Below are positions 1 to 64,000 of a stretch of 64,000 bases of DNA, one piece after another. The DNA is taken from positions 1,248,001 to 1,312,000 of the forward strand of contig OZ250172.1 in assembly GCA_965237905.1 (NCBI GenBank), read 5' to 3'. Under the pieces are notes generated by a model. The model was not told the DNA's origin and made no database searches. It was given only the letters and a program-made list of their open reading frames with translations. A program made the translations under genes and the position numbers. How positions within the stretch are numbered: position 1 is the first letter of the stretch; each line of letters begins with the position of its first letter. Source of the stretch: Nitrospinaceae bacterium (GTDB taxonomy: Bacteria; Nitrospinota; Nitrospinia; Nitrospinales; Nitrospinaceae).

Positions 1-1
1 G

Positions 2-1231
2 CTGGGCATGACGGAATTTGTGCAGAAACTTAATTTTCAACGCGCGTTACAGGGCGAATTGGCCCGCACCATCAAGTCCATCGAAGCAGTGGAACAGGCG
101 CGGGTGCATCTGGCGCTCCCCAAGGAAGAATTATTTATCAAAGAAAAACAGAACGGCAAGACTTCGGTGATGGTGAAACTGCATCCCGGCCGAACGCTTT
201 CGCAAAGCCAGATACAGGGCATCGTACATCTGGTATCGAGCAGTGTCTCGGGCATCCCAGCCGGCAACGTGGTGCTCGTGGATCCCAAGGGCAACCTGCT
301 CTCGGGAAACAAGGCGATATCGAACGATGTCATGCTCAATGCATCCAACTACAAGCACAAACGTACAGTCGAAAACGAGTTGGAGCAACGCATCGCGTTG
401 ATGCTGGAAGAAGCGTTGGGCGCGGGCAAAGTGATCGCCCGGGTGAACACTGACATGAATTTCGACAAGGTGGTGCAGACCGAAGAACTTTATGATCCCG
501 ACTCGCAGGTGGTGCGCAGTGAACAAACCAGTACCGAGTCCATGATCGGCACGGCGCCGCCCAGCGGCGTTCCCGGTGTGGAATCGCTGGTACCGGGAGA
601 AGAAGGCACACCCGAACCCACCGAAGGCAAGGCCCCCACGCGTAGCAAAGAAAAAGAAACGTTGAACTTTGAAATCAATAAAGTGGTCAAACAGACGTCG
701 CAGACCACCGGAAAAATCAAACGATTGTCGGTGAGCGTATTGGTGGACGGCACCGTGACCGGGACTCCACCGCAATACCAGCCCCGCACCAAAGAGGAAA
801 TGGCAAAGTATCTCGAACTCGTGAAAACCTCGATCGGCTTCGATGAAAAACGCGGTGACCAGATACAACTTGAAAATGTGCGGTTCGACAAATCGTTGGA
901 ATTGCAACAGAAAGAAGAAATGGCGGTCGACCGCTGGATCGAGCAGGGCTACGAAGTTGCAAAATGGGTTCTGGGTGCTATATTCGTACTGTGGTTTCTT
1001 TACAAGATTTTGTTGCCTCTGGTGCGATGGGTCACCACCAGCGTTGACAGGGTTCCCGGTCAACTGGGGGCGCCGACGCCGGAGCAAATGGAAGCCATGG
1101 AAGAGGAAATGCGATTGGCCCGGCAATCCCAGGAGAACGTGGAAATCCGTAAATCGGTCGGTGACTTTGTGGATACCGATCCAAAATATGCTGCAGCCCT
1201 CGTCCGGAAATGGATGAGAGAGCGCACCTGA
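2..1231 (+). CDS. fliF: Flagellar M-ring protein, 5'-truncated by the window edge
   Basis: Motifs RALQGELARTI, ARVHLALP, VVRSEQ, IKRLSVSVLVDG and a C-terminal TM; frame is open to the window start; directly precedes fliG. Confidence 0.95.
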   Translation: MGMTEFVQKLNFQRALQGELARTIKSIEAVEQARVHLALPKEELFIKEKQNGKTSVMVKLHPGRTLSQSQIQGIVHLVSSSVSGIPAGNVVLVDPKGNLLSGNKAISNDVMLNASNYKHKRTVENELEQRIALMLEEALGAGKVIARVNTDMNFDKVVQTEELYDPDSQVVRSEQTSTESMIGTAPPSGVPGVESLVPGEEGTPEPTEGKAPTRSKEKETLNFEINKVVKQTSQTTGKIKRLSVSVLVDGTVTGTPPQYQPRTKEEMAKYLELVKTSIGFDEKRGDQIQLENVRFDKSLELQQKEEMAVDRWIEQGYEVAKWVLGAIFVLWFLYKILLPLVRWVTTSVDRVPGQLGAPTPEQMEAMEEEMRLARQSQENVEIRKSVGDFVDTDPKYAAALVRKWMRERT

Positions 1232-1247
1232 TTTAAGAAAATCAATT

Positions 1248-2261
1248 ATGGCAGAACCCAAAAAATATACCGGCCCCGAAAAGGCGGCCATTTTTTTAAT
1301 GTCTCTGGGCGAAGAAGGAGCGGCCAAAATTCTGGCCGAGATGGAAGAGCGCGAAATCCAGAGCATCGGCAACTACATGTCCACCATCGGCGAAGTGGAA
1401 ATGGCCACGATAGACGAAGTCTCCCGCGAATTCTACAAGGGCATGGCGATCGGTGGAGGTGGATTGGGTATTTCCGGTCTGGATTTTTTGAAGACCACCT
1501 TGATGCGCGCCCTCGATCCGGCCAAGGCCACGGAAATCCTGAACAACATCACCGCTCCCGGCGAAGACTTGGGCGGCGGGCTGGATACGGTCCGCATGCT
1601 CGAGCCGAAAGTGATTGCCCTCTTCCTGGCCAACGAACATCCGCAAACCGCCGCCATCGTTCTGGCGCATCTGGAAACCTCGGTGGCGGGGGCGACGCTG
1701 AGAGAAATGCCCGAGGAGTCGCGCATGGAGGTTGTTTTTCGGCTGGCCACTCTCGAACGTGTGTCGCCGCAGGTCTTGCGGGAATTGGATCAGGCGCTGC
1801 AATCCGAGTTCCGCTCCTCTGGAGCCGTGTCCGGAAGCAAAATGGGTGGCGTGGAAGCCGCCTCCCAGATCATGGGAACCATCGACCGCGCCACCGAGTC
1901 GTCCATCCTCACGGCCATGGATGAGGTGGATCCGGATCTCGCCAACGAAATTCGCAACCTCCGCTTCACCTACGAGGATATTCTGAAAATCGACGATCAC
2001 GGTGTTCAAATGATGCTCAAGGAAATCAGCCAGGAAGACCTGCTGATTTCCCTCAAAACCGCCAGCGAAGAATTGATGGAAAAAATATTCTCCAACATGT
2101 CGGAGCGGGCCTCCACCATGTTGAAGGAAGATTTGGAAGCAATGGGCCTCACCAAGGTCACCGAGGTGGAACGCTCCCAGCAGAAAATCGTCTCCGTCAT
2201 CAAACGTCTGGAAGATGAAGGCCGCATCATTGTAGGGGGAGGAGGAGAAGAACTTGTCTAA
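1248..2261 (+). CDS. fliG: Flagellar motor switch protein FliG
   Basis: GPEKAAIFLMSLG, EHPQTAAIVL, GGVEAA, NMSERA motifs; operon position. Confidence 0.97.
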   Translation: MAEPKKYTGPEKAAIFLMSLGEEGAAKILAEMEEREIQSIGNYMSTIGEVEMATIDEVSREFYKGMAIGGGGLGISGLDFLKTTLMRALDPAKATEILNNITAPGEDLGGGLDTVRMLEPKVIALFLANEHPQTAAIVLAHLETSVAGATLREMPEESRMEVVFRLATLERVSPQVLRELDQALQSEFRSSGAVSGSKMGGVEAASQIMGTIDRATESSILTAMDEVDPDLANEIRNLRFTYEDILKIDDHGVQMMLKEISQEDLLISLKTASEELMEKIFSNMSERASTMLKEDLEAMGLTKVTEVERSQQKIVSVIKRLEDEGRIIVGGGGEELV

Positions 2262-3063
2262 AGACTTCAGCAATTTTATTCCCGATCAATATTCCGAAGA
2301 CCAGACCGGCGTATCCCAGAAATTTAATCTGGATGAATATGTACTCAAGGCAAAAGCCTTGAAGTCCGAGTTCATCCATGATCTGGAGCATCAGAGGGAA
2401 ATCGATCAGTCCAATATCTTGAAAGCTAAAGAAGGCGTGAATGAACTCTTCTCCGATACCATGCAGAAAATGAAAGACGAAGCGGCGAAAATTCAGGAGG
2501 AAGCCCGGGAGCAAGGACATCAGGAAGGCCAGGAGAAAGGTTTTCAGGCAGGCGAACAGGCGGTAATGAAGCACTTCGAATCTTCTCTGGAAGCTTTAAA
2601 AATTCTCGTCGATGAATTATCGGAGATTAGGAAAAAAACCTACCCCCTGCTGGAACGCGAAATAGTGGAAATGATCACGACCCTCGCCCGGAAAGTGGTC
2701 CGCACGGAACTGAAAGATAAAGAAGGCCGTATCCGTGAAATCGTTCGCATGGCAATCGAATCCGTGCTGGACCGGGAATCGCTGATCATCAAAATCCATC
2801 CGGACGACCACAAGGAACTGGAAGACTACGGGCAGGAACTCATACAACTGTTCCATGAAATTAAAAACGTGGAGTTTGAATCCCATGCTTCCGTTCCGCG
2901 CGGACATTGCGTGGTGGAATCGAATTTCGGTACCGTTGAAGCAGGCCTGGACCACCTCGACGAGCACATCGAAAGAATTTTGCACCTGGCGCCCCCTCCC
3001 CCGTCGGCCACGGCCCGGCCGGGTGAAACCGATGAGCCTGGGGAACCGAGGCCTTCCTCCTGA
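2254..3063 (+). CDS. fliH: Flagellar assembly protein FliH
   Basis: GxxxG-type repeats (EQGHQEGQEKGFQAG), IKIHPDD, GHCVVES; lies between fliG and fliI; TTG start overlaps fliG. Confidence 0.9.
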   Translation: MSKDFSNFIPDQYSEDQTGVSQKFNLDEYVLKAKALKSEFIHDLEHQREIDQSNILKAKEGVNELFSDTMQKMKDEAAKIQEEAREQGHQEGQEKGFQAGEQAVMKHFESSLEALKILVDELSEIRKKTYPLLEREIVEMITTLARKVVRTELKDKEGRIREIVRMAIESVLDRESLIIKIHPDDHKELEDYGQELIQLFHEIKNVEFESHASVPRGHCVVESNFGTVEAGLDHLDEHIERILHLAPPPPSATARPGETDEPGEPRPSS

Positions 3064-3071
3064 GGGAAATC

Positions 3072-4400
3072 ATGAGCGAAACCATCAATTTAAAAAAATA
3101 CCAATCCTTCGTTGACAATGTTTCTTTCGTCAAAAAAAGAGGACGGGTCAACCGCGTGACGGGTTTGATCATCGAGGGCGACGGTCCCCCCGTGTCCCTG
3201 GGCAGTCTGTGCACCATCGTTTCCAATCAAAGAGACAAGAGGGTAGACGCTGAGGTGGTCGGTTTCCGCGATAATACAATATTACTGATGCCGCTGGGAG
3301 AAATGACCGGCATCGAACCGGGAAGCATCATCGAGTCGAAAGACGAATCCCCGCTAATCAACGTCGGCGACGGTTTGCTGGGACGTATTCTGGACGGCAA
3401 CGGCAATCCACTGGATGGCAAAGGCCCGATTCCTATGGGAACCGATTACCCGATTTTCGGCACCTCGGTCAACCCACTCGAAAAAGACCGGGTCCGGAAA
3501 CCATTGGACGTCGGCATACGCGCCATCAACGCCTTGCTGACCTGCGGCAAGGGCCAACGTCTCGGAATCATGGCCGGCACGGGAATCGGCAAGTCGATTT
3601 TGTTGGGCATGATCGCCCGCAACACTTCGGCGGATGTCAACGTGGTCGCACTGATCGGCGAGCGGGGACGGGAAGTTAAAGAATTTATTGAGGAGAATCT
3701 GGGCGGGGAAGGATTAAAAAAATCGGTAGTGGTGGCCGCGGCTTCGGATCAACCGCCGCTGGTACGTCTCCGGGGTGCGTTCATCGCCCACACGATCGCC
3801 GAGTATTTCCGCGACCAGGGCAAAGATGTTTTGTTGATGATGGATTCGGTAACCCGCTTCGCACTGGCGCAGAGGGAAATCGGACTATCCGTTGGCGAAC
3901 CCCCGACCACACGCGGATTCACGCCTTCGGTATTTTCCCTGCTCCCCAAGTTGATGGAACGCGCCGGCACTTCTTCCGGAAAGGGAACGATCACCGGACT
4001 CTATACCGTTCTGGTGGAAGGCGACGATTTGACCGAACCCATTTCGGATTCGGTGCGGGCCATCCTGGACGGCCATATCGTTTTGTCGCGGCGGCTGTCT
4101 TCGCACAATCATTACCCGGCTATCGACGTGCTGGAAAGCATCAGCCGGTTGATGATCGATGTGGTTTCCAAAGAGCAAATCGATCTGGCCATGCAGTTCA
4201 AAGATATCCTCGCGACCTACCGCGAAGCGGAAGACCTGATTAACATCGGCGCTTACGCGCAGGGGAGCAATCCCAAGATCGATCTGGCCATTCAAAAAAT
4301 TGAAGCGTTCAACCAGTTTTTACAGCAGGGTATCGGGGAATCCACTTCCATGCAGGACAGCATCAGCGGACTCCAAAAGGTTATGGAGGGCGGATCATGA
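3072..4400 (+). CDS. fliI: Flagellum-specific ATPase FliI
   Basis: Walker A AGTGIGKS, LIGERGREV, LLMMDSVTRFA, ILDGHIVLSR. Confidence 0.97.
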   Translation: MSETINLKKYQSFVDNVSFVKKRGRVNRVTGLIIEGDGPPVSLGSLCTIVSNQRDKRVDAEVVGFRDNTILLMPLGEMTGIEPGSIIESKDESPLINVGDGLLGRILDGNGNPLDGKGPIPMGTDYPIFGTSVNPLEKDRVRKPLDVGIRAINALLTCGKGQRLGIMAGTGIGKSILLGMIARNTSADVNVVALIGERGREVKEFIEENLGGEGLKKSVVVAAASDQPPLVRLRGAFIAHTIAEYFRDQGKDVLLMMDSVTRFALAQREIGLSVGEPPTTRGFTPSVFSLLPKLMERAGTSSGKGTITGLYTVLVEGDDLTEPISDSVRAILDGHIVLSRRLSSHNHYPAIDVLESISRLMIDVVSKEQIDLAMQFKDILATYREAEDLINIGAYAQGSNPKIDLAIQKIEAFNQFLQQGIGESTSMQDSISGLQKVMEGGS

Positions 4401-4834
4401 CCTTTCGATTTGAAACCTTGTTGAGGTTACGCAAAAATGCGGAGAATCTGGAACAAAGGAAAATGGCGGAGATGCAAAATCATCTCTACGCGCGGCAAAA
4501 CGAATTGCAGGATTTAAATTTCTCCGGCACAAAAAACAAGGAGGAACTGCAGAACCGGCTCCAGCAATCCATTCCCGGCAGGACTTTGGGTCTGTATGAT
4601 CGTTATTTTCAATCCTTGGGTATCCAATCCGGCCTTCAAGAGCAGATCATTTCAGAAACCGGCGAAAAGGTTGAGGCCAAGCGGTCGGAACTGGTTGAAG
4701 CGATGAAAAAGCGGCGTGTTCTGGAAATCCTGAAGGATCGGGACATTTTAAAGAAGAAACGCAAAGTACTTAAAGATGAAATCGCGTTTATGGACGAAAT
4801 TGCTTCGACACGATGGCAGATGAGAAACTTATGA
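4397..4834 (+). CDS. fliJ: Flagellar export chaperone FliJ
   Basis: N-terminal FRFETLLRLR, coiled coil, C-terminal MDEIA; ATGA overlap with fliI. Confidence 0.88.
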   Translation: MTFRFETLLRLRKNAENLEQRKMAEMQNHLYARQNELQDLNFSGTKNKEELQNRLQQSIPGRTLGLYDRYFQSLGIQSGLQEQIISETGEKVEAKRSELVEAMKKRRVLEILKDRDILKKKRKVLKDEIAFMDEIASTRWQMRNL

Positions 4835-5394
4835 AATATTTTTCCTTTAAACTCATTACCGGTCTCACCTGCGCGTGCGCCCTGCTGGCAGGATCGTGGA
4901 CCTATGCGCAGAATGCTCAAACCGCACCGGAGCCAACGCCGCAAGCGCAAACGGAACCTCCGCAACTACCGACCCAGCCCGCTTCCGTTTCTCCGGAGAC
5001 GTTACGGCTTCTGGAAATGATCGAGCGTAAAAACCGGGAATTGAAAAAACGGGAAGAGGAATTACTCCTTAAAGAAAAAAATCTCGAAGCACTTGAGAAA
5101 AAGGTTCTTTCAGATCTTCAAAAAATCGAGGAGGCCCTGGCGCGCAGTGAGGAAATGGTAGGCATTAGAAAGGACCTTATCGAGAAAAACGTGAAGGCTC
5201 TGGTCAAGGCCTACTCCAACATGAAACCGGTGCAAGCCGCGGCGTTACTGGAACGCATGGACGAAGGCACCGCCATTATCATCATTTCGCGCATGAAAAG
5301 CCGGGTGGCGGGAAAAGTGCTGGGGGCCATGAATACGAGGATCGCCAAAAACATCAGCGAGAAAATCGCCGGCAAAAAAAGCGATCAAAATTAA
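4831..5394 (+). CDS. MotE/MgtE-N-like flagellar protein with signal peptide
   Basis: Signal peptide, coiled coil, then LVKAYSNMKPVQAAALL...MKSRVAGKVLGAM typical of the MotE/YlxF family after fliJ. Start set at ATG 4831 (ATGA overlap with fliJ). Confidence 0.75.
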   Translation: MKYFSFKLITGLTCACALLAGSWTYAQNAQTAPEPTPQAQTEPPQLPTQPASVSPETLRLLEMIERKNRELKKREEELLLKEKNLEALEKKVLSDLQKIEEALARSEEMVGIRKDLIEKNVKALVKAYSNMKPVQAAALLERMDEGTAIIIISRMKSRVAGKVLGAMNTRIAKNISEKIAGKKSDQN

Positions 5395-5426
5395 AACGCT
5401 TCGCTTCCCCGATGGGTCCACCTCAA

Positions 5427-6062
5427 TCATACAAACTCTTCCGGTGAATCCATGCCGGGCACGACCATTCCAAACGACATAAGATACTTGATCCCTTCTT
5501 CCCGCGTCATTTTCAACGGAATGATCTGGTCGCGCGGCAGGATCAGCATGAAACCGAGCGTCACGTTGGGAAGAAGAGGAAGAAACACGTTGACCATATC
5601 CTCACCCGTCCGGCTACTCACCTCCCCGTGCTCATCGCAGGACACCAGGCCGATCATCCGTGAAGACGGATGCGGATAATGCACCAAAACCATTTGCTCA
5701 AAGGGAGACTTGCCGGGCCGGGAAATAGCAACAACCACTTTCTGGATGGTCATGTAAATCCCCCGAACAAACGGAACCTGGTGCATTAGATAATCCCAGG
5801 CGCGTACCAATTGCTTCCCGAAAAAATTGGCGGTCACCAGGCCTACTACAAAAATAAAAAAACAAATCAACAGGAAGCCCAGTCCTGGAAGATGGAAGTC
5901 CGCAGGCAGGGGAATTTGCAAGCGGAGAATGACCCAGGTCACCACCGGCGCCATGAGCGCATCCAGTTTGCCGATGACAAACGCCATGACGATATAGGTC
6001 AGGGCAATGGGGATGATCACCAGCAGTCCCGCAATCATACTCTGCTTTATAAAATTCTTCAC
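5427..6062 (-). CDS. DUF502 family membrane protein
   Basis: AGLLVIIPIALT, PGLG, VPFVRGIY, VFLP..PN.TLGF pattern; start moved to GTG 6062. Confidence 0.8.
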   Translation of the reverse strand: MKNFIKQSMIAGLLVIIPIALTYIVMAFVIGKLDALMAPVVTWVILRLQIPLPADFHLPGLGFLLICFFIFVVGLVTANFFGKQLVRAWDYLMHQVPFVRGIYMTIQKVVVAISRPGKSPFEQMVLVHYPHPSSRMIGLVSCDEHGEVSSRTGEDMVNVFLPLLPNVTLGFMLILPRDQIIPLKMTREEGIKYLMSFGMVVPGMDSPEEFV

Positions 6063-6238
6063 AGTACTCTCGGCAATAAAGAAAACGATTGAATACCCAA
6101 CGGCAACCCGTCCGGGTGGATGGCCGAAGTATCCTGGCAATTCAGTATATTTTAAGCGAAGGCAGGAGTTCTGTCAAAACCAGTGTGCCGCTGGGCGGCA
6201 AAAGGTGACAAAGTGAGGTAAGGTCGTGGGAGGTCGGG

Positions 6239-7372
6239 CTACGCCATTTCACACAGCTTGTCAGGAGAGGAAATCACCGTGGAACTCGGTACATTTTTTT
6301 TCGGGGATTTCTCGGTCGGCTGAGGATACCGGAATACCTTGCCTTCAAAGTTTCGAACCATGATTTCGCGATCGTTATACTCCACCACCGTATCGGGCAA
6401 TAGCCGGACCTTACCACCGCCGCCCGGGGTATCGATCACAAAATAAGGCACACCCATGCCGGAAGTGTGACCCTGCAATCCACGGATGATCTCAAGTCCC
6501 TTTTCAATTCTAGTCCGAAAATGGTCCGTCCCCACCGTCATATCCGCCTGGTACAGGTAATACGGCTTGATGCGAATCTTGAGCAGTTTGTGCACCAGCT
6601 CCTTCATGATCTCCACGTCGTCATTCACCCCTTTGAGCAGAACCGTCTGACTGCCCAGCGGAATACCGGCGTCGGCCATTCGGTTGCAGGCCAGTTCCAC
6701 CTCCGGCGTGATTTCAGCAGGATGATTGAAATGCAGGTTGGCGTAAAGCGGATGAAATTTTTTCAGCATCTCACACAAAGCGGGGGTGACGCGTTCCGGC
6801 AACGTGCCGGGAACACGGGTCCCGATACGGATAATTTCCAGATGCGGTATCTCCCGGAGCGCCCCCAGGATGCGTTCCAACTCCTTGTCGGGCACCAGCA
6901 GAGGATCGCCGCCGGACATGATCACGTCGCGTATCTCCGGATGCTGTGCAATATATTCGATGCCCTGGCGCAAGGTTTCGCGGGTGACGATCCCCGGAAA
7001 ACCGATTTTGCGTTTGCGGGTGCAAAACCGGCAAATGACCGGACACTGATTGTTCAGCATCAACAACACGCGGTCGGGATAGCGGTGGACCAGTTCGGGA
7101 ACGGGCATGTCCTCTTCTTCATTGAGAGGATCGGTATCCAAAGATTCTTCAGCGCTTAAAAAATCATCCAGCTCTTCGGCAGTGGGCACCACCTGCTTCC
7201 ACAAAGGATCGTTCTCTTCCTTGATCTGATTCAGAAAATAAGAATTAATCCGAATCGGGAAAATCTCCGAAACCTTCTGGAGCTTTTCCATGTATTCTTT
7301 GGATCCGGATACAAAGGGCAGGTCTTCCACTTTTACGACACTATCGCTCAGTTGTTTTTGCCAGCGCTCCAT
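6239..7372 (-). CDS. KamA-family radical SAM/PLP 2,3-aminomutase (lysine-type substrate residues)
   Basis: LVHRYPDRVL, CPVICRFC, SGGDPL, RIGTR, HFNHP, QTVLLKGVND, PYYLYQAD, VIDTPGGGGK. Confidence 0.92.
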   Translation of the reverse strand: MERWQKQLSDSVVKVEDLPFVSGSKEYMEKLQKVSEIFPIRINSYFLNQIKEENDPLWKQVVPTAEELDDFLSAEESLDTDPLNEEEDMPVPELVHRYPDRVLLMLNNQCPVICRFCTRKRKIGFPGIVTRETLRQGIEYIAQHPEIRDVIMSGGDPLLVPDKELERILGALREIPHLEIIRIGTRVPGTLPERVTPALCEMLKKFHPLYANLHFNHPAEITPEVELACNRMADAGIPLGSQTVLLKGVNDDVEIMKELVHKLLKIRIKPYYLYQADMTVGTDHFRTRIEKGLEIIRGLQGHTSGMGVPYFVIDTPGGGGKVRLLPDTVVEYNDREIMVRNFEGKVFRYPQPTEKSPKKNVPSSTVISSPDKLCEMA

Positions 7373-7392
7373 ATTGAACCTTTATATGTAAA

Positions 7393-7632
7393 TTAGGATG
7401 AGATGGAATAGGTCTTTTTGAGATGGTCAATGATGTCATACTCGTCGTCGAGCACCACGTCGCCATCGACCAGGACCGGGACAGTGGTTTGACCGGATAC
7501 TTCGTGGACTTCTTTCCTTAAATGGTGAGGCCAGGGGACGTCGATTTTTTCATACTCGATTTTAAGGTTCGCCAAAACTTCCCGCACCATGGCGCAATAA
7601 CCGCATCCGTCAATATTATAAAGTTTCATCAT
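7393..7632 (-). CDS. Glutaredoxin / GST-N-like protein
   Basis: CGYC active site, SGQTTVPVLVDG cis-Pro motif; 79 aa. Confidence 0.88.
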   Translation of the reverse strand: MMKLYNIDGCGYCAMVREVLANLKIEYEKIDVPWPHHLRKEVHEVSGQTTVPVLVDGDVVLDDEYDIIDHLKKTYSISS

Positions 7633-7635
7633 CGT

Positions 7636-9051
7636 TTAAGCTTGGCTCTCCAGCCCGGTCGCACAAGGCACCATGACTGCATCCACCATTCCATGAATTT
7701 TCTTTTTGTCGTGCGGGCACAGGGTAGCCAGAATACCTCCCAGCCGCGCCTGATTCTCCACCACAAAATAATAGGGCGTCAACCGCGCCCGACTCTCCAT
7801 GGTATCCATGGATTGCGTTTTTGAATTCCAGAAAGCGGCTTCGATCCGCTTGCCTTTGTGAAATTCCTGTAAAACATAGGGCTGATACGGAAACTCCGCG
7901 AGCGCCCGATCCAGGGTCTTGCCCCAATCCTCACTCGACACGTCATGCCCCATCACCACCCCCCGGCTCCCCCACGCTTCCGGAGAAAATCCCGAGGGCT
8001 TGATCACCAATTCCCGCTCTTTCTGAGTCAGGGAATACAGGTCCTGCCATTCATTGATAGGATTCCCTTTGATCCTCAAATTGGGAATCACCGCATGGGG
8101 GGGCAACGGACGGTTGTCCAACACCCATGTGTTTGGAATTAGATGAGCCAAGAGCGCAAAGGTTTCAACTCCCAGCGCTTTTTCCCACCAGGAAATGAGC
8201 GCCGGATGGTGCAACAGGGCAAAACTCAGCTTTTCTTCCAGATGCGGCTTGTAGGGCGGGGTAGTCCGAACGCGGCCCTTTTTATTGCTGAACATCAATA
8301 ATTCCACTTTGGGAATGTTTTTCAGATCAAACAACTCATAAAACCGGTACAGCACCTCGATGGGCACCTCCCGTCCCGCATCCATGACAAACAATCCCTC
8401 TTCCTTGAACAGAATCTCGCGCGGATGCACCACATAAACGGGTAAACCCCTCTTTTTCAGAATGTCTCCCAGGAAAACCATTTCGCTCCAGTAATCCCGA
8501 GCCTCATCGGAAACAACAATGGCGGTGGCACACTCTTTCTCTCCGGCGACGGATTCGACCATTTGATAAAACAGCGAAGGAATGCCGCCCTCCGCCGATC
8601 CGATAATTTTCCGGTCGTCCCGGGCATAGAGGTTCATCAATTGCGAAGTGAGTCCGAAGCCCCCGGGCACCGCATCCAGTTCCGTCACAGCAAATCCATC
8701 TTCCTTGACAATCACATCAGGTCGAATGATGCCCGGAAGCTGGGATTTGAACCGCTTCATGCGGCTGTATTCCACCAACTCAGCGGGCTTGCCCCGGTCC
8801 ATGTAGTCGGCCACCCAGGCAGGCACCCTGCCCTTCACACTGTCGAAATACAATTGATTGAGCGCGGAATAAAATTTCAAAAGATGCTGGCCGAGGTCCT
8901 GAAAAAAAGCCGCATCATTGGGAGACAGGTGAAACGGATCGGGAGAAATGCGCCAGGTGTTGTCGCCGTCGTCCGCCTGTGGGGAATACAGGCCGGACTC
9001 CATCAATGAGTTCTGAATATCGGCGCAAATGTGATCGGGGCTGGCAATCAT
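7636..9051 (-). CDS. Circularly permuted ATP-grasp (glutathionylspermidine-synthase-like) amide ligase
   Basis: IRPD...GFAVTELDAVPGG, VLYRFYE, LVIKP...WGSRGV, YVLQEF motifs in the order expected for a permuted ATP-grasp. Confidence 0.7.
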   Translation of the reverse strand: MIASPDHICADIQNSLMESGLYSPQADDGDNTWRISPDPFHLSPNDAAFFQDLGQHLLKFYSALNQLYFDSVKGRVPAWVADYMDRGKPAELVEYSRMKRFKSQLPGIIRPDVIVKEDGFAVTELDAVPGGFGLTSQLMNLYARDDRKIIGSAEGGIPSLFYQMVESVAGEKECATAIVVSDEARDYWSEMVFLGDILKKRGLPVYVVHPREILFKEEGLFVMDAGREVPIEVLYRFYELFDLKNIPKVELLMFSNKKGRVRTTPPYKPHLEEKLSFALLHHPALISWWEKALGVETFALLAHLIPNTWVLDNRPLPPHAVIPNLRIKGNPINEWQDLYSLTQKERELVIKPSGFSPEAWGSRGVVMGHDVSSEDWGKTLDRALAEFPYQPYVLQEFHKGKRIEAAFWNSKTQSMDTMESRARLTPYYFVVENQARLGGILATLCPHDKKKIHGMVDAVMVPCATGLESQA

Positions 9052-9217
9052 AGTTTCAGGTTAACATGAATGAGTCAACGAGTCAGGGGAAACGGGTCTG
9101 TCCTGTCTTATAAGGATGCAGGCTTCGCTATAAAGTTGCAGAAAACGACAACCCTCTTTGCTCACAACACCACTAGCTCCCTCGGGGATAAAACCTTTCA
9201 TGTGCCGTATCAAACAA

Positions 9218-9226
9218 TGCTATAAT
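9218..9226 (+). promoter_or_regulatory. Extended -10 promoter (TGcTATAAT)
   Basis: Consensus TGnTATAAT about 30 nt upstream of GTG 9257. Confidence 0.5.
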
Positions 9227-9256
9227 CCGAGGCATTATAACGTAATTGAGGCCCTC

Positions 9257-9946
9257 GTGAAAAATCCTGACCGGCCCCCGACATCTCTGAAAACCATCGC
9301 GCTGTTCCCCCTGCCCAATTCCATTTTTTATCCCGGCACCGTTCTGCCGCTCCATATTTTTGAGGACCGCTACCGGCAAATGGTGGGCGACGCCATCGAC
9401 TCCGGCCAATGGATCGGCATGGTGCTCCTGCAACCGGGATATGAAGAAGAATACGAAGGATCGCCGGACATCAACCCCGTCGGCTGTGCCGGAAGCCTCG
9501 AACAATGGAACAAACACGACGATGGCAAATACGATATCGTCCTGCGCGGGCAAAGCCGGTTCCGCATCGTCCGCGAAGTGGGGGACACCCTCTACCGCCA
9601 GGCCGAAGTCGAATTGCTAAACAACGTCAGCGATCAACCCATCGACCCTACCGCCGACTTGTACAAACAATTGATCGGGAAATTCCACGCCTTCACCAGT
9701 CAACTGCCGCTCGACAACGCGCAGAAAGTGGAAATGGACATGCAGGATTGTAAAACATTGGGAGAGGCAGTCGACCGCGTCGCCTACTTTTTCGATCAGC
9801 CCTTGAACGACCGGCAACATTTCCTGGAAGAACGGGACGTGATCAAACGCTGCCAGCAAGTCCACGAACTGATCGACCTCAAACAACGCATCGTCCAGCA
9901 GTCCTCCATCTTCTCCAAAAAAGGCATCGACTCCCGTCTCAATTAA
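9257..9946 (+). CDS. Stand-alone Lon protease N-terminal (substrate-binding) domain protein
   Basis: IALFPLP..IFYPGTVLPLHIFEDRYRQMV and G..RFRI motifs; no AAA or protease domain. Start set at GTG 9257. Confidence 0.85.
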   Translation: MKNPDRPPTSLKTIALFPLPNSIFYPGTVLPLHIFEDRYRQMVGDAIDSGQWIGMVLLQPGYEEEYEGSPDINPVGCAGSLEQWNKHDDGKYDIVLRGQSRFRIVREVGDTLYRQAEVELLNNVSDQPIDPTADLYKQLIGKFHAFTSQLPLDNAQKVEMDMQDCKTLGEAVDRVAYFFDQPLNDRQHFLEERDVIKRCQQVHELIDLKQRIVQQSSIFSKKGIDSRLN

Positions 9947-9961
9947 CCGGCGTGCAGTAGA

Positions 9962-11578
9962 TTAAATCCGTCCCGCCATGCCGCCGTAGGCGATGCCGGT
10001 GAGATCGGCCATGTCTTTTTTCCAGGCGGTGAGGTCGCCTGCATTGAACTGGTTGAGGTGAGTGTGACCGCAGGCCCGCGCCAGGACTTTCATCAACTCC
10101 ACCGACGCGTTAAAAAAATTACCGAGCTGTTGGGAGGATTTCTCCATATCCAACCGTTGCCGCAGATGTTCTTTCTGGGTGGCAATGCCCACCGGGCAAT
10201 TGTTGGTATGGCACGCCCGCATGCCGATACAACCGATCGCCTGGATCGCCGCGTTGGAAATGGCAATGGCATCGGCGCCCAGAGCCAGCGCTTTTGCGAA
10301 GTCGGCGGGGACCCGCAGACCACCGGTGATGACCAGCGTGATGTCCTTGCGGTCCAGCCGGTCCAGATAATGCCGCGCGCGTGCCAGGGCCGGAATGGTG
10401 GGAACGGAAATGTTATCGCGAAACAGGAGCGGCGCGGCACCGGTACCCCCGCCGCGTCCGTCCAAAATAATGTAATCGACGCCCACTTCCAACGCCGCGT
10501 CGATGTCGTCTTCAATATGCTGGGCCGACAATTTGTAGCCGATGGGAATCCCACCCGTCGCTTCGCGCACTTCGGCAGCGAATGCCTTGATGGGTTGAAT
10601 GTCTTTCCAGTCCGGAAACCGCGGAGGAGACACCGCTGGTTCGCCTTCTTTGAGACCGCGCACCTGGGCGATCTTACCCTTCACTTTTTCACCCGGCAGG
10701 TGACCGCCGGTTCCGGTCTTCGCGCCCTGCCCGCCCTTGAAGTGAAACGCCTGACACCGTTGAATCTTGTCCATGGAATACCCGAACCGGCCCGACGCCA
10801 GCTCATAAAAATAGCGGCTGTTGGCCGCCTGCTCTTCGGGCAACATCCCGCCTTCGCCACTGCAGATGCCGGTCCCCGCCTGCTCCGCACCCATCGCCAG
10901 TGCCACCTTGGCTTCTTCCGACAACGCACCGAAACTCATGTCCGACACGAATAGCGGAATTTTCAGCGTCAGCGGTTTCTTGGCGTTGGGACCAATGACC
11001 ACTTCCGTGCCTACCGGGTCATCGTCCAACAAAGGCACCGTGGCCAACTGAGCGGTCACAAACTGAATGTCATCCCACAAAGGAAGCTCGTCGCGCGGCA
11101 CCCCCATCGCCGCAACACTGCCGTGATGCCCCAGCTTCGATAACCCCTCTTTCGCCAACTGCTGGATAAAATGGTTGTGCGGCTCTGCATCGGTGCCCCC
11201 GGTATCGGCATACAGCCCGAGATAGGCGTTGCGGTCAAATGGTTGCGGATGCTCTTTTGCCCATTCAGCGATCTCCTCTTCATCCACAAACACGGCTCGG
11301 TTCTCCAACCATGAGGAAAATTTGGGGAGCACTTCTTCGTGGCTGTACTCGCTGACGCCGGTGTCGTACCGGAAATCCCATCTATGAACGCCGCAAATCA
11401 AATTGGTTCCGGACACAAACCCGTCGCTCAACAACGCACCTCGGTGCGGACAGCGGCCATAGAATACGGAAACCTCTTTGTCATACCTGACGATCACCAG
11501 GTCCACATTCGACACCAGCGCATACGCCGGCACCCGGTCTTTAAGAGCGCTCCACTGCGCCACTTCCACTTTTTGCAT
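9962..11578 (-). CDS. Rieske domain fused to FMN-binding glutamate-synthase-family domain
   Basis: N-terminal CPH...CGVH Rieske motif; MSFGALS, SGEGG, GQGAK, DGRGGGTGA, CIGMRACHTNNCPVGIATQ. Confidence 0.9.
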   Translation of the reverse strand: MQKVEVAQWSALKDRVPAYALVSNVDLVIVRYDKEVSVFYGRCPHRGALLSDGFVSGTNLICGVHRWDFRYDTGVSEYSHEEVLPKFSSWLENRAVFVDEEEIAEWAKEHPQPFDRNAYLGLYADTGGTDAEPHNHFIQQLAKEGLSKLGHHGSVAAMGVPRDELPLWDDIQFVTAQLATVPLLDDDPVGTEVVIGPNAKKPLTLKIPLFVSDMSFGALSEEAKVALAMGAEQAGTGICSGEGGMLPEEQAANSRYFYELASGRFGYSMDKIQRCQAFHFKGGQGAKTGTGGHLPGEKVKGKIAQVRGLKEGEPAVSPPRFPDWKDIQPIKAFAAEVREATGGIPIGYKLSAQHIEDDIDAALEVGVDYIILDGRGGGTGAAPLLFRDNISVPTIPALARARHYLDRLDRKDITLVITGGLRVPADFAKALALGADAIAISNAAIQAIGCIGMRACHTNNCPVGIATQKEHLRQRLDMEKSSQQLGNFFNASVELMKVLARACGHTHLNQFNAGDLTAWKKDMADLTGIAYGGMAGRI

Positions 11579-11659
11579 TCAGGTTCTCCATGATTAAGGT
11601 TTGGAATACAGCGATCATGATTAGATCGGTCCAGCAGGCTTGAAATTACTTTTAATTTT

Positions 11660-12550
11660 TTAACCCGTTGTAGATTTTTTGAAGCGGACAATTTTCCATC
11701 CCTGCAGGGCGAGAAGATACCCGTTACCCAGGAAGATTACCAGAACCAGGAACAGTTCCAGTTGGTTCAATAAAGACAATACGATCAGCAACATGGTGTT
11801 GGTACAGACGCACAAGGGACCCATTTGGGTAAGAAAGGTTTTATCGGCAACCCAGCGTTTTTTATGCTCCTCGTTTTCCCGGTAATCCGCCATCTCGCGG
11901 CTGACACGGTCCAGCGCCGCGATCAGCGCATCCTGCCAGCCGTAGACGATATTGTGAAACCGTTGCAGAAAATGAACCCAGGGAGAAGTCTCGCCCGACT
12001 TCACCGCTTGGCGATCTTTTTCCGTTATCGTTTCATTCGTACGATTTTTCTGGTAGGACCCCACCCAGTCGGTATAGCTGACGTAATAATAGACCCAGTA
12101 ACTGCACTGCAAGAGACTGCTGACTAGCGCCATGAGTCCCACTAACAAGATGGGACCGGGACTCGAAGAATCCTGCGCCATCCGAAAGGTGATGGCGCCA
12201 TACACCAGCACGGAAACGATAAAATCAGAAAACGAATCGAGAAAACGGCCGAGACGCGACTCCTCCCCTCTCAGACGCGCCAGGTTGCCGTCGACATTAT
12301 CGAGAAACAATTTTCCATATAAGAAAATTGCGCCCCATATCAGCGCCGTCTCTGTACCCGAAACATAAAACACAGCGGCGATAAGACCCATCCCCAGCGC
12401 AACCATCGTCAATTGGTTGGCGGAAATCGATAACGGATACAAGAGGCGCACCACCCAGCGGTTGGGAAAATACCACCACTCATTCACATCGAAGAACCGA
12501 CAGCCCTCCGGCAGTTTTTCCATTTTGCGAAAGTCGATGGGATCGGCCAT
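11660..12550 (-). CDS. CDP-alcohol phosphatidyltransferase family protein
   Basis: Signature DNVDGNLAR...S..G..LDSFSD and multiple TMs. True start probably ATG 12550, because the longer ORF overlaps the upstream gene. Confidence 0.88.
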   Translation of the reverse strand: MADPIDFRKMEKLPEGCRFFDVNEWWYFPNRWVVRLLYPLSISANQLTMVALGMGLIAAVFYVSGTETALIWGAIFLYGKLFLDNVDGNLARLRGEESRLGRFLDSFSDFIVSVLVYGAITFRMAQDSSSPGPILLVGLMALVSSLLQCSYWVYYYVSYTDWVGSYQKNRTNETITEKDRQAVKSGETSPWVHFLQRFHNIVYGWQDALIAALDRVSREMADYRENEEHKKRWVADKTFLTQMGPLCVCTNTMLLIVLSLLNQLELFLVLVIFLGNGYLLALQGWKIVRFKKSTTG

Positions 12551-12566
12551 GAACGGTCTCCCGGCG

Positions 12567-14285
12567 TCAGCAGATGCCGCAGATTTTGCAGGTGGCGGTG
12601 TCGCACACGGGGGTGTGCTTGTGACGCAGAGCGCGCTGGTAATCCTGCCAGAGAAATTTCGGGAAGTATCCATGATCGACGATATCCCACGGCAAGTGAT
12701 CGTCTTTTTCAAATTGGCGGTATGCCGCATGATCGGGGTGCGGTTCGGCTTTTTGCAACGCGGCTTTTTCGTCGTGGCCGTTGGCAAGATACTCCTGAAA
12801 GAACGACAATACCCGCCGGTCGCCCCGCGATAAATAAGTCTGCAGATACGCTTCGTTGGGCGACCCGAAACTGAGCTCAATGTTCGGCAATTTACCCAGG
12901 GCCTTGCGCACTTTCATGAATCTCTTTTTCAGCACCGCCACACTTTCCATCGGGTGCCATTGAAACGGCGTGCCCGGTTTCGGGATCAGCGGACTCAAAC
13001 CGATGGTGACCGTACCAATGTTGCCGCGTTTGCGGCAGGCCTCCACATACACCTTTTGAACATTTTCGATCAGGCGGAGGAACTGATCGATATCGTCATC
13101 CGTTTCCGTCGGCAGGCCGATGATCGAATAGATTTTGAGATGCAGGATGCCCTTTTCGGTCAGGAAGCGGCACTTGTCGATGACAAAATCGTCGCTCGCC
13201 GATTTGTTGATGACGTCGCGCATACGCTCTGACGGCGCATCGATTGCCACCGTCAAGGTTTTCTGCCCACTCTTAATGATCAGGTCGACCAGCTCGTCAG
13301 TCAGCGTTTCCATACGCAGGGAGGAAAATGAAAGCTTCTTGCCCTCCGCCACCAGCCGCCGCGCCAGACCCAGCAGTTGCGGATGATCGGTCACCGACGG
13401 ACCCACCAAGCCAATAGTCGATGCCTCCTTTCCCTGATTGATCAATACCCGCTCCAGCGAATTATAGGTCTGCGTCAAATCCGGTTCGCGCGGTGGGCGG
13501 TAGATGAATCCGGCGGTGCAGAAGCGGCATGCCCAGATGCACCCGCGCGTCACCTCCATCAACGCCATGTTCTTGAATGCGGTCGCCTCCTCGTGTAGTT
13601 CCGAATGCGTGCACAACTCCGGCGAACCTTCCGGCACCCATTGACGTTCCACGCGCTCGGCCACAAAGGGTTCGGCTTTGAGTGCCGTTTGCTTTGCCTC
13701 GTTATAAACCGGCTCGTAATATTTTGGGACATAGATACCCGGCTGTTGCGCCAGGTCCTTTAATAGTTCGCGCGGGTCGTTCCATGGGGAATGCGTGACG
13801 TGCTTGAAAAACCGTTCCGCCATGCCTTCACCCTCGCCGATGAAGCACAGGTCGAGAATATCCGCCAGCGGCTCCGGGTTGATGAACAACGCCGATCCCC
13901 CGGCAGTAACCAACGGGTATTGCGGTCCGCGTTGTTTGCGGTCCAGCGGAATGCCGAAATAATCGAGAATCAATACCGTGTTCAGGTAATCCGGCTCGAA
14001 GGAGATGGAAAACGCGATGAAGTCGAAGTCCATCGGCAGTCGACCCAGGTCGTGCGAGCGCAGTTGATCCGACTTCAGGGGTTGCGTGGTCGGGTCCCAT
14101 CCCGTCGGCAGGCTGAAGCGGTCGCAGGTCACTTCGTCGATGGCATTCAGCAGGCTGTACACCCGCTGAAATCCGAGATTGGCCAGGGCCACATCGCTGG
14201 TACTGGGGTAGATCAGCAACACGCTGACCGGGCGAATGGCGCCTGAAATCTCGCTTAATTGTTCCTCTAGGGCTGTTTCCATCAT
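12567..14285 (-). CDS. Radical SAM protein with B12-binding-like N-terminal domain
   Basis: YP......NLG, GG.A..INPEP..D...IGEGE, EVTRGCIWACRFC, IGLPTET, PKPGTPFQW. Confidence 0.85.
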   Translation of the reverse strand: MMETALEEQLSEISGAIRPVSVLLIYPSTSDVALANLGFQRVYSLLNAIDEVTCDRFSLPTGWDPTTQPLKSDQLRSHDLGRLPMDFDFIAFSISFEPDYLNTVLILDYFGIPLDRKQRGPQYPLVTAGGSALFINPEPLADILDLCFIGEGEGMAERFFKHVTHSPWNDPRELLKDLAQQPGIYVPKYYEPVYNEAKQTALKAEPFVAERVERQWVPEGSPELCTHSELHEEATAFKNMALMEVTRGCIWACRFCTAGFIYRPPREPDLTQTYNSLERVLINQGKEASTIGLVGPSVTDHPQLLGLARRLVAEGKKLSFSSLRMETLTDELVDLIIKSGQKTLTVAIDAPSERMRDVINKSASDDFVIDKCRFLTEKGILHLKIYSIIGLPTETDDDIDQFLRLIENVQKVYVEACRKRGNIGTVTIGLSPLIPKPGTPFQWHPMESVAVLKKRFMKVRKALGKLPNIELSFGSPNEAYLQTYLSRGDRRVLSFFQEYLANGHDEKAALQKAEPHPDHAAYRQFEKDDHLPWDIVDHGYFPKFLWQDYQRALRHKHTPVCDTATCKICGIC

Positions 14286-14357
14286 ATAATCGAAAGAATT
14301 AATCGGAAATAGCATCATACTCTAAAACTTCCTTGCGGACCAGAGCCCGCGGCACTT

Positions 14358-15464
14358 ATGAACTCAAATCCCCCACAATCCGATCCTAACGAGCGGATGA
14401 AGTCCTATCTGGGAAAGATCGCCACTGGACCCAAAATGAGCAAGGATCTCACCCGGGACGAGGCGGAGGATGCTTTGTTGGTGATTTTAAACGGTGAAGT
14501 ATCGAGCGAACGCGCGGCGGTGTTCCTGATCGCCGCCCGTATGAAACTGGAAACCGTGGAAGAGAATATCGGCTACTGGAAAGCGCTCGATGCCACCACC
14601 GTCAACCAGGAGATGAAATTCGACAAGCTGGTACAAGTCGCCGAGGCGTTCGACGGATTTGAGCGGACGCCCATTTTCACGTTTTACACGATTCCCCTGC
14701 TGACGGAAATGGACCTGCCCGCTTATGGCCATTCAGCTTTACCTCTGCCGCCCAAGTGCGGCATCACGTTCGAGGACCTGCTGGTGAACCATTATGGGGT
14801 TTCAGCGGACCACACCTTTGATCACAGAAAAGCGCTCATCGAGAAATTCGGGTTCGGTTACCTCAGCACGCAACAGAGCCATCCGAAACTGGACGCCTTA
14901 AAATCCCTGCGTACCGAAATCGTAAAACGTCCCATGCTGGCCACGATGGAAAAAATGCTGATGCCGTTGCAGGCGAAGAACAATTACCTCGCCACCAATT
15001 ACTTTCATCCGGGATATGAAGAATCCATGCTGGCTGTCGCCCCGTTGGGCGGTTGGGACATCGCCGTGGTCGGTAATGGGATGGAGGGTTCCATATTATA
15101 TGGCGTGCACAAGACCGCCAAACTGTTCATCCATCTGAATAAGATCGGGGTGCAGGAGAAAAAACTGGATGTCAGCCGCGAGTTGGAGCCCTCAACCGCT
15201 CAACAGATTCAGGAAGCGTTTGAAGCGTTGAAAAAAATCCCCGCGAGCCGGGAGAAAGTGGCCGAACTCGGGGAACAGGCGCTCCAGGGCAAAGGCGGAC
15301 CCACCGCACCGCTCATCGCCTGGCAAGCCGCGACGCTGGGATATCTGTTCGGCCGCTTCCAGGACGTGCCCAGCGGATACGAAACTGCCCACAGCCTTCT
15401 CAACTCCGGCAACTGTTATCAGAAATTGATGGGGTATTTGGAAGAATGTAAAAGGAAGGATTAA
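14358..15464 (+). CDS. Anthranilate-phosphoribosyltransferase-like (TrpD2/YbiB-like) protein
   Basis: KIATGP.MSKDLT.DEA, AAVFLIAARMK.ET, FHPGY, G.EG motifs; the canonical TrpD GTGGD loop is absent. Confidence 0.7.
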   Translation: MNSNPPQSDPNERMKSYLGKIATGPKMSKDLTRDEAEDALLVILNGEVSSERAAVFLIAARMKLETVEENIGYWKALDATTVNQEMKFDKLVQVAEAFDGFERTPIFTFYTIPLLTEMDLPAYGHSALPLPPKCGITFEDLLVNHYGVSADHTFDHRKALIEKFGFGYLSTQQSHPKLDALKSLRTEIVKRPMLATMEKMLMPLQAKNNYLATNYFHPGYEESMLAVAPLGGWDIAVVGNGMEGSILYGVHKTAKLFIHLNKIGVQEKKLDVSRELEPSTAQQIQEAFEALKKIPASREKVAELGEQALQGKGGPTAPLIAWQAATLGYLFGRFQDVPSGYETAHSLLNSGNCYQKLMGYLEECKRKD

Positions 15465-15470
15465 AAAACT

Positions 15471-16196
15471 TCAAACACTAACAGGCGATGCTTCCGGCAT
15501 TTCGTCCCAGGTTCGACCCTCAAGCTCTCGGCCGGCTTTTTTCTTCTGGACGCCACCCCATTGCTTGAAGAAGAATGGGACACCTTGTTTTTCACATTGA
15601 TTTTTGATTCCCAAGACCCATTCTTCTTTCATAGGCCGGGCTCCGGGACCGCTTTCCCCGCCAACAATGACCCAATCGATTTTCTTCAAGCTGAACCGGC
15701 CTATGGGCCCGAGCAACGGCTCGACGGATAAAAACCGCACGTTGGCTGGAACCTTCCTGAGATGATTGACCCGCCACAGAGTATCCCGGTTTTCGACGGA
15801 AACCCCCATCCACACGTTTTTGGGCCAGTTCAGTTTGGGAGCTAACTCTTCCAGGCGCTCCGCTCGCTTGGTCAACACTTGAAAAATATGCCAGTCAGCC
15901 TTGGCCATTACCTCAAATACCTCTTGGATATAAGCTAAGGGCACTTCTTCATGAAACAGATCACTCATGCTGTTGACGAAAATGGTGCGCGATTTTTTCC
16001 ATAAAAGCGGCTGCTCCAGACGCTTGGGCCAAAGCTTAAGGTCAAACCCCTGCTCATAGGGATGCCCCGGTATACCCCGCCACCGCTCGGCAAAGGTTTC
16101 GGCATAACAGTGCGCACAACCCGGACTGATTTTGGTACACCCCGTCACCGGATTCCACGTCGAATCCGTCCATTCAATTGTGGAGTTTTGACTCAC
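15471..16196 (-). CDS. DUF5131 / phage Gp37-Gp68 family radical-SAM-like protein
   Basis: IEWTD.TWNPVTGCTKISPGCAHCYA (CX6CX2C), FVNSMSDLFH, QVLTKR, SVEPLLG, WVIVGGESG, FFFKQWGG. Confidence 0.93.
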   Translation of the reverse strand: MSQNSTIEWTDSTWNPVTGCTKISPGCAHCYAETFAERWRGIPGHPYEQGFDLKLWPKRLEQPLLWKKSRTIFVNSMSDLFHEEVPLAYIQEVFEVMAKADWHIFQVLTKRAERLEELAPKLNWPKNVWMGVSVENRDTLWRVNHLRKVPANVRFLSVEPLLGPIGRFSLKKIDWVIVGGESGPGARPMKEEWVLGIKNQCEKQGVPFFFKQWGGVQKKKAGRELEGRTWDEMPEASPVSV

Positions 16197-16353
16197 AACT
16201 CTATAATTTTCAATAAATTAAAAGATTTAATCTTGTTTAACATTAATAATAGCATTATAGCTGAAAAATTTAACATGATAAAGATATTGCCCTATAATTC
16301 AATTCGGCAACCCAATATGATGCCCAATTTTACTTTTACAAAACTTCGATCTT

Positions 16354-17505
16354 ATGAAACCTGCTGATTATTACAAAGGAAGAGAACAAACCTATTTAAA
16401 GCACTTTTTCTTAGAACATTATTTAGAAAAGGTGGCTCATAAAGTAGGCTTTTATAATCCCAATTTTACGTATGTTGACGGATTTTCAGGTCCCTGGAAA
16501 TCAGAAGATGAAGATTACCAAGATACTTCTTTTGGGATCGCTTTAAATCAATTGCGGATTGCAAGAAAGAATCTTGAAGCACACAAAAGGTATTTAAATT
16601 TAAAATGCCTTTTTATTGAAAAGGGACGGAAAGCCTATCAAGAATTGGAAAAGCAGATCAAAAGTGTGGATGACTTGGAAGCAAAATCCATTCATGGCCG
16701 CTTCGAGGACCTAATACCTGAAATTAAAAATTTTATCGGAAATTCTTTTTCTTTCACATTTATTGATCCCACAGGTTGGACCGGTTTTGCGCTTAATAAA
16801 ATTCAACCCATCTTATTAAACCAAGGAGAGGTTTTAATTAATTTCATGTTTGGTTTTATAAATCGCTTCATAAATTTTCAAGACCAAAAAAATATCGAAA
16901 CTTTTAATAATTTATTTGGAAGCTCGGACTGGAGGGATGAATTAGAAATCGAAATAGCTGGCGGAAAGTCTGACGAGGAGGCCATTTTAACTATTTATTT
17001 AAATCGATTAAAGAAAATTGGAAATTATCCTTTTGTGACTTATACCAAGATATTAAAACCTATTACGGAAAAATCTTTTTTTCATTTAATTTATGGAACC
17101 CGAAATTTGGAAGGACTCAAAGTTTTTAGTAAGATCGAAGAAAAATTATTTAAAGAACAAACGTTTGTCCGAGGTGAAGCTAAACAAAGAAAGCGGGTTG
17201 AAAAAACCGGTCAAGGGGAATTATTTGGATCCGATTTCTTGTCTGAGAATTCCAGACTACTGATTAACGACCGAAATAACAATTTACAAAACGCTGAAAT
17301 TGATCTAAGAAAATTTATTTCAGAGAAAAAATCAATTAAAGGCCAAGAAGTTTTGGGTAGATTTTTAGAGTATCCTTTTGTTTGGGAAAACGATATTAAT
17401 GAGTGGGTAATTAAGAAACTTAAGAAATCAGGTTCGATTGAAATCCCTAATATGAGCCTTCGAGAGCGAACTTTAAAACCTCATCATCAAATTTTAAAAA
17501 AATAA
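16354..17505 (+). CDS. tcmP: Three-Cys-motif partner protein (TcmP family, SAM-methyltransferase-like fold)
   Basis: KH.FL..YL, YVDGFSGPW, FIEK, FTFIDPTGW, EVLINFM motifs; divergent from DUF5131; strongly AT-rich. Confidence 0.82.
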   Translation: MKPADYYKGREQTYLKHFFLEHYLEKVAHKVGFYNPNFTYVDGFSGPWKSEDEDYQDTSFGIALNQLRIARKNLEAHKRYLNLKCLFIEKGRKAYQELEKQIKSVDDLEAKSIHGRFEDLIPEIKNFIGNSFSFTFIDPTGWTGFALNKIQPILLNQGEVLINFMFGFINRFINFQDQKNIETFNNLFGSSDWRDELEIEIAGGKSDEEAILTIYLNRLKKIGNYPFVTYTKILKPITEKSFFHLIYGTRNLEGLKVFSKIEEKLFKEQTFVRGEAKQRKRVEKTGQGELFGSDFLSENSRLLINDRNNNLQNAEIDLRKFISEKKSIKGQEVLGRFLEYPFVWENDINEWVIKKLKKSGSIEIPNMSLRERTLKPHHQILKK

Positions 17506-17517
17506 ACCTGACATTTA

Positions 17518-18165
17518 CTAGTTTTTTTTCAACATCGGTTTGAGGTATTGGAAGACGGTTTGGGTGACGATGGCATAGCCGTTGGCGAGGGGGTGAACGC
17601 CGTCAGGTTGGGTGAGTTCGGGACGCGCCGCGACGTTCTCCAAAAAAAACGGTATGAGCGGAACTTCATATTGTTTTGCCAGCAGGATAAACGACTCCCG
17701 GAAATCCTTACTGTATTCGGCACCCAGGTTGGGGGTGATCTCCATCCCCGCCAACAGAACCTTCGCGCCTTTTTTTTGGCAGATTTCGATGATCGTCCCC
17801 AGGTTTTTGCGCATCTCGCTGATCGGCAGACCGCGCAGGCCGTCGTTGGCGCCCAGTTCGAGGATGACGATCTTCGGCTCATGCTGTAACACCCAGCTGA
17901 TGCGCGCCACGCCGCCAGCCGTGGTGTCGCCCGATACCCCGGCGTTGACCACCTTATAATGGTACCCTTTCTCATCCAGAAGCCGTTGCAGACGAGCGGG
18001 ATAGCTGCCCCGCATATTCACGCCGAACCCGGCGGTGAGGCTGTCTCCGAAGGCGAGAATCACGGGTTCGCCGTATCCAGTGGAAGCATTCATCAAGATC
18101 ACCCCAAATAAAAACACGGAAAAAAGGTTTGTAAGTAGACGTCGGACTCTGTAACAATATTTCAT
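17518..18165 (-). CDS. tesA: Arylesterase / acyl-CoA thioesterase I (SGNH hydrolase)
   Basis: FGDSLTAG, NAGVSGDTT, ELGANDGLRG, DGVHP; divergent from YbbAP as in the known arrangement. Start uncertain. Confidence 0.88.
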   Translation of the reverse strand: MKYCYRVRRLLTNLFSVFLFGVILMNASTGYGEPVILAFGDSLTAGFGVNMRGSYPARLQRLLDEKGYHYKVVNAGVSGDTTAGGVARISWVLQHEPKIVILELGANDGLRGLPISEMRKNLGTIIEICQKKGAKVLLAGMEITPNLGAEYSKDFRESFILLAKQYEVPLIPFFLENVAARPELTQPDGVHPLANGYAIVTQTVFQYLKPMLKKN

Positions 18166-18188
18166 AAGCCTACTCTCACGGAAACCCA

Positions 18189-18875
18189 ATGATCGGAATC
18201 CGACAACTCACCAAATCCCTGCACGGCGGCGGCCACCGGGTGGACATTCTCACCGGCATCGACCTGACCATTCCCGACGGCCAGTTCGTCGCCGTGACCG
18301 GTCCTTCCGGAAGCGGCAAGACCACCCTGCTCAGCCTGATCGCCGGGCTGGACGCGCCCACCGGCGGATCGATCGTGGTGGATGGTGAGGATATCACGAA
18401 ACTGAACGAAGATGAACTGGCCCTCCTGAGGGGCCGCCGGTTCGGTTTCGTCTTCCAGAACTTTCATCTCATCCCCACGCTGACTGCCATCGAGAACGTG
18501 ATCCTTGCGGCGGAGCTGACCGGCGCTTCCGGCGCGCATAAGAAATCCGAGGACCTGCTGGGTGTGGTGGGACTGGGCGACCGCCTGCACCATTACCCGT
18601 CGCAACTTTCCGGCGGCGAACAACAGAGACTGTCGCTGGCGCGCGCGTTCATCAACGAACCGGATATCGTGCTGGCGGACGAACCAACGGGCAATCTCGA
18701 TTCCAAAAACAGCGGGCGTATTCTCGATCTCATCACCGAACTGCACCGGGTGAAGCAGGCGACCATCATTCTCGTCACCCACGAGCCGCACGTTGCAGAA
18801 CGCACGCAACGCATCTTGACCATGGCCGACGGTCAAATCGTGACTGATACCCCGACTTCTGCGAGCGCGCGATGA
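18189..18875 (+). CDS. ABC transporter ATP-binding protein (YbbA/LolD-like)
   Basis: GPSGSGKTT, LSGGEQQR, LADEPTGNLD. Confidence 0.93.
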   Translation: MIGIRQLTKSLHGGGHRVDILTGIDLTIPDGQFVAVTGPSGSGKTTLLSLIAGLDAPTGGSIVVDGEDITKLNEDELALLRGRRFGFVFQNFHLIPTLTAIENVILAAELTGASGAHKKSEDLLGVVGLGDRLHHYPSQLSGGEQQRLSLARAFINEPDIVLADEPTGNLDSKNSGRILDLITELHRVKQATIILVTHEPHVAERTQRILTMADGQIVTDTPTSASAR

Positions 18876-21442
18876 CCACCGGCAAGCTGACCCTCCGCCA
18901 ACTGTTCGCGCTGGCGTTTGCCGAAACCCGCGGCGCAGGCAAGCGGTTTTTGTTTTTCGTCATCTGTCTCGCCATCGGTGTCGGCGCGGTGATGACGATC
19001 AAAAGCGTCTCGGACATCATGGAGCAAGCGATCCTCGGGGAATCGAAAAGCCTGCTGGCGGCGGATATCGAAATCAAAAGCAGTTGGCCGCAAAGCGAAG
19101 CCGACCGGGCTTACCAGAAATCCGCCCTGCCGGAATCCGAGTTTCAGCTTGTGCGCGAGGTACACGCCATGGCACGCTTCCCTTCCAATAAAGAAGGGCA
19201 CAACGGATCCCTGCTGGTGGAGTTGAAATCCGTTCCGACGGAACCGCCCCTGTATCCTTACTATGGAATCCTCAAAACGAAATCTGCGCTTCCAATTAAC
19301 AAGCTGTTGTTCGGAAGCGGGGCGCTGGTGGAACCGAATTTCTTGTTAAAGACTAAACTGAACGTCGGCGATTCGTTTCAACTGGGATCGGTCACCGCAC
19401 GCATTGCCGGAGTCATCGAAGGCGAACCGGATCGTATTTCGCTGGCGTTCAGTCTGGGTCCGCGGGTGATCGTGTCCAACGAAACCCTGGACCGATCCCA
19501 ACTCATCCAGCCCGGAAGCCGCATCACTCACAAAACATTGATCCGCGTGCCCAAGAGCATGGACCCGGAAAATGCCGTAACTCTGCTGGAGTTCGGGCTC
19601 AAGGACAAAGGCACATCCATCCGCACGTACCGCGACGTGGCGTCCAACCTCACCCAATCCGTCGACCGCATGGGAAAATATCTCGGATCGGTCGGGGTGA
19701 TCGCGTTGTTGATGGGCGGCATTGGTATTGCGATGATCATCCGCACCTTCATGGCGCAGAAGCTGGACACCATCGCCATTCTCAACTGCCTGGGTGCGAC
19801 GTCGCGCACGGTGTTTAAAGTATATCTATTACAGGCGGTTCTGCTGGGACTGATCGGAAGCGGATTGGGGGTCGGCATCGGTTACGGATTGCAATACCTG
19901 CTTCCTTCAAAAATGTCCGGGTTGTTGAACCTCCAGTTCGAACCGGGGTTTCTCTGGGTGCCGGCGGTCCAGTCTCTCAGTATGGGTTTGTTGACCACGT
20001 TGTTATTCACTCTGTGGCCGTTGATCCGCGCAGTGCAGACGCGTCCCTTGCGGTTGTTCCGCCACATCGCAGAGGAAGAGGAATTGTCGAAGGGATCGCG
20101 CCGGGAACGATGGGCCATGAGCGCCCTGTTTGCGCTGGGCCTCGCGGCCATTATTTTCTGGCAGGCGGAATCGGTCGAGCGCGGCATGGTGTTTCTGATT
20201 TCACTGGGGGTATCGGCGGGTCTCCTGGCAGGTATCTCGGCTCTGCTTCTCAAGGCGCTCCGCACACTGCCGCCGTCGAAACGCATGACACGGCGTTACG
20301 GTCTGGCCAATTTGTACCGGCCGAACAATCAGGCGGTATCGATCATCACTGCGCTGGGCATTGGCATCATGCTGGTGCTGTCGATCCGGCTGGTGCAAAT
20401 GGACATGATCGCCATGCTCAACAAAAATACCGATATCAAGCCGCCGAATTTTTTCTTTATCGATATTCAGAGGAGCCAGACCGAAACGCTCCAAAAAGTG
20501 GTCCACCAAACCGCGCCGGACGCCACACTGGAACTGACGCCCCTGGTGCGGTCCCGGTTTCATAGTATCGACGGACGCAAGGCGGAGAACTGGCAATACG
20601 AAAATAGGCACGATGAGGAATGGTTGATCAACAGGGAGTTCAGGATAACTTACATGATGGAACTGCCGAAACGGGACAACAGCATTATTGAGGGACGCTG
20701 GTGGAGCAAAGAGGAGGCTCAACTTTCGCAGGTGTCGCTGGAAGAGGACGTGGCCCAGCGGCTGGGCGCCACACTGGGATCGCAACTCATCATGAATATC
20801 CAGGGCCTTCCCATCACTGCGGAAGTGACCAGCATTCGCAAAGTGAGCTGGCGCAACATCCGCACCAATTTCTACATGATTTTTTCGCCCGGAGCGCTGG
20901 CGCAGGCGCCGGTGACCTATGTCGGCACGGTCAGCCTCGACAAGACACGGGAGATGGCCCTGCAGGAGGCAGTGGTGGATGCTCTGCCGAACATCACCGC
21001 GTTCGGCACGCGCGACATCGTCGATACGGTGGAGTCGGTGGTCAACAAACTACTGACACTGGTGGACTTTATGTCGGGCTTTGCGATTATATCCGGTTTG
21101 TTTATTTTATCGGGAGCCATTGCATCGACCAAGTTCCGGCGGTTGAAGGAATCAGCCATTCTGAAAACCCTGGGGGCGAAGCGCAGTGTGGTGGCGTCGA
21201 TTCTGGGTTATGAATACGCCATGCTGGGGGTGATTGCCGCAACTATCGGTGTCCTGCTTTCGTCGGGGCTGTCGTGGGCGGTGATGGAATACATCGTGAA
21301 ATCCGACTGGCACTTGAGAGTCGTTCCTCTGGCATGGGCCCTAGTGACGGCGATCATCCTCACCACCGTTACCGGCATCGTGAGCAGTCTCGACGTTCTG
21401 CGCAACAAACCGGTTCAAACCCTGCGCAAGGTAGACGCCTGA
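18872..21442 (+). CDS. ABC transporter permease (YbbP/FtsX-like, duplicated)
   Basis: Two FtsX-like halves, PNFFFIDIQ, AILKTLGA; coupled to the ATPase. Confidence 0.9.
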   Translation: MTTGKLTLRQLFALAFAETRGAGKRFLFFVICLAIGVGAVMTIKSVSDIMEQAILGESKSLLAADIEIKSSWPQSEADRAYQKSALPESEFQLVREVHAMARFPSNKEGHNGSLLVELKSVPTEPPLYPYYGILKTKSALPINKLLFGSGALVEPNFLLKTKLNVGDSFQLGSVTARIAGVIEGEPDRISLAFSLGPRVIVSNETLDRSQLIQPGSRITHKTLIRVPKSMDPENAVTLLEFGLKDKGTSIRTYRDVASNLTQSVDRMGKYLGSVGVIALLMGGIGIAMIIRTFMAQKLDTIAILNCLGATSRTVFKVYLLQAVLLGLIGSGLGVGIGYGLQYLLPSKMSGLLNLQFEPGFLWVPAVQSLSMGLLTTLLFTLWPLIRAVQTRPLRLFRHIAEEEELSKGSRRERWAMSALFALGLAAIIFWQAESVERGMVFLISLGVSAGLLAGISALLLKALRTLPPSKRMTRRYGLANLYRPNNQAVSIITALGIGIMLVLSIRLVQMDMIAMLNKNTDIKPPNFFFIDIQRSQTETLQKVVHQTAPDATLELTPLVRSRFHSIDGRKAENWQYENRHDEEWLINREFRITYMMELPKRDNSIIEGRWWSKEEAQLSQVSLEEDVAQRLGATLGSQLIMNIQGLPITAEVTSIRKVSWRNIRTNFYMIFSPGALAQAPVTYVGTVSLDKTREMALQEAVVDALPNITAFGTRDIVDTVESVVNKLLTLVDFMSGFAIISGLFILSGAIASTKFRRLKESAILKTLGAKRSVVASILGYEYAMLGVIAATIGVLLSSGLSWAVMEYIVKSDWHLRVVPLAWALVTAIILTTVTGIVSSLDVLRNKPVQTLRKVDA

Positions 21443-21456
21443 ATGAGGCAACGAAC

Positions 21457-21759
21457 TCAAAACTCCAGGGCAACCTGATCCCCTTCCACCTGCACCTTAT
21501 AGCTTTCGACTTTGGCCTGGGGATTGTTCTGGCATTGGCCACTGGTCACATCATACTGCCATCCATGCAGGGGACAGGTGATGATGTTTCCCTCCAGCTG
21601 GCCGGAACCCAGGGAGCCGCCTTTGTGCAAGCAGGTATCTTCCGTAGCACACCACTGTCCGCCCGCGTTGTAAACCGCGATCTCCTTGCCTTCCACCGTG
21701 AAGGTTTTGCATTGACCCTCGCCTATATCGGAAATTTTACATACCTGATGTAAAGCCAT
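21457..21759 (-). CDS. Small Rieske [2Fe-2S] ferredoxin
   Basis: CLH...CPLHGW motif; start set at ATG 21759 (MALHQVC). Confidence 0.9.
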   Translation of the reverse strand: MALHQVCKISDIGEGQCKTFTVEGKEIAVYNAGGQWCATEDTCLHKGGSLGSGQLEGNIITCPLHGWQYDVTSGQCQNNPQAKVESYKVQVEGDQVALEF

Positions 21760-21936
21760 TATTCGATTCCTCAAAAGGGTTTGAATATCCATTTTCAAAT
21801 GAAACGGAACCATTTTAATATTTCTCTCTCTTAATAAAAATAAGATTCGATTGAATCGCCATGAAGTCGAATTTGTCAAACGATTGAGAATGTTATAAAA
21901 TTCGGAGTCAACATTGAATTTCAAGGATTATCGCCC

Positions 21937-22590
21937 ATGCCCTTGGATCGATTCCCTGTATTGACGAAAAGATTTCCCCGATCTTCCTTTAAGGTCCTAT
22001 TCTGTTCTTTCTTCTTGGTTTTATTGGGGTTGTGGCCAGGAGACTCCCCATGGCTTTGGGCCGACCCCAGGGATTATATTCATGAGCCCTATGAAGCGCC
22101 GCCGTATGTCCCGCCCCCGCCTCGCCAATCGAAAGTCCAACTGACGGACAATCAAGACGGCACTATCACCGACAATCACGGGTTGATGTGGACGCAGAAG
22201 GACAGCTATGCCGATCTGGAACAATGCCTGAACTGGTACCAATCGTATGACTATGTGAAGAAGCTGAAGACGGGCGGGCACAGCGACTGGCGCATGCCCA
22301 CCACGATGGAGCTGTACGGCATTTACGACGACACGATTGAAAATGTCCTGGCGTGGGACCACGACCCCGAAAATCCCCTGCACCTCGACAAACGGTTCGC
22401 GGACGGCGCAGCCTACTGGTACTGGTCAGGAGAAAAAGAGGATACGGATCTTACGGACTGTTGTGCTCCGGCCTTTTATTTTGTGAAGGGATTTTCCAAC
22501 GTGCGGCGGCTGTCCATGTGCTTAAACGGCGGCGTGCGTGCCGTACGAAACGCCGGACAGGGGAAACCGGAAGTCAGGAAACTCAAATGA
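21937..22590 (+). CDS. DUF1566 (Lcl C-terminal) domain exported protein
   Basis: DNQDGTITD..GLMW, GGHSDWRMPT..EL, YWS, VRAVR; N-terminal hydrophobic segment. Confidence 0.85.
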   Translation: MPLDRFPVLTKRFPRSSFKVLFCSFFLVLLGLWPGDSPWLWADPRDYIHEPYEAPPYVPPPPRQSKVQLTDNQDGTITDNHGLMWTQKDSYADLEQCLNWYQSYDYVKKLKTGGHSDWRMPTTMELYGIYDDTIENVLAWDHDPENPLHLDKRFADGAAYWYWSGEKEDTDLTDCCAPAFYFVKGFSNVRRLSMCLNGGVRAVRNAGQGKPEVRKLK

Positions 22591-23195
22591 GATCACACTG
22601 GCAAACAGCAAAACGCGCTATCATGGTATTCTGCTTTTTGTTCTCGTTACTTACGCCCGCTGGCTGCGGCCCTGATGTGGATGAATCAACAATGCGAACA
22701 GATCATATCGAGTCTACCTATGACGGCGTACCTTGCAATGTCTATTTCTTTACCTCATGGTCGACCTACAGCCATCCAGTGCGGCCTCAAGACCCGCTCG
22801 ATCTCGAAGATGCGCTGAACCGGGAGGGCTACTACCGTGCCTGGATGGTCGGCGAGTCTGGAAAAGAGCTGTTCGTGTTTTTCGAAGCGGTTAGTAACAA
22901 CCGGCAGGAAACGCAAATTGCTCCCGAAGAAGAGCAAAGTGATCTGGCGGTAGGTTTTGTCATGTGGCGCGCGCAATACGACGGCGGGACCCTGACCAAA
23001 GGCCCCCGAATCAGCTATGGCGATGCGCTCCGCGAAAATGCGTTTCTCGTTCAACAGACCGGGTCGGGGAAAAACCTGAATCTCATCACCCAGACTGTCC
23101 AACTCAGTTATCGCTACATCTACCAGCCTGACGGCACCCTGAAAAAAATCATCATCACCAATCCGGACGGCAAGGTTAGCGAGCTTGACTATTAG
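22587..23195 (+). CDS. Hypothetical lipoprotein, possibly DUF6156-like
   Basis: ATGA overlap with upstream gene, lipobox PAGC; FFTSWSTYSHP..P..PL...YYRA and YRY.Y..DG.LK...I motifs recall DUF6156. Confidence 0.55.
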   Translation: MRSHWQTAKRAIMVFCFLFSLLTPAGCGPDVDESTMRTDHIESTYDGVPCNVYFFTSWSTYSHPVRPQDPLDLEDALNREGYYRAWMVGESGKELFVFFEAVSNNRQETQIAPEEEQSDLAVGFVMWRAQYDGGTLTKGPRISYGDALRENAFLVQQTGSGKNLNLITQTVQLSYRYIYQPDGTLKKIIITNPDGKVSELDY

Positions 23196-23218
23196 AAGCG
23201 GTCGAGAAAATCCCATTT

Positions 23219-24661
23219 TTATGTGGCGTGGCTTGCGGGGAGATGGATCCGGAAGGTGCTGCCTTTACCGACTGAGCTGTCCACGCTCACGCTTCCGCCG
23301 TGCACCTGGGCGATGTGCTTGACGATGGCAAGGCCCAGTCCAGTGCCTCCCATTTCGCGGCTCCGATCCCTATCCACCCGGTAAAACCGTTCGAACAAAC
23401 GGGGGAAATGTTCCTTTTCGATGCCCCGGCCTTCATCGATCACCGCCACCGTGATTCCTCCCTCGCCAGCCACAACATCAACACGGACCTGCGTCGAGGG
23501 AAGGCTGTACTTGATGGCGTTGTCTACGAGATTGATCACCGCCTGCTCCAACAACTGCGGGTTGATCCGGGCCGTGACGCTCTCGGGGCAATCCAGCTCC
23601 ACGCGAACGGTTTTCTCGGAAGCCTTGGGAGCACACGCCTGGATCGCCATTTCCAGGACAGGCTTCAATCCGCTTTCCTCGATAATAATTTCCACTTTCT
23701 CTGAATCCTGCTCCAGTTGAGACAGACTGAGCAGGTCGTCGATGATAGCATTGAGACGGTCCGTTTGACTGGCCACGATCTCTAAAAACCGCTTGCTGTC
23801 TTCGGGTTTATCCAAAGCGCCGCCCAACAGGGTTTCGACGAATCCTTTAATGGAGGTGATGGGCGTTTTGAGTTCGTGAGAAACGTTGGCGACAAAATCG
23901 CGGCGTATGGTCTCCAGTTTACGTAGCCGATGAATACGGTCGTCCAGTTGGGCGGCCATGGTGTTGAGTGCTTCGGCGAGGCGGATCACGTCGTCGGGAC
24001 CTTCCACACGAATGCGCGAATCCAGTTGTCCGGACGCAAACCGTTCAGCGTTATCTTTCATCTCCGAGAGGGGACGGCTGATCCTCCGGGAGATATAGAG
24101 GCTGACGGGGGTCGCGGCCAAAGCGATCAACAAACCCGCCAGGATTATTTTCCACAGCATCCCCTTCAATGTTTCATCGATCACGGTCAAACGCACGGAG
24201 AGACGCACCACCCCCGCCAATTGCCCGTTGTGATCAACAGGAAGAGCCACGTACATCAAATTGGCGTTGAGGGTTCTACTGGTGCGGACCGAGGACCCCG
24301 TTTTCCCCGCTAAAGCTTCCTTCACTTCCGGACGGTCAGCATGATTATCCATGCGATCGGGATTTTCGTCGGAATCCCCGACCACGGTTCCGTCAGGAAG
24401 AATTAACGTGATCCGCTGTTCACCGGGTTGTCCCAGCGTTTCCGCCAGACGTTTCAGCGCCGGGATATTGACAGAAGCGAAGTGGTGAGACACCTGATGC
24501 TGGATCAAGCGGGCACGGGATTCCAAGTCGGCTGAAGTTTGTTCATTATAGAAATGGTGGAGGGCGCTGACCGTGTACCCTCCGATCGCCCCGAGGGACA
24601 ACAGAGTGATCAGCAGATAGGAAAGATAAAGCTGTCTGTGCAAAGTTCTTTTGAACATCAC
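23219..24661 (-). CDS. PhoR-like sensor histidine kinase (periplasmic sensor, HAMP, HisKA, HATPase)
   Basis: MDNHADRPE, RRDFVANVSHELKTP, NLVDNAIKY, FERFYRVD..RSR..GGTGLGL. Confidence 0.88.
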   Translation of the reverse strand: MMFKRTLHRQLYLSYLLITLLSLGAIGGYTVSALHHFYNEQTSADLESRARLIQHQVSHHFASVNIPALKRLAETLGQPGEQRITLILPDGTVVGDSDENPDRMDNHADRPEVKEALAGKTGSSVRTSRTLNANLMYVALPVDHNGQLAGVVRLSVRLTVIDETLKGMLWKIILAGLLIALAATPVSLYISRRISRPLSEMKDNAERFASGQLDSRIRVEGPDDVIRLAEALNTMAAQLDDRIHRLRKLETIRRDFVANVSHELKTPITSIKGFVETLLGGALDKPEDSKRFLEIVASQTDRLNAIIDDLLSLSQLEQDSEKVEIIIEESGLKPVLEMAIQACAPKASEKTVRVELDCPESVTARINPQLLEQAVINLVDNAIKYSLPSTQVRVDVVAGEGGITVAVIDEGRGIEKEHFPRLFERFYRVDRDRSREMGGTGLGLAIVKHIAQVHGGSVSVDSSVGKGSTFRIHLPASHAT

Positions 24662-25347
24662 GCTTCCTGAAACCGGTACCCCACCCCCCGTACCGTTTCA
24701 ATGTAGGTGGAACAATGATCCAATTTCCGGCGCAGGCCGACGATCTGGAAATCTACGGAGCGGTCGGTTACGGCATGGTCCTCCCCCCGAACTGCATCCA
24801 CGATCTGCCCGCGGGTAAACACCCAGCCGGGCCGGGTGGCGAGGGTCTGGAGAATACGGAATTCGGTGAACGTTAGATCGAGTTTTTTGTTCTCCAACAA
24901 CGCTTCATGGCGGCCGGGATGGATGACCAGATCGCCGATTTGAATCACATCCTTACCCTCCGGTATGGGAGAGCGTTTGCGGCGGAGTACTGCCTTCACC
25001 CGGCTCAACAGAACTTTAGGGCTGAACGGTTTGATCACATAATCATCCGCTCCCAATTCCAGTCCCGTGACGATGTCCGTCTCGTCCCCTTTGGCGGTGA
25101 CCATAATGACGGCAATACCCTGGGTGGCGGCGTCCCGTTTCAATTCCTTACAGACGTCCAGGCCGTCGAGACCGGGGAGCATCAAGTCGAGGAGCACCAA
25201 GTCAGGATTCCCGGTGCGGGCGGCTTCCAACCCTTTCTCTCCGCTGAGGACACAGCTGACCTGATAACCCTCTTTGGCTAGGTTGTACCGGATGAGTTCC
25301 TGGATATTTTCCTCGTCTTCCACGACCAGGATTTTTTCGGTGGGCAT
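24658..25347 (-). CDS. PhoB/OmpR-family response regulator
   Basis: ILVVEDE, LLDLMLPG, KPFS, winged helix ending IETVRGVGY; start set at ATG 25347. Confidence 0.92.
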   Translation of the reverse strand: MPTEKILVVEDEENIQELIRYNLAKEGYQVSCVLSGEKGLEAARTGNPDLVLLDLMLPGLDGLDVCKELKRDAATQGIAVIMVTAKGDETDIVTGLELGADDYVIKPFSPKVLLSRVKAVLRRKRSPIPEGKDVIQIGDLVIHPGRHEALLENKKLDLTFTEFRILQTLATRPGWVFTRGQIVDAVRGEDHAVTDRSVDFQIVGLRRKLDHCSTYIETVRGVGYRFQEA

Positions 25348-25490
25348 GACCGCCTCCCTGTTTTCGGTTATTAATTTACCATTGAACAACAGGAATGTTA
25401 GATTTTAATTAGGAAGGGCCGCTGAGTCCTATCTTGCGGGCGAAAAAGGAGGATGAAAAAAAGATCTTCTGATTCAGGAGAAGCAAAGGT

Positions 25491-27767
25491 TTATTCAACA
25501 GCTCTCTCAGAATCCTCTGTAATGGATGGGGTATCCGGCTGGACATTGGCCAACGGCAGTTCAATGGAAAAGCAACTGCCCTCCCCGGGAACGCTTTCAG
25601 CCTGAACGGAACCGTTCATCATGGCCATCAGGGATTGGCAAATGGTCAATCCGATTCCGGTACCCTCAATATTCGAGGATTCATGTCCCAAGCGTTCAAA
25701 CGGTTCAAACAAATGTTTCAATTGGTTCTCGGGAATTCCGAGTCCGGTGTCTTTGACCATCAACTGATAGGTATTGTGGGCGGTTTGCCTTCCCTCCAGA
25801 ACCACGGTGCCATTGGGATGATTGTATTTGATGGCGTTGGAAAGCAGATTTGCCAATACCTGTTTGAGTCGCAAAGGATCCACCCACACCTCAACAAAAT
25901 CATTCTCTGCAATGTTATTGATCATTTCAATCTTCTGCTCCAGCGCCATCGGCAAAAACAGGTTGAATGTCTTATGGACTAACGGCGCCAAAAGAATATT
26001 ATTGCTGTGCAGGGTCATCCGTCCGGATTCGATATGGGACAAATCCAAAATATCGTTGATCAACTCCAGCAAATGTTTTCCAGAATCGATAATGTGATCA
26101 ACGGATTCTTTATCATCCGGACTCAGACTTTGGCCCTTCATTTGCATGAGTTGACTGAAACCCAGAATGGCGTTCAAGGGGGTGCGGAGTTCATGACTCA
26201 TCTGTGACAGAAATTCGGATTTTGCCTTACTGGCCTTTTCGGCGTACTCCTTGGCTTCAACCAAATTATTTTCCACATTACTCCGCTCCAACTCGGCATA
26301 GGCCCGGGAAGCAAAGATCGCTAAAATCATATAGTTGATGGGAGCATCTTGAATCGGCTGGTCATCCATGATCCCCAAATGACCCAAAAAATTACCGGAA
26401 AAATCCAAAATTGGGATACTTTGATAACCTTCGATATTGAATTCTCGTAGCAACCGGTCTTCGGGATAAAACTGTTGCACCCACTTCGGGAAACTGCTCC
26501 ATTCCCCTTGGATCATTTTCTCACAAGGAGTATTGGCGATTTCGTAGGTGATGCTTTCGGAGTAACCTTTACCGATCCAGAATGCCAGGGTTTGAACCAA
26601 CCCTTTTTCGGGGTCCACCAACTTATTCACAAAAGCATATTTTACTTTGAAGGCAAGGGCCAAATGGTTGACTAGAGACTTGAAAAATTCTTCGCCCGTC
26701 GCTGAAGAAGTGCCGTGAACAACAAACTTCAATTGGTTGAATAATTGCCTGTATTGGTTTTCACTTTCACGGAGGGCGGACTCGACCTGTTGCCGTTCGG
26801 TCAGTTCACCTTTTAACTCCCGCGTTCGGCGATTCACCTGATGGGTCAAAGACCGGTTCCAGAACAATACGCCCGCCACCCCCAATAGGCCCAATACCAC
26901 TGCCAGGGAAATCGCAATCTCCTTGAACGTTTTTGCAGGAGGCCGCTCCAGTGCGATCCATTTGGTGTAGATCGCTTTCCGCTCTATAGGAGTGATCTGT
27001 GCCAACGCCTTGTCGAGAATCCGGTTCAACTCAGGCCAATCGTTGCGTGAGGCAAGAGCCCACTGATACGCATACCCGGATTCTCCAGAGATGCGCAGGT
27101 TGGTAATCCCCCCTTGCTCGATGTAGGTGGTCGCCAGGGCAATATTGGCAACCATGGCATCCACCAATCCAACCGACACTTTCTTCAAACCCGTTTGAAT
27201 ATCCGGAACCACATCCAACTGGATATCAGGATATTCGTTCAAGACGTGGTCATGAATCCCGTAACCCGAGATCACCGCAACCTTCATGCCGCGTAGAGTG
27301 TCCAGCGATAACTTTTCGGTCACTTGTTTCCGAACGAGGATAACGGCAGGAAGTTTCAGAAAGGGCTGGGTGAAGTGCATATATTCCAGGCGTTGGGGCG
27401 TGGGTACGGCGGCTCCCCATAAATCCACCTCTCGGTTTTGGGATTTTTTCAATACTTCATCCCAGTTTTCCAGCTGGACTTTCTTGAATGTCACTCCCAA
27501 CTTTTTTTCAATCAATGCAATATAATCCGCGGCGATACCGACGTACCGCCCTTGCTCGTCAAAATATTCTATGGGAAGGAATTGGGGATCGGGCGCCAGG
27601 CGAATTTCGGGATGCTCAGCCAGCCAGTTCTGCTCCTCATCAGTCAGAATCGAAAAATTCTGCCCTGAAGAAATCTGCGGTAGGATTAAAGAATAAAGAA
27701 GGAGGACGCCCACCAGAAATACACAGCGCCTCACTCCCTTAAAATATTTCAGCAATGTCGCACGCAT
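25491..27767 (-). CDS. Sensor histidine kinase with periplasmic solute-binding and GAF domains
   Basis: LTDEEQNWL..HP PBP domain, TM, GAF (NTPCE), SHELRTPLN, GTGIGL. Confidence 0.88.
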   Translation of the reverse strand: MRATLLKYFKGVRRCVFLVGVLLLYSLILPQISSGQNFSILTDEEQNWLAEHPEIRLAPDPQFLPIEYFDEQGRYVGIAADYIALIEKKLGVTFKKVQLENWDEVLKKSQNREVDLWGAAVPTPQRLEYMHFTQPFLKLPAVILVRKQVTEKLSLDTLRGMKVAVISGYGIHDHVLNEYPDIQLDVVPDIQTGLKKVSVGLVDAMVANIALATTYIEQGGITNLRISGESGYAYQWALASRNDWPELNRILDKALAQITPIERKAIYTKWIALERPPAKTFKEIAISLAVVLGLLGVAGVLFWNRSLTHQVNRRTRELKGELTERQQVESALRESENQYRQLFNQLKFVVHGTSSATGEEFFKSLVNHLALAFKVKYAFVNKLVDPEKGLVQTLAFWIGKGYSESITYEIANTPCEKMIQGEWSSFPKWVQQFYPEDRLLREFNIEGYQSIPILDFSGNFLGHLGIMDDQPIQDAPINYMILAIFASRAYAELERSNVENNLVEAKEYAEKASKAKSEFLSQMSHELRTPLNAILGFSQLMQMKGQSLSPDDKESVDHIIDSGKHLLELINDILDLSHIESGRMTLHSNNILLAPLVHKTFNLFLPMALEQKIEMINNIAENDFVEVWVDPLRLKQVLANLLSNAIKYNHPNGTVVLEGRQTAHNTYQLMVKDTGLGIPENQLKHLFEPFERLGHESSNIEGTGIGLTICQSLMAMMNGSVQAESVPGEGSCFSIELPLANVQPDTPSITEDSERAVE

Positions 27768-27853
27768 TAAATAAGTATCTCATAGTTGTCATAAAAACCA
27801 AGAGGCTCACAGACCAATTAGGGTGATCTTGAAGACCCAAACTTATAGAGGTT

Positions 27854-28468
27854 TTACTCGGGTGAGGCGGCGCCACCGTACATATATGAAAAAATTTTCG
27901 GGCCTTCCATATAAAAACGTTTATAGCCCAAGATTTTAAAACCCGAACTTAGAATCAAACGGTCGATTTCGCGGTTCACGTGGCACCCCCCGGCAAACCA
28001 TTTCTGTATGGGATTCCAAATGTTTTGCAGTCGGGCGACACCGCGGTCTGGACTGAGCCCATGCTCGAGAAAATAAAACTTTCCATTCGGCCTCAAAACG
28101 CGGCGGATTTCTTTTAAAGCGGCTACGGGATCAGGAATGGTGCACAGGGTCCAGGTACTCACCACCGCATCCACCGAATGATCGGGTAGCGCAAATCGAC
28201 TGCCCTTCAACTCGACAAACTCGACAGGAAAGGGCGCGCGCCGAATTCTTTTTTTGGCCAGTCGACGGCCCAGTTGTGAGGGATCCAGCGCATACAGGTG
28301 GGTGACCCGGCTGGTATAATGAGGCAGGTTCAATCCTGATCCGAAACCGACTTCCAGCACTTTACCCCCAACATCTTTCAGATATTGCTGGCGGAGCTTG
28401 CTGAACCGCGGCCAGCATAGGGTCCAGTTGATGCCGCGGGGGAGGATTTGATCTTCGTAAAATCCCAT
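27854..28468 (-). CDS. Class I SAM-dependent methyltransferase
   Basis: VLEVGFGSG, DAVVSTWTLCTIPD, RRVLRP.G, GGCH.NR. Confidence 0.9.
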   Translation of the reverse strand: MGFYEDQILPRGINWTLCWPRFSKLRQQYLKDVGGKVLEVGFGSGLNLPHYTSRVTHLYALDPSQLGRRLAKKRIRRAPFPVEFVELKGSRFALPDHSVDAVVSTWTLCTIPDPVAALKEIRRVLRPNGKFYFLEHGLSPDRGVARLQNIWNPIQKWFAGGCHVNREIDRLILSSGFKILGYKRFYMEGPKIFSYMYGGAASPE

Positions 28469-28533
28469 AATAGATTACAGTTTGAGAATCTCTCTTTGCT
28501 CGAAGATTTTATATTTGGATTGCACATCTTACC

Positions 28534-29583
28534 TCAATTGAGCTGCGCTTCAAAAAAAGTAACAATTTTTTCACTGGCTGAAAAGTCGCGACTCATGGCG
28601 CCAGCCCGGTTTGAAGAGTTGTAACCACCGGGCCAGGTATGGCCGCCACCCTCCACCTGAATATGCACCAAGGGCGCAGCACATCCTCCAAAGGAAATCT
28701 TATAGGACTGTGTGCCATCATTGGGATCGTTATCCGGCAGGAGCAGAGTGGCGAATGTGTCAGCACAAGCATTGTTGGCCTTCCGGACGGTAAGGTTGTC
28801 ATTCACCCCCAGGAAATTACGGGTTTCGCCAAATACACAAGTTTGCCGGCCACCCTTATAGGGCCAACAGGGATCTGCTGTGCCATGAATATGTAAAGTG
28901 GGAATAGCAACAGCTCCAGAACAACCTTGAACCACCCCAAACTGATTGTTCCCCGACACAGGAGCAATGCCAGCTACTTCATTGGGAAGTTCACAGGCTA
29001 AACGATAACTCATAGACGCACCATTAGATCCACCAGTCAAAAATATTTTATTAGAAGAAACCCGGACTTTATTTTTCAGACTCGAAAACAAATCTCGAAA
29101 GTATTGAGTGTCATCAATTCCTTTCCTACATGCGTAACCGCTGATGCAGGCATAGCCGTTAGCACCCCCGCCCGCGTTCCAGGTCCGAACATTGGGGATT
29201 AGAGGGCGTCCCGTGCCATTAGGGTAAACCACAGCAAAACCTCTGGAAGTGCCATACTTGGAAAGACAAAAGGGACTGGATAAATCGCCGTCCGGACAGG
29301 TCATCTTCTCGGCTCCTTCCTTGTTACTCCCTCCACCATGGAGAACCACAATGGCCGGAAAATCGCGGTCAGTGCCAACCGGCAAATACACATCAAACTT
29401 CCGCTTCGCCCATTTGTCCATTGCACACTCCAAGTGATTCAGCCCCACTTCCGCACAATTCACTTCGGACCGAAAGATATTATCCCCTCCTCTCGAGCCA
29501 CCAGAACTCCCTGCTGTAGACTGGCAGCCCAAAAGTGCAGCCGCACCTATACTTAAAAATGTGTAAGAAAATAGCCTTCTCAT
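28534..29583 (-). CDS. PHB-depolymerase/LpqC-like alpha/beta hydrolase lipoprotein
   Basis: Lipobox LLGC, VLHGG, WNAG, GGSNG nucleophile, HGTAD, GGGHTWPG. Confidence 0.85.
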   Translation of the reverse strand: MRRLFSYTFLSIGAAALLGCQSTAGSSGGSRGGDNIFRSEVNCAEVGLNHLECAMDKWAKRKFDVYLPVGTDRDFPAIVVLHGGGSNKEGAEKMTCPDGDLSSPFCLSKYGTSRGFAVVYPNGTGRPLIPNVRTWNAGGGANGYACISGYACRKGIDDTQYFRDLFSSLKNKVRVSSNKIFLTGGSNGASMSYRLACELPNEVAGIAPVSGNNQFGVVQGCSGAVAIPTLHIHGTADPCWPYKGGRQTCVFGETRNFLGVNDNLTVRKANNACADTFATLLLPDNDPNDGTQSYKISFGGCAAPLVHIQVEGGGHTWPGGYNSSNRAGAMSRDFSASEKIVTFFEAQLN

Positions 29584-29680
29584 ACTCTCAGTGTAAGGTG
29601 AATCAGCTGTCGGAAAAAGCGAAAAGCAAGAGGAGGGATTATCGTGGGGGCTTGCTGGAATACGTCGGCAATAGGAACGT

Positions 29681-29711
29681 TTGAGGCGGAAGCGCCGGGC
29701 TTCCGCCCCAA
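29681..29711 (-). terminator. Stem-loop downstream of nirK
   Basis: TTGAGGCGGAAGC / GCTTCCGCCCCAA 13-bp stem (one G-U on the minus strand); no clear U-tract. Confidence 0.4.
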
Positions 29712-29758
29712 GTCCTAATGAGATGATGTTAAGAAACCGTTCGAACCGTCGTGTTTGC

Positions 29759-30754
29759 TTAACGGACCCGGCGGACTACTTGCGGGTTTTTGGGGCCTTC
29801 CACGATCAGGTGTCCGATGGCTCCTTTGGCCACGCGAAAAATACTGTGGTCCACCAACAAATAGCTCCCAGGATAATCCACTTTGAATTCCACAATGGTG
29901 GCTCCGGCGGCAGGCACCAGGGTGGTTTGGATGTTTTTTTGGAGGTCGCCACCAATGCCGCCCTCTGCATAGACCCGATCGAAAATTTCCCCGATGATGT
30001 GAAACGACGAAACGCTGTTCGGACCGATATTGCCGAAATAAATTCTAACTTTCTCCCCTATTTTGGCTTTAAGAGCATTTTTGTCCAATAGCGCCCCGGC
30101 CTTGCCGTTAAACACCACGTAAGTGGGGTTTTCATCCAGGCCTCTTTGTATATCGAATTCCGCCGTCCCATTTTCAGGCTCAGTGGTAAAGAATTCGCTC
30201 TGCATCACGTAATATTCCCGGTCCACTTTGGGCAGGCCACCCTTCGGTTCTACCAGAATCAGACCATACATGCCGTTGGAAATATGATCCACAATCGAAC
30301 CGGCGGCGCAATGATACATATAAAGCCCCGGAGCCACGGCCGTGAACGCAAAGGTCTTCTTTTCGCCGGGGGCCACCGTACTCAAAGCCGCTCCCCCATG
30401 GGCGCCGTTGACCGCGTGAATATCGATGTTGTGGGATTGGGAATTACTCTTCGGATTGGACAAATGGATTTCAACCGTGTCGCCGACACGCACCCGCGCC
30501 ATCGGACCCGGAACCGTTCCGTTATAACTCCAGTAGCCGTACTTCACGCCATCGGATATTTCCGATACGTACTCTTTGGCTTGCAGTTTAACAACCACGG
30601 TAGTGGGCGCACTGCGTTTCAAAGGCGGCGGGACATTCGGAGCGGTGGTCAATGGAGCCGTCTCCCTGGCAAAACCGCTGGTGGCACTGAGAAGACCCAA
30701 CCCCATCAGCAAAACCAAAATATTCAAACTTTTTACTTTATGGAAAATACCCAT
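29759..30754 (-). CDS. nirK: Copper-containing nitrite reductase
   Basis: Signal peptide; HNIDIH, YHCA...DHISNGM, GPN..SSFHIIG and VDH carry the type-1 and type-2 Cu ligands and the catalytic Asp/His. Confidence 0.95.
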   Translation of the reverse strand: MGIFHKVKSLNILVLLMGLGLLSATSGFARETAPLTTAPNVPPPLKRSAPTTVVVKLQAKEYVSEISDGVKYGYWSYNGTVPGPMARVRVGDTVEIHLSNPKSNSQSHNIDIHAVNGAHGGAALSTVAPGEKKTFAFTAVAPGLYMYHCAAGSIVDHISNGMYGLILVEPKGGLPKVDREYYVMQSEFFTTEPENGTAEFDIQRGLDENPTYVVFNGKAGALLDKNALKAKIGEKVRIYFGNIGPNSVSSFHIIGEIFDRVYAEGGIGGDLQKNIQTTLVPAAGATIVEFKVDYPGSYLLVDHSIFRVAKGAIGHLIVEGPKNPQVVRRVR

Positions 30755-30792
30755 CGTTTTTCTCCTTAAAAAAGAAGCCTTCCTAATAAATA

Positions 30793-30896
30793 GATAAGAA
30801 GAGATTCTTATCGAGTCATCAATTTTAAAATCCTGTAAATAACTGATTTTAAATAGAAATTAGCTATATACTGATAAAAAGATATTTTTATCTTTT
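30793..30896. promoter_or_regulatory. Palindromic candidate operators in the nirK/Rrf2 spacer
   Basis: GATAAGAA-N4-TTCTTATC (30793-30812) and AAAAGATA-N4-TATCTTTT (30877-30896). Confidence 0.5.
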
Positions 30897-30970
30897 ATTT
30901 AAGACCACTATAGAGTATGATATTATAGATGTCAATATCTTTTTATCCTTTATTGGGACTCTAAAAAATT

Positions 30971-31399
30971 ATGATTTCTCAAACATCAGAATATGCGCTT
31001 CGGGCCGTGGTCAGTCTGGCCCAATCCCCGGAGCAACCGCATACCGCCACCGAGATCGCCAAATTGACCAAGGTGCCTGAACATTATCTTTCCAAAGTCT
31101 TGCAGGCGCTGGCCAAAGGCGGAATTGTGCATTCGCAAAGAGGATTGCATGGCGGATATGTGTTGGCCCACGCACCGGACCGGTTGCCCTTGCTGGACGT
31201 GATCAACGCCGTCGATCCCATCCGGCACATTGAAAGCTGTCCGTTAAAACTGGAAACTCACGGCACACACCTGTGCCCATTGCACAAAAAAGTCAACCGG
31301 TCGATCAGTCTCATTGAAGAACTGTTCAGAGGCTCGACGATAGGGACGATCCTGGCGGAACCGACCCAGAGCATACCGCTGGTTGAATCCAGCAGATAA
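30971..31399 (+). CDS. Rrf2-family transcriptional regulator (NsrR-like, Fe-S ligands)
   Basis: EYALRA, YLSKVLQ.L, S.RG..GGY, C-terminal CPL...HLCPLH; divergent from nirK. Confidence 0.9.
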   Translation: MISQTSEYALRAVVSLAQSPEQPHTATEIAKLTKVPEHYLSKVLQALAKGGIVHSQRGLHGGYVLAHAPDRLPLLDVINAVDPIRHIESCPLKLETHGTHLCPLHKKVNRSISLIEELFRGSTIGTILAEPTQSIPLVESSR

Positions 31400-31416
31400 T
31401 TTGGGGAAGGCGTACA

Positions 31417-31458
31417 AAAAATAAAAAAGAGCCGGCCCGGTTGGGCTGACTCAAAAAA
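31417..31458 (-). terminator. Rho-independent (likely bidirectional) terminator after tRNA-Asp
   Basis: GAGCCGGCCC/GGGCTGACTC stem flanked by A-runs, giving a U-tract on the minus strand. Confidence 0.6.
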
Positions 31459-31459
31459 G

Positions 31460-31536
<77 letters not shown>

Positions 31537-31623
31537 GCGGTCGTTTTGTTTGAGAGGGCATTTTCCCCCAAGCAGGTTTGTTTTGCAAGAAGACCATTAC
31601 ATATCTATAAAAGCAGAAGGAAG

Positions 31624-31653
31624 AATCCCCCCGACCCCCTTTACAAGGGGGAG
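31624..31653 (+). repeat. REP-like palindromic element AATCCCCCCGACCCCCTTTACAAGGGGGAG
   Basis: CCCCCTT-TAC-AAGGGGG hairpin with an AATCCCCCC leader; only one copy noticed in this window. Confidence 0.45.
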
Positions 31654-31779
31654 AAAAGCGAAATCCAACGACCCCTCCTTCGACAAGCCCTGAACAAGTT
31701 TTACAAGAGGGACATAAAACCGGGTCCAGCGTCACGCTGGCCGGGCGTTGCCCGGCCCCCTCCCCTTTACAGGAAAAAA

Positions 31780-31855
31780 TGGTGGGCTGAACAGGGCTCG
31801 AACCTGTGACCCTCGGCTTGTAAGGCCGATGCTCTCCCAACTGAGCTATCAGCCC
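31780..31855 (-). tRNA. tRNA-Val(TAC)
   Basis: Minus strand GGGCTGATAGCTCAGTTGGGAGAGCATCGGCCTTACAAGCCGA...GTTCGAG...CAGCCCACCA; anticodon TAC. Confidence 0.97.
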
Positions 31856-31899
31856 AAATTTTTCCTCTCGGGTCGGGAAACCCTTAAAAAGAAGGTTGA

Positions 31900-31929
31900 A
31901 GTATAGTAACCGCTCCCCATCCCTGTCAA
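31900..31929 (-). promoter_or_regulatory. Sigma70-type promoter of the tRNA-Val/tRNA-Asp operon
   Basis: Minus strand TTGACA-N18-TATACT about 45 nt upstream of tRNA-Val. Confidence 0.5.
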
Positions 31930-32233
31930 GGAGTTTAATTGTTAAACCCCTAGTTAGCGAAACTCACGTAAATAGAGGGCTTTACCACCTGCAAAAAGAT
32001 TGACACCTGCTGTAACACCCTTTAAAATATTTGTTTTGAAAGAGTTTTTTCTTCCCATCACATTCCAGCGGAGGGTCGATCCGTCCCAACCACCCATTTT
32101 GAGTGGAGTTGGCACGCCATCCCGCCATGGTTTTTGGTGAATTTCGCGGATCCACCGCAAGCGGGCACACTTTGAGTGGATCGGTGTTTATTTTTAAGAA
32201 TCGAACGATGTGGGCCCGAAATATTAATACTCT

Positions 32234-33655
32234 ATGTCCTCCAAAAATGCCCTCACAAATCTGATTGAACTGACCAGTAATGTGGCGGACGCTTTTACCA
32301 CCGCTCTCTACACGGTCGATCTTGAGCAGGGTACTTTAAAGTTACGTTCTCACCTGACCCTCAGCTCTCATTTAAAAACCGATGCGACGTTTGTCATTGG
32401 AGAAGGTTTATTGGGCCAGGCGGCTCTGCACAGGGATACCCGCATTGACGATTTTGCGGGAGCCGACGCCTCCCATCTGGAGTGGTATTCCGAACCAGAA
32501 GAGATCAAGGGTCTCATGATCATCCCCGTGATACGTCGTGAGCTGGAAGGGATTCTGGTCGTTGACTCCAAAGAAAATTACAGTTTTACTCCCAAGCTCC
32601 AGAAACTGATTGGTGGTTTTGCCGATCAGATGGGTTGGTACTTGAGCCTTGAGAAGAGAACCCCCAACTGGATCGACGGCGAACCCGCCGACTTTCAGCA
32701 GATGATGAAATGGTGCCGGTTTCTCAGTGATTCTCCGCACCGCAAAGCACTCAGCGAACGGTTTTTAAATATCCCGCGTTCCCTGATTCAGTGCGACGCC
32801 ACCGCAGTCGTCTGGTTTGAAAGCGATGGCACCGGGCGGATCACTCACAGCAAAAACTGGGGCCAGGGCCTGAAGTCCCTGACCGTCGAGTCCGGGACTG
32901 GAATCTGCGGGTCCTGCCTGGACAGTGGTCAACCCATGCTGATTCCCAACACGCTGAACCATCCGTGGATTGTCTTTTCCGAGGACGAACCTTCGGTACC
33001 CTTCGGATCGGTGATGGCCGCCCCCATCGCCAACGAAAAACGAATGCTGGGCCTGGTGGTCTGCGCCGCGCGCGCGCGCAACGGCCTGAAACAACCGGAC
33101 ATGGATCGATTAACACTCATGACCAACTTTGCCGCTTCCGCACTGGACCTTAAGAACGCTGCACCGCGATCCGAGCTTATTTTGGACCGGAGTGAACAAA
33201 CGTCACACTCTTCTCAGCATTTTTTACCCGTGCACGTGAAAGCCTTCGAAGCCGAGATCATTAAGAACGACAGCCCGGTATCGGTCATGTCCATTCGCAT
33301 TGCAAATGCAGGCACTCTTTTCAAAACAAGACGTCAGGAAAGGTCCGATCTCCTTCTGGACCAAATCGCCACATACCTGTCGGGCAAGATCGATTCTCTG
33401 AAAACGTTCATGAGACATTCTGATGAAGGATTGGTTCTAATACTCACAGGCCTCAACGAACAAGAAATCTACGAACTTGAATATTCCGTCCGGGAAGCCT
33501 TATCCCGGATTTCCTTTAACCTGGAAGGGATCAAGATGGAGCTGGAGTTCGATTACGGACTGGCTTCCTTTCCCGCTGATGGAAACGACTTAAAAGAATT
33601 GATTAAAACCTCCTGGGCCAGAACTACTCAATCCGAAGAGAGCGTCCATGGCTAA
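32234..33655 (+). CDS. Tandem-GAF protein with a degenerate GGDEF-like C-terminal domain
   Basis: Two GAF-like segments (GEGLLG..., GTGICG...); C-terminal region with RHSDEGL in place of GGDEF and YGLASFP.DG. Confidence 0.7.
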   Translation: MSSKNALTNLIELTSNVADAFTTALYTVDLEQGTLKLRSHLTLSSHLKTDATFVIGEGLLGQAALHRDTRIDDFAGADASHLEWYSEPEEIKGLMIIPVIRRELEGILVVDSKENYSFTPKLQKLIGGFADQMGWYLSLEKRTPNWIDGEPADFQQMMKWCRFLSDSPHRKALSERFLNIPRSLIQCDATAVVWFESDGTGRITHSKNWGQGLKSLTVESGTGICGSCLDSGQPMLIPNTLNHPWIVFSEDEPSVPFGSVMAAPIANEKRMLGLVVCAARARNGLKQPDMDRLTLMTNFAASALDLKNAAPRSELILDRSEQTSHSSQHFLPVHVKAFEAEIIKNDSPVSVMSIRIANAGTLFKTRRQERSDLLLDQIATYLSGKIDSLKTFMRHSDEGLVLILTGLNEQEIYELEYSVREALSRISFNLEGIKMELEFDYGLASFPADGNDLKELIKTSWARTTQSEESVHG

Positions 33656-34688
33656 GAATTTTCTCAAAAACCTTTCCGAGTATTTCGTATCCGATGTAGC
33701 CATGGACCTGGGCACCGCCAACACGCTGGTCTATATCAAAAATCAGGGGATTGTCCTGAACGAACCTTCTGTGGTGGCGATCAGTACCAATGGCAACGGG
33801 TATGGGGATCCAGTAGCCGTGGGCTTGGAAGCCAAGCAAATGTACGGCCGGACCCACAATAAACTGAAAACTATTCGGCCTATGAAAGACGGGGTGATCG
33901 CCGACTTCGAGATCACCAATACGATGATCAAATACTTCATTCGGAAAACTCTCAAGAACTTCCGGTTCAAACCTCGGATGGTCGTGGGTATTCCCACCTG
34001 CATCACCCAGGTGGAGAAGAAGGCTGTTATCGATGCAGCCACCCTGGCAGGCGTCCGGGCAGTTTATCTGGTGGAGGAACCGATGGCTGCGGCAATCGGT
34101 GTCGGCATTCCGGTCCATAAAGCGGAAGGCAACATGGTGATTGATATCGGCGGAGGAACCACGGACGTGGCAGTCACCTCCCTGTCGGCCATCGCTTATG
34201 GCGAGTCCATACGGGTCGCCGGTGACGAGCTCGACGAATCAATTTTGCGGTACATGCGATTACAACATCATTTAAATATCGGGATTTTCGAAGCCGAGCG
34301 GGTCAAAATCCAGATCGGAAGCGCTTACCCGGTGCAACCTGCACTCACCACTGAAGTTCGCGGGTTGAATGTTAAAACCGGAGTCCCCACTTCCATCGTC
34401 ATCAACGACGAGGAAATCCGCGAAGCCATGAGAGAACCGATTTCCGCCATCATCACCGTGTTAATGCGGGCTCTGGAAAAAACCCCGCCGGAGCTTTCGG
34501 CAGACATCTACTCCAATGGCATCTACCTCACCGGCGGCGGCGCCTTGATCCGCGGCCTCGACAAGCTGATCGAAGAAACCACCAACCTCAAGACCTTCGT
34601 TCCCGACGAACCCCTGCTCAGCATCGTCAAGGGCGCGGGGATGGTCCTCGACAACTTCGATACCATGAGAAAAGTTTGCATCAACTGA
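33648..34688 (+). CDS. mreB: MreB/Mbl actin-like protein
   Basis: DLGTANT, EPSVVA, RPMKDGVIADF, EEPMAAAIG, DIGGGTT, LTGGGAL. Confidence 0.93.
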   Translation: MAKNFLKNLSEYFVSDVAMDLGTANTLVYIKNQGIVLNEPSVVAISTNGNGYGDPVAVGLEAKQMYGRTHNKLKTIRPMKDGVIADFEITNTMIKYFIRKTLKNFRFKPRMVVGIPTCITQVEKKAVIDAATLAGVRAVYLVEEPMAAAIGVGIPVHKAEGNMVIDIGGGTTDVAVTSLSAIAYGESIRVAGDELDESILRYMRLQHHLNIGIFEAERVKIQIGSAYPVQPALTTEVRGLNVKTGVPTSIVINDEEIREAMREPISAIITVLMRALEKTPPELSADIYSNGIYLTGGGALIRGLDKLIEETTNLKTFVPDEPLLSIVKGAGMVLDNFDTMRKVCIN

Positions 34689-34750
34689 TCCCCTTTGGTG
34701 TACAATGCGCCCTCTTGCAGTAGGCATTAACGGACGCACACACCGGGACC

Positions 34751-35101
34751 ATGAAACAAACCGTCGTCTCTAAAAACTCCCAAACGACTCCATGCTCCGA
34801 ATGCGGAGCTGAAATTTTCCAACTCCCCACGGTCGTTGAATTTGACCGTCAGGAGATTCACGTATTCGATCCGACGTTTTGCGCCTCTTGCCTGCTGTCA
34901 CTCTGCGAGCGGTATTCGGTGGAATGCGCCAATTGCGGAGGCAAAATTCCCCCCTATTCCCAAGTCGGCGTTCTGAAAACGGAAACCGGGGCTTCTCAGT
35001 TCGTTCACATGACCACTGTCTGCTCAACGGTGGGAAGTGCGTTTCACGGATATTGGGGAAAAGGCGCTTTGGGCAATTATGTGCAGGTGGAAGCATGCTA
35101 G
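34751..35101 (+). CDS. Cys-rich hypothetical protein (probable Zn-binding)
   Basis: CSEC, CASC, CANC pairs; overlaps the next gene. Confidence 0.6.
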   Translation: MKQTVVSKNSQTTPCSECGAEIFQLPTVVEFDRQEIHVFDPTFCASCLLSLCERYSVECANCGGKIPPYSQVGVLKTETGASQFVHMTTVCSTVGSAFHGYWGKGALGNYVQVEAC

Positions 35102-35394
35102 AAATCAATTTTGAAAATCACAATCGAACCCTGAAGGTGGAACCCGGAACCAACCTCCGAGAGGCGGCCATCGCGGGCAAGCTCGGCATCTATGCCCATG
35201 TTTTTAAGCTGTTGAACTGCCGGGGCCGGGGTCTGTGCGCCTCCTGCCGGGTAGAAATCGTCTCCGGCCAGGTGGCGGAGCGCAACGAGGTGGAGAACAA
35301 AAACCTGGCCCGCGCCCTGAAGAAAAATCCCAACCTGCGCCTGGGTTGCCAGATTACCGTGGAGGATAATCTGGTGGTACGCACCCACGTTTGA
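35095..35394 (+). CDS. [2Fe-2S] ferredoxin
   Basis: CRGRGLCASC...RLGCQ; start set at ATG 35095 (MLEINF). Confidence 0.88.
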   Translation: MLEINFENHNRTLKVEPGTNLREAAIAGKLGIYAHVFKLLNCRGRGLCASCRVEIVSGQVAERNEVENKNLARALKKNPNLRLGCQITVEDNLVVRTHV

Positions 35395-35521
35395 TCCCGC
35401 TGGAATATTCAATAGACAATGAGTTACAAGAGGTTATCGTTCATTCCCAGCGGTGGGCAGACAATCTTTAGAAACCCGTTGACAAACCTGCCCTCCGCGT
35501 TTCAAAATAGACCCGAATCCA

Positions 35522-35980
35522 ATGATTTCCTTGGCTGACGACAAATTGGTGGAAGCGCGGGAACACGCTGTGGCGGAGTACCCTGACGAATGTTGCGGGA
35601 TCGTGATTGGCAAGCCGGATCATCCGGAAAACGATCAGATTTTTCGTTGCACGAATATTCAAAATCAGTTGCACGAGCAGGACCCCAAAACCTACGTACG
35701 GGACGCACGTACCGCTTACTACATCGACCCTCGGGAACTGATGAGGATCATGAAACAGGCGGAAGAGCAGGACTTGGTGATCAAACTGTTTTATCATTCG
35801 CATCCGGAGCACGACGCGTATTTTTCGGAGGAGGATAAGCGGATGGCCCTGTTCGACAACGAACCGACCTATCCGGATGCCCGTTATCTGGTCATCTCGG
35901 TGTATAATAAGGAAATTAGGGATCAGGCGTTTTTTGAATGGAGTCCTGAAACCCTGACGTTTGAAAAAGTTCATTTATAG
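35522..35980 (+). CDS. JAB/MPN (M67) metalloprotease, Mec-like
   Basis: YPDECCG and YHSHP....YFS.ED JAMM motif. Confidence 0.9.
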   Translation: MISLADDKLVEAREHAVAEYPDECCGIVIGKPDHPENDQIFRCTNIQNQLHEQDPKTYVRDARTAYYIDPRELMRIMKQAEEQDLVIKLFYHSHPEHDAYFSEEDKRMALFDNEPTYPDARYLVISVYNKEIRDQAFFEWSPETLTFEKVHL

Positions 35981-36009
35981 CCCATAAAACAGGGACCCTG
36001 TTTTATTGA

Positions 36010-36270
<261 letters not shown>

Positions 36271-36311
36271 TATTTTAACAACGTATTGAGGGGCTTACTG
36301 TGGTGGATGAA

Positions 36312-36533
36312 ATGAAAGAGGAAGTGGAATCGGTCCTCGAAACCCTCCGCCCACAACTCATGCAGGATGGCGGCAACGTCGAGTTGGTGGATATTGATGA
36401 CGGGATAGTCAAGTTGCGCTTGGTTGGCTCTTGCAGTTCCTGTTCCAGTTCTACCATGACCCTTAAAATGGGTATCGAACGTGCGCTGAAAAAAGCCATC
36501 CCAATGGTCCGGTGTATCGAATCAGTTGAATAG
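36312..36533 (+). CDS. NifU C-terminal domain (NfuA-like) Fe-S carrier
   Basis: [25 protein letters not shown]; start 36300 or 36312. Confidence 0.88.
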
Positions 36534-36591
36534 CCCGGCCCATGAAATTGCAGTTTTTAATTTCATGAATCGCATTGAACCCTGAAGCCCC

Positions 36592-37194
36592 ATGCCTACC
36601 CAGCTGAATCGCACATCCATCCGAACCTCATTGGGCCCGAAAATTCTTTTTTGGATTTGGGTCATAGCTCTGATGCTGGCCGCCCCGTCCTTTGCCGGCG
36701 AAGATATTCCGGTCGACGCGCCCCAATTTTCCCTGCCATCGCTCGACGGCCGTAAATTGACGCTGAACGAGTATCAGGGAAAATATCTGCTGGTCAATTT
36801 CTGGGCCACTTGGTGCGGACCCTGTAAAATAGAAATGCCGTCACTGGAGTCGCTGTACCGGAAATTCAAAAAACGCAACCTCTCGGTGATCGCCGTTTCC
36901 AACGATATTTTCGGGGCACAGGTGGTGGAACCTTATATTCAGGCACAGAATTTTACCTTCCCCGTCGGGCTGGATCCGAAACTGAACGTCAGCAACCAGT
37001 TTGGCGTGATCAGCCTGCCCACAACATTTTTGATCGACCCCCAAGGCAAAATCATCGGCGTTTTAAATGGCGCGGAAAACTGGGTGGACCCCAAAACCCT
37101 TCTCTATTTTGATCAACTGCTCGCAACCTCCGAGAAAGCCGCGGAAACACCGTCATCCTCTCCATGCAAAAACAATCAAAAAACACCGTGCTGA
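36592..37194 (+). CDS. TlpA/ResA-family thiol-disulfide oxidoreductase
   Basis: Signal/TM, NFWATWCGPC..EMP, LPTTFLID. Confidence 0.92.
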   Translation: MPTQLNRTSIRTSLGPKILFWIWVIALMLAAPSFAGEDIPVDAPQFSLPSLDGRKLTLNEYQGKYLLVNFWATWCGPCKIEMPSLESLYRKFKKRNLSVIAVSNDIFGAQVVEPYIQAQNFTFPVGLDPKLNVSNQFGVISLPTTFLIDPQGKIIGVLNGAENWVDPKTLLYFDQLLATSEKAAETPSSSPCKNNQKTPC

Positions 37195-39014
37195 AAATTT
37201 TAAGGACGCTGGTCCTGGCAGCCCTCGTTGCGTGCGGCGCCCCACTGCTCTCCTGGGCTCACGACTATCCACCGGACAGTCTACTGGAAGGGGATATGGT
37301 GTTCATTCCCGCGGGGCAGTTCGTTTTCGGAACCAACCAGACAGACAAATCCGAACTGGGCGCTTCCATGGGAATTCCCAAACCCCTGTACCAGGACGCC
37401 CACCCCGAACAGAAACCGTTTCTCAAGGGATTTTACATCGACCGGCTTGAAGTGACGAATCGCCGGTACCAGAAATTTCTGGAAAACCTCCCCACCTATC
37501 CCGAATACAAAATCATGATCGAAAAGCTCGGTTATTACGCGCCGCCCAAGGATTGGCAAAAAACCCAATTTCCCGAAGGCCTGGGCGATCACCCGGTGGT
37601 CTGGGTGACTTGGTTCGACGCCGCCAACTTTTGCCAATGGGCGGGCAAGCGCCTGCCCACCGAAAAGGAATGGGAACGGGCCGCGCGCGGCACCAAAGGA
37701 CAAGCCTACCCCTGGGGAAATGCGTTTGAACGCGGTCGTGCCAACCTTCCCAACAAAATAGGCTCCAAAGTCCCGCTGTCCAAAGTCGGCACTTTCCCCA
37801 AGGGAGCCAGTCCCGAAGGCGTAGAGGATTTGATCGGCAATGCCTGGGAATGGAACGACGGGGACTATGTTTCCTATCCCAACAACACATTCCAGTTCGA
37901 CGACTTCAACCAGGATTACAAAGTGATCCGGGGAACCTCCGTTTCCGATATCGGGCATTTCCCCGGTGAATCCTATTCCCAAGTACTGAAAGAGTTTGCG
38001 CGGGCCGGATACCGCCAGTATGCCGATCCCGATCAGGGGGCGTCGGATGTCGGGTTCCGCTGTGTCAGCAGTAACGCTCCGAAAGGGTTTCAAGAGGACC
38101 CCGCTTCACCCAATACCCAGGCGCAAAACAACCCGTCCTCACAGCCGGCCCCCAGTGGCGGTTTGTTCGGTGGATCTACGGGAACTTCGGAGTCGGCTCC
38201 CGATGCCTCACCCAAGGCTTCATTCAATCCTTTCGAACCGGAATCCACACTTCCAAAATCCGGGATACTGGTATTGTCCCTGATTTCGTTACTAGCCGGT
38301 CTGTTCAGTTTTCTATCTCCCTGCACCTTACCCATCCTCCCGGCCTACTTCGCGATTACCGCCCAGACCAGCCGGGGGCGGATGACGCTCAACTCCATCG
38401 CCTTTTTTTGCGGATTGGCATCCCTGTTTGTGATGATGGGGGCGTCTGCCAGCGTCTTCGGAAGCATTCTGCGCGATTACCTGGATTCCCTGACCTTCTG
38501 GGGCGGCATACTTATTATTATTTTCGGCGCCATGACTTTAGCCGGCAAGGGATTTTCAGGAGCTACATTCAAAAGCGCACCCGCGGCAACCCTGGCAGGA
38601 TATTTTCTGTTTGGAGCCACGTTCGCCATGGGCTGGACCCCCTGCGTAGGGCCGGTGTTGGCCGGAATTCTGCTCTTGGCGGGATCAGACAAAACCATCC
38701 TGCAGGGCATGACCCTGCTGTTCTTTTATGCCGTAGGGCTGGGATCACCCTTGATCCTGATCGCATCGGTGTGTAGTCACCTTCCAAAAGACGGCTGGTT
38801 CTGGCGGCTGTTGCGCGGCAAGGCTTGGGACATCAAAATCGGCAAGCGGTCCTTTCTTCTTCATACCACCAATCTATTCAGTGGATTATTACTGATATTT
38901 CTCGGGATCGCTCTCGCCCAGGGATATCTGACTTACTTCAACAACCTCCTTCCTATAGAGCTCCAAATCTGGTTCAGCGGGTTCGAGGAAAAAGTCATGC
39001 ACTGGTTCGATTGA
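37164..39014 (+). CDS. FGE/SUMF1-like domain fused to a CcdA/DsbD transmembrane domain
   Basis: EVTN, HPVVWVTW.DA..FC.WAGKRLPTE.EWE.AARG, GNAWEW, GFRC; Pro/Ser linker; SFLSPCTLP and GWTPCVGP CcdA cysteines. Confidence 0.88.
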   Translation: MQKQSKNTVLKILRTLVLAALVACGAPLLSWAHDYPPDSLLEGDMVFIPAGQFVFGTNQTDKSELGASMGIPKPLYQDAHPEQKPFLKGFYIDRLEVTNRRYQKFLENLPTYPEYKIMIEKLGYYAPPKDWQKTQFPEGLGDHPVVWVTWFDAANFCQWAGKRLPTEKEWERAARGTKGQAYPWGNAFERGRANLPNKIGSKVPLSKVGTFPKGASPEGVEDLIGNAWEWNDGDYVSYPNNTFQFDDFNQDYKVIRGTSVSDIGHFPGESYSQVLKEFARAGYRQYADPDQGASDVGFRCVSSNAPKGFQEDPASPNTQAQNNPSSQPAPSGGLFGGSTGTSESAPDASPKASFNPFEPESTLPKSGILVLSLISLLAGLFSFLSPCTLPILPAYFAITAQTSRGRMTLNSIAFFCGLASLFVMMGASASVFGSILRDYLDSLTFWGGILIIIFGAMTLAGKGFSGATFKSAPAATLAGYFLFGATFAMGWTPCVGPVLAGILLLAGSDKTILQGMTLLFFYAVGLGSPLILIASVCSHLPKDGWFWRLLRGKAWDIKIGKRSFLLHTTNLFSGLLLIFLGIALAQGYLTYFNNLLPIELQIWFSGFEEKVMHWFD

Positions 39015-39096
39015 TTTCCCCCTTTGCAAATCGGAATAGGTTTCTGATAGAATCGGGCCGCAGATCAATTGGTAATCTCAACATCAGGAACCAACT

Positions 39097-39576
39097 ATGA
39101 GCAAATGGATCGTTATCGGCTTGGCCTTGGTTATGGTTCTGGGTGCCTGCACGGGAACCCAGAGCGTAACGCACAAACGGTGGGGAAAAGACCTGAATAG
39201 GGTTTATCTGCACGATATCACGGTCAAAAACGATTCCCTGCAGGAGGCCGGGTCCCGGCTCCGCCTGGCTTTGGAGAGGCGATTGGATGACTCCCTCTTT
39301 ATTGTGGGGGAAGAACCCAAGGAAACCAAATATGAGCTGAAATACAAAATCATCCGGTTTGAAGAGGGCAATCGGTTGAAGCGGCTGGCCACTTTCGGAA
39401 TCGACGAGGGGTCCCGGGCACTGTTGAATGTCAAAATCGCTTTGATCGGGAAAGAAGGCATACTGGGAGCGTGGCAGGTGAAAACCTGGGTCAAAGGCGG
39501 CCTCGCAGGAGGATCCGAAGACACGCTCTTCTCGCAGGCGGCCGAACAAATCCTACAACATTTGAAAGGTTATTAG
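39097..39576 (+). CDS. Lipoprotein, DUF4410-like
   Basis: Lipobox LGAC; EEGNR..R...FG...G motif. Confidence 0.6.
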   Translation: MSKWIVIGLALVMVLGACTGTQSVTHKRWGKDLNRVYLHDITVKNDSLQEAGSRLRLALERRLDDSLFIVGEEPKETKYELKYKIIRFEEGNRLKRLATFGIDEGSRALLNVKIALIGKEGILGAWQVKTWVKGGLAGGSEDTLFSQAAEQILQHLKGY

Positions 39577-39762
39577 GAATTTAAGGCCAAACGTTTTCCG
39601 GCAAAGTCCTATTCCTCCAATTTTTCCTCTAAACCCGACCCTCGGAAGACCAGCTAACCCCTTCATTGGTAAGGGAGTACCCCTTCCAAAAGCAGACACC
39701 TCTATACGGAAATTCCTTTTTGACTTTTCAGAGTTTGTGAGTCAATCTATATATCCAATGGG

Positions 39763-39937
39763 ATGCCAGAAGCGCCAGGGGAGCTTTTGGCATTAATGCT
39801 CACCCCCTGAAGAAAGGAGGTGATCCATTGTCTAACGAAAGCACAATGGGAGCTTCCGGAGATAAGGGCTAACCCCTTTATCGAGGAAGCTCCCTGATTA
39901 TTCGGGGGGGCTCCACTTTTATAGTGGAGCCCTTTTT
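39763..39937 (+). ncRNA. Candidate structured small RNA / micro-ORF unit with an extended Shine-Dalgarno
   Basis: Hairpin 39763-39793; AGAAAGGAGGTGATCCA at 39811-39827; TTG-start 14-codon ORF 39828-39872; hairpin 39848-39894; terminator. Confidence 0.55.
39908..39937 (+). terminator. Rho-independent terminator
   Basis: GGGCTCCACT-TTTAT-AGTGGAGCCC perfect 10-bp stem followed by TTTTT. Confidence 0.85.
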
Positions 39938-40071
39938 ATTTGGAAGACACTCTAAACCATTGAGTCCATTTTTTATAAAACAGTCCAGCGACCCCACAAA
40001 CTCCCGGATCCGGGGCTCGCCCTTGAAGGATTTTCGCCGTCACGGCGAATGAATCAAGAGATTGAAATCGA

Positions 40072-42666
40072 ATGAATTTTTTAAAGAACGTCTCCATACG
40101 CGACAAGCTCAACCGGATCATCATGCTGACCACCAGCGTGGCCCTGTTGTTGGCCGCGCTCGGTTTTTTTCTGTATGATCTTCTGGAATTTCGCAATACC
40201 GAGACGCGTGAGCTTTCAAGTGTAGCCGATATTATCGGCGCCCACAGCACAGCTGCCCTCAAATTTCAGGATTCCATTTCCGGCCGGGAAACCCTGGAAA
40301 CCTTAAGCATCGACCCCCGCGTTGTTTCCGCCAGACTGTATACCCAGGAAGACGAAATTTTTGCATCTTATAACCGGGACCGCAAAAGCAAAATTGTCTT
40401 GCCGTCCCAACCTCGACCCGCAGGCAGCTATTTTGAACAAGGACAAATTCTGATATTCAGGCCGATCCTTCTCAATGGCAAAAAAGTGGGGACCATTTTT
40501 ATTCATTCCGACCTTCAAAATTTTTATGAGCGTCTTCAGCAATACGGCATCATCGCGTTTATAGTACTGGTCATCTCCCTGCTCGGTGCCTTTCTACTTT
40601 CATCCAAACTGCAGAAGACTATTTCCTTCCCGATCCTGCATCTGTCCAACCTGGCGAACCGGGTTTCCACCGAAAAAAATTATTCCCTGCGCGCCGTCAA
40701 CGAAAGTCAGGATGAACTGGGAGAACTCGTCAATCAATTCAACGACATGTTGAGCCAGGTTCAGGATAGAGACCTTGCGCTTCAGGAGGCTCATCACGCA
40801 TTGGAGGGAAAAGTCCGGGAACGTACCCACGATCTGGAAAATGAAATCCAGATTCGCCGGAAATCGGAATCCGCTCTTCGGGAAAGTGAAGAACGCCTGC
40901 GGAGTATCCTGGACCATGCTACCGCAGTGGTTTATATGAAGGACATCGATCTGCGGTATGTACTGGTCAATCATCAGTTTGAAAAAGTGTTCGCCGTAAC
41001 GAATGAACAGATCCGGGGGAAAACGGATCCGGAAATTTTCCCAAAAGATCTAGCGGGCCGCTTTATCAGCCGGGACAGCATCGTCCTCGAATCCGGCCAA
41101 CCCTTGGAAGTCGAGGAACAATTTAAGGTAAATGGGAAAACCGAAACTTATATTTCGATCAAATTCCCTTTGCGCGATTCCGACGGCAAAATTTACGCCG
41201 TTTGCGGTCTGGACACCAATATTACGGACCGGAAAAATTTTGAGCCGGAACTGCAAAACGCCAAGGTCCAAGCAGATTCGGCCAACTCGGCCAAAACCGC
41301 CTTCATCGCGAATATGAGCCATGAAATCCGGACTCCTCTGAATGCCATTATGGGTTATTCCCAGATTCTGCAAAGGGATACCACGTTGACAGCGGAACAT
41401 CATCAGGCTCTGGAACGCATCGATTCCAGCGGGAAAAACCTGCTCGCCATCATCAACGACATCCTCGATATATCCAAAATCGAAGCGGGACGGATGGAAC
41501 TCCACTTGAGGAATTTCAACCTGCTTCAGGTCATCGAGGATATCACCACTCTTTTTAAATTGAAATGCGAAGAGAATGGTTTGATTCTTGAAATCTCCCC
41601 GCTTCCTGAAGACCGGTGCCATCTATACGGGGATGAAGAAAAACTAAGACAAGTGCTGATCAACCTCCTGGGAAATGCACTCAAGTTTACCGATTCGGGA
41701 ACCGTTTCCCTGAACATCATTCCTGGGGAAAACGACGAATACCGGTTTGAAGTCAGAGACACTGGAAAGGGCATATCGAAAGAAGCTCAAAAAACCATCT
41801 TTGAGCCTTTTAAACAAGACGCCGAGGGAATCAAAAAAGGAGGCACCGGATTGGGTCTGGCCATCTGCCGGAAACAGATTCTGCTAATGGGATCGGATTT
41901 ATATGTATCCTCGGAAATAGATGAAGGGTCGCGTTTTTATTTCAGCCTCCATTTACCGCCATCCAGAGGAAAATCGAAATCCGGAGAAAAAATAAGCAAG
42001 AAGGTAATTCGAATCTCCGGCGAACATCATGTCAAAGCCCTGGTCGTCGACGATAACTCGGACAACCGGACGGTGCTGAGCCGCCTGCTGAAAACCATAG
42101 GAGTCAACGTCATTGAAGCGGAAAACGGACTGATCGCTCTGGAAAAAACGCGCGAACACCTGCCGGATATTATTTTCATGGATATTCGTATGCCTGTCAT
42201 GGATGGCCGGGAAGCCATCACCAAAATAGTGGAGGAATTCGGACAGGAGCGGTTCAAAATCGTGACCATCACCGCTTCGGCCATGCAACACGAACGGGAA
42301 CAATTCCTTAAACTGGGTTCCCATGAGGTGATCCTCAAACCGTTTCAGACCAATGAGGTTTTTGAATGCCTGAAAAATCTTCTTAACATCGATTATATTT
42401 ATTCAGAAGCACTTCAAAAAGACACCGAACCCAAAGTGTCGCACGACATGGATTATTCTCAAATACATATCCCCAAAACCATCCACCACTCGCTCAAAGA
42501 AGCGGCGGAACTGCATTATGTCACAGGCATTCGACAATCACTGCCGTTACTCGTTGAGTCGGGAGAAGAAGGGAAAAAGCTGGCGGATAATCTGAACTTC
42601 TGTCTCAATGATTACGATATGAAAAAAATTCTAAGTATTCTCGATCAGGTCAATTCGGAAGGGTAA
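40072..42666 (+). CDS. Hybrid sensor kinase (CHASE-like periplasmic domain, HAMP, PAS, HisKA, HATPase, REC)
   Basis: 2 TMs, DELG.L...FN, PAS (VYMKD), SHEIRTPLN, GGTGLGL, LVVDD...FMDIRMP...KP. Confidence 0.92.
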   Translation: MNFLKNVSIRDKLNRIIMLTTSVALLLAALGFFLYDLLEFRNTETRELSSVADIIGAHSTAALKFQDSISGRETLETLSIDPRVVSARLYTQEDEIFASYNRDRKSKIVLPSQPRPAGSYFEQGQILIFRPILLNGKKVGTIFIHSDLQNFYERLQQYGIIAFIVLVISLLGAFLLSSKLQKTISFPILHLSNLANRVSTEKNYSLRAVNESQDELGELVNQFNDMLSQVQDRDLALQEAHHALEGKVRERTHDLENEIQIRRKSESALRESEERLRSILDHATAVVYMKDIDLRYVLVNHQFEKVFAVTNEQIRGKTDPEIFPKDLAGRFISRDSIVLESGQPLEVEEQFKVNGKTETYISIKFPLRDSDGKIYAVCGLDTNITDRKNFEPELQNAKVQADSANSAKTAFIANMSHEIRTPLNAIMGYSQILQRDTTLTAEHHQALERIDSSGKNLLAIINDILDISKIEAGRMELHLRNFNLLQVIEDITTLFKLKCEENGLILEISPLPEDRCHLYGDEEKLRQVLINLLGNALKFTDSGTVSLNIIPGENDEYRFEVRDTGKGISKEAQKTIFEPFKQDAEGIKKGGTGLGLAICRKQILLMGSDLYVSSEIDEGSRFYFSLHLPPSRGKSKSGEKISKKVIRISGEHHVKALVVDDNSDNRTVLSRLLKTIGVNVIEAENGLIALEKTREHLPDIIFMDIRMPVMDGREAITKIVEEFGQERFKIVTITASAMQHEREQFLKLGSHEVILKPFQTNEVFECLKNLLNIDYIYSEALQKDTEPKVSHDMDYSQIHIPKTIHHSLKEAAELHYVTGIRQSLPLLVESGEEGKKLADNLNFCLNDYDMKKILSILDQVNSEG

Positions 42667-42714
42667 TACCCGATCCAGCGTTAACACAATTCCAACCGCC
42701 GTTTGATTCAATAA

Positions 42715-43452
42715 CTAGTCCGAATCACTTTCGACGTCTTTGGCGCATCGAAAGCCAATAAAATTGTAACGCGCTGCCGGTTCCATGTAGTTGCGTGCCC
42801 AAGTGTGGGAAAAATCTATATTCAAATGGGACTGGTACAACCCGCCCCGGATCACTTTATACAATCCCTTCTCGGTGCCGGGCATACCGTTATAGTCCCA
42901 GTCGTCTGCCGTCCATTCCCACACGTTGTGGCCCATGCCATACATCCCGTACGGACTGATCCATTCTTGTCGCTTGTCCACCGGCTCCGGCATAAAACCC
43001 GAAAATCCATTATTGGGATGGGGCTGATATTTCCCCCACGGCCACTTGCCCCCGTCGGGTCCACGCGCCGCTTTTTCCCATTCCTGTTCCGTCGGCAAAC
43101 GCTTGCCGACCGAGTCACAATACGACTTCGCTTCTGCAAAAGGCACCCATGTGACCGGGAATTTCTCCTTCCCCGGGCCAACCTCAAAGTCCGGCTTGAA
43201 TTTTTTGTATTCGCCGCGCTGCATTTCGTACCGGTCGATCAAATACGCTTTCAAAAAAACCTTCCGGCCAAGAGCGGTCTTTGGGTCTTCGGCATGGCCG
43301 TATTTGAATTCTCCCGCGGGGATGTACACCATCTCTTTCGGAACTTGAACGTGGGCAGGAACCTGAACGGGAATTTGCTCGACACTACTCTCGGAGCAGG
43401 AAAAAAGCCACAAGGATAAGAATAACAATAATGAGAATAGTCGCCATTTCAT
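42715..43452 (-). CDS. FGE/SUMF1-like lipoprotein
   Basis: Lipobox LFSC; GKRLPTEQEWEKAARG, NVWEW, GFRCAKD; no catalytic Cys pair. Confidence 0.85.
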   Translation of the reverse strand: MKWRLFSLLLFLSLWLFSCSESSVEQIPVQVPAHVQVPKEMVYIPAGEFKYGHAEDPKTALGRKVFLKAYLIDRYEMQRGEYKKFKPDFEVGPGKEKFPVTWVPFAEAKSYCDSVGKRLPTEQEWEKAARGPDGGKWPWGKYQPHPNNGFSGFMPEPVDKRQEWISPYGMYGMGHNVWEWTADDWDYNGMPGTEKGLYKVIRGGLYQSHLNIDFSHTWARNYMEPAARYNFIGFRCAKDVESDSD

Positions 43453-44216
43453 TGACGTGCTTTGGATGGGGCGGGCCGTTGGTCGAAAAAGTGAAATACT
43501 TCTCCACCGTTGATAGACAAAGGTTTCTTCTGGTAGTCGAGGGGGTGGTCGATACCCGGCTGGATGGTCCCGTCCACCGAGTAAGGACCGTAATCCGCCC
43601 AGTAATTGCGCTTGCGGGAATCGGTAAACTCGATTTGGGTAATGTACTTGATGTTCTTGTAACCGTACTTGAACGGCGCTATCAAGCGGAGGGGAAATCC
43701 ATGATCCTTGGTCAACGGCTGACCATTCATGCGCAGGACCATCAGTACCCGCGACCTCAGCAATTCTTCCAGCGCGTAACTTTCGTAATAGGAATCGGCG
43801 GATCGGAAAGTAACGTATTTTGCCTTGGGATCCGGTTGCACCCGGTCAACCAGTTCCTGAAACCGGAAGCCCTCCCACTTGGCCTTGGCCGACCAGCATT
43901 CCACGCACTTGAGCCGCGACACCTGCGACACCATGGGAAAGCCGAACAGGTCTTCATACCCCAAGGCCAAACTCTGTTTCACCAAGCCGGTGACGGCCAA
44001 ACCCCACTCCTGCGCATTCACACCCAGAAACGGATTGGCACTGCGGATAAAAAATCCGGGCACGTCCCGGTTCTGAATATAATTCGGGGGAATGTTCTTG
44101 TTGGTTTGAAAATTAACCGTCCCCGCACTCTTCTTCGGCCACAACGAAGCGAGCGCGGAAAATGAAAACACCTTCAGAAATACCCGGCGGTTCAATTTGG
44201 ATCGTAATCCGAACAT
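43449..44216 (-). CDS. Tat-exported sulfite-oxidase-family molybdoenzyme (MsrP/YedY-like)
   Basis: NRRVFLK Tat motif, KCVECWS Mo-ligand Cys, HGFPLRL..P.KYGYK..K. Confidence 0.85.
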   Translation of the reverse strand: MFGLRSKLNRRVFLKVFSFSALASLWPKKSAGTVNFQTNKNIPPNYIQNRDVPGFFIRSANPFLGVNAQEWGLAVTGLVKQSLALGYEDLFGFPMVSQVSRLKCVECWSAKAKWEGFRFQELVDRVQPDPKAKYVTFRSADSYYESYALEELLRSRVLMVLRMNGQPLTKDHGFPLRLIAPFKYGYKNIKYITQIEFTDSRKRNYWADYGPYSVDGTIQPGIDHPLDYQKKPLSINGGEVFHFFDQRPAPSKARQ

Positions 44217-44217
44217 T

Positions 44218-45027
44218 TTATTTATCCTTCAAACCCAGCACGTCCTGCATATCATACAACCCCGGTGGCTGATCAACAACCCATTGGGCGGCGCGGATGG
44301 AGCCGCGCGCGAAGGTTTCACGGCTCTGCGCCCGGTGAAAAATTTCCAGCGTCTCACCCATTCCGCCGAATAGGACCCGGTGTTCCCCGACAATATCTCC
44401 GGCCCGCAGGGTATGCACGCCGATCTCTTTCGGCCCGCGCCCCTCACTGAATCCTTTACGTCCGTAAACGCCGACTTTACTCAAATCGCGCTCCAGCGCT
44501 TCCGCCACCAGTTCCGAAAGACGTACTGCGGTGCCGCTGGGAGCATCCTTCTTGAACTTGTGATGGGCTTCCACGATCTCGACATCATACGCGTCGCCCA
44601 ATATTTTCGCGACGTCCCCAACCACCTTGAATAACACGTTGACCCCGATACTCATGTTGGGCGCGAACACGCAACGGATGGTTTTGGCCGCTTTCTTGAT
44701 CTGGTCCTTCTCCGCCCCGGACAACCCGGTGGTACCGAAGACCACGGATTTTTTCTGAGCCACGGCTTCCTTCAGGGTCCGCATGCTGGACTCGGGGGTG
44801 GAAAAATCGATGACCACGTCGCAGGTACGCATCATTTCAGCCAAGTCGTCGAGCAGGGCAATATTTTTATTACCAATCCCCGCCAACTCACCCACGTCCT
44901 GCCCCAAGGCAGGATTGCCCGTCGCCTCGGTGCCGCAACACAGAGTAACGCCGTCTGTATCCTCAATGCAGGAAACAATGGTTTTTCCCATACGCCCCGC
45001 CGCACCGACTACACCAATTTTGATCAA
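44218..45027 (-). CDS. dapB: 4-hydroxy-tetrahydrodipicolinate reductase
   Basis: GAAGRMG, IDFS, GTTG, EAHH..K.DAPSGTA. Confidence 0.97.
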   Translation of the reverse strand: MIKIGVVGAAGRMGKTIVSCIEDTDGVTLCCGTEATGNPALGQDVGELAGIGNKNIALLDDLAEMMRTCDVVIDFSTPESSMRTLKEAVAQKKSVVFGTTGLSGAEKDQIKKAAKTIRCVFAPNMSIGVNVLFKVVGDVAKILGDAYDVEIVEAHHKFKKDAPSGTAVRLSELVAEALERDLSKVGVYGRKGFSEGRGPKEIGVHTLRAGDIVGEHRVLFGGMGETLEIFHRAQSRETFARGSIRAAQWVVDQPPGLYDMQDVLGLKDK

Positions 45028-45086
45028 TTCAACCTCCTGGAGAATAATTTTTCTAACTAGCGGACAACAACTCTAATAGGAAGGAC

Positions 45087-45962
45087 TTAAATCAACGCGT
45101 ACTTTTTCAGAATCGTCTTCAATCGCTCGACGTGATCTTCAGACATGTGGGCCAGAGGTGCCCGCAATTCCCCGGATATTTTGCCCATCAACGCGAGAGC
45201 GGTTTTCACCGGCACCGGATTGGTTTCGATGAACATGGCGTTATTCAGCACCATCAATTCATAATGGAGCGCCGAAGCGCCATCCACATCGTGATGGGCG
45301 GCCCGTGCGCACATCAGTGCCATTTTCTCCGGCACAAGGTTGGCCGAAACGGAAATCACGCCTTTGCCTCCGATCGCGAGAATCGGCCACAGCAAACCGT
45401 CGTCTCCCGACAGCAATGTAAAATCGTCACCACACTGGTCGATCACCTCGCTGATCTGGCCGATCGAACCCGACGCTTCCTTGATGCCAACGATGTTCTT
45501 TTGATCCTTATCGAGACGCGCTACCGTTTCCGGCAACATGTTGACCGAGGTGCGGCCCGGCACGTTGTAAAGAATGATCGGCAGATCGGTTTCCTTTGCG
45601 ACCGCCATGAAATGTTCGTATAGCCCCTGTTGGGACGGCTTGTTGTAATACGGCGTGATCAACAAGGCGCCGTCGGCGCCCGCCTCCTGGGCAAACTGGG
45701 TCAGCTCGATCGCTTCGCGGGTGGCGTTCGACCCGGTACCCGCCAGTACGGGAATCTTGTCCTTGCACATCTCCACCGCGATGGAGATCACCAGATGATG
45801 CTCTTCATGGGTCAGCGTGGCGGACTCGCCGGTGGTGCCGCACGGCACGATCCCGTTGGTTCCATTTTCGATATGAAACTGCAAGAGATCACGAAACGCC
45901 TGCTCATCCACTGTGCCGTTCTTGAACGGGGTGACGATGGCCACCAGGGATCCTTCAAACAT
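45087..45962 (-). CDS. dapA: 4-hydroxy-tetrahydrodipicolinate synthase
   Basis: AIVTPF, GTTGES, PYYNKP, YNVPGRT, GIKEAS, ETNP.PVK. Confidence 0.97.
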   Translation of the reverse strand: MFEGSLVAIVTPFKNGTVDEQAFRDLLQFHIENGTNGIVPCGTTGESATLTHEEHHLVISIAVEMCKDKIPVLAGTGSNATREAIELTQFAQEAGADGALLITPYYNKPSQQGLYEHFMAVAKETDLPIILYNVPGRTSVNMLPETVARLDKDQKNIVGIKEASGSIGQISEVIDQCGDDFTLLSGDDGLLWPILAIGGKGVISVSANLVPEKMALMCARAAHHDVDGASALHYELMVLNNAMFIETNPVPVKTALALMGKISGELRAPLAHMSEDHVERLKTILKKYALI

Positions 45963-45982
45963 GAGTGTCCTTTAACGGGTGA

Positions 45983-46801
45983 TTACAATTCAACGATGTG
46001 GCCCTCAAACGCAATTTTGGTGAGCCCTTCGAGATAGACCACGGGCAGGGAACCGTTTGCGGGTTCGATGTGGACTTTTAATATATCACCGCCGCGCGTT
46101 TCCACGTTGACGGGCGATTCGATTTTAAATTTGTACGAGGCGATAATCGCCGAGGCGACCACGCCGGTGCCGCAGGCGAGGGTTTCCCCCTCCACGCCGC
46201 GTTCGTAAGTGCGGACTTTGAGAGCACTGCCGTTTTTCTTTTCGACCAGATCAACATTGGTCCCCGCCGGGGCAAATACGGAATGGTAACGAATGCCGCT
46301 TCCGATGGCGTTGATATCCTCGCCGTCCACATCCTCGGAAAATACAATGGCGTGCGGCACGCCGGTGTTGATACTGTCCACTTTATACTGCAGGCCATCG
46401 AACGCTACCTGCACATCGTTCTGCAAATTTTCCGGACGGGTCAGTTTCACTTTGACCACGGGGCCGTTGACTTCGGCTTCAATAATGCCGGCGACGGTTT
46501 CAAAGGAATGGTTTTGCGGCGCAATGCCTTTCTCGAACGCGTAGCGCGCCACGCACCGGCCACCGTTGCCGCACATCTCGGCGGAGGAACCGTCGGGATT
46601 GTAAAAATCCCACTTGTAAGCGGCCTTCTCGGAGTTTTCGATGAAAATCACCCCGTCCGCACCGACCGAGGTTTTCGGCTGGCAGACCTTCTTGACGAAA
46701 TCACGTTTCGTCTCCGGGTCCAGTACCGGCTTGCGATTGTCGATGATGACGAAATCGTTGCCGCTACCGCTCATTTTTGTAAAGGGAATACCCACAACCA
46801 C
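45983..46801 (-). CDS. dapF: Diaminopimelate epimerase
   Basis: KM.G.GNDF, EMCGNG.RC, GVPH, ERGVEGETLACGTG. Confidence 0.97.
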   Translation of the reverse strand: MVVGIPFTKMSGSGNDFVIIDNRKPVLDPETKRDFVKKVCQPKTSVGADGVIFIENSEKAAYKWDFYNPDGSSAEMCGNGGRCVARYAFEKGIAPQNHSFETVAGIIEAEVNGPVVKVKLTRPENLQNDVQVAFDGLQYKVDSINTGVPHAIVFSEDVDGEDINAIGSGIRYHSVFAPAGTNVDLVEKKNGSALKVRTYERGVEGETLACGTGVVASAIIASYKFKIESPVNVETRGGDILKVHIEPANGSLPVVYLEGLTKIAFEGHIVEL

Positions 46802-46960
46802 ACCATTTTAAAGGGATAACTTTAAATTAAGATGAAAAACCCGGGGTTTGGATTCATCTCTCCCAAGTGCGGGGATTCTAACACAGGCCCGAAACCCGGT
46901 CAAACCCGCCCGCCCCTGAAAAACAAGGAGTTTTGCGAATGAAGGAGAAGATTGCAAGGC

Positions 46961-47126
46961 AATAAAAATGCCCCTCCTGCCCGAGGCGTTACCACCCCGG
47001 ACAGGAGGAACTGGGAGGGCCCAACCTCTGGCGAGGCTGGGGGAGAATTCGCTCACCCTTTTTAAGTCATACATGAGGAGAGAGACGGGCGAATTCTGTC
47101 TGGTAGTCGAGACCTTACTCGACTCC
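46961..47126 (-). ncRNA. Candidate four-hairpin small RNA or leader upstream of dapF
   Basis: Four consecutive stems (47105-47124, 47044-47097, 47020-47041, 46973-47008); the last is followed by a T-run on the minus strand. Confidence 0.45.
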
Positions 47127-47247
47127 TTACAAAAAATTCGCGCGCCGGGTCCGGGTCGGCAAAAACCCTTTTAAATTTGAGGACTCAAGGTGACAGGGGT
47201 TTATTGCGGAACGTAATGGCGTTAAAATAAAAGCTGGAGGTGCAACC

Positions 47248-47649
47248 ATGTCCCACAAAAAACAAACCAAACTGGTGCGGGTGCGGCCCGAAGAAAACTT
47301 CACCACCAAGCGCAACCTCAACTATTTTCCGGGCCTTTCCGAGAATACGGCAGGCACACAAAACCTGTCGATGATGCTGGTGCGCATCCCTCCCGGCGGC
47401 AAGGCGGAACCGCATTATCATGACGGATTCGAGGCGGGCATCTATATTCTGCAGGGCAAGGTGGACAACCGCTTCGGCGAAGGACTTAAGGAATCGGTCG
47501 TCACCGAAAAAGGTGATTTTCTGTTCATCCCGCCCGGCGTGCCGCATCAGCCTATGAACATGAGCGACACCGAGCCGGCACTGGCCATCGTCTCCCGCAA
47601 TATCGCCAGCGAACAGGAACCGGTGGTGCTGTACGGGGTAAAGAAATAA
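47248..47649 (+). CDS. Cupin domain protein
   Basis: PHYH..FE..IY and GD..FIPPGVPHQP motifs; GGAGG SD. Confidence 0.9.
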   Translation: MSHKKQTKLVRVRPEENFTTKRNLNYFPGLSENTAGTQNLSMMLVRIPPGGKAEPHYHDGFEAGIYILQGKVDNRFGEGLKESVVTEKGDFLFIPPGVPHQPMNMSDTEPALAIVSRNIASEQEPVVLYGVKK

Positions 47650-47928
47650 ACGGAGGGAGGCTGTTCTTCGGACAGGGCTGGTCAAAATTCTTAAAAAACG
47701 TCAGCTATTTCCCGTCGGGCCAATAGAAATGGCTGGAACCTAAGCAGGAACTGGCGAAACTGCTCAGAAAAAAGCGGTAACTCCCTCAGTAAACTCAAAG
47801 TATCCAACCTTCCCCAGTCACCGGTTAAACCGGCTTAAACCCTTAAAAATTAATAATAACCAGCAAAGCGTGGAACTATTTCTATTAAATTTACAAAGTA
47901 ATTCATTGTATTCATATAGCTCAGAAAG

Positions 47929-47937
47929 TGGTATAAT
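47929..47937 (+). promoter_or_regulatory. Extended -10 promoter (TGgTATAAT)
   Basis: Consensus TGnTATAAT about 85 nt upstream of the coiled-coil gene. Confidence 0.5.
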
Positions 47938-48022
47938 TTTGTAAGACTCCATCAAAATACCGGCTCAAACCGAAATTTCGCTTTGACCCTTTGACTCGGC
48001 TTTTTCAATAAAATTGGGAATT

Positions 48023-51004
48023 ATGAAAAATCCCCGCCTGCCCGGCAAAATTATCCTCCCGACCGCCTTTTTTCTCATTCTGGCTGGATCGTTGGGCTTG
48101 TTATTCGACAATAAATTTCCCGGTATTGCTGTTGCCTCTGATGATCAATCCCAAGCGTCCTTTATTATCGAAACGGCCGCTAGCGAGAAGCAGGTGGTGG
48201 ATCTCTCCCAAACGTCGCCTGCCTGGAGGCAGAAGCTCAGCAAACATATTTTCATCAATATTGACCAGGAACTGCAATCGCTCGAACAACAATTCACCCT
48301 GCACAACAGCGCCAAAGGAAAACGGTTAATCAAGAGAGTAAGAGTTTCTCTTCAGAAAATGAAATCCGGAAAACAGAAATTTATGCGTACTGGCCGGGAA
48401 CCCTCCCTCGCTCTCTTTTACAACGGCCGCACGGTGCTGGAATACAATCTGTGGAAATTGAAGGGCCTGACTCGAAACTTAAAGATGGACCAGACTCAAT
48501 CGCGCGGCCTCTATCGGGTTTACGCGCTGATGAACAAATGGCTCGTCTATGTGGCCCACCGCGAAATCGACGCACGGCGACAAGGAAGCCTCGATGCCTC
48601 ACTCCGGGCAGAAACGAAGTCAACGCAGGGTATCGAAGAGTTCAATACCGCTTTCCCGCAAATATCAGAAATGGCTAAGATTACCGAACAGGATCTCAAA
48701 GAGGCCGGCGAAGCACTCTCCCAACCGCACTCCCCAGTGCAGAAGACCACACCCAACATCAATTCGGAAACCTTCGAACGGGAGACTCTCAAGTCACCGG
48801 AACCGGAGACCCGGCAAGACCCTCAACCGAATTTGGTGATGGAAGAAGGGAACACCGTCTCTCCACCCAGCTTCGAAGAGGGCGTTGACTCCCCCGAGGC
48901 GGCAACCATTTCAAACTGGATATTCGTACTGGTAATGGGGGTTGGAGTTCTCATAGTCTCGTTCCTGATATTCCGCAGAAAAAGAAAATCCACCGATCTA
49001 CGTACGTTTTATAGAGGTTATGCCAAAAATCATTTGGAACGCCACGATCAAAACACCACCGATTTCGTAGAGATTCATACCCTCATAGGATCTGGCTACA
49101 CAGAGGATACCGCGGCTGACAACGCAAGTGAGGTTCCAAACAATGGGGATTTCTCTCTGGAGAATTCAATCTTCCGCGAAGCACTTCCTCAAGCCCCGGA
49201 TCACATGACTCTCCAAAATGAACCTTCCTCCCTGAGCAGTGCAATGTCAGAAACCATGGAGTCTCCTACAGAAGAATGGTCCAAGAACAGTGAAATCGAA
49301 GCACCCATCACCGATGGTGAAACGCCCGAGGGTATTCCTTCACAGGTAACGGACAACGGATTTGAAGACCCCGCTCAGAAGGACATGACCTTCCAATTGG
49401 AAGAGCTCACCCAAAAACTGGAAAACACGCTTGCGGAAAACGACTCTCTAAAAGAAAAGCTGGAGACCTTCCACGAAATAAATGAAGGTTTGGAAAGCCA
49501 GGTAGAAGCCCTGCGCAATAAAAGAAAAAAGTACGCCCACGGATGGGTAAATCTTCTTAAGGAAAACCACTCCCTAGCGGAAGCACAGGAGATTTCTAAT
49601 AAAGAAACAGAGGAGCTCGACCAGGATCTGGAAAGCACACTCACCGAAAAAGAAGATCGCGCCCAAGGACTGGAAAACATCCTTGCGGAAAACGACTCTC
49701 TAACGGAAACGCTGGAGTCGACCAATTCGGAAAATGAAACATTAAAAGAACAACTGAAAACTCTCCGCGAAGAAAAAGAAGAACGGGGCAAACAAATGGA
49801 AACCCTACGCAATGAAAAAAAAGAGTACACCCAGAAATTAGAAACTCTCCGCGAGGAAAAAGAAGAGAGCACCCAAGGACTGGAAAGCATCCTTGCGGAA
49901 AATAACTCTCTGACGGAAATTCTGGAGTCGACCGCTTCGGAAAATGAAACATTAAAAGAACAACTGGAAACTCTCCACGAGGAAAAAGAGGAACGGGACA
50001 AACAAATGGAAACCCTCAGCACCAAAGAAGAGGAGCTCGCCCAGAAGCGGGAAAACATCCTTGCGGAGAATAATTCTCTAACGGAAAAATTGGAGACCCT
50101 CAATGAGGAAAAAGAGGGCCTGAAGAAACAATTGGAAACCCTTCACTCTAGAGAGGAAGAACTCGCCCGGCATCTGGAAAGCACGCTCGCAGAAAACAAC
50201 TCTCTAACAGAAAATATGGGGACCGCCCACACAAAAGAGGAAGACCGGGACAAACAATTGGAAACCCCCCACGCTGAAAAAGAAGAACGCGACCAGGAAT
50301 TGGAAAACACGCTTGCAGAAAACAACTCTCTAATGAAACAGCTGAAGACCTCTCACCAGGAAAATGAACGCCTGAAGAAACATTTGGAAACCCTCCACAC
50401 CGAAAAGGAACGCCTGGCGCAAAAACAAAATAACACTGATGCAAAATCTAAAACCATGAAGAAAACCCCTAAATCCACTCGGGGGAACAATAAAATACCG
50501 GCGAAGAAACTGAAAAGCACTCCCACAGAAAAAGAAGCCTTAACAAAACAATTTAAAGCCGCCCAGGAAAAAGCCAAAAGATTGGCGAAGGAACTGAAAA
50601 ACTCCTCCGCAGAAAGAGAAGCCTCAACGAAAAAACTTAAAGCTACTGAAGAAAAATCCAAAAGATTGACGAAGGAGCTGAAAAACACCTCCACAGAGAA
50701 AGAAACCTCAGCGAAAAAACTTAAAGCTACTGAGGAAAAAATCAAAAGATTGGCGAAGGAGCTGAAAAACACCTCCACAAAAAAAGAGACCTTAACGAAA
50801 AAACTTAAAGCCACCCAGGGAAAAAATAAAGGGTTGCCGAAGGAACCGAAAAGCACTTCTACAAAAAAAGAAGCCTTAACAAAAAAATTTAAAACCTCCC
50901 AAGGAAAAAACAAAGCGACTGCCAAACAATATAAAGCTTTGGCCAATCAATGGAAGCGACCCAAACCGAAAGCGATCAAACCACCGAATCAGAGTGCACT
51001 CTGA
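48023..51004 (+). CDS. Large membrane-anchored repetitive coiled-coil protein of unknown function
   Basis: N-terminal signal/TM, second TM followed by RRKRK, acidic LAENxSL repeats, then Lys-rich 28-aa repeats. Confidence 0.8.
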   Translation: MKNPRLPGKIILPTAFFLILAGSLGLLFDNKFPGIAVASDDQSQASFIIETAASEKQVVDLSQTSPAWRQKLSKHIFINIDQELQSLEQQFTLHNSAKGKRLIKRVRVSLQKMKSGKQKFMRTGREPSLALFYNGRTVLEYNLWKLKGLTRNLKMDQTQSRGLYRVYALMNKWLVYVAHREIDARRQGSLDASLRAETKSTQGIEEFNTAFPQISEMAKITEQDLKEAGEALSQPHSPVQKTTPNINSETFERETLKSPEPETRQDPQPNLVMEEGNTVSPPSFEEGVDSPEAATISNWIFVLVMGVGVLIVSFLIFRRKRKSTDLRTFYRGYAKNHLERHDQNTTDFVEIHTLIGSGYTEDTAADNASEVPNNGDFSLENSIFREALPQAPDHMTLQNEPSSLSSAMSETMESPTEEWSKNSEIEAPITDGETPEGIPSQVTDNGFEDPAQKDMTFQLEELTQKLENTLAENDSLKEKLETFHEINEGLESQVEALRNKRKKYAHGWVNLLKENHSLAEAQEISNKETEELDQDLESTLTEKEDRAQGLENILAENDSLTETLESTNSENETLKEQLKTLREEKEERGKQMETLRNEKKEYTQKLETLREEKEESTQGLESILAENNSLTEILESTASENETLKEQLETLHEEKEERDKQMETLSTKEEELAQKRENILAENNSLTEKLETLNEEKEGLKKQLETLHSREEELARHLESTLAENNSLTENMGTAHTKEEDRDKQLETPHAEKEERDQELENTLAENNSLMKQLKTSHQENERLKKHLETLHTEKERLAQKQNNTDAKSKTMKKTPKSTRGNNKIPAKKLKSTPTEKEALTKQFKAAQEKAKRLAKELKNSSAEREASTKKLKATEEKSKRLTKELKNTSTEKETSAKKLKATEEKIKRLAKELKNTSTKKETLTKKLKATQGKNKGLPKEPKSTSTKKEALTKKFKTSQGKNKATAKQYKALANQWKRPKPKAIKPPNQSAL
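49662..50016 (+). repeat. Intragenic direct repeat, 210-bp offset
   Basis: 49662-49806 and 49872-50016 are near-identical (CCCAAGGACTGGAAA...CAAATGGAAACCCT). Confidence 0.85.
50540..50910 (+). repeat. Intragenic 84-bp tandem repeats (28 aa, Lys-rich)
   Basis: CTTAAAGC recurs at 50636, 50720 and 50804. Confidence 0.8.
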
Positions 51005-51120
51005 CGCACAAACTTGAGACCCTATCTGTCGAAGCCAGGGACCCCAAGGAATCGGTGGTATTGTGCGAGGCAAAAGAATAATCAGTTTAAAGGAAGTTAT
51101 TGTCCCACTTGGCCGGAAAA

Positions 51121-52938
51121 TTACACCATGCCGACGGGGTTGTTGTAGACGGAGGGGCGTTGGTCGGGACGCATGTGGAGTTGAGTCAGCTCGTTGGTGC
51201 CAAAATGATCGATGTATAAAAAAATGTACTCACGCACGGCGGTTCTGAGGTCCCACTTACCATCGTGGTTCTGCTCGAATTCCGAAAACACTTCCATGGC
51301 ATCCTGAATGCTCAAACCTTCATCGACCGTAAAATAATAATCCAATGCCAGGTCCCATTCCGGATTCTTGTAGGCGGACACGCCGAATTTCTCCGGCTCC
51401 ATCGCCACCGGGCTGAACTTGCCCAACACGAAGGTCATGAACCCGAGCGAATGAATATTCTGGCGGTTGTCGTGCACAAACTGTTTGCTGTCGTTTGCTT
51501 CCTCCTCCGTCTCGCCGGGGAACCCGAAAAACCCCATAATGTGATTCCAGATGCCGTACTTCGCCGACATGGCCAGGTTGGTGCGGATGGCATCCAGATT
51601 CGTCGCCTTGTCCATCAGCTTGAGCACCCGGTCGTTGCCGGACTCGTACCCGAAATGCAGGTAACGGCAGCCGGATTTCGCCGCGTCGTCCCACACCTCG
51701 TCGTCGAGCAGGGATTCTTCGAAGCGCATGTGGGTGGTCCACGCGATATCGATTTTGTTGTCGACCAGCGAGCGTGACAGCTTGCGGAACAGCGCGGGAG
51801 GATATGACTCGTCGGTGAAATGAAAATGCCGGTTGCCGTACTTATCTTGTAAAAACTTGATCTCCTCGGTGATCTGTGCGATCTGCTTGGTGCGGTAGCC
51901 TTCGACATAACCCTGGAAATGATCGCAGAACGTGCACTTGCCCCAGTAACAACCGCGTGTGGCCAGGTACGGCAGGATCAGCTTCGGCACGAAATATTTT
52001 TCCAGCGGCAGGCCGTCGAAATCCGGCGGCGGCAGTTGATCCATGTTCTCGGCGAACACTTCCTTGTTCTGGTGGATGGCGCCGGACGCATCCTTGCGGA
52101 TGAGATTGGGAAGCGCTGACAAATCCGTCTCGCCCTTGCCCAATGCGTCGATCAACTGCAGGAAGGCGCTTTCGCCTTCGTACAACACCGCCGTGTCGAA
52201 CAGTTCGAATAATTCCTTACTTCCCTTAATGGCGTCGCGCAGGCGCGTCACGATGTTGCCGCCGATGGTGATGTGCGTGTCCGGAGACTGCTCTTTGATC
52301 ATCTTGCAGAAGGTGAAGGTGGGGATCAGTTGTTTCTGCTGGACGATGGAGATGCCCACCACATCCGGCTTTTCTTTTTCGATGAGGTCGGCAATCAGAA
52401 ATTTGTACACGTCCCGATAAACATTGATCTGGTCGTCGTCCAGCGCCTCCAGAATTTCCGTGGACATGAACGGTTTGTAGATCAGTTCCGTTTCGATGGG
52501 GGGAAAGCAGATTTGCGCCGGGTAATAACCGAATGAGACCACCGCCATGGTTTCGTGCAGGCATTGCGTGGCCCATTCCAGTTTGTCGATCTCGTAAAAA
52601 TCGTCATTTCGGAGAATGCGCTTGGCCTCGATCACGTCTTCGATCAGGCGGGCGAACCGCTCCTCGGTGAGCGACTCCAACTGCGCCTTGAGAGCGGCTT
52701 CCTCTTCGGTCAGCCCGTCGCGATCGGCCACCACCTGAAGGTGCCTCAGCTCGAAACCGATGCGGCCCTGGACGTGGCGCAGGAATTTCTCGCCAAACAT
52801 CAAGTCGTACATCTCGACGTTGATGTCCTTCTGGATCACCTCGTGCCCCGCGGGCCGGAGAACCGACGTCAACGCCGGCAGACTCAGATACGGCTCCGAC
52901 GGTAGCCAGTCGGGCGGAAATAACAGCAATATTTTCAT
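51121..52938 (-). CDS. Cobalamin-binding radical SAM protein
   Basis: FPP.W....PYLSL, IGGN, YEGE, TRGCYWGKCTFC, G.ESG, GFPGET. Confidence 0.9.
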   Translation of the reverse strand: MKILLLFPPDWLPSEPYLSLPALTSVLRPAGHEVIQKDINVEMYDLMFGEKFLRHVQGRIGFELRHLQVVADRDGLTEEEAALKAQLESLTEERFARLIEDVIEAKRILRNDDFYEIDKLEWATQCLHETMAVVSFGYYPAQICFPPIETELIYKPFMSTEILEALDDDQINVYRDVYKFLIADLIEKEKPDVVGISIVQQKQLIPTFTFCKMIKEQSPDTHITIGGNIVTRLRDAIKGSKELFELFDTAVLYEGESAFLQLIDALGKGETDLSALPNLIRKDASGAIHQNKEVFAENMDQLPPPDFDGLPLEKYFVPKLILPYLATRGCYWGKCTFCDHFQGYVEGYRTKQIAQITEEIKFLQDKYGNRHFHFTDESYPPALFRKLSRSLVDNKIDIAWTTHMRFEESLLDDEVWDDAAKSGCRYLHFGYESGNDRVLKLMDKATNLDAIRTNLAMSAKYGIWNHIMGFFGFPGETEEEANDSKQFVHDNRQNIHSLGFMTFVLGKFSPVAMEPEKFGVSAYKNPEWDLALDYYFTVDEGLSIQDAMEVFSEFEQNHDGKWDLRTAVREYIFLYIDHFGTNELTQLHMRPDQRPSVYNNPVGMV

Positions 52939-53086
52939 AGTGTTTCAATGAATCCGGGAAGAGCGGGATCGATCAGCCTGAGTACCCTCCTCACCCCGGA
53001 AGTTGCGTGTTTTCAAGTGGGATTATCATATCACTTTTGGAATTGTTCGCATAGAAATTACAGAAGCCCCAAATTCTCAAAACCCA

Positions 53087-53114
53087 TTGACATCACACCA
53101 AGGGTCCGTATAAT
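53087..53114 (+). promoter_or_regulatory. Consensus sigma70 promoter TTGACA-N16-TATAAT
   Basis: Perfect hexamers at 53087-53092 and 53109-53114, upstream of the NHL gene. Confidence 0.7.
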
Positions 53115-53317
53115 TCGGAAAATTCGATAAATTCAAGGGTTAGGACCTTTTTCCCCAGGTTGGGGAAATCCTTTTATAGTTCATTATTGAAACCGGAATT
53201 TGCGGTTGTCACAGGCCACCGAAAAAATGGTAAGCTGGCTCTTATCTCAGGACATTCAATCTTTTTGGTAACACTCTAATAAAGAATAAATTTATGCGCA
53301 TATATTCCATAACACCC

Positions 53318-55480
53318 ATGAAACTCAGAATTTCGATACTCCTATGCCTCCTGCTGGTCCCCGGGTGGGGATGGGCGGCCAAGGGCCCTATCAAAGCCAC
53401 TAAAATTTCCATATCGCTGGTGGACGGCATTGCGGTGTCCCCCAAGGGAGATATTTATATCGCCCGCCGCGCTCATAACGTGATCAGCCGCATCAACCAA
53501 AAGGGTATGCTGGTCAATGTGGTGGGCACCGGCGCTTCCGGGTATTCCGGCGACGGCGGTCCCGCGACGAAGGCGACAATGAACATTCCCGCCGGGCTGA
53601 CTTTTGACCGGCACGGCAACCTGTATATCGCCGACCGGGCTAATCATCGTGTGCGCAAAGTCGACACGAAAGGAATCATCACCACCGTCGCGGGCAACGG
53701 CACCGCAGGATTCAGCGGTGACAGAGGACCTGCAACGCAGGCCAGCCTCAACCTGCCTTCCGGCGTGGCAGTCGACAACAACGGCAACCTGTACATTTCC
53801 GACCGCTCTAACAACCGGGTGCGCAAGGTGAGCAGTAAGGGCATCATCCAAACCTTTGCCGGCAACGGAAGCGACGGGTACCACGGCGACAACATGCCGG
53901 CTTTGCAGGCGACTCTCGATAAACCGTTCGGCCTCGCGCTCGACAAGGATAACAACTTGTACATCGCCGACCGCGGCAACAACCGGATCCGCAAAATCGA
54001 TTCCTCCGGCCTGATCAGCACCGTGGCGGGCGACGGTGGATTTTATTACATCGGCGACAACGGTCCCGCCTACCGGGCCAGTATTGCCGGTCCTACGGGT
54101 GTGACCGTGGACCGCAAGGGCAACATCTACATTGCCGACCGAGGCAACAATCGCATCCGAATGGTCGACACGCTGGGAATGATCCGCACCATCATGGGCA
54201 CGGGCCAGCAGGATTACAACGGCGACTCGGAACTGGCGCGGGAAACCAACCTGCACCTGCCGTTCGGTGTGGCACTCGATAAAAAAGGCGACCTGCTGGT
54301 CATCGACCGCTCGCATTACCGGATTCGCAAGCTGATCATGAAAGGCAGCCGTGTCACCACCCTGGCGGGTAACGGCGTCAAGCAGTTCGGCGGAGACGGC
54401 GGTCCCTCGCAAGGCGCTCATCTGGAATTTCCGCACGGCATTGACGTAGACAGCAAGGACAACGTGATCTTCGCTGACAAGGCTCATTACCGTATCCGAA
54501 AAATCACTCCCAAAGGCATCATCTCTACTATCGTCGGCACCGGGGTGCGTGGCAATATCGGCGATGGCAAGCCGGCGCTCAAGGCATCGGTCTTCCCCAC
54601 ACGCATGCGGTTGAACCACAAAAACGAAATCTTTTTCATCAGCCCCAGCGGATTCGTCAGTCTGGTCCGCAAAGTGAACACCAAAGGCATCATCAATGAA
54701 TACATCACCACCGGCGATGCGAATTACCAGAAAGCCGTACTGGCTTCCGGGTCGGGCGCCTCTACTAGATCCGAGATTACGGTGATCTCACAGTTTTCCG
54801 ATCTGGCACTGGACAAAAAGGGAAACCTCTACCTGGCAGACCGGATCAATCACCAGATTCGCAAGCTGGCGCCCAACGGCAAAATCAAGACCATCGCCGG
54901 AACAGGAGATTCGAGTTATTTCGGCGACGGCGGTCCAGCCACTCAAGCGGCGTTTCGTGATCCGGCGGCCATCACTCTGGATAAAGCGGGCAACCTGTAT
55001 GTCGCCGACGCCGCCAATAACATGGTTCGGAGAATCAACACCAAGGGCATCATCTCCACCATCGCCGGCAACGGCAAGCACAAAGACAGCGGCGACGGCG
55101 GTCCGGCCCTGAAGGCCAGTTTGCGTTCCATCGATTCCCTGGCGTTCAACCCGGCAGGCGAACTGCATATCGTCGAAACCAACACCCACCATATCCGGAA
55201 GATCAAAAAGGACGGCACCATTGTCACCGTTGCAGGCCGGCCCGGGATTCAGGGAAATTTTGGAGACGGCGGACCCGCCACCAAAGCCATGCTCAAGCAA
55301 CCGGCGGATATCGCGTTCGACTCCAAGGGCAACATGTACATTACCGACATGGGAAACAACAGTATCCGGAAAGTCGATACCCAGGGAATTATCACCACCT
55401 TAGCGGGCGCAGGAATCTACAGTGCGGGTTGGAATCCTGAAGGCGAATATATGGAAATTATTGACGGAATTTTCCCCTAA
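53318..55480 (+). CDS. Secreted NHL-repeat (teneurin-like) beta-propeller protein
   Basis: Signal peptide; 12 repeats of P.G...D..GN.YIAD..N.RIRK with GDGGPA linkers. Start 53294 or 53318. Confidence 0.9.
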   Translation: MKLRISILLCLLLVPGWGWAAKGPIKATKISISLVDGIAVSPKGDIYIARRAHNVISRINQKGMLVNVVGTGASGYSGDGGPATKATMNIPAGLTFDRHGNLYIADRANHRVRKVDTKGIITTVAGNGTAGFSGDRGPATQASLNLPSGVAVDNNGNLYISDRSNNRVRKVSSKGIIQTFAGNGSDGYHGDNMPALQATLDKPFGLALDKDNNLYIADRGNNRIRKIDSSGLISTVAGDGGFYYIGDNGPAYRASIAGPTGVTVDRKGNIYIADRGNNRIRMVDTLGMIRTIMGTGQQDYNGDSELARETNLHLPFGVALDKKGDLLVIDRSHYRIRKLIMKGSRVTTLAGNGVKQFGGDGGPSQGAHLEFPHGIDVDSKDNVIFADKAHYRIRKITPKGIISTIVGTGVRGNIGDGKPALKASVFPTRMRLNHKNEIFFISPSGFVSLVRKVNTKGIINEYITTGDANYQKAVLASGSGASTRSEITVISQFSDLALDKKGNLYLADRINHQIRKLAPNGKIKTIAGTGDSSYFGDGGPATQAAFRDPAAITLDKAGNLYVADAANNMVRRINTKGIISTIAGNGKHKDSGDGGPALKASLRSIDSLAFNPAGELHIVETNTHHIRKIKKDGTIVTVAGRPGIQGNFGDGGPATKAMLKQPADIAFDSKGNMYITDMGNNSIRKVDTQGIITTLAGAGIYSAGWNPEGEYMEIIDGIFP

Positions 55481-55545
55481 AGGACCCGGTACGTTAAACT
55501 TAAAAAGCACCTGAATGATATCTTTTGAATGAATGGAGAAGTTTC

Positions 55546-56055
55546 ATGTTGAACATATCTAGAATCCTGACCGTCCCGGTACTGTTGATGAGTTTGGCGC
55601 TGGCGCCGAATCCGTCCCTGGCAGGCGAAACGGATGCACTGACCGATCTTTTGAAGCAGGTGGACAAGCAAGTATGCCAATCTCCAAAAAAACTGATGAA
55701 TTATTACACGAAAGACACGGTGATTATCTCCGATGACAAACGCTTGCTTCCCGAACATCGCATCAAGGATTATGAAGTGATGATCGCCGAACTGCAGGGG
55801 ATGAAATGCAACAGCAAGCGCACCGTTCTCGCGGGCCATGTCGATAAAAACTTTGCATACCTGCTGGTGGATGAATTAATCAGCGTATCTTCTCTCCACA
55901 GCACGGACGAGCGACAACACAGCGTTTGCACCTACGTGTTTACCAGGAACGGCGGTCAGTGGAAAATCAAACAGGAGCATTGCTCCAGCTTGCCGGATTA
56001 CAGTATTGTGCCGGGGGACGACGCGTTGTATTATTTTCACAACCCGGTCTATTGA
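55546..56055 (+). CDS. Exported NTF2/SnoaL-like protein
   Basis: Signal peptide; C-terminal TYVF.R.GGQWKI.QEH.S motif. Confidence 0.7.
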   Translation: MLNISRILTVPVLLMSLALAPNPSLAGETDALTDLLKQVDKQVCQSPKKLMNYYTKDTVIISDDKRLLPEHRIKDYEVMIAELQGMKCNSKRTVLAGHVDKNFAYLLVDELISVSSLHSTDERQHSVCTYVFTRNGGQWKIKQEHCSSLPDYSIVPGDDALYYFHNPVY

Positions 56056-56126
56056 TGGAGCGGGCATGGGGCTATTCCCAGCCCCTATAAAACGTGTCCA
56101 CCTTCATCCCCTGTTTCGGGGCTACG

Positions 56127-58170
56127 ATGCCGCAACCTCCTCCAGTCCCCTACCCGATTGGCCCCGTGCTCACCAATACGGGCGTTCATTTTACGTTGTA
56201 TTCCAAACACGCCACTGCGGTGGACCTCTGCCTGTTCGAAACCGCTTCCTCCGAAACAGAATCGCAACGCATTGCCCTGGAGAAAGGCGCCGATTCTTTC
56301 TGGCGCATTCATGTCCCCAACCTGAAAGCCGGCTGCCTTTACGGTTACCGGGTACACGGATCGTATCGTCCTGCCGAAGGACACCGTTTCAACCCTTCCA
56401 AGTTTACTGCTCGATCCTTACGCCAAAGCATTGGGACGAACCCTGCAATGGAACCATGCATTGTCGTCTGTCCCGCCGTCAACTGAGGACCAAGGCGATC
56501 AACCGCCCAATACGCAGGACAGCGCCTCATACGCGCCCCTCGCAAAAGTAATCGATACCTCGTTCGATTGGGGGAAGGATCGTCCACCGGGAATTCCCTG
56601 GGAAGAAACCGTACTCTATGAAACGCATGTCAAAGGGATGACACAACAACACCCCGGCATCCCTGAAGAGTTGCGCGGCACTTATGCCGGCCTCGCTTCG
56701 GAACCCGTGCTGGAACACCTGAACCATCTGGGGATCACCGCGATCGAACTCCTGCCCGTTAATCAGATTGCGGATGAATATCATCTACACAAAAATGGAT
56801 TGACCAATTACTGGGGGTACAATCCTCTCCTGTTGTTCGCACCGGATGGTCGACTCGCCCGCCAGAGAGACCCCGACCCGATCACGGAATTCAAAAACAT
56901 GGTGCGGGCGTTTCATCAAGCGGGTATTGAGGTGATTCTCGACATGGTGTTCAATCACACCGCCGAAGGCGACGTGCATGGTCCGACCGTTTCGTTTCGC
57001 GGCATCGACAACGCGGTGTACTACCGGGCGGACCCGGACCATCCGGAGCGCTACACCAACTTCACCGGATGCGGCAACACATTCAACCTTCACCATCCGC
57101 AGGTCCGGCAGTTGGTTCTGGATGTCCTTCGGTATTGGATCGATGAGATGCACGTGGACGGTTTTCGGTTGGACTTGGCGGTCACCGTGGGACGTGGCCG
57201 GAAATCGTTTGAACCGGAAGGGAATTTTTTCAAGTCGATTCAGGAGGACTCGATATTGTCCCAAGTGAAATGGATCGCCGAGCCCTGGGACCTGGGACCG
57301 AAAGGTTATCAACTGTCCAACTTTCCCAACGGGTGGTCGGAATGGAATGACCAGTACCGGCAGACCGTCCGCAAATTCTGGCGGGGAGATTCCAACCAAG
57401 CCCAATCATTGACAAAACGGGTCTCGGGAAGCCACGACCTGTTTCGTTCCAAGGGCAGGCCACCACACTCATCCATCAATTACATCGCCAGTCATGACGG
57501 GTTCACGCTGGAAGATGGGGTCACTTACAAAAAGAAGCACAATAAGGCGAATGGTGAAAATAATCGTGACGGCCATAACGGCAACGACAGTTGCAATTAT
57601 GGAGTGGAGGGTCCGTCAGACGATCCGGCCCTGAATGCGCTCCGTCAGCGACAGAAAAGAAATTTGCTGGCGACGCTTCTGCTGTCAGCAGGTACGCCGA
57701 TGATTTCCGGTGGTGACGAAATCGGCCGCACCCAACAGGGTAACAACAACGCCTATTGCCAGGATAACCCGATCAGTTGGTACGATTGGAATCTGAATGC
57801 AGATCAAAAAAGTTTTCTAAAATTCACCCAGCTCATCATTCAACTGAGAAAACGACATGCATTAACACAGGCCTCCTGGCAATGGTTTCAAGCGGATGGA
57901 CAAACGATAGATCCCTATGCACAGGAATCCATCGGCGTTCAGTGCCTGGGATGTTTTTCCCCTGAGAACGAGAAAGCCGCCCTTTTAATTCTGTTGAACA
58001 GCGGTGACCAGACCTGCGATTTCACATTACCCGGCGACTCCCGAAACTGGAAAGTGTTACTGGACACATCGGCCCCTGAGAAAACGGATGCCCCCGCCTC
58101 CAGAAAATCGTTGAAAACCCCCAATATAGCTCCCCGCTCCCTGAAAGTTTTAACCGCTACGGAGATGTAA
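56127..58170 (+). pseudogene. glgX: Glycogen debranching enzyme split by a 1-nt insertion (pseudogene or sequencing error)
   Basis: The CBM48 part ends at FNPSK. Removing one T at 56403-56405 restores LLLDPYAKAL in the frame of the GH13 ORF (YETHVKG, NYWGY, DGFRLD, AEPWD, HDGFTL). Confidence 0.88.
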
Positions 58171-58273
58171 ACGGACCCATCAAAACAGGATTGCAACCCC
58201 GCGCTGCAAGGCTTATCCTGTTTACATCTAATAATGAAGACTCAATCATGTTACAATTCAGTTAGTTAAGTCT

Positions 58274-58594
58274 ATGAAACATCAGGATTCACAGTCGGAA
58301 AAAATTCGGATTCACATTGACCCGGATTTGCAGGATCTGATTCCCGATTACCTGGAAAACAGGGGAAAAGACCTGCTTGTTTATCAACAAGCTTTGGAAA
58401 AGGACGACTTCGATTCAATTGCTGTCCTGGGTCATTCCATGAAGGGATCCGGGGGGGGATATGGATTCAACGATCTAAGCAGTATCGGCCGGGCTATTGA
58501 AAAAGCCGCCAAAAACAGGGATAAGGAATCCGTCCGCAAATCCATCACCGTTCTTACGGATTTTCTGAAAAAGCTGGAAGTCGTTTACGATTGA
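58274..58594 (+). CDS. Stand-alone Hpt phosphotransfer protein
   Basis: GHSMKGSGGGYG motif in a helical 106-aa protein. Confidence 0.9.
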   Translation: MKHQDSQSEKIRIHIDPDLQDLIPDYLENRGKDLLVYQQALEKDDFDSIAVLGHSMKGSGGGYGFNDLSSIGRAIEKAAKNRDKESVRKSITVLTDFLKKLEVVYD

Positions 58595-58660
58595 TCCCCG
58601 GCCCTGTCCCCAAAACCGTTCATTCACTTTAATAAAACCGCGCTTCACTTAAAGTCTTTG

Positions 58661-60733
58661 ATGATCGTTCCCCGCAAGCTCAAATTCACAATCTGTCTCG
58701 CAGTGCTGTCATCACTGTTCGGCTTCACCGTCTACGCCCATGCGGAGAACCCTGCAGGAGTGACCGCCGTCATCGGAGTCACTGGTCAAGAAGAGCGATG
58801 CCTCACATGCCATGCGGGGATCGAAGAAGTCAGCCGCTCACATCCTCTCAAACTGGGATGCACCTCCTGCCACGGCGGCAATGGCGCGGCGGAAGACAAA
58901 AATGGAGCGCATGCCACGCTCATCTACGACCCGGCAGCAGGAACCGGCAAACGCAATCCTTCTTCCCTGAAAGTGGTTCACCTCAGTTGCGGAAGAGCAC
59001 AATGCCATTCCGGCCATCAGGATGAAACCCGCAACCACGCCGACCGGGTCCGCAAATCCATGATGGGGAATATGTCAGGAGTCATTACCGGCCTGCGGTA
59101 CCAGTGGGGCGGCCAGCCGGGGAAATCGGCGCGCTACGGAATCTATAAGGTAGAAGATAAAGACGGCATGACTCCGGAAAACCTCGGCGCCCTGAAACGT
59201 CTGGAAGAACTCCCTTATTTTACCCCCTATCACTGGCGGCAACATCAAACCGCACGGAAGGGAGCCCCCCGTAAAAAAATTTCCAATCACATCGGCGACC
59301 ATGTTCTGCGCGAACGTTGTTTTCAATGCCACATCGATGCGCCTCCACCAAAGGGAGAATACCGCTCACAGGGATGCGCCGCCTGCCATTTCAGGTACCA
59401 CCCGGAAGGGAAATACCTGGGTAGCGATCCGATGATTCCCAAAGACAAGCCAGGGTATCCGGCGTATCATCGCATGACAGTACTGCCTTCCAGCAACCTG
59501 TGCGTGCAATGCCACAAATCATTTTTATCGCAGATGACCACGGAAAAATTTTCCATTCCCTTTCCGCAACGCAATCGCCAGGGGAAACTCCCCTTCCCTG
59601 GAGCCGGCCAACCCCGTATGGACGTTCATCTGGAACGGGGGATGGAATGCATTGACTGCCATACGCAGTCTGATATCATGGGAGACGGTAACATCTACTC
59701 CCGGCAATTTCAGGCGGTGGAAATCCGTTGCGAAACCTGCCACGGCAACACCACGTCGTATCCCCGGATTTCAAAAATCAAGACGTCCCAGGACCCGGCC
59801 GTTCGGTTGAGTCGCCATTACAGAGGTCTCACCAACAAGGTAGGCGACGCCATGGCGGTTTCGGCCAGGAAACAAAAATTATCCAACGTCAAAACGCAGG
59901 GAAAGAAATTTGTCACTTACAGCAAACGTACTGGAAAAGCGCGCACCATTCCGCTGACCAAGGATCAGCGTTGGGGACACAACATTCCCGGCCACCGGGA
60001 CAAACTGGCCTGCACGGCATGCCATTCGCAATGGGTGCCTCGCTGTCAAGGATGTCACATGACTCTGAAGTCGGGGAAAGGTAACGGCGCGGCCAGCACC
60101 TGGAACCCGTTTCAATTCACCATGAAACATGAAGAACCGGCGTTGATGATCGGCCCGCGCGGTAAAGTGGTCCCCATGCTGGCTCAACCGCCGCACACCC
60201 TGACCGTTGTGGATCAACAGGAGAAAATAGTTCCGGTCGTTGACAACAAGGGCGATTCGCCGGGAGACTACCGTCATTGGGAATTCACCAACTCTGCCGG
60301 TAACTCGGGTTCCAATCTGGCTTATGGCACCCAACCACATTCGGTGAGCAAAAAAGTACGCTCCTGCGCAAGCTGTCACCTGTCTCCGAAAACCCTGGGG
60401 ATGGGTGAAGGGGACTTGCATATCAAGAAACATGCGTCCGGCCGGTACGATAAATTCAACCCGCTGGTGCGAACCAACCGGGTGCTGAACAAATCAAAAT
60501 TCGGACCCCAGACCAAAGTGAACCCACGGGGACAAGCGATCGCCGGCTCCGGTCAACCGGGTGCGCGACCATTCAATCAGGAGGAAATCACTCGTATCCT
60601 GAAAGTCGGCAACTGCATTCCCTGCCATTCGCGCTATACGGATAAAATTTACCAGGATATGGAAAAGAGTTACAAATTTTCGATCAATATCAAACATCGT
60701 AAATTAAGAGACAAAATTTTAAAGAAACGCTGA
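58661..60733 (+). CDS. Multiheme c-type cytochrome (11 CxxCH plus one CX4CH)
   Basis: Signal peptide; CLTCH, CTSCH, CGRAQCH, CFQCH, CAACH, CVQCH, CIDCH, CETCH, CTACH, CQGCH, CASCH, CIPCH. Confidence 0.92.
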   Translation: MIVPRKLKFTICLAVLSSLFGFTVYAHAENPAGVTAVIGVTGQEERCLTCHAGIEEVSRSHPLKLGCTSCHGGNGAAEDKNGAHATLIYDPAAGTGKRNPSSLKVVHLSCGRAQCHSGHQDETRNHADRVRKSMMGNMSGVITGLRYQWGGQPGKSARYGIYKVEDKDGMTPENLGALKRLEELPYFTPYHWRQHQTARKGAPRKKISNHIGDHVLRERCFQCHIDAPPPKGEYRSQGCAACHFRYHPEGKYLGSDPMIPKDKPGYPAYHRMTVLPSSNLCVQCHKSFLSQMTTEKFSIPFPQRNRQGKLPFPGAGQPRMDVHLERGMECIDCHTQSDIMGDGNIYSRQFQAVEIRCETCHGNTTSYPRISKIKTSQDPAVRLSRHYRGLTNKVGDAMAVSARKQKLSNVKTQGKKFVTYSKRTGKARTIPLTKDQRWGHNIPGHRDKLACTACHSQWVPRCQGCHMTLKSGKGNGAASTWNPFQFTMKHEEPALMIGPRGKVVPMLAQPPHTLTVVDQQEKIVPVVDNKGDSPGDYRHWEFTNSAGNSGSNLAYGTQPHSVSKKVRSCASCHLSPKTLGMGEGDLHIKKHASGRYDKFNPLVRTNRVLNKSKFGPQTKVNPRGQAIAGSGQPGARPFNQEEITRILKVGNCIPCHSRYTDKIYQDMEKSYKFSINIKHRKLRDKILKKR

Positions 60734-60740
60734 CCCTTTT

Positions 60741-63449
60741 ATGAAGTTTCTGTTTTCAAAAACAACCTTTCTTACACTACTCGCCACACTGGCACTGGCG
60801 TGGGCCCTTCCTCAACTGATGGCTCAGGAAGATGGGTCAGCGCCTTTTGGCGAGGAAAGATCCAATCAATCCCCCGGCGGTTTCGAAAAGAATATGGTGG
60901 ACATCCCACCTCAGCGGGAGAAATCGACGATGGATGCATCCGATTTCCGGGACCCGTTCTTTTTTCTGAAAAGAGATGGCAAGGATTCCAAAGAGGCGCT
61001 GAAGCCGGGCACAACGGTGGACGGCCTGCGGTTCAATACCTACAACGACTCCCAGGGTTTTGTCGACCGCTATTATAAGAATTCCAATTTCGTTCTGAAG
61101 GATGTTTACGGCCGCATCGAATTGGTCAACAAGGAAGCGGGGTGCTTGAATTGCCACCGCGGCATCGAGGAGATCAGTCAGAACCATAAATTTTCCTGCA
61201 CCAAATGTCATAACGGCAACCCTAGAGGTAAAATCGCGGCCCTGGCTCACAAAGGTCTCGTGTCCAATCCCTCCGACTTAAAACACGCACCCAGATATTG
61301 TGGTAAATGCCATGAAGAGCAAATCAAAAAGGTGAAGAATTCGTTGATGACCACCGCGCGCGGCGTCATTGAAATCACCCGGGAAGCCTGGGGGGAGCCT
61401 CCCCTGAAACAACCCAGGCAAAAGAGAAAAAAGGGCAAGAAACGAAGCAAAAATCAACCTTGGACTTACAAGAGCCCCGGAAAACCGGTGGACGATTTTC
61501 TGCAGAAGAAATGTTTGCGTTGCCATGTGCAATCGCCATCGCCGCACCGTGCCGGAGATTACCGCGCCACCGGGTGTGCCTCCTGCCATATGATATACAC
61601 CAACGAAGGAACCTCGCTGACCCGCGATCGCGCGATTCAGAAAGTGCAAAAAGCGGACCCGAAATATTTGCGCAACCGGTTCAACCGCGGCATCGCTTCG
61701 AATTCTCTGAATAATCGGCGGGGATATCCGTTACTGCATAAATTCACCGTGGCGATACCCAGTGTCCAGTGCGAGCATTGCCACAACTACAACGGCGTCG
61801 GCAACGAATTTGAAGGTTTGTTCGGTAAACCAGCCCGGCCCAAAACCGCTCAGGCCAAAGTCGAGAAAGACCAATCTGTCCTGTATGGACGCTCACACGA
61901 GTTTCTCCTGCCCGACATCCATCGCGAAAAGGGCATGCACTGCATCGACTGCCACGGCCCCAACGAAATCAAGGCGGATGCTTCCAAGTACCCGACCCAG
62001 CACGATGCGGTCAAGGTCCGGTGTGAAACCTGTCATGGAACCAACAACCGGGCTCCCACCGGCATCGAACTGAAAGTAGAAGACTCGCGGGCGGAAGAAC
62101 TGATCAAGAAAAACCAACTCAACCCCAATCTGATGAAGAAAATTAAAATGGGGGACACGGTGATGGCTGACCGGCAAGGACGGCTTCAGCCTCATATATT
62201 ACTGGTCGATGGCAAATGGATTCTGTACTCCAAGGTCACGGGTAAGGAACATAAGATCCCGCTTTTAAAATTCATGCGAAAGCGCCCGTATGCCCATCAG
62301 ATACTCGGCCATATGAAATATACGGAATGCTCCGCCTGCCATGCGCGCTGGTCCGCCAACGAATGGGGGATGCATGTGATCCGGGAGGAAAAAATCAATC
62401 CGAGGCAATGGCAGGATTGGTCCCTCTCCGACCCCACCCTGCAGCAACAGCTATGGGGATGGAAACGTGATAAGGCCCTGGTCAAGCAACCCATGGGAAT
62501 GCTGAACTGGAACTCGGCAATCACCACCCCGAACGGCCCCAGGGGAAGCTGGGCGAAAGGCATCTGGAGCCACGTCTTCTCCGAAACGGGTTGGAGCAGT
62601 TTGATCCTCGGAAAAAACAAGCGCAAACGATACACGATCATGAAACCGCGTTATCAATATTTCCTGACCACCCTTTCCAATAAGGATGGCCGGTCCACTC
62701 TGAGAGCCAAAGTACCTATGACACCACGCGGCAAACCGGGTTGGGTGATGACTCCCCATACTCCGCACACCATCCGGTCCACCACCCGCCCCTGTGAAAG
62801 CTGTCACGAAAGCACTCTGGCGGCGGGACTCGGAGAATCGACACTGAGATACGTGGAGGACGGAAAACCGTTTCTGAGTGAATTAAAACGGTCCAACCGC
62901 ATCCTGCCTCAATTTCAGATCAAGCAGATGGTGTCGCGCAACGGCTGGAGCCTGCAGAACCCGATGCCCAAGGGGAAACTGCGGTTTATGAATTCCAAGG
63001 AAATAAAATCCCTGCTCAAAAAATCGGAACGTTACAACGCCTATCGTTTTCTGTCTCTGAGAAGAGCCGGGCAATCGCGCCTGCTGATCCGGGAAGAATT
63101 CCCTTACGATTTAAAACATCAAGTCAACCAAGAGAAATTCGGTCCGCCCACGGAAAAAGAAGCACTCTATTATTACGATTTGGATCAGCACCGTTTTTTC
63201 GAGAGTCAGCGTCCGGAGCCGGCTCCCGAGTCTACACCCGGTGAAATGCTAGAGGAGCAGACGACTATCGAATCAACGGAAGAACAGGAAAAGGAAGAAC
63301 AGGAAATCACTGCACCTTTACCCCCGGCCAAGACCCCAGAAAGCTCCAGCCCGAAATTTTTTATTGACCTGAGGCCAAACGTAACCAAGCCCCCTCCAAC
63401 TCCCCAGCCGCTTCCCGAAAAAGGGTTTTTGGAAAATGAGAAGCCCTAA
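60741..63449 (+). CDS. Multiheme c-type cytochrome (10 CxxCH), paralog of the upstream gene
   Basis: Signal peptide; CLNCH, CTKCH, CGKCH, CLRCH, CASCH, CEHCH, CIDCH, CETCH, CSACH, CESCH; acidic Pro-rich tail. Confidence 0.92.
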   Translation: MKFLFSKTTFLTLLATLALAWALPQLMAQEDGSAPFGEERSNQSPGGFEKNMVDIPPQREKSTMDASDFRDPFFFLKRDGKDSKEALKPGTTVDGLRFNTYNDSQGFVDRYYKNSNFVLKDVYGRIELVNKEAGCLNCHRGIEEISQNHKFSCTKCHNGNPRGKIAALAHKGLVSNPSDLKHAPRYCGKCHEEQIKKVKNSLMTTARGVIEITREAWGEPPLKQPRQKRKKGKKRSKNQPWTYKSPGKPVDDFLQKKCLRCHVQSPSPHRAGDYRATGCASCHMIYTNEGTSLTRDRAIQKVQKADPKYLRNRFNRGIASNSLNNRRGYPLLHKFTVAIPSVQCEHCHNYNGVGNEFEGLFGKPARPKTAQAKVEKDQSVLYGRSHEFLLPDIHREKGMHCIDCHGPNEIKADASKYPTQHDAVKVRCETCHGTNNRAPTGIELKVEDSRAEELIKKNQLNPNLMKKIKMGDTVMADRQGRLQPHILLVDGKWILYSKVTGKEHKIPLLKFMRKRPYAHQILGHMKYTECSACHARWSANEWGMHVIREEKINPRQWQDWSLSDPTLQQQLWGWKRDKALVKQPMGMLNWNSAITTPNGPRGSWAKGIWSHVFSETGWSSLILGKNKRKRYTIMKPRYQYFLTTLSNKDGRSTLRAKVPMTPRGKPGWVMTPHTPHTIRSTTRPCESCHESTLAAGLGESTLRYVEDGKPFLSELKRSNRILPQFQIKQMVSRNGWSLQNPMPKGKLRFMNSKEIKSLLKKSERYNAYRFLSLRRAGQSRLLIREEFPYDLKHQVNQEKFGPPTEKEALYYYDLDQHRFFESQRPEPAPESTPGEMLEEQTTIESTEEQEKEEQEITAPLPPAKTPESSSPKFFIDLRPNVTKPPPTPQPLPEKGFLENEKP

Positions 63450-64000
63450 AAAGACTTTCCTGATTGGATCGTTCCTGCTGATCGCCGGAGGATGGTGTGC
63501 CGCCGGAGCCGGGGCGTCGCCCGCGCTGGTGAAGGAACTACAATGCGATACCTGCCACCGGTTTTCTAAAAACGAGGCAGAAAAATCCGCTCCCGATTTG
63601 TTTTTCGCCGGCGACAAGTTTCAAAAGGAATGGCTGAAAAAATTTTTGAAACAACCTGAGACGATCCGACTGGCGGGACACACGCGCGACCCGGGGTTTT
63701 TAAAAGGCAAACCGCAATACACCGGCCCTCATCCCACCTTGAACCCCAAAGAAGCACAGCAGATGACGGATCATCTGATGTCTCTGAGGATTCTGAAGGA
63801 TATTGCGCCGCTGGAATTGCCGGCTTTATCCAAGGGCACGCGCGTACGAGTGAAAATTTTGTTTGAGCGGAACTACAGTTGCATCGCCTGCCACCAGAGT
63901 TATAACCTGGCCCGCCAACCGCGAGGCGGAGTCTCCGGTCCTTCACTGATCGACGCAGGCCGCCGCCTGCGTCCCGAATGGGTGTACCAATGGCTGAAAA
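63436..64000 (+). CDS. c-type cytochrome with at least two hemes, 3'-truncated by the window edge (absent from the ORF track)
   Basis: Translated by hand from ATG 63436: MRSPKKTFLIGSFLLIAGG...CDTCH...APDLFFAG...CIACH...GPSLIDAG; no stop before the window end. Confidence 0.88.
   Translation, partial: MRSPKKTFLIGSFLLIAGGWCAAGAGASPALVKELQCDTCHRFSKNEAEKSAPDLFFAGDKFQKEWLKKFLKQPETIRLAGHTRDPGFLKGKPQYTGPHPTLNPKEAQQMTDHLMSLRILKDIAPLELPALSKGTRVRVKILFERNYSCIACHQSYNLARQPRGGVSGPSLIDAGRRLRPEWVYQWLK

Follow-up and report, generated by a model that had tools for sequence, protein, structure and literature searches.

To our knowledge, beta-lysine is put to use in fermentation, in an acetylated osmolyte, on EF-P, and in antibiotics. 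In the AblA/AblB pathway (TIGR03820, TIGR03827), which yields N-epsilon-acetyl-beta-lysine, a lysine 2,3-aminomutase is paired with an enzyme that acylates beta-lysine, and the EpmA/EpmB system represents a core, single-copy use of the same compound. Blasticidin S biosynthesis pairs a 2,3-aminomutase with an ATP-grasp enzyme (documented in part in PMC11641026). The permuted ATP-grasp fold is found in the GspS-type enzymes (YjfC and YgiC, PDB 7UK6 and 7UKA; GspS, 2IOA), which acylate a polyamine amine, YgiC having peptide-spermidine ligase activity (PMC11762307); in the glutathione and homoglutathione synthetases (2HGS, 8FBZ, 3KAL, 5OES); and in the fungal Cp1B (9CJN), where it is put to a new amide.

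The window analyzed here, a stretch of 64,000 nucleotides from a Nitrospinaceae genome, carries a gene cluster that combines a predicted ligase of this fold with a KamA-family aminomutase. Cp1B and the blasticidin S enzymes belong to secondary-metabolite clusters, whereas this is a conserved two-gene core found in 97/102 genomes of one order. It differs from AblA/AblB in that an ATP-grasp ligase takes the place of the GNAT acetyltransferase, and in that KamA is approximately 40 to 60 residues shorter; it differs from EpmA/EpmB in having no EpmA and a KamA that is not of the EpmB type, and in the Asn at the tip of the EF-P loop in 23/32 Nitrospinales, this genome included. The Nitrospinales and Nitrospirales are the main nitrite oxidizers of oceans, soils, and wastewater, and they keep the module as a core gene set. 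We found none of the known uses of beta-lysine to explain it, nor any description of a ligase-KamA cluster in the literature searched. If the pathway were reconstituted, it would provide a new metabolite or modification, a function for a large orphan family, and a reason for the retention of KamA in these bacteria.

Gene order and conservation of the cluster

The features of the locus are as follows.

6149..6200, minus strand: weak stem-loop downstream of kamA, followed by a strong sigma-70-like site (TTGACA-17-TAAAAT) ahead of a DUF502 gene (pattern scan)
6239..7372, minus strand: 377-aa short KamA-family radical-SAM/PLP 2,3-aminomutase, probably of the lysine type; core part (alignment, family scores)
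7393..7632, minus strand: 79-aa glutaredoxin/GST-N-like CxxC protein (CGYC); accessory part (Pfam)
7636..9051, minus strand: 471-aa predicted circularly permuted (glutathione synthetase/GspS-type) ATP-grasp amide ligase; core part (predicted fold, motifs)
9058..9086, minus strand: candidate sigma-70-like promoter (CTGACT-17-TAACCT), whose end lies 6 nt upstream of the start codon of the ligase (consensus match only)

The three ORFs lie in series, with gaps of 3 bp between ligase and glutaredoxin and 20 bp between glutaredoxin and kamA; the arrangement and motifs are as the first-pass annotation had given them. The trio is not peculiar to this genome: the order ligase-glutaredoxin-KamA recurs in all 27 Nitrospinota loci with downstream sequence, the window's own counted (the remaining 3 of 30 stop at contig edges), and is therefore not a product of chance. 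The ligase is a single-copy core gene, and a plasmid search for it gave no match.

Of 37 distinct upstream regions from Nitrospinales, 13 contain such a sigma-70-like site, nine of them with a perfect TTGACA, whereas 300 shuffles gave 1.75 on average and 5 at most; the window's own site is weaker, a 4/6 match. These patterns point to a likely leaderless ligase transcript of the housekeeping type. At the other end, the three-gene unit likely stops at the stem-loop and new promoter of 6149..6200, and the DUF502 gene follows the cluster in few loci only. Relatives' contigs in two marine-sediment RNA runs cover all three genes, one spanning both junctions; with word shares of 0.05 to 0.07, such contigs are no proof of transcription and are given no weight.

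The ligase and the aminomutase

The ligase carries no annotation beyond "hypothetical" and belongs to a family of more than 1,000 clusters at 50% identity. Sequence searches against Pfam (E 0.05), NCBIfam, and the PDB returned no match; the Pfam thresholds of CP_ATPgrasp_1/2, GSP_synth, and GSH_synth_ATP were not reached, one distant family member scoring 19.4 against 29.3 on GSP_synth. The predicted structure (AF2 pLDDT 95.9) had top Foldseek matches of the glutathione-synthetase type, among them human GSS (E 3.8e-16, TM 0.65), with VIA Z scores of 26.5 for YjfC, 26.0 for YgiC, 25.9 for homoglutathione synthetase, and 25.1 for both GspS and Cp1B. In all, 26 GSS/GspS-type entries fell at Z 21.9 to 26.5 over 322 to 419 residues, the next entry being at 11.8 and the rest below 9.3. 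HHalign matched the family at 98.4% to a GCS2-linked CP-ATP-grasp protein (L219), which, together with L218, is a bacterial relative of the eukaryote-type synthetases. Along its full length, the model supports a permuted ATP-grasp fold of three domains. The earlier assignment to the permuted ATP-grasp proteins agrees with this prediction, the protein matching neither CP_ATPgrasp nor GSP_synth in Pfam but its fold being recovered by structure search, and the objection that the protein might have no such fold falls away.

The RxD, ExN/D, ATP-binding Lys, Gly loop, and Q/E motifs are all present, and R110, D112, E124, D126, K274, K351, G361, and Q395 are conserved in the family and aligned to relatives. 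R110-x-D112, E124-x-D126, the lid lysine K351, and Q395 align with R316, D318, E330, N332, K533, and Q569 of GspS and are invariant or nearly so. In contrast to the GspS-type enzymes, the ligase has ExD for ExN, shows 10 to 12% identity and no PF03738 match, lacks an amidase domain, has no DUF1190 partner that we saw, and is tied to a lysine aminomutase. Because the direct profile alignment with GspS is weak (21.8%), the mapping of the pocket is at the level of motifs only. Identity to the eukaryote-type synthetases is 12 to 15%, and this genome has no gamma-glutamylcysteine ligase match. Arg267/Glu214 of human GS bind the gamma-glutamyl moiety (PMC2845819); profile alignments place Y235-R236, with S181/E183/E190, at this position, so that the gamma-glutamyl Arg would be retained. 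In the profile alignment, Thr443 appears to stand where human GS has Arg450, which binds the glycine carboxylate; R421/R423 might take over the role of that Arg. Invariant acidic residues include E183, E190, E239, D242, E272, and E273. A search of 4,656 candidates turned up no longer, fused forms, a result of little weight.

KamA aligns with the lysine 2,3-aminomutase of C. subterminale (2a5h) at E 4e-114. The two lysine-type aspartates singled out earlier, in YQAD (D277) and VIDTP (D314), do correspond to D293 and D330 of that enzyme; so do CxxxCxxC, the substrate Arg that follows it, and K321, the PLP lysine. D277, D314, and K321 are retained in all 99 ligase-adjacent copies. A cysteine is missing at the position of C268 in 2a5h, which we take to be the zinc-site position. 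The best NCBIfam match, TIGR03820 (lysine 2,3-aminomutase), gave 434 bits, below its cut-off of 525.4, which one ligase-adjacent Bacillota KamA passes at 547.8; the KamA family model TIGR00238 was passed (304 versus 199), and the EpmB model gave 246 bits versus a cut-off of 369. Residues and family scores make lysine the likely substrate. The ligase-adjacent KamAs fall in two separate lineages (FastTree). The second KamA-family gene (L002, 34% identity) was rejected as the partner; it is without the first Asp (YQC-R) and is unlinked to the ligase.

Dependence of the ligase on KamA

In the genomes sampled from three other phyla, the ligase never occurs without KamA, whether or not the two genes are linked. 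The ligase is present in 63 of 151 Nitrospirota genomes, and KamA in 63/63 of these versus 4/88 ligase-free genomes. Ligase and kamA lie side by side in 56 of the 63, and the seven with unlinked genes, four of them from a separate clade, still carry KamA. In Poribacteria, KamA is found in 75/75 ligase-positive genomes, with none within 6 kb of the ligase in 17 loci, and the 3 of 81 genomes without KamA are also without the ligase, double absences that may reflect genome incompleteness. In the Bacillota sample, KamA occurs in 11/11 ligase-positive genomes (adjacent in 5) versus a background of 158/251. In all these counts kin are not independent, and few evolutionary events stand behind them.

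The distant half of the ligase family presents another picture: KamA is in view at 1/80 metagenome loci, or at 1/38 loci with more than 1.5 kb on both sides, that one being of the nitrite-oxidizer type; these counts are of locus neighborhoods. The polar conserved residues of these ligases are the same as in the rest of the family. The distant clade, probably Verrucomicrobiota, adjoins MarC, ProA, or RuvA.

Proposed pathway and alternative explanations

Since, in the nitrite oxidizers and several other lineages, the ligase is found only where a lysine aminomutase is present, the pair likely makes an undescribed amide of beta-lysine, and the use of beta-lysine in some form is quite probable. Our preferred version, held tentatively and at somewhat less than even chances, is that KamA would convert L-lysine to beta-lysine, an amine of which the ligase would join, with ATP, to a gamma-glutamyl-type acyl donor, the product being an undescribed, non-thiol housekeeping amide. 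It draws on the order of the genes, on the fold prediction with its conserved catalytic motifs, and on the dependence on KamA. The fold suggests acyl-phosphate chemistry; the motif-level match to the gamma-glutamyl pocket suggests the kind of donor; and beta-lysine may be the amine partner by analogy, its 1,4-diaminobutane unit being like the spermidine end used by GspS and YgiC/YjfC. Against this reading, GS-type enzymes normally activate a dipeptide and we found no source of a gamma-glutamyl dipeptide in the genome, the distant half of the family shares its polar residues without an adjacent KamA, and the window's KamA stays below the lysine 2,3-aminomutase cut-off.

The roles could be reversed, the ligase making beta-lysyl phosphate for transfer to a polyamine, an amino sugar, or a second beta-lysine molecule. 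The same co-occurrence data apply, the top structural matches include the polyamine-accepting YjfC, YgiC, and GspS, the six invariant acidic residues could hold both amines of beta-lysine, and nucleoside antibiotics receive aminoacyl parts from ATP-grasp enzymes (PMC11641026). However, Arg236, which is invariant and is placed where the donor head would lie, suits an alpha-carboxylate better than the diamine tail of beta-lysine, and across lineages the ligase has no polyamine or acceptor gene as a recurring neighbor; we regard this as unlikely. Equally unlikely is the placing of beta-lysine on a macromolecule, be it the end of a protein or peptide (where YgiC and YjfC are suspected of acting), a peptide of the cell envelope, or EF-P, with the ligase standing in for EpmA; EF-P as the sole target is very improbable. 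A single-copy core gene with a housekeeping-type promoter and no EpmA would fit such a role: no match passes the EpmA cut-off in this genome (the best TIGR00462 match is full-length LysRS) or in any of five tested ligase-positive genomes, and the one such match in 151 Nitrospirota is ligase-negative. The EF-P tip is Lys in 26/26 ligase-positive versus 23/44 ligase-negative Nitrospirota, in a non-random sample; 22 of the 23 Asn-tip Nitrospinales EF-Ps have Lys at the next position, which 3/3 Asn-tip EF-Ps of ligase-negative Nitrospinota lack. KamA-type enzymes, however, give the (S) isomer and EF-P takes the (R). About half of EF-Ps are without a known modification type (PMC11388002), but the modified position is Asn in most Nitrospinales (PGNK in this genome), G034 has PGNL, with Lys at neither place, yet an intact operon, and two of the three Poribacteria without both genes retain PGKG. 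Moreover, none of the loci L004-L220 has efp close to the ligase, and here the gene lies approximately 66 kb from the cluster, outside the window, in keeping with the earlier remark that the window holds no efp or epmA; the suspicion that KamA might cluster with EpmB and serve EF-P does not hold, given its EpmB score and the missing EpmA. AblB was absent from five genomes tested, with positive controls; lysine 5,6-aminomutase had no match in five genomes, but no control matched either, and fermentation is thus not formally excluded.

The leading idea of the first-pass annotation, a new low-molecular-weight thiol (beta-lysyl-cysteine or, on the model of homoglutathione, gamma-Glu-Cys-beta-Lys) recycled by the glutaredoxin, now appears quite improbable. 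In its favor, the fold matches homoglutathione synthetase, an enzyme that takes a beta-amino acid, as closely as it matches any other; the glutaredoxin (PF00462, E 7e-14, 52.2 bits versus a threshold of 22.9; PF13417, E 1e-13; below every NCBIfam subfamily cut-off) lies between ligase and kamA throughout the Nitrospinota loci, with CxxC kept in all 86 loci with a match; and the genome has no recognized glutathione pathway, so that its glutaredoxin needs another reductant. But the glutaredoxin is missing from approximately 22 of the 56 Nitrospirota clusters, where there is no room for it, from five Bacillota pairs, and from the Poribacteria loci. GshA, as PF04107 and PF04262 with positive controls, and GshB were not found in this closed genome; GCS2 and Glu_cys_ligase had no match in four genomes (G000, which is this one, G072, G120, and G123), and the surroundings of the ligase show no recurring cysteine or thiol gene. 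In a PF08886 search, no control gave a match. Both the thiol and the EF-P readings are weakened because GshA, GshB, EpmA, and AblB were not found in the genome and the EF-P tip is Asn. Probably the glutaredoxin is not a required step but a redox helper gained by Nitrospinales and Nitrospirales. Of the earlier reading, then, the fold, the lysine-type aminomutase, the conserved cluster, and the lack of an EpmA/EF-P role stand, whereas the claim that CGYC implies thiol chemistry and recycling of the product has lost ground. It is also distinctly unlikely that the two enzymes share only ancestry and co-regulation, without forming one pathway, or that the substrate of the aminomutase is a different amino acid. 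The neighbors of the distant clade, the failure of the window's KamA to pass any equivalog cut-off, its missing cysteine, and the commonness of KamA in Bacillota favor separateness; against it, the ligase adjoins two different KamA lineages, the unlinked Nitrospirota keep KamA in a phylum that otherwise rarely has it, and both lysine-binding Asp positions persist in every adjacent copy. A broader conjecture, rather unlikely, is that the ligase is the committed step to a core component of several phyla, either a glutaredoxin-recycled, beta-lysine-containing replacement of glutathione where GshA and GshB are lacking or an EpmA-independent beta-lysylation of proteins.

Neighboring genes

Other candidates for core parts were rejected on their distribution. 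MarC, ProA, and RuvA are neighbors in the distant ligase clade only, and a Lon-substrate-domain gene in Nitrospinales only. DUF2156, YkgJ-like, Dcd, GT2, and DUF2064 genes recur beside the cluster in Nitrospirota only; with Nitrospira queries, DUF2156 and YkgJ were not found in this genome, and dcd lies approximately 125 kb from the cluster.

Gene organization and phyletic distribution

Three genes make up the cluster:

7636-9051, minus strand: ligase, 471 aa
7393-7632, minus strand: glutaredoxin (Grx), 79 aa
6239-7372, minus strand: lysine-type 2,3-aminomutase (KamA), 377 aa

Re-reading the sequence confirmed what the first-pass annotation had described: three minus-strand frames with gaps of 3 and 20 bp, the CGYC motif of Grx and both Asp motifs of KamA. 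The source genome is closed (3.09 Mb, 96% complete), and the closest named relatives of the ligase come from Nitrospinaceae (86-91% identity). Within Nitrospinota, 97 of the 102 Nitrospinales genomes carry the ligase, and the 18 genomes outside this order gave one weak match; of 30 loci sampled, 3 are cut by contig ends, and the trio is conserved in all 27 with downstream sequence. Consensus matching places the end of a sigma-70-like site 6-10 nt ahead of the ligase start codon in 13 of the 37 upstream regions from Nitrospinales (shuffled sequences gave 1.75), which suggests a leaderless, housekeeping transcript.

Beyond this phylum, counts from related and partly incomplete genomes, which amount to a few independent events, place KamA in all 63 ligase-positive genomes of 151 Nitrospirota (67 with KamA), in all 75 of 81 Poribacteria and in all 11 of 251 Bacillota sampled around genome G120, against 158 of those 251 overall; the Bacillota figure leaves out two weak matches assigned to another family. 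KamA occurs in 4 of the 88 Nitrospirota without the ligase, one of which has EpmA, and all three KamA-less Poribacteria also lack the ligase. The two genes are adjacent in 56 of the 63 Nitrospirota, where 22 pairs have gaps below 230 bp (one ligase end estimated) that leave no room for Grx, and in 5 of the 11 Bacillota, without Grx; KamA was not found within 6 kb of the ligase in the 17 poribacterial loci viewed. Counting against the association, in the distant half of the family the locus view lacked KamA at 79 of 80 unlabelled metagenome loci; among the 38 with more than 1.5 kb on both sides it was seen only at L195, of the nitrite-oxidizer type. The usual neighbors there are MarC (57 loci), ProA (33) and RuvA (18), and the conserved polar residues are the same as in the KamA-linked clade.

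Ligase and KamA form a real, conserved two-enzyme module drawn from known enzyme classes and apparently undescribed. The partially accessible literature on Nitrospira aminomutases and on thiols, glutathione and glutaredoxin in Nitrospina (few subscription journals) yielded no description of the cluster, nor did the accessible portions of work on permuted ATP-grasp enzymes, beta-lysine and EF-P systems of Nitrospira and Verrucomicrobia, including PMC11388002 and PMC11641026.

Predicted fold and pocket of the ligase

Searches of the ligase sequence against Pfam, NCBIfam and PDB returned zero matches. The family is large, with 5,082 proteins of 8,000 scored candidates and, at 50% identity, 1,041 clusters; the survey of amidoligases published by Iyer and colleagues in 2009 may mention it. 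The AlphaFold2 model (pLDDT 95.9, built on 138 sequences) retrieved human glutathione synthetase first in Foldseek (E 3.8e-16); VIA-align placed YjfC (Z 26.5), YgiC (26.0), homoglutathione synthetase (25.9), GspS and Cp1B (25.1 each) on top, the next scores being 11.8 or lower. The predicted fold supports the earlier permuted ATP-grasp call; since the top scores are in effect tied, it does not pick out a subfamily. The ESM Atlas agrees on the fold, its closest clusters being unnamed and chiefly from Verrucomicrobiota or Nitrospirota.

Conservation extends to RxD, ExD, two lysines and the Gln motif, all of which find counterparts in GspS, although the direct alignment reaches a probability of just 21.8%. 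In human glutathione synthetase, Arg267, Glu214 and Arg450 bind the gamma-glutamyl and glycine moieties, according to PMC2845819. By motif position, not superposition, R236 and E183 would be the counterparts of Arg267 and Glu214, and Thr443 would stand in place of Arg450.

The family profile also aligns (HHalign, 98.4%) to a Bacillota protein adjoining a GCS2 ligase. In two Bacillota genomes (L218, L219) the gene immediately after a GCS2 ligase encodes a CP-ATP-grasp protein; the two probably constitute an unannotated pair of the GshA/GshB kind.

KamA, EF-P and the proposed product

KamA scores best against the NCBIfam lysine 2,3-aminomutase model, and D277, D314 and K321 are present in all 99 ligase-adjacent copies, which fall into two lineages. 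The best-scoring model and the Asp pair support the lysine-type assignment, although the window copy (434 bits) lies below the cut-off of 525, which one ligase-adjacent Bacillota copy exceeds. A second, divergent KamA-family gene (L002:1426-2592, about position 2450300 of the source genome; 34% identity) has Arg for the first Asp, passes only TIGR00238, occurs in most Nitrospinales and follows a Kbl/AONS-like gene.

KamA is unlikely to be an EpmB serving EpmA and EF-P: it scores a poor 246 bits on the EpmB model (cut-off 369), and EpmA was not found in the source genome, where the best match is LysRS. AblB was found in none of five genomes searched. EF-P would be an improbable target of the ligase itself, although in a hand-picked sample the tip Lys, which speaks for it, is present in all 26 Nitrospirota with the ligase and in 23 of the 44 without. 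Yet 23 of 32 Nitrospinales, in which EpmA was not found, have Asn at the loop tip (22 TPGNKR and 1 TPGNLR, beside 9 PGKG); in favor of EF-P, 22 of these 23 keep a Lys at the neighboring position, but one Nitrospinales genome, G034, has an intact operon and an EF-P without Lys at either. The loop switches between PGNK and PGKG even within a single genus (L371-L398; source-genome efp, L037:1492-2064). Among ligase-negative Nitrospirota (L225-L294) are the loops MGRG, VGRG and MQQR, without the conserved proline. In two related Bacillota genomes (L352, L353) some 15 kb separate the ligase from efp; the genes are not neighbors, and the arrangement is probably shared synteny.

The first-pass annotation had also proposed thiol chemistry, with Grx recycling the product. 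Grx is a plain glutaredoxin/GST-N domain with CGYC, CPEC or CPDC in the majority of 86 loci, but it is dispensable, and GshA (PF04107, PF04262) and GshB domains were not found in the source genome; together these lower the case for a thiol product.

We favor instead a scheme in which KamA would likely supply beta-lysine, while the ligase would likely activate a donor bearing a gamma-glutamyl-type head as its acyl phosphate and pass the acyl group to an amine of beta-lysine, a molecule that resembles the diaminobutyl end of spermidine. Published work describes YgiC as ligating peptides to spermidine, its physiological substrate not being known (PMC11762307), and Cp1B as reuse of the ATP-grasp fold for new amides (PMC12568646). 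That the module uses beta-lysine in some form is quite probable; the specific joining of a gamma-glutamyl-type donor to its amine is a tentative proposal, somewhat short of even odds.

Neighboring genes

Further genes lie on the upstream side of the ligase in the window:

9158-9946: stand-alone Lon substrate-binding domain, oriented divergently to the ligase at almost every Nitrospinales locus
9962-11578: FMN glutamate-synthase-like domain fused to a Rieske domain
15471-17505: divergent pair of TcmP (TIGR04474) and a 241-aa three-Cys radical-SAM-like protein, which looks like a mobile insertion

In Nitrospirales, a divergent pair of YkgJ-like (CxxCxxCC) and DUF2156 genes, sometimes fused, lies upstream of the ligase (L092:4038-5673, L108:4216-5682); it was not found in the source genome. 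A dCTP deaminase-like gene, unlinked to KamA in Nitrospinales, usually follows it in Nitrospirota (L092:8882-10042, L325:8235-8789, L336:5046-5597); most lineages have a long form with two domains, and two have a short form.

Follow-up and report, generated by a model that had tools for sequence, protein, structure and literature searches.

The window analyzed here, a stretch of 64,000 nucleotides from the genome of a Nitrospinaceae bacterium, holds an intergenic element that, as judged from its conservation, is likely a free-standing gene of about 180 bases. We consider it slightly better than an even bet (a probability of roughly 0.55) that this gene specifies a stand-alone mini-mRNA of the rre class, the job of which would be to be bound and read by ribosomes rather than to supply a peptide, with translation predicted to flip the RNA between an open and a closed fold. 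The reading as a switch is built on sequence comparison, namely, on the conserved ends of the element, the 13-17-nt complement of the 16S rRNA tail, the fixed frame of about 14 codons, the drifting peptide, and the covarying helices.

Layout and predicted ends of the element

The -35 hexamer, the hairpins, the 17-mer, the ORF and the terminator that a preliminary description, made from the bare sequence, had picked out were all found where it had placed them (Table 1); the features that it missed are the pseudoknot and the internal anti-Shine-Dalgarno (anti-SD) box. The fold of the element region has a z-score of -7.6, with none of 200 shuffled sequences folding as well. The minus strand attains the same fold score as the plus strand, so that the strand is not given by folding alone. 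All folding energies were calculated without pseudoknot and ribosome terms.

Table 1. Features of the element, numbered by position in the window
Feature	Position	Strand	Energy or basis
-35 hexamer TTGACT, predicted sigma-70	39720..39725	+	motif conservation in homologs
-10 hexamer CAATCT, predicted, 17 nt past the -35 hexamer	39743..39748	+	motif conservation in homologs
P1, 5' hairpin	39763..39793	+	-19.1 kcal/mol
Pseudoknot 5' strand CAGGGG in the P1 loop	39776..39781	+	predicted pairing with the pre-SD strand
Pseudoknot 3' strand CCCCTG, just before the SD	39804..39809	+	predicted
Extended Shine-Dalgarno sequence (SD) AGAAAGGAGGTGATCCA	39811..39827	+	17-nt perfect complement of the host 16S rRNA 3' tail
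H1, hairpin occluding the ribosome-binding site (RBS): SD, spacer and start codon against codons 5-10	39816..39857	+	-18.7 kcal/mol, predicted
Micro-ORF, 14 codons and stop, TTG start, TAA stop	39828..39872	+	
Internal anti-SD box TGGGAGCTTCC, codons 7-10, common to H1 and P3	39847..39857	+	
P3, hairpin around the stop codon, excluding H1	39848..39894	+	-29.8 kcal/mol, predicted
Predicted intrinsic terminator, stem 39907-39933 followed by a T run	39907..39938	+	conservation

An exact TTGAC[A/T] motif lies upstream in 51 of the 82 homologs with enough flanking sequence, and in these 51 promoter-bearing homologs the A at position 2 and the T at position 6 of the -10 hexamer are each 88% conserved; transcription would start near 39755-39757. 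On the other side of the ORF, a hairpin followed by a T run is present in 79 of the 82 homologs, and the terminator stem shows strong two-sided changes. A consensus scanner for promoters and terminators made no call at the element, so that both assignments rest on conservation; the conserved ends predict an RNA of about 180 nt. Expression was considered in four sequencing runs, one of which is recorded as RNA. In this one metatranscriptome, contigs of relatives (at most 90-95% alike, depth 2-3) cover the element at the low depth of its neighbors and cross both the predicted promoter and the predicted terminator, delimiting no discrete ends.

Complementarity to the 16S rRNA tail

The 3.09-Mb genome contains AGAAAGGAGGTGATCCA exactly twice, once in the element and once at the 16S rRNA 3' end. 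When paired with the 17-nt 16S tail, this sequence has a predicted duplex energy of -30.9 kcal/mol, which no other non-rRNA site attains among 57,540 windows with an SD core, the next reaching -26.9 kcal/mol. The perfect 17-nt complementarity claimed in the preliminary description thus holds against the 3' end as read from the 16S gene itself, and its assertion that the match is not an rRNA remnant also stands, given the conservation of the family and the finding that no in-register similarity to 16S rRNA beyond the tail is present at the element.

A perfect match over all 17 nt is not shared by the family as a whole: among 83 copies, the complement is 17 nt long in five, at least 16 nt in 14 and at least 13 nt in 76. 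The host tail GAAAGGAGGTGATCCAGC (given as reverse complement) is found in all 31 genomes with a detected 16S end. The conserved complement spans the free tail and stops at GATCC; the next base of the element varies, whereas the corresponding base of the host 16S rRNA does not. No covariation between the element and the host tail was found, the tail being identical in the 31 genomes and base -1 of the element variable. This base pairs and covaries with codon 7, which accounts for the lack of conservation at the final base of the 16S match. In the genera g6 and g17 (genomes G021, G024, G036, G039, G045, G057 and G098), about 10-13 kb separate the element from the 16S 3' end, with the element on the same strand as the rRNA gene; this is likely a matter of synteny and possibly one of co-location.

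A frame of fixed length and a drifting peptide

Frame, stop and start were counted in an alignment of 85 copies. The frame is 13-15 codons long in 83 of them and exactly 14 codons long in 71, in line with the 14-codon micro-ORF proposed earlier and with conservation of its length. It ends with TAA (56 copies), TGA (18) or TAG (11) and starts with TTG (51), ATG (33) or GTG (1), the spacing between AGGAGG and the start codon being 7 nt in 80 of the 85. The pN/pS ratio of the micro-ORF, as obtained from single-base changes on a tree, is 0.83, versus 0.18 for the hybrid kinase encoded downstream, a control that covers the first 120 codons in 7 genomes and is pairwise rather than tree-based; pairwise estimates for the micro-ORF are 0.77 and 1.07. 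On these comparisons, the length of the frame is preserved while the peptide appears to drift.

Codon-sized insertions and deletions keep a GGAGCTTCC-like box in frame in 84 of the 85 copies, and 65 of 74 have a box-to-stop distance of 7 codons. One four-fold degenerate codon is GGA in 60 of 61 copies; the invariance of the best-kept codons, silent positions included, points to a constraint at the RNA level. Residues S5, G8 and S10 of the peptide are well kept, and, as RNA structure depresses pS, a ratio near 1 is compatible with some selection on the peptide. Two copies, L208 and L234, no longer have the usual stop or frame. No regulatory codon run was found in the micro-ORF.

A predicted pseudoknot and two predicted, exclusive hairpins

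In an alignment of 25 sequences, eight of the nine pairs of P1 show two-sided changes and 70.9% of the cells are paired, a fraction that would be higher but for a register shift in the ATG subgroup; P1 is lost in one copy (L222). The loop of P1 can form a helix of at least 5 bp with the strand that precedes the SD in all 82 copies tested (a count made without L174, L027 and L222), with the compensatory variants CCAAGG/CCTTGG, CCAGAGG/CCTCTGG, CCGGGG/CCCCGG and GTCAGGGG/CCCCTGAT; four of its seven pairs change on both sides in the 25-row alignment. The energy of this pseudoknot duplex is -12.76 kcal/mol, versus -11.06 +/- 0.17 kcal/mol with swapped partners (0 of 300, uncorrected for kinship). 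In L174 and L027, an insertion of about 55 nt with extra hairpins separates the P1 loop from its partner, both strands being retained. An unpaired A in the loop does not vary among the 25 sequences. When the pseudoknot is left out, the C-rich strand is predicted to form a hairpin with the SD in 61 of 85 copies.

Downstream of the pseudoknot, the anti-SD box within the ORF would have two partners. All 25 sequences keep the six SD pairs of H1, the hairpin has 92.6% of its cells paired, and the substitutions in this alignment keep or improve the pairing. Base -1 and codon 7 are combined as A-T (16 copies), C-G (14), T-A (14) or C-A (5; n = 49). H1 outperforms that of shuffled ORFs in 47 of 47 TTG copies and 24 of 27 ATG copies, its inner stem being weaker in the ATG subgroup, and RNAalifold also pairs the anti-SD box with the SD. 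The same program missed P3 because the MAFFT alignment used (A2) misregisters this hairpin. P3 encloses the stop codon in 83 of 83 copies, leaving it fully unpaired in 59, and has 94.7% of its cells paired, with little covariation (two pairs, a level reached by 24 of 500 shuffles). Sharing the anti-SD box, H1 and P3 are predicted to be mutually exclusive, and in the full RNA the P3 state is placed about 9 kcal/mol below the H1 state by a prediction that has no pseudoknot term. The covariation of the hairpins, proposed in the preliminary description as a check, is accordingly seen for H1, the pseudoknot, the terminator and most pairs of P1, and scarcely for P3.

Distribution and genomic neighborhood

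A BLAST search found matches to the element in 45 of 61 related genomes. The exact pattern, with the second codon left unspecified, matched 73 of 120 genomes of the phylum, all of them within the order of the host; upon removal of one genome with a non-family match and addition of four copies found by BLAST and ten by a covariance model, the element is present in 86 of the 102 genomes of this order. The expectation of homologs with kept hairpins and ORF length is borne out. The element is nearly always in single copy (one incomplete bin has two) and is kept across four families of the order; many of the 16 genomes that lack it are incomplete bins. In 18 genomes of other orders, it was not found with the exact pattern, the covariance model or a one-mismatch pattern, the few matches there lying inside a coding gene or at control level. 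Three loci were dropped before the counts, namely, L228 (a 101-codon gene), L244 (3 codons) and L194 (cut by the contig end); one genome, G054, is counted as a holder of the element and is absent from the 85-row alignment.

In the host, the element lies downstream of a gene for a 159-aa protein without a Pfam family, the nearest atlas clusters of which are most frequent in Nitrospinota, and upstream of a gene for a CHASE8-HAMP-PAS hybrid kinase (40072-42666, plus strand). The kinase gene is located 3' of the element, on the same strand, in the genera g1 and g4, and is absent downstream in G006, a genome of the host's own genus, as well as in G014 and G015; it seems to have been inserted, in a lineage-specific manner, between the element and a convergent FGE-sulfatase-like gene. 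At 50 loci where the element was located (of 52), the nearest downstream ORF, as picked mechanically, is co-directional in 34 cases and opposite in 14, with none in two; other downstream neighbors include an FGE-sulfatase-type gene, MscS, GatC, SnoaL, CBS, NnrS and a pyrophosphatase.

Elsewhere in the window, a 616-aa ORF (37164-39014, plus strand) combines an FGE-sulfatase-like domain and a DsbD/CcdA transmembrane domain in one protein, with a thioredoxin-like gene adjoining it; a second FGE-sulfatase-like gene occupies 42715-43452 on the minus strand, and a 996-aa ORF (48014-51004, plus strand) contains long Glu/Lys/Thr-rich coiled-coil-like repeats.

Relation to known RNAs

The preliminary description could not assign the element to a named RNA family; a class of this kind has already been described. 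According to the main text of Hahn et al. (RNA Biol, PMC5711450), the rreB and rreR mini-mRNAs are reported only from Alphaproteobacteria. There, rreB co-sediments with the 30S subunit, is weakly translated and decays in a start-codon-dependent manner, its half-life being 10 min with the start codon and 37 min once this has been removed, although the RNA without a start codon is still found on 30S; a 20-fold overexpression had no effect on growth, the ribosomes far outnumbering the RNA; the RreB and RreR peptides are conserved within clades and RreB fusions are translated; and the authors call the function of the rre RNAs elusive (PMC5711450). In the open-licence literature of PMC and bioRxiv, no such gene was found to be reported in Nitrospinota, nor was any follow-up on rre function.

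By the sequence criteria of the class, the element would be an rre gene in its mode of operation and a new structural variant in a new phylum. The first criterion is complementarity to 16S rRNA over at least 16 nt before a small ORF, which amounts to 17 nt here and reaches this length in 14 of 83 copies family-wide. The second is a weak start codon 7 nt past AGGAGG and an ORF of 14-18 codons, as found here, with 33 of the 85 copies using ATG. The third is an RBS and start codon held in a conserved hairpin with the 5' seed single-stranded, which corresponds to the predicted, covarying H1. The element also shares with the class the extended SD that covers the full tail, a non-ATG start, TCT as the second codon in many copies, a predicted closure of the RBS by an anti-SD hairpin from within the ORF, a variable gene context and a predicted length of about 165-185 nt. 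The promoter and terminator that rre genes have of their own would have counterparts in the motifs conserved at the two ends of the element (51 and 79 of 82 homologs), which the RNA contigs of relatives run past. With rreB in particular, it has in common the 14-codon ORF; an in-ORF anti-SD is also present in rreB-, rreR- and CC2171-type loci. In contrast, similarity of the peptides is limited to Met-Ser: the peptide of the element is unlike the 14-aa CHLA-type and 18-aa types seen among the mostly alphaproteobacterial loci of a pattern scan, lacks the clade-conserved RreB or RreR sequence and is free of clear purifying selection. Furthermore, the element starts with TTG or ATG, not GTG, the first base of the start codon lies outside the 16S match, a 5' hairpin with a pseudoknot is added where rre leaders are short, and P3 provides a second partner for the anti-SD. 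A covariance model of the element family scores alphaproteobacterial loci at 11-26 bits, mostly over the SD core.

The element, by these comparisons, belongs to none of rreB, rreR, CC2171 and Ms_IGR-5. At the gathering threshold, Rfam models matched only two tRNAs in the whole window, both away from the element; the proposed Rfam scan thus leaves the element without a match above threshold, with the qualification that a sub-threshold match to CC2171 covers the SD core. This best match (RF01867) scores 34.5 bits against a gathering cut-off of 75, with E about 1e-5. The likeness to CC2171, a Caulobacter sRNA, consists in GAAAGGAGGUGAUCCA-N-UGUCU and a 3' terminator, and loci above the CC2171 cut-off have ORFs of 21-25 codons after the same SD; CC2171 differs in its downstream structure and has no 5' pseudoknot. 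Expression of CC2171 was detected by northern blot in Methylorubrum (excerpt of 10.1101/2022.01.24.477521), and Rfam 15 added one covarying pair to this family (excerpt of PMC11701678). Ms_IGR-5, an actinobacterial sRNA (RF02471, cut-off 45 bits), is not among the seven matches to the element at E up to 10 and differs in sequence and peptide. When its model was run against metagenome loci with a full-tail SD and a micro-ORF, one passed the cut-off and three scored below it, and Ms_IGR-5 itself appears to be another family of the rre-type class; it is listed as validated by RNA-seq in Streptomyces lividans (excerpt of PMC8079986). In S. aureus, ordinary mRNAs with extended SD pairing have been documented (excerpt of PMC13009471). 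Weak Rfam matches to suhB, mir-5697, SpF41 and others were rejected as terminator-like chance matches.

The attenuators of the trpL type have a short ORF that overlaps mutually exclusive hairpins 5' of a terminator. The element resembles them in this layout and differs in having neither a regulatory codon run nor a fixed downstream operon, as well as in an RBS that appears to be tuned for poor rather than efficient initiation.

A candidate mechanism and its rivals

The switch can be envisaged as follows. In the finished RNA, P3 would sequester the anti-SD box and the pseudoknot would sequester the C-rich strand, so that the SD is free. A free 30S subunit would dock via nearly the whole 16S tail (13-17 bp) and initiate slowly at TTG. 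A ribosome that has reached the stop codon in the P3 loop would have melted P3, making codons 7-10 available to close the RBS in H1; the melting would also expose the 3' arm of P3 to nucleases, and the closed RNA would likely be committed to decay, a step suggested by the start-codon-dependent decay published for rreB (PMC5711450). The level of the RNA, or of a decay fragment, would then report the ease with which ribosomes clear initiation. Such a mechanism would account for the fixed distance from box to stop, the indifference to the peptide and the double constraint on the box and, by analogy, it fits the 30S co-sedimentation, weak translation and decay of rreB. The weak covariation of P3, the weaker H1 of the ATG subgroup, the losses in L222, L208 and L234, and the RNA contigs of relatives that run past both predicted ends count against it.

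The preliminary description had suggested a self-contained RNA that captures 30S subunits. The capture is consistent with the conservation of the element and with the 30S binding of rreB, taken as an analogy, whereas a simple bulk sponge is the weaker reading since 20-fold overexpression of rreB was harmless to growth (PMC5711450). A doubtful yet serious alternative is that the RNA parks a few subunits and shields the 16S tail (for storage, hibernation or a check of tail maturity), with the ORF as a release route. The complement that spans the free tail and ends at GATCC before a variable base would suit such an RNA, as would the persistence of rreB on 30S without a start codon (PMC5711450) and the location of the element about 10-13 kb from the 16S gene in g6 and g17. 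However, storage requires neither a fixed 14-codon frame nor two exclusive hairpins, the ribosomes far exceed the RNA in the case of rreB, the overexpression of which left growth unchanged (PMC5711450), and coverage at the neighbors' low depth, as seen in contigs only, gives no sign of abundance.

The fixed length of the frame and the retention of G-A-S at codons 8-10 and, mostly, of S5 would also be expected of an ordinary small-protein gene in which a closed RBS keeps the output low and the 14-aa peptide is the effector, and the clade-wise conservation of RreB and RreR together with the translation of RreB fusions (PMC5711450) points the same way. We find this improbable because pN/pS is 0.83 versus 0.18 for the control, the kept codons lie within helices and are fixed even at silent positions, and no peptide is common to the rre-type families of 6 to 27 codons.

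Less probable still is a role of the 5' pseudoknot as a riboswitch-like sensor of a ligand or protein that gates the SD, with the micro-ORF and the 3' part as output. An H-type pseudoknot does adjoin the SD, its 3' strand has the SD as an alternative partner in 61 of 85 copies, and loop A is invariant in all 25 sequences; yet no Rfam riboswitch matches the element, no metabolic gene is under its control, the two pseudoknot strands can be set far apart by insertions (L174 and L027), and the alphaproteobacterial counterparts have only short leaders before the SD.

The further proposal of the preliminary description, a translation-coupled attenuator of the hybrid kinase, is very improbable: the leader-peptide-like layout with exclusive hairpins before a terminator and the kinase on the same strand in g1 and g4 speak for it, whereas the downstream genes are varied, 14 of 50 lie on the opposite strand, G006, though of the same genus, lacks the kinase there, and neither a regulatory codon run nor a fixed co-directional downstream operon is present. 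Finally, it is hardly credible that a minus-strand RNA acts as an anti-SD decoy that mimics the 16S tail. That strand folds equally well, but it is on the plus strand that the promoter motifs, the T run, the start and stop codons and the conserved G-U pairs are found. A match that is an rRNA remnant or due to chance is likewise hardly credible, given the lack of in-register 16S similarity past the tail and conservation in four families.

Breadth of the design and implications

A genome-wide pattern scan, with an estimated total of 3,900 loci, yielded at least 120 of them, for the most part alphaproteobacterial and with ORFs of 14, 18 and 20-26 codons; Gemmatimonadota and Gammaproteobacteria, as named in record titles, are among the matches listed. 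In a metagenome scan with the second codon left free, 118 loci combine a full-tail SD with a start codon, and 86 of these head ORFs of 8-30 codons. Among the 65 loci with TCT as the second codon, 61 close an ORF of 8-30 codons; the 53 loci without it include 25 that do so and 13 with fewer than 8 codons. The pattern is also present in 14 of 60 published Gemmatimonadota genomes sampled, most with ORFs of 11-22 codons.

Several families can be told apart among these loci. The Gemmatimonadota-type family (L057, L093, L120, L287, L291-L298 and L301) has the extended SD, about 20 codons, an ASDRR-like conserved end and a start that mostly reads TTG-TCT-AG, like the Nitrospinota element. Five metagenome loci (L321, L345, L331, L306 and L318, at about 250-300) form a 14-codon family resembling Ms_IGR-5, with a second match of 8-11 nt to the reverse complement of the 16S 3' region; it lies 8 nt past the extended SD, in exact register in four of the five, and corresponds to what we take to be helix 45 with its methylated loop. 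This second match may reflect either deeper pairing with 16S rRNA or an origin from an inverted 16S end. In a 6-codon family of the MRYGLR type (L308, L312, L319, L327, L343, L366, L371, L381, L386, L402, L309 and L336), a full-tail SD precedes a GTG or TTG start, often behind two small hairpins; two of these loci were scanned and gave no Rfam match at E 0.001. A family with an MRD start (L305, L322, L334, L342, L372, L360 and L395) combines the full-tail SD with ORFs of 26-31 codons and likewise had no Rfam match in the two loci scanned. On viral contigs (L034, L036 and L042, at 401-470), the full-tail SD stands before Lys/Gly-rich ORFs of 11-13 codons.

These observations suggest that the full-tail-SD design is far wider than published. 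As a tentative and rather speculative generalization, rre-type genes could be pan-bacterial sensors of the ribosome cycle or guards of the 16S tail, spread over many phyla as unrelated-looking families of 6-27 codons, with the Nitrospinota member showing the workings: the pseudoknot would present the landing pad, the 30S subunit would grip it with its whole tail, and one round of translation up to the stop codon in the loop would shut the RNA, the peptide being a by-product.

Since their description in a single class of Proteobacteria, the rre genes have had no function assigned, as far as the open-licence literature covered goes. The Nitrospinota family is diverse enough for the constraints on frame length, stop position and the two folds to be separated from that on the peptide and, as the former are kept while the peptide drifts, the question shifts to the cycle of the RNA on the ribosome. 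A one-copy gene in what are likely marine nitrite oxidizers, with counterparts in several other phyla, could be an overlooked basic control of translation.
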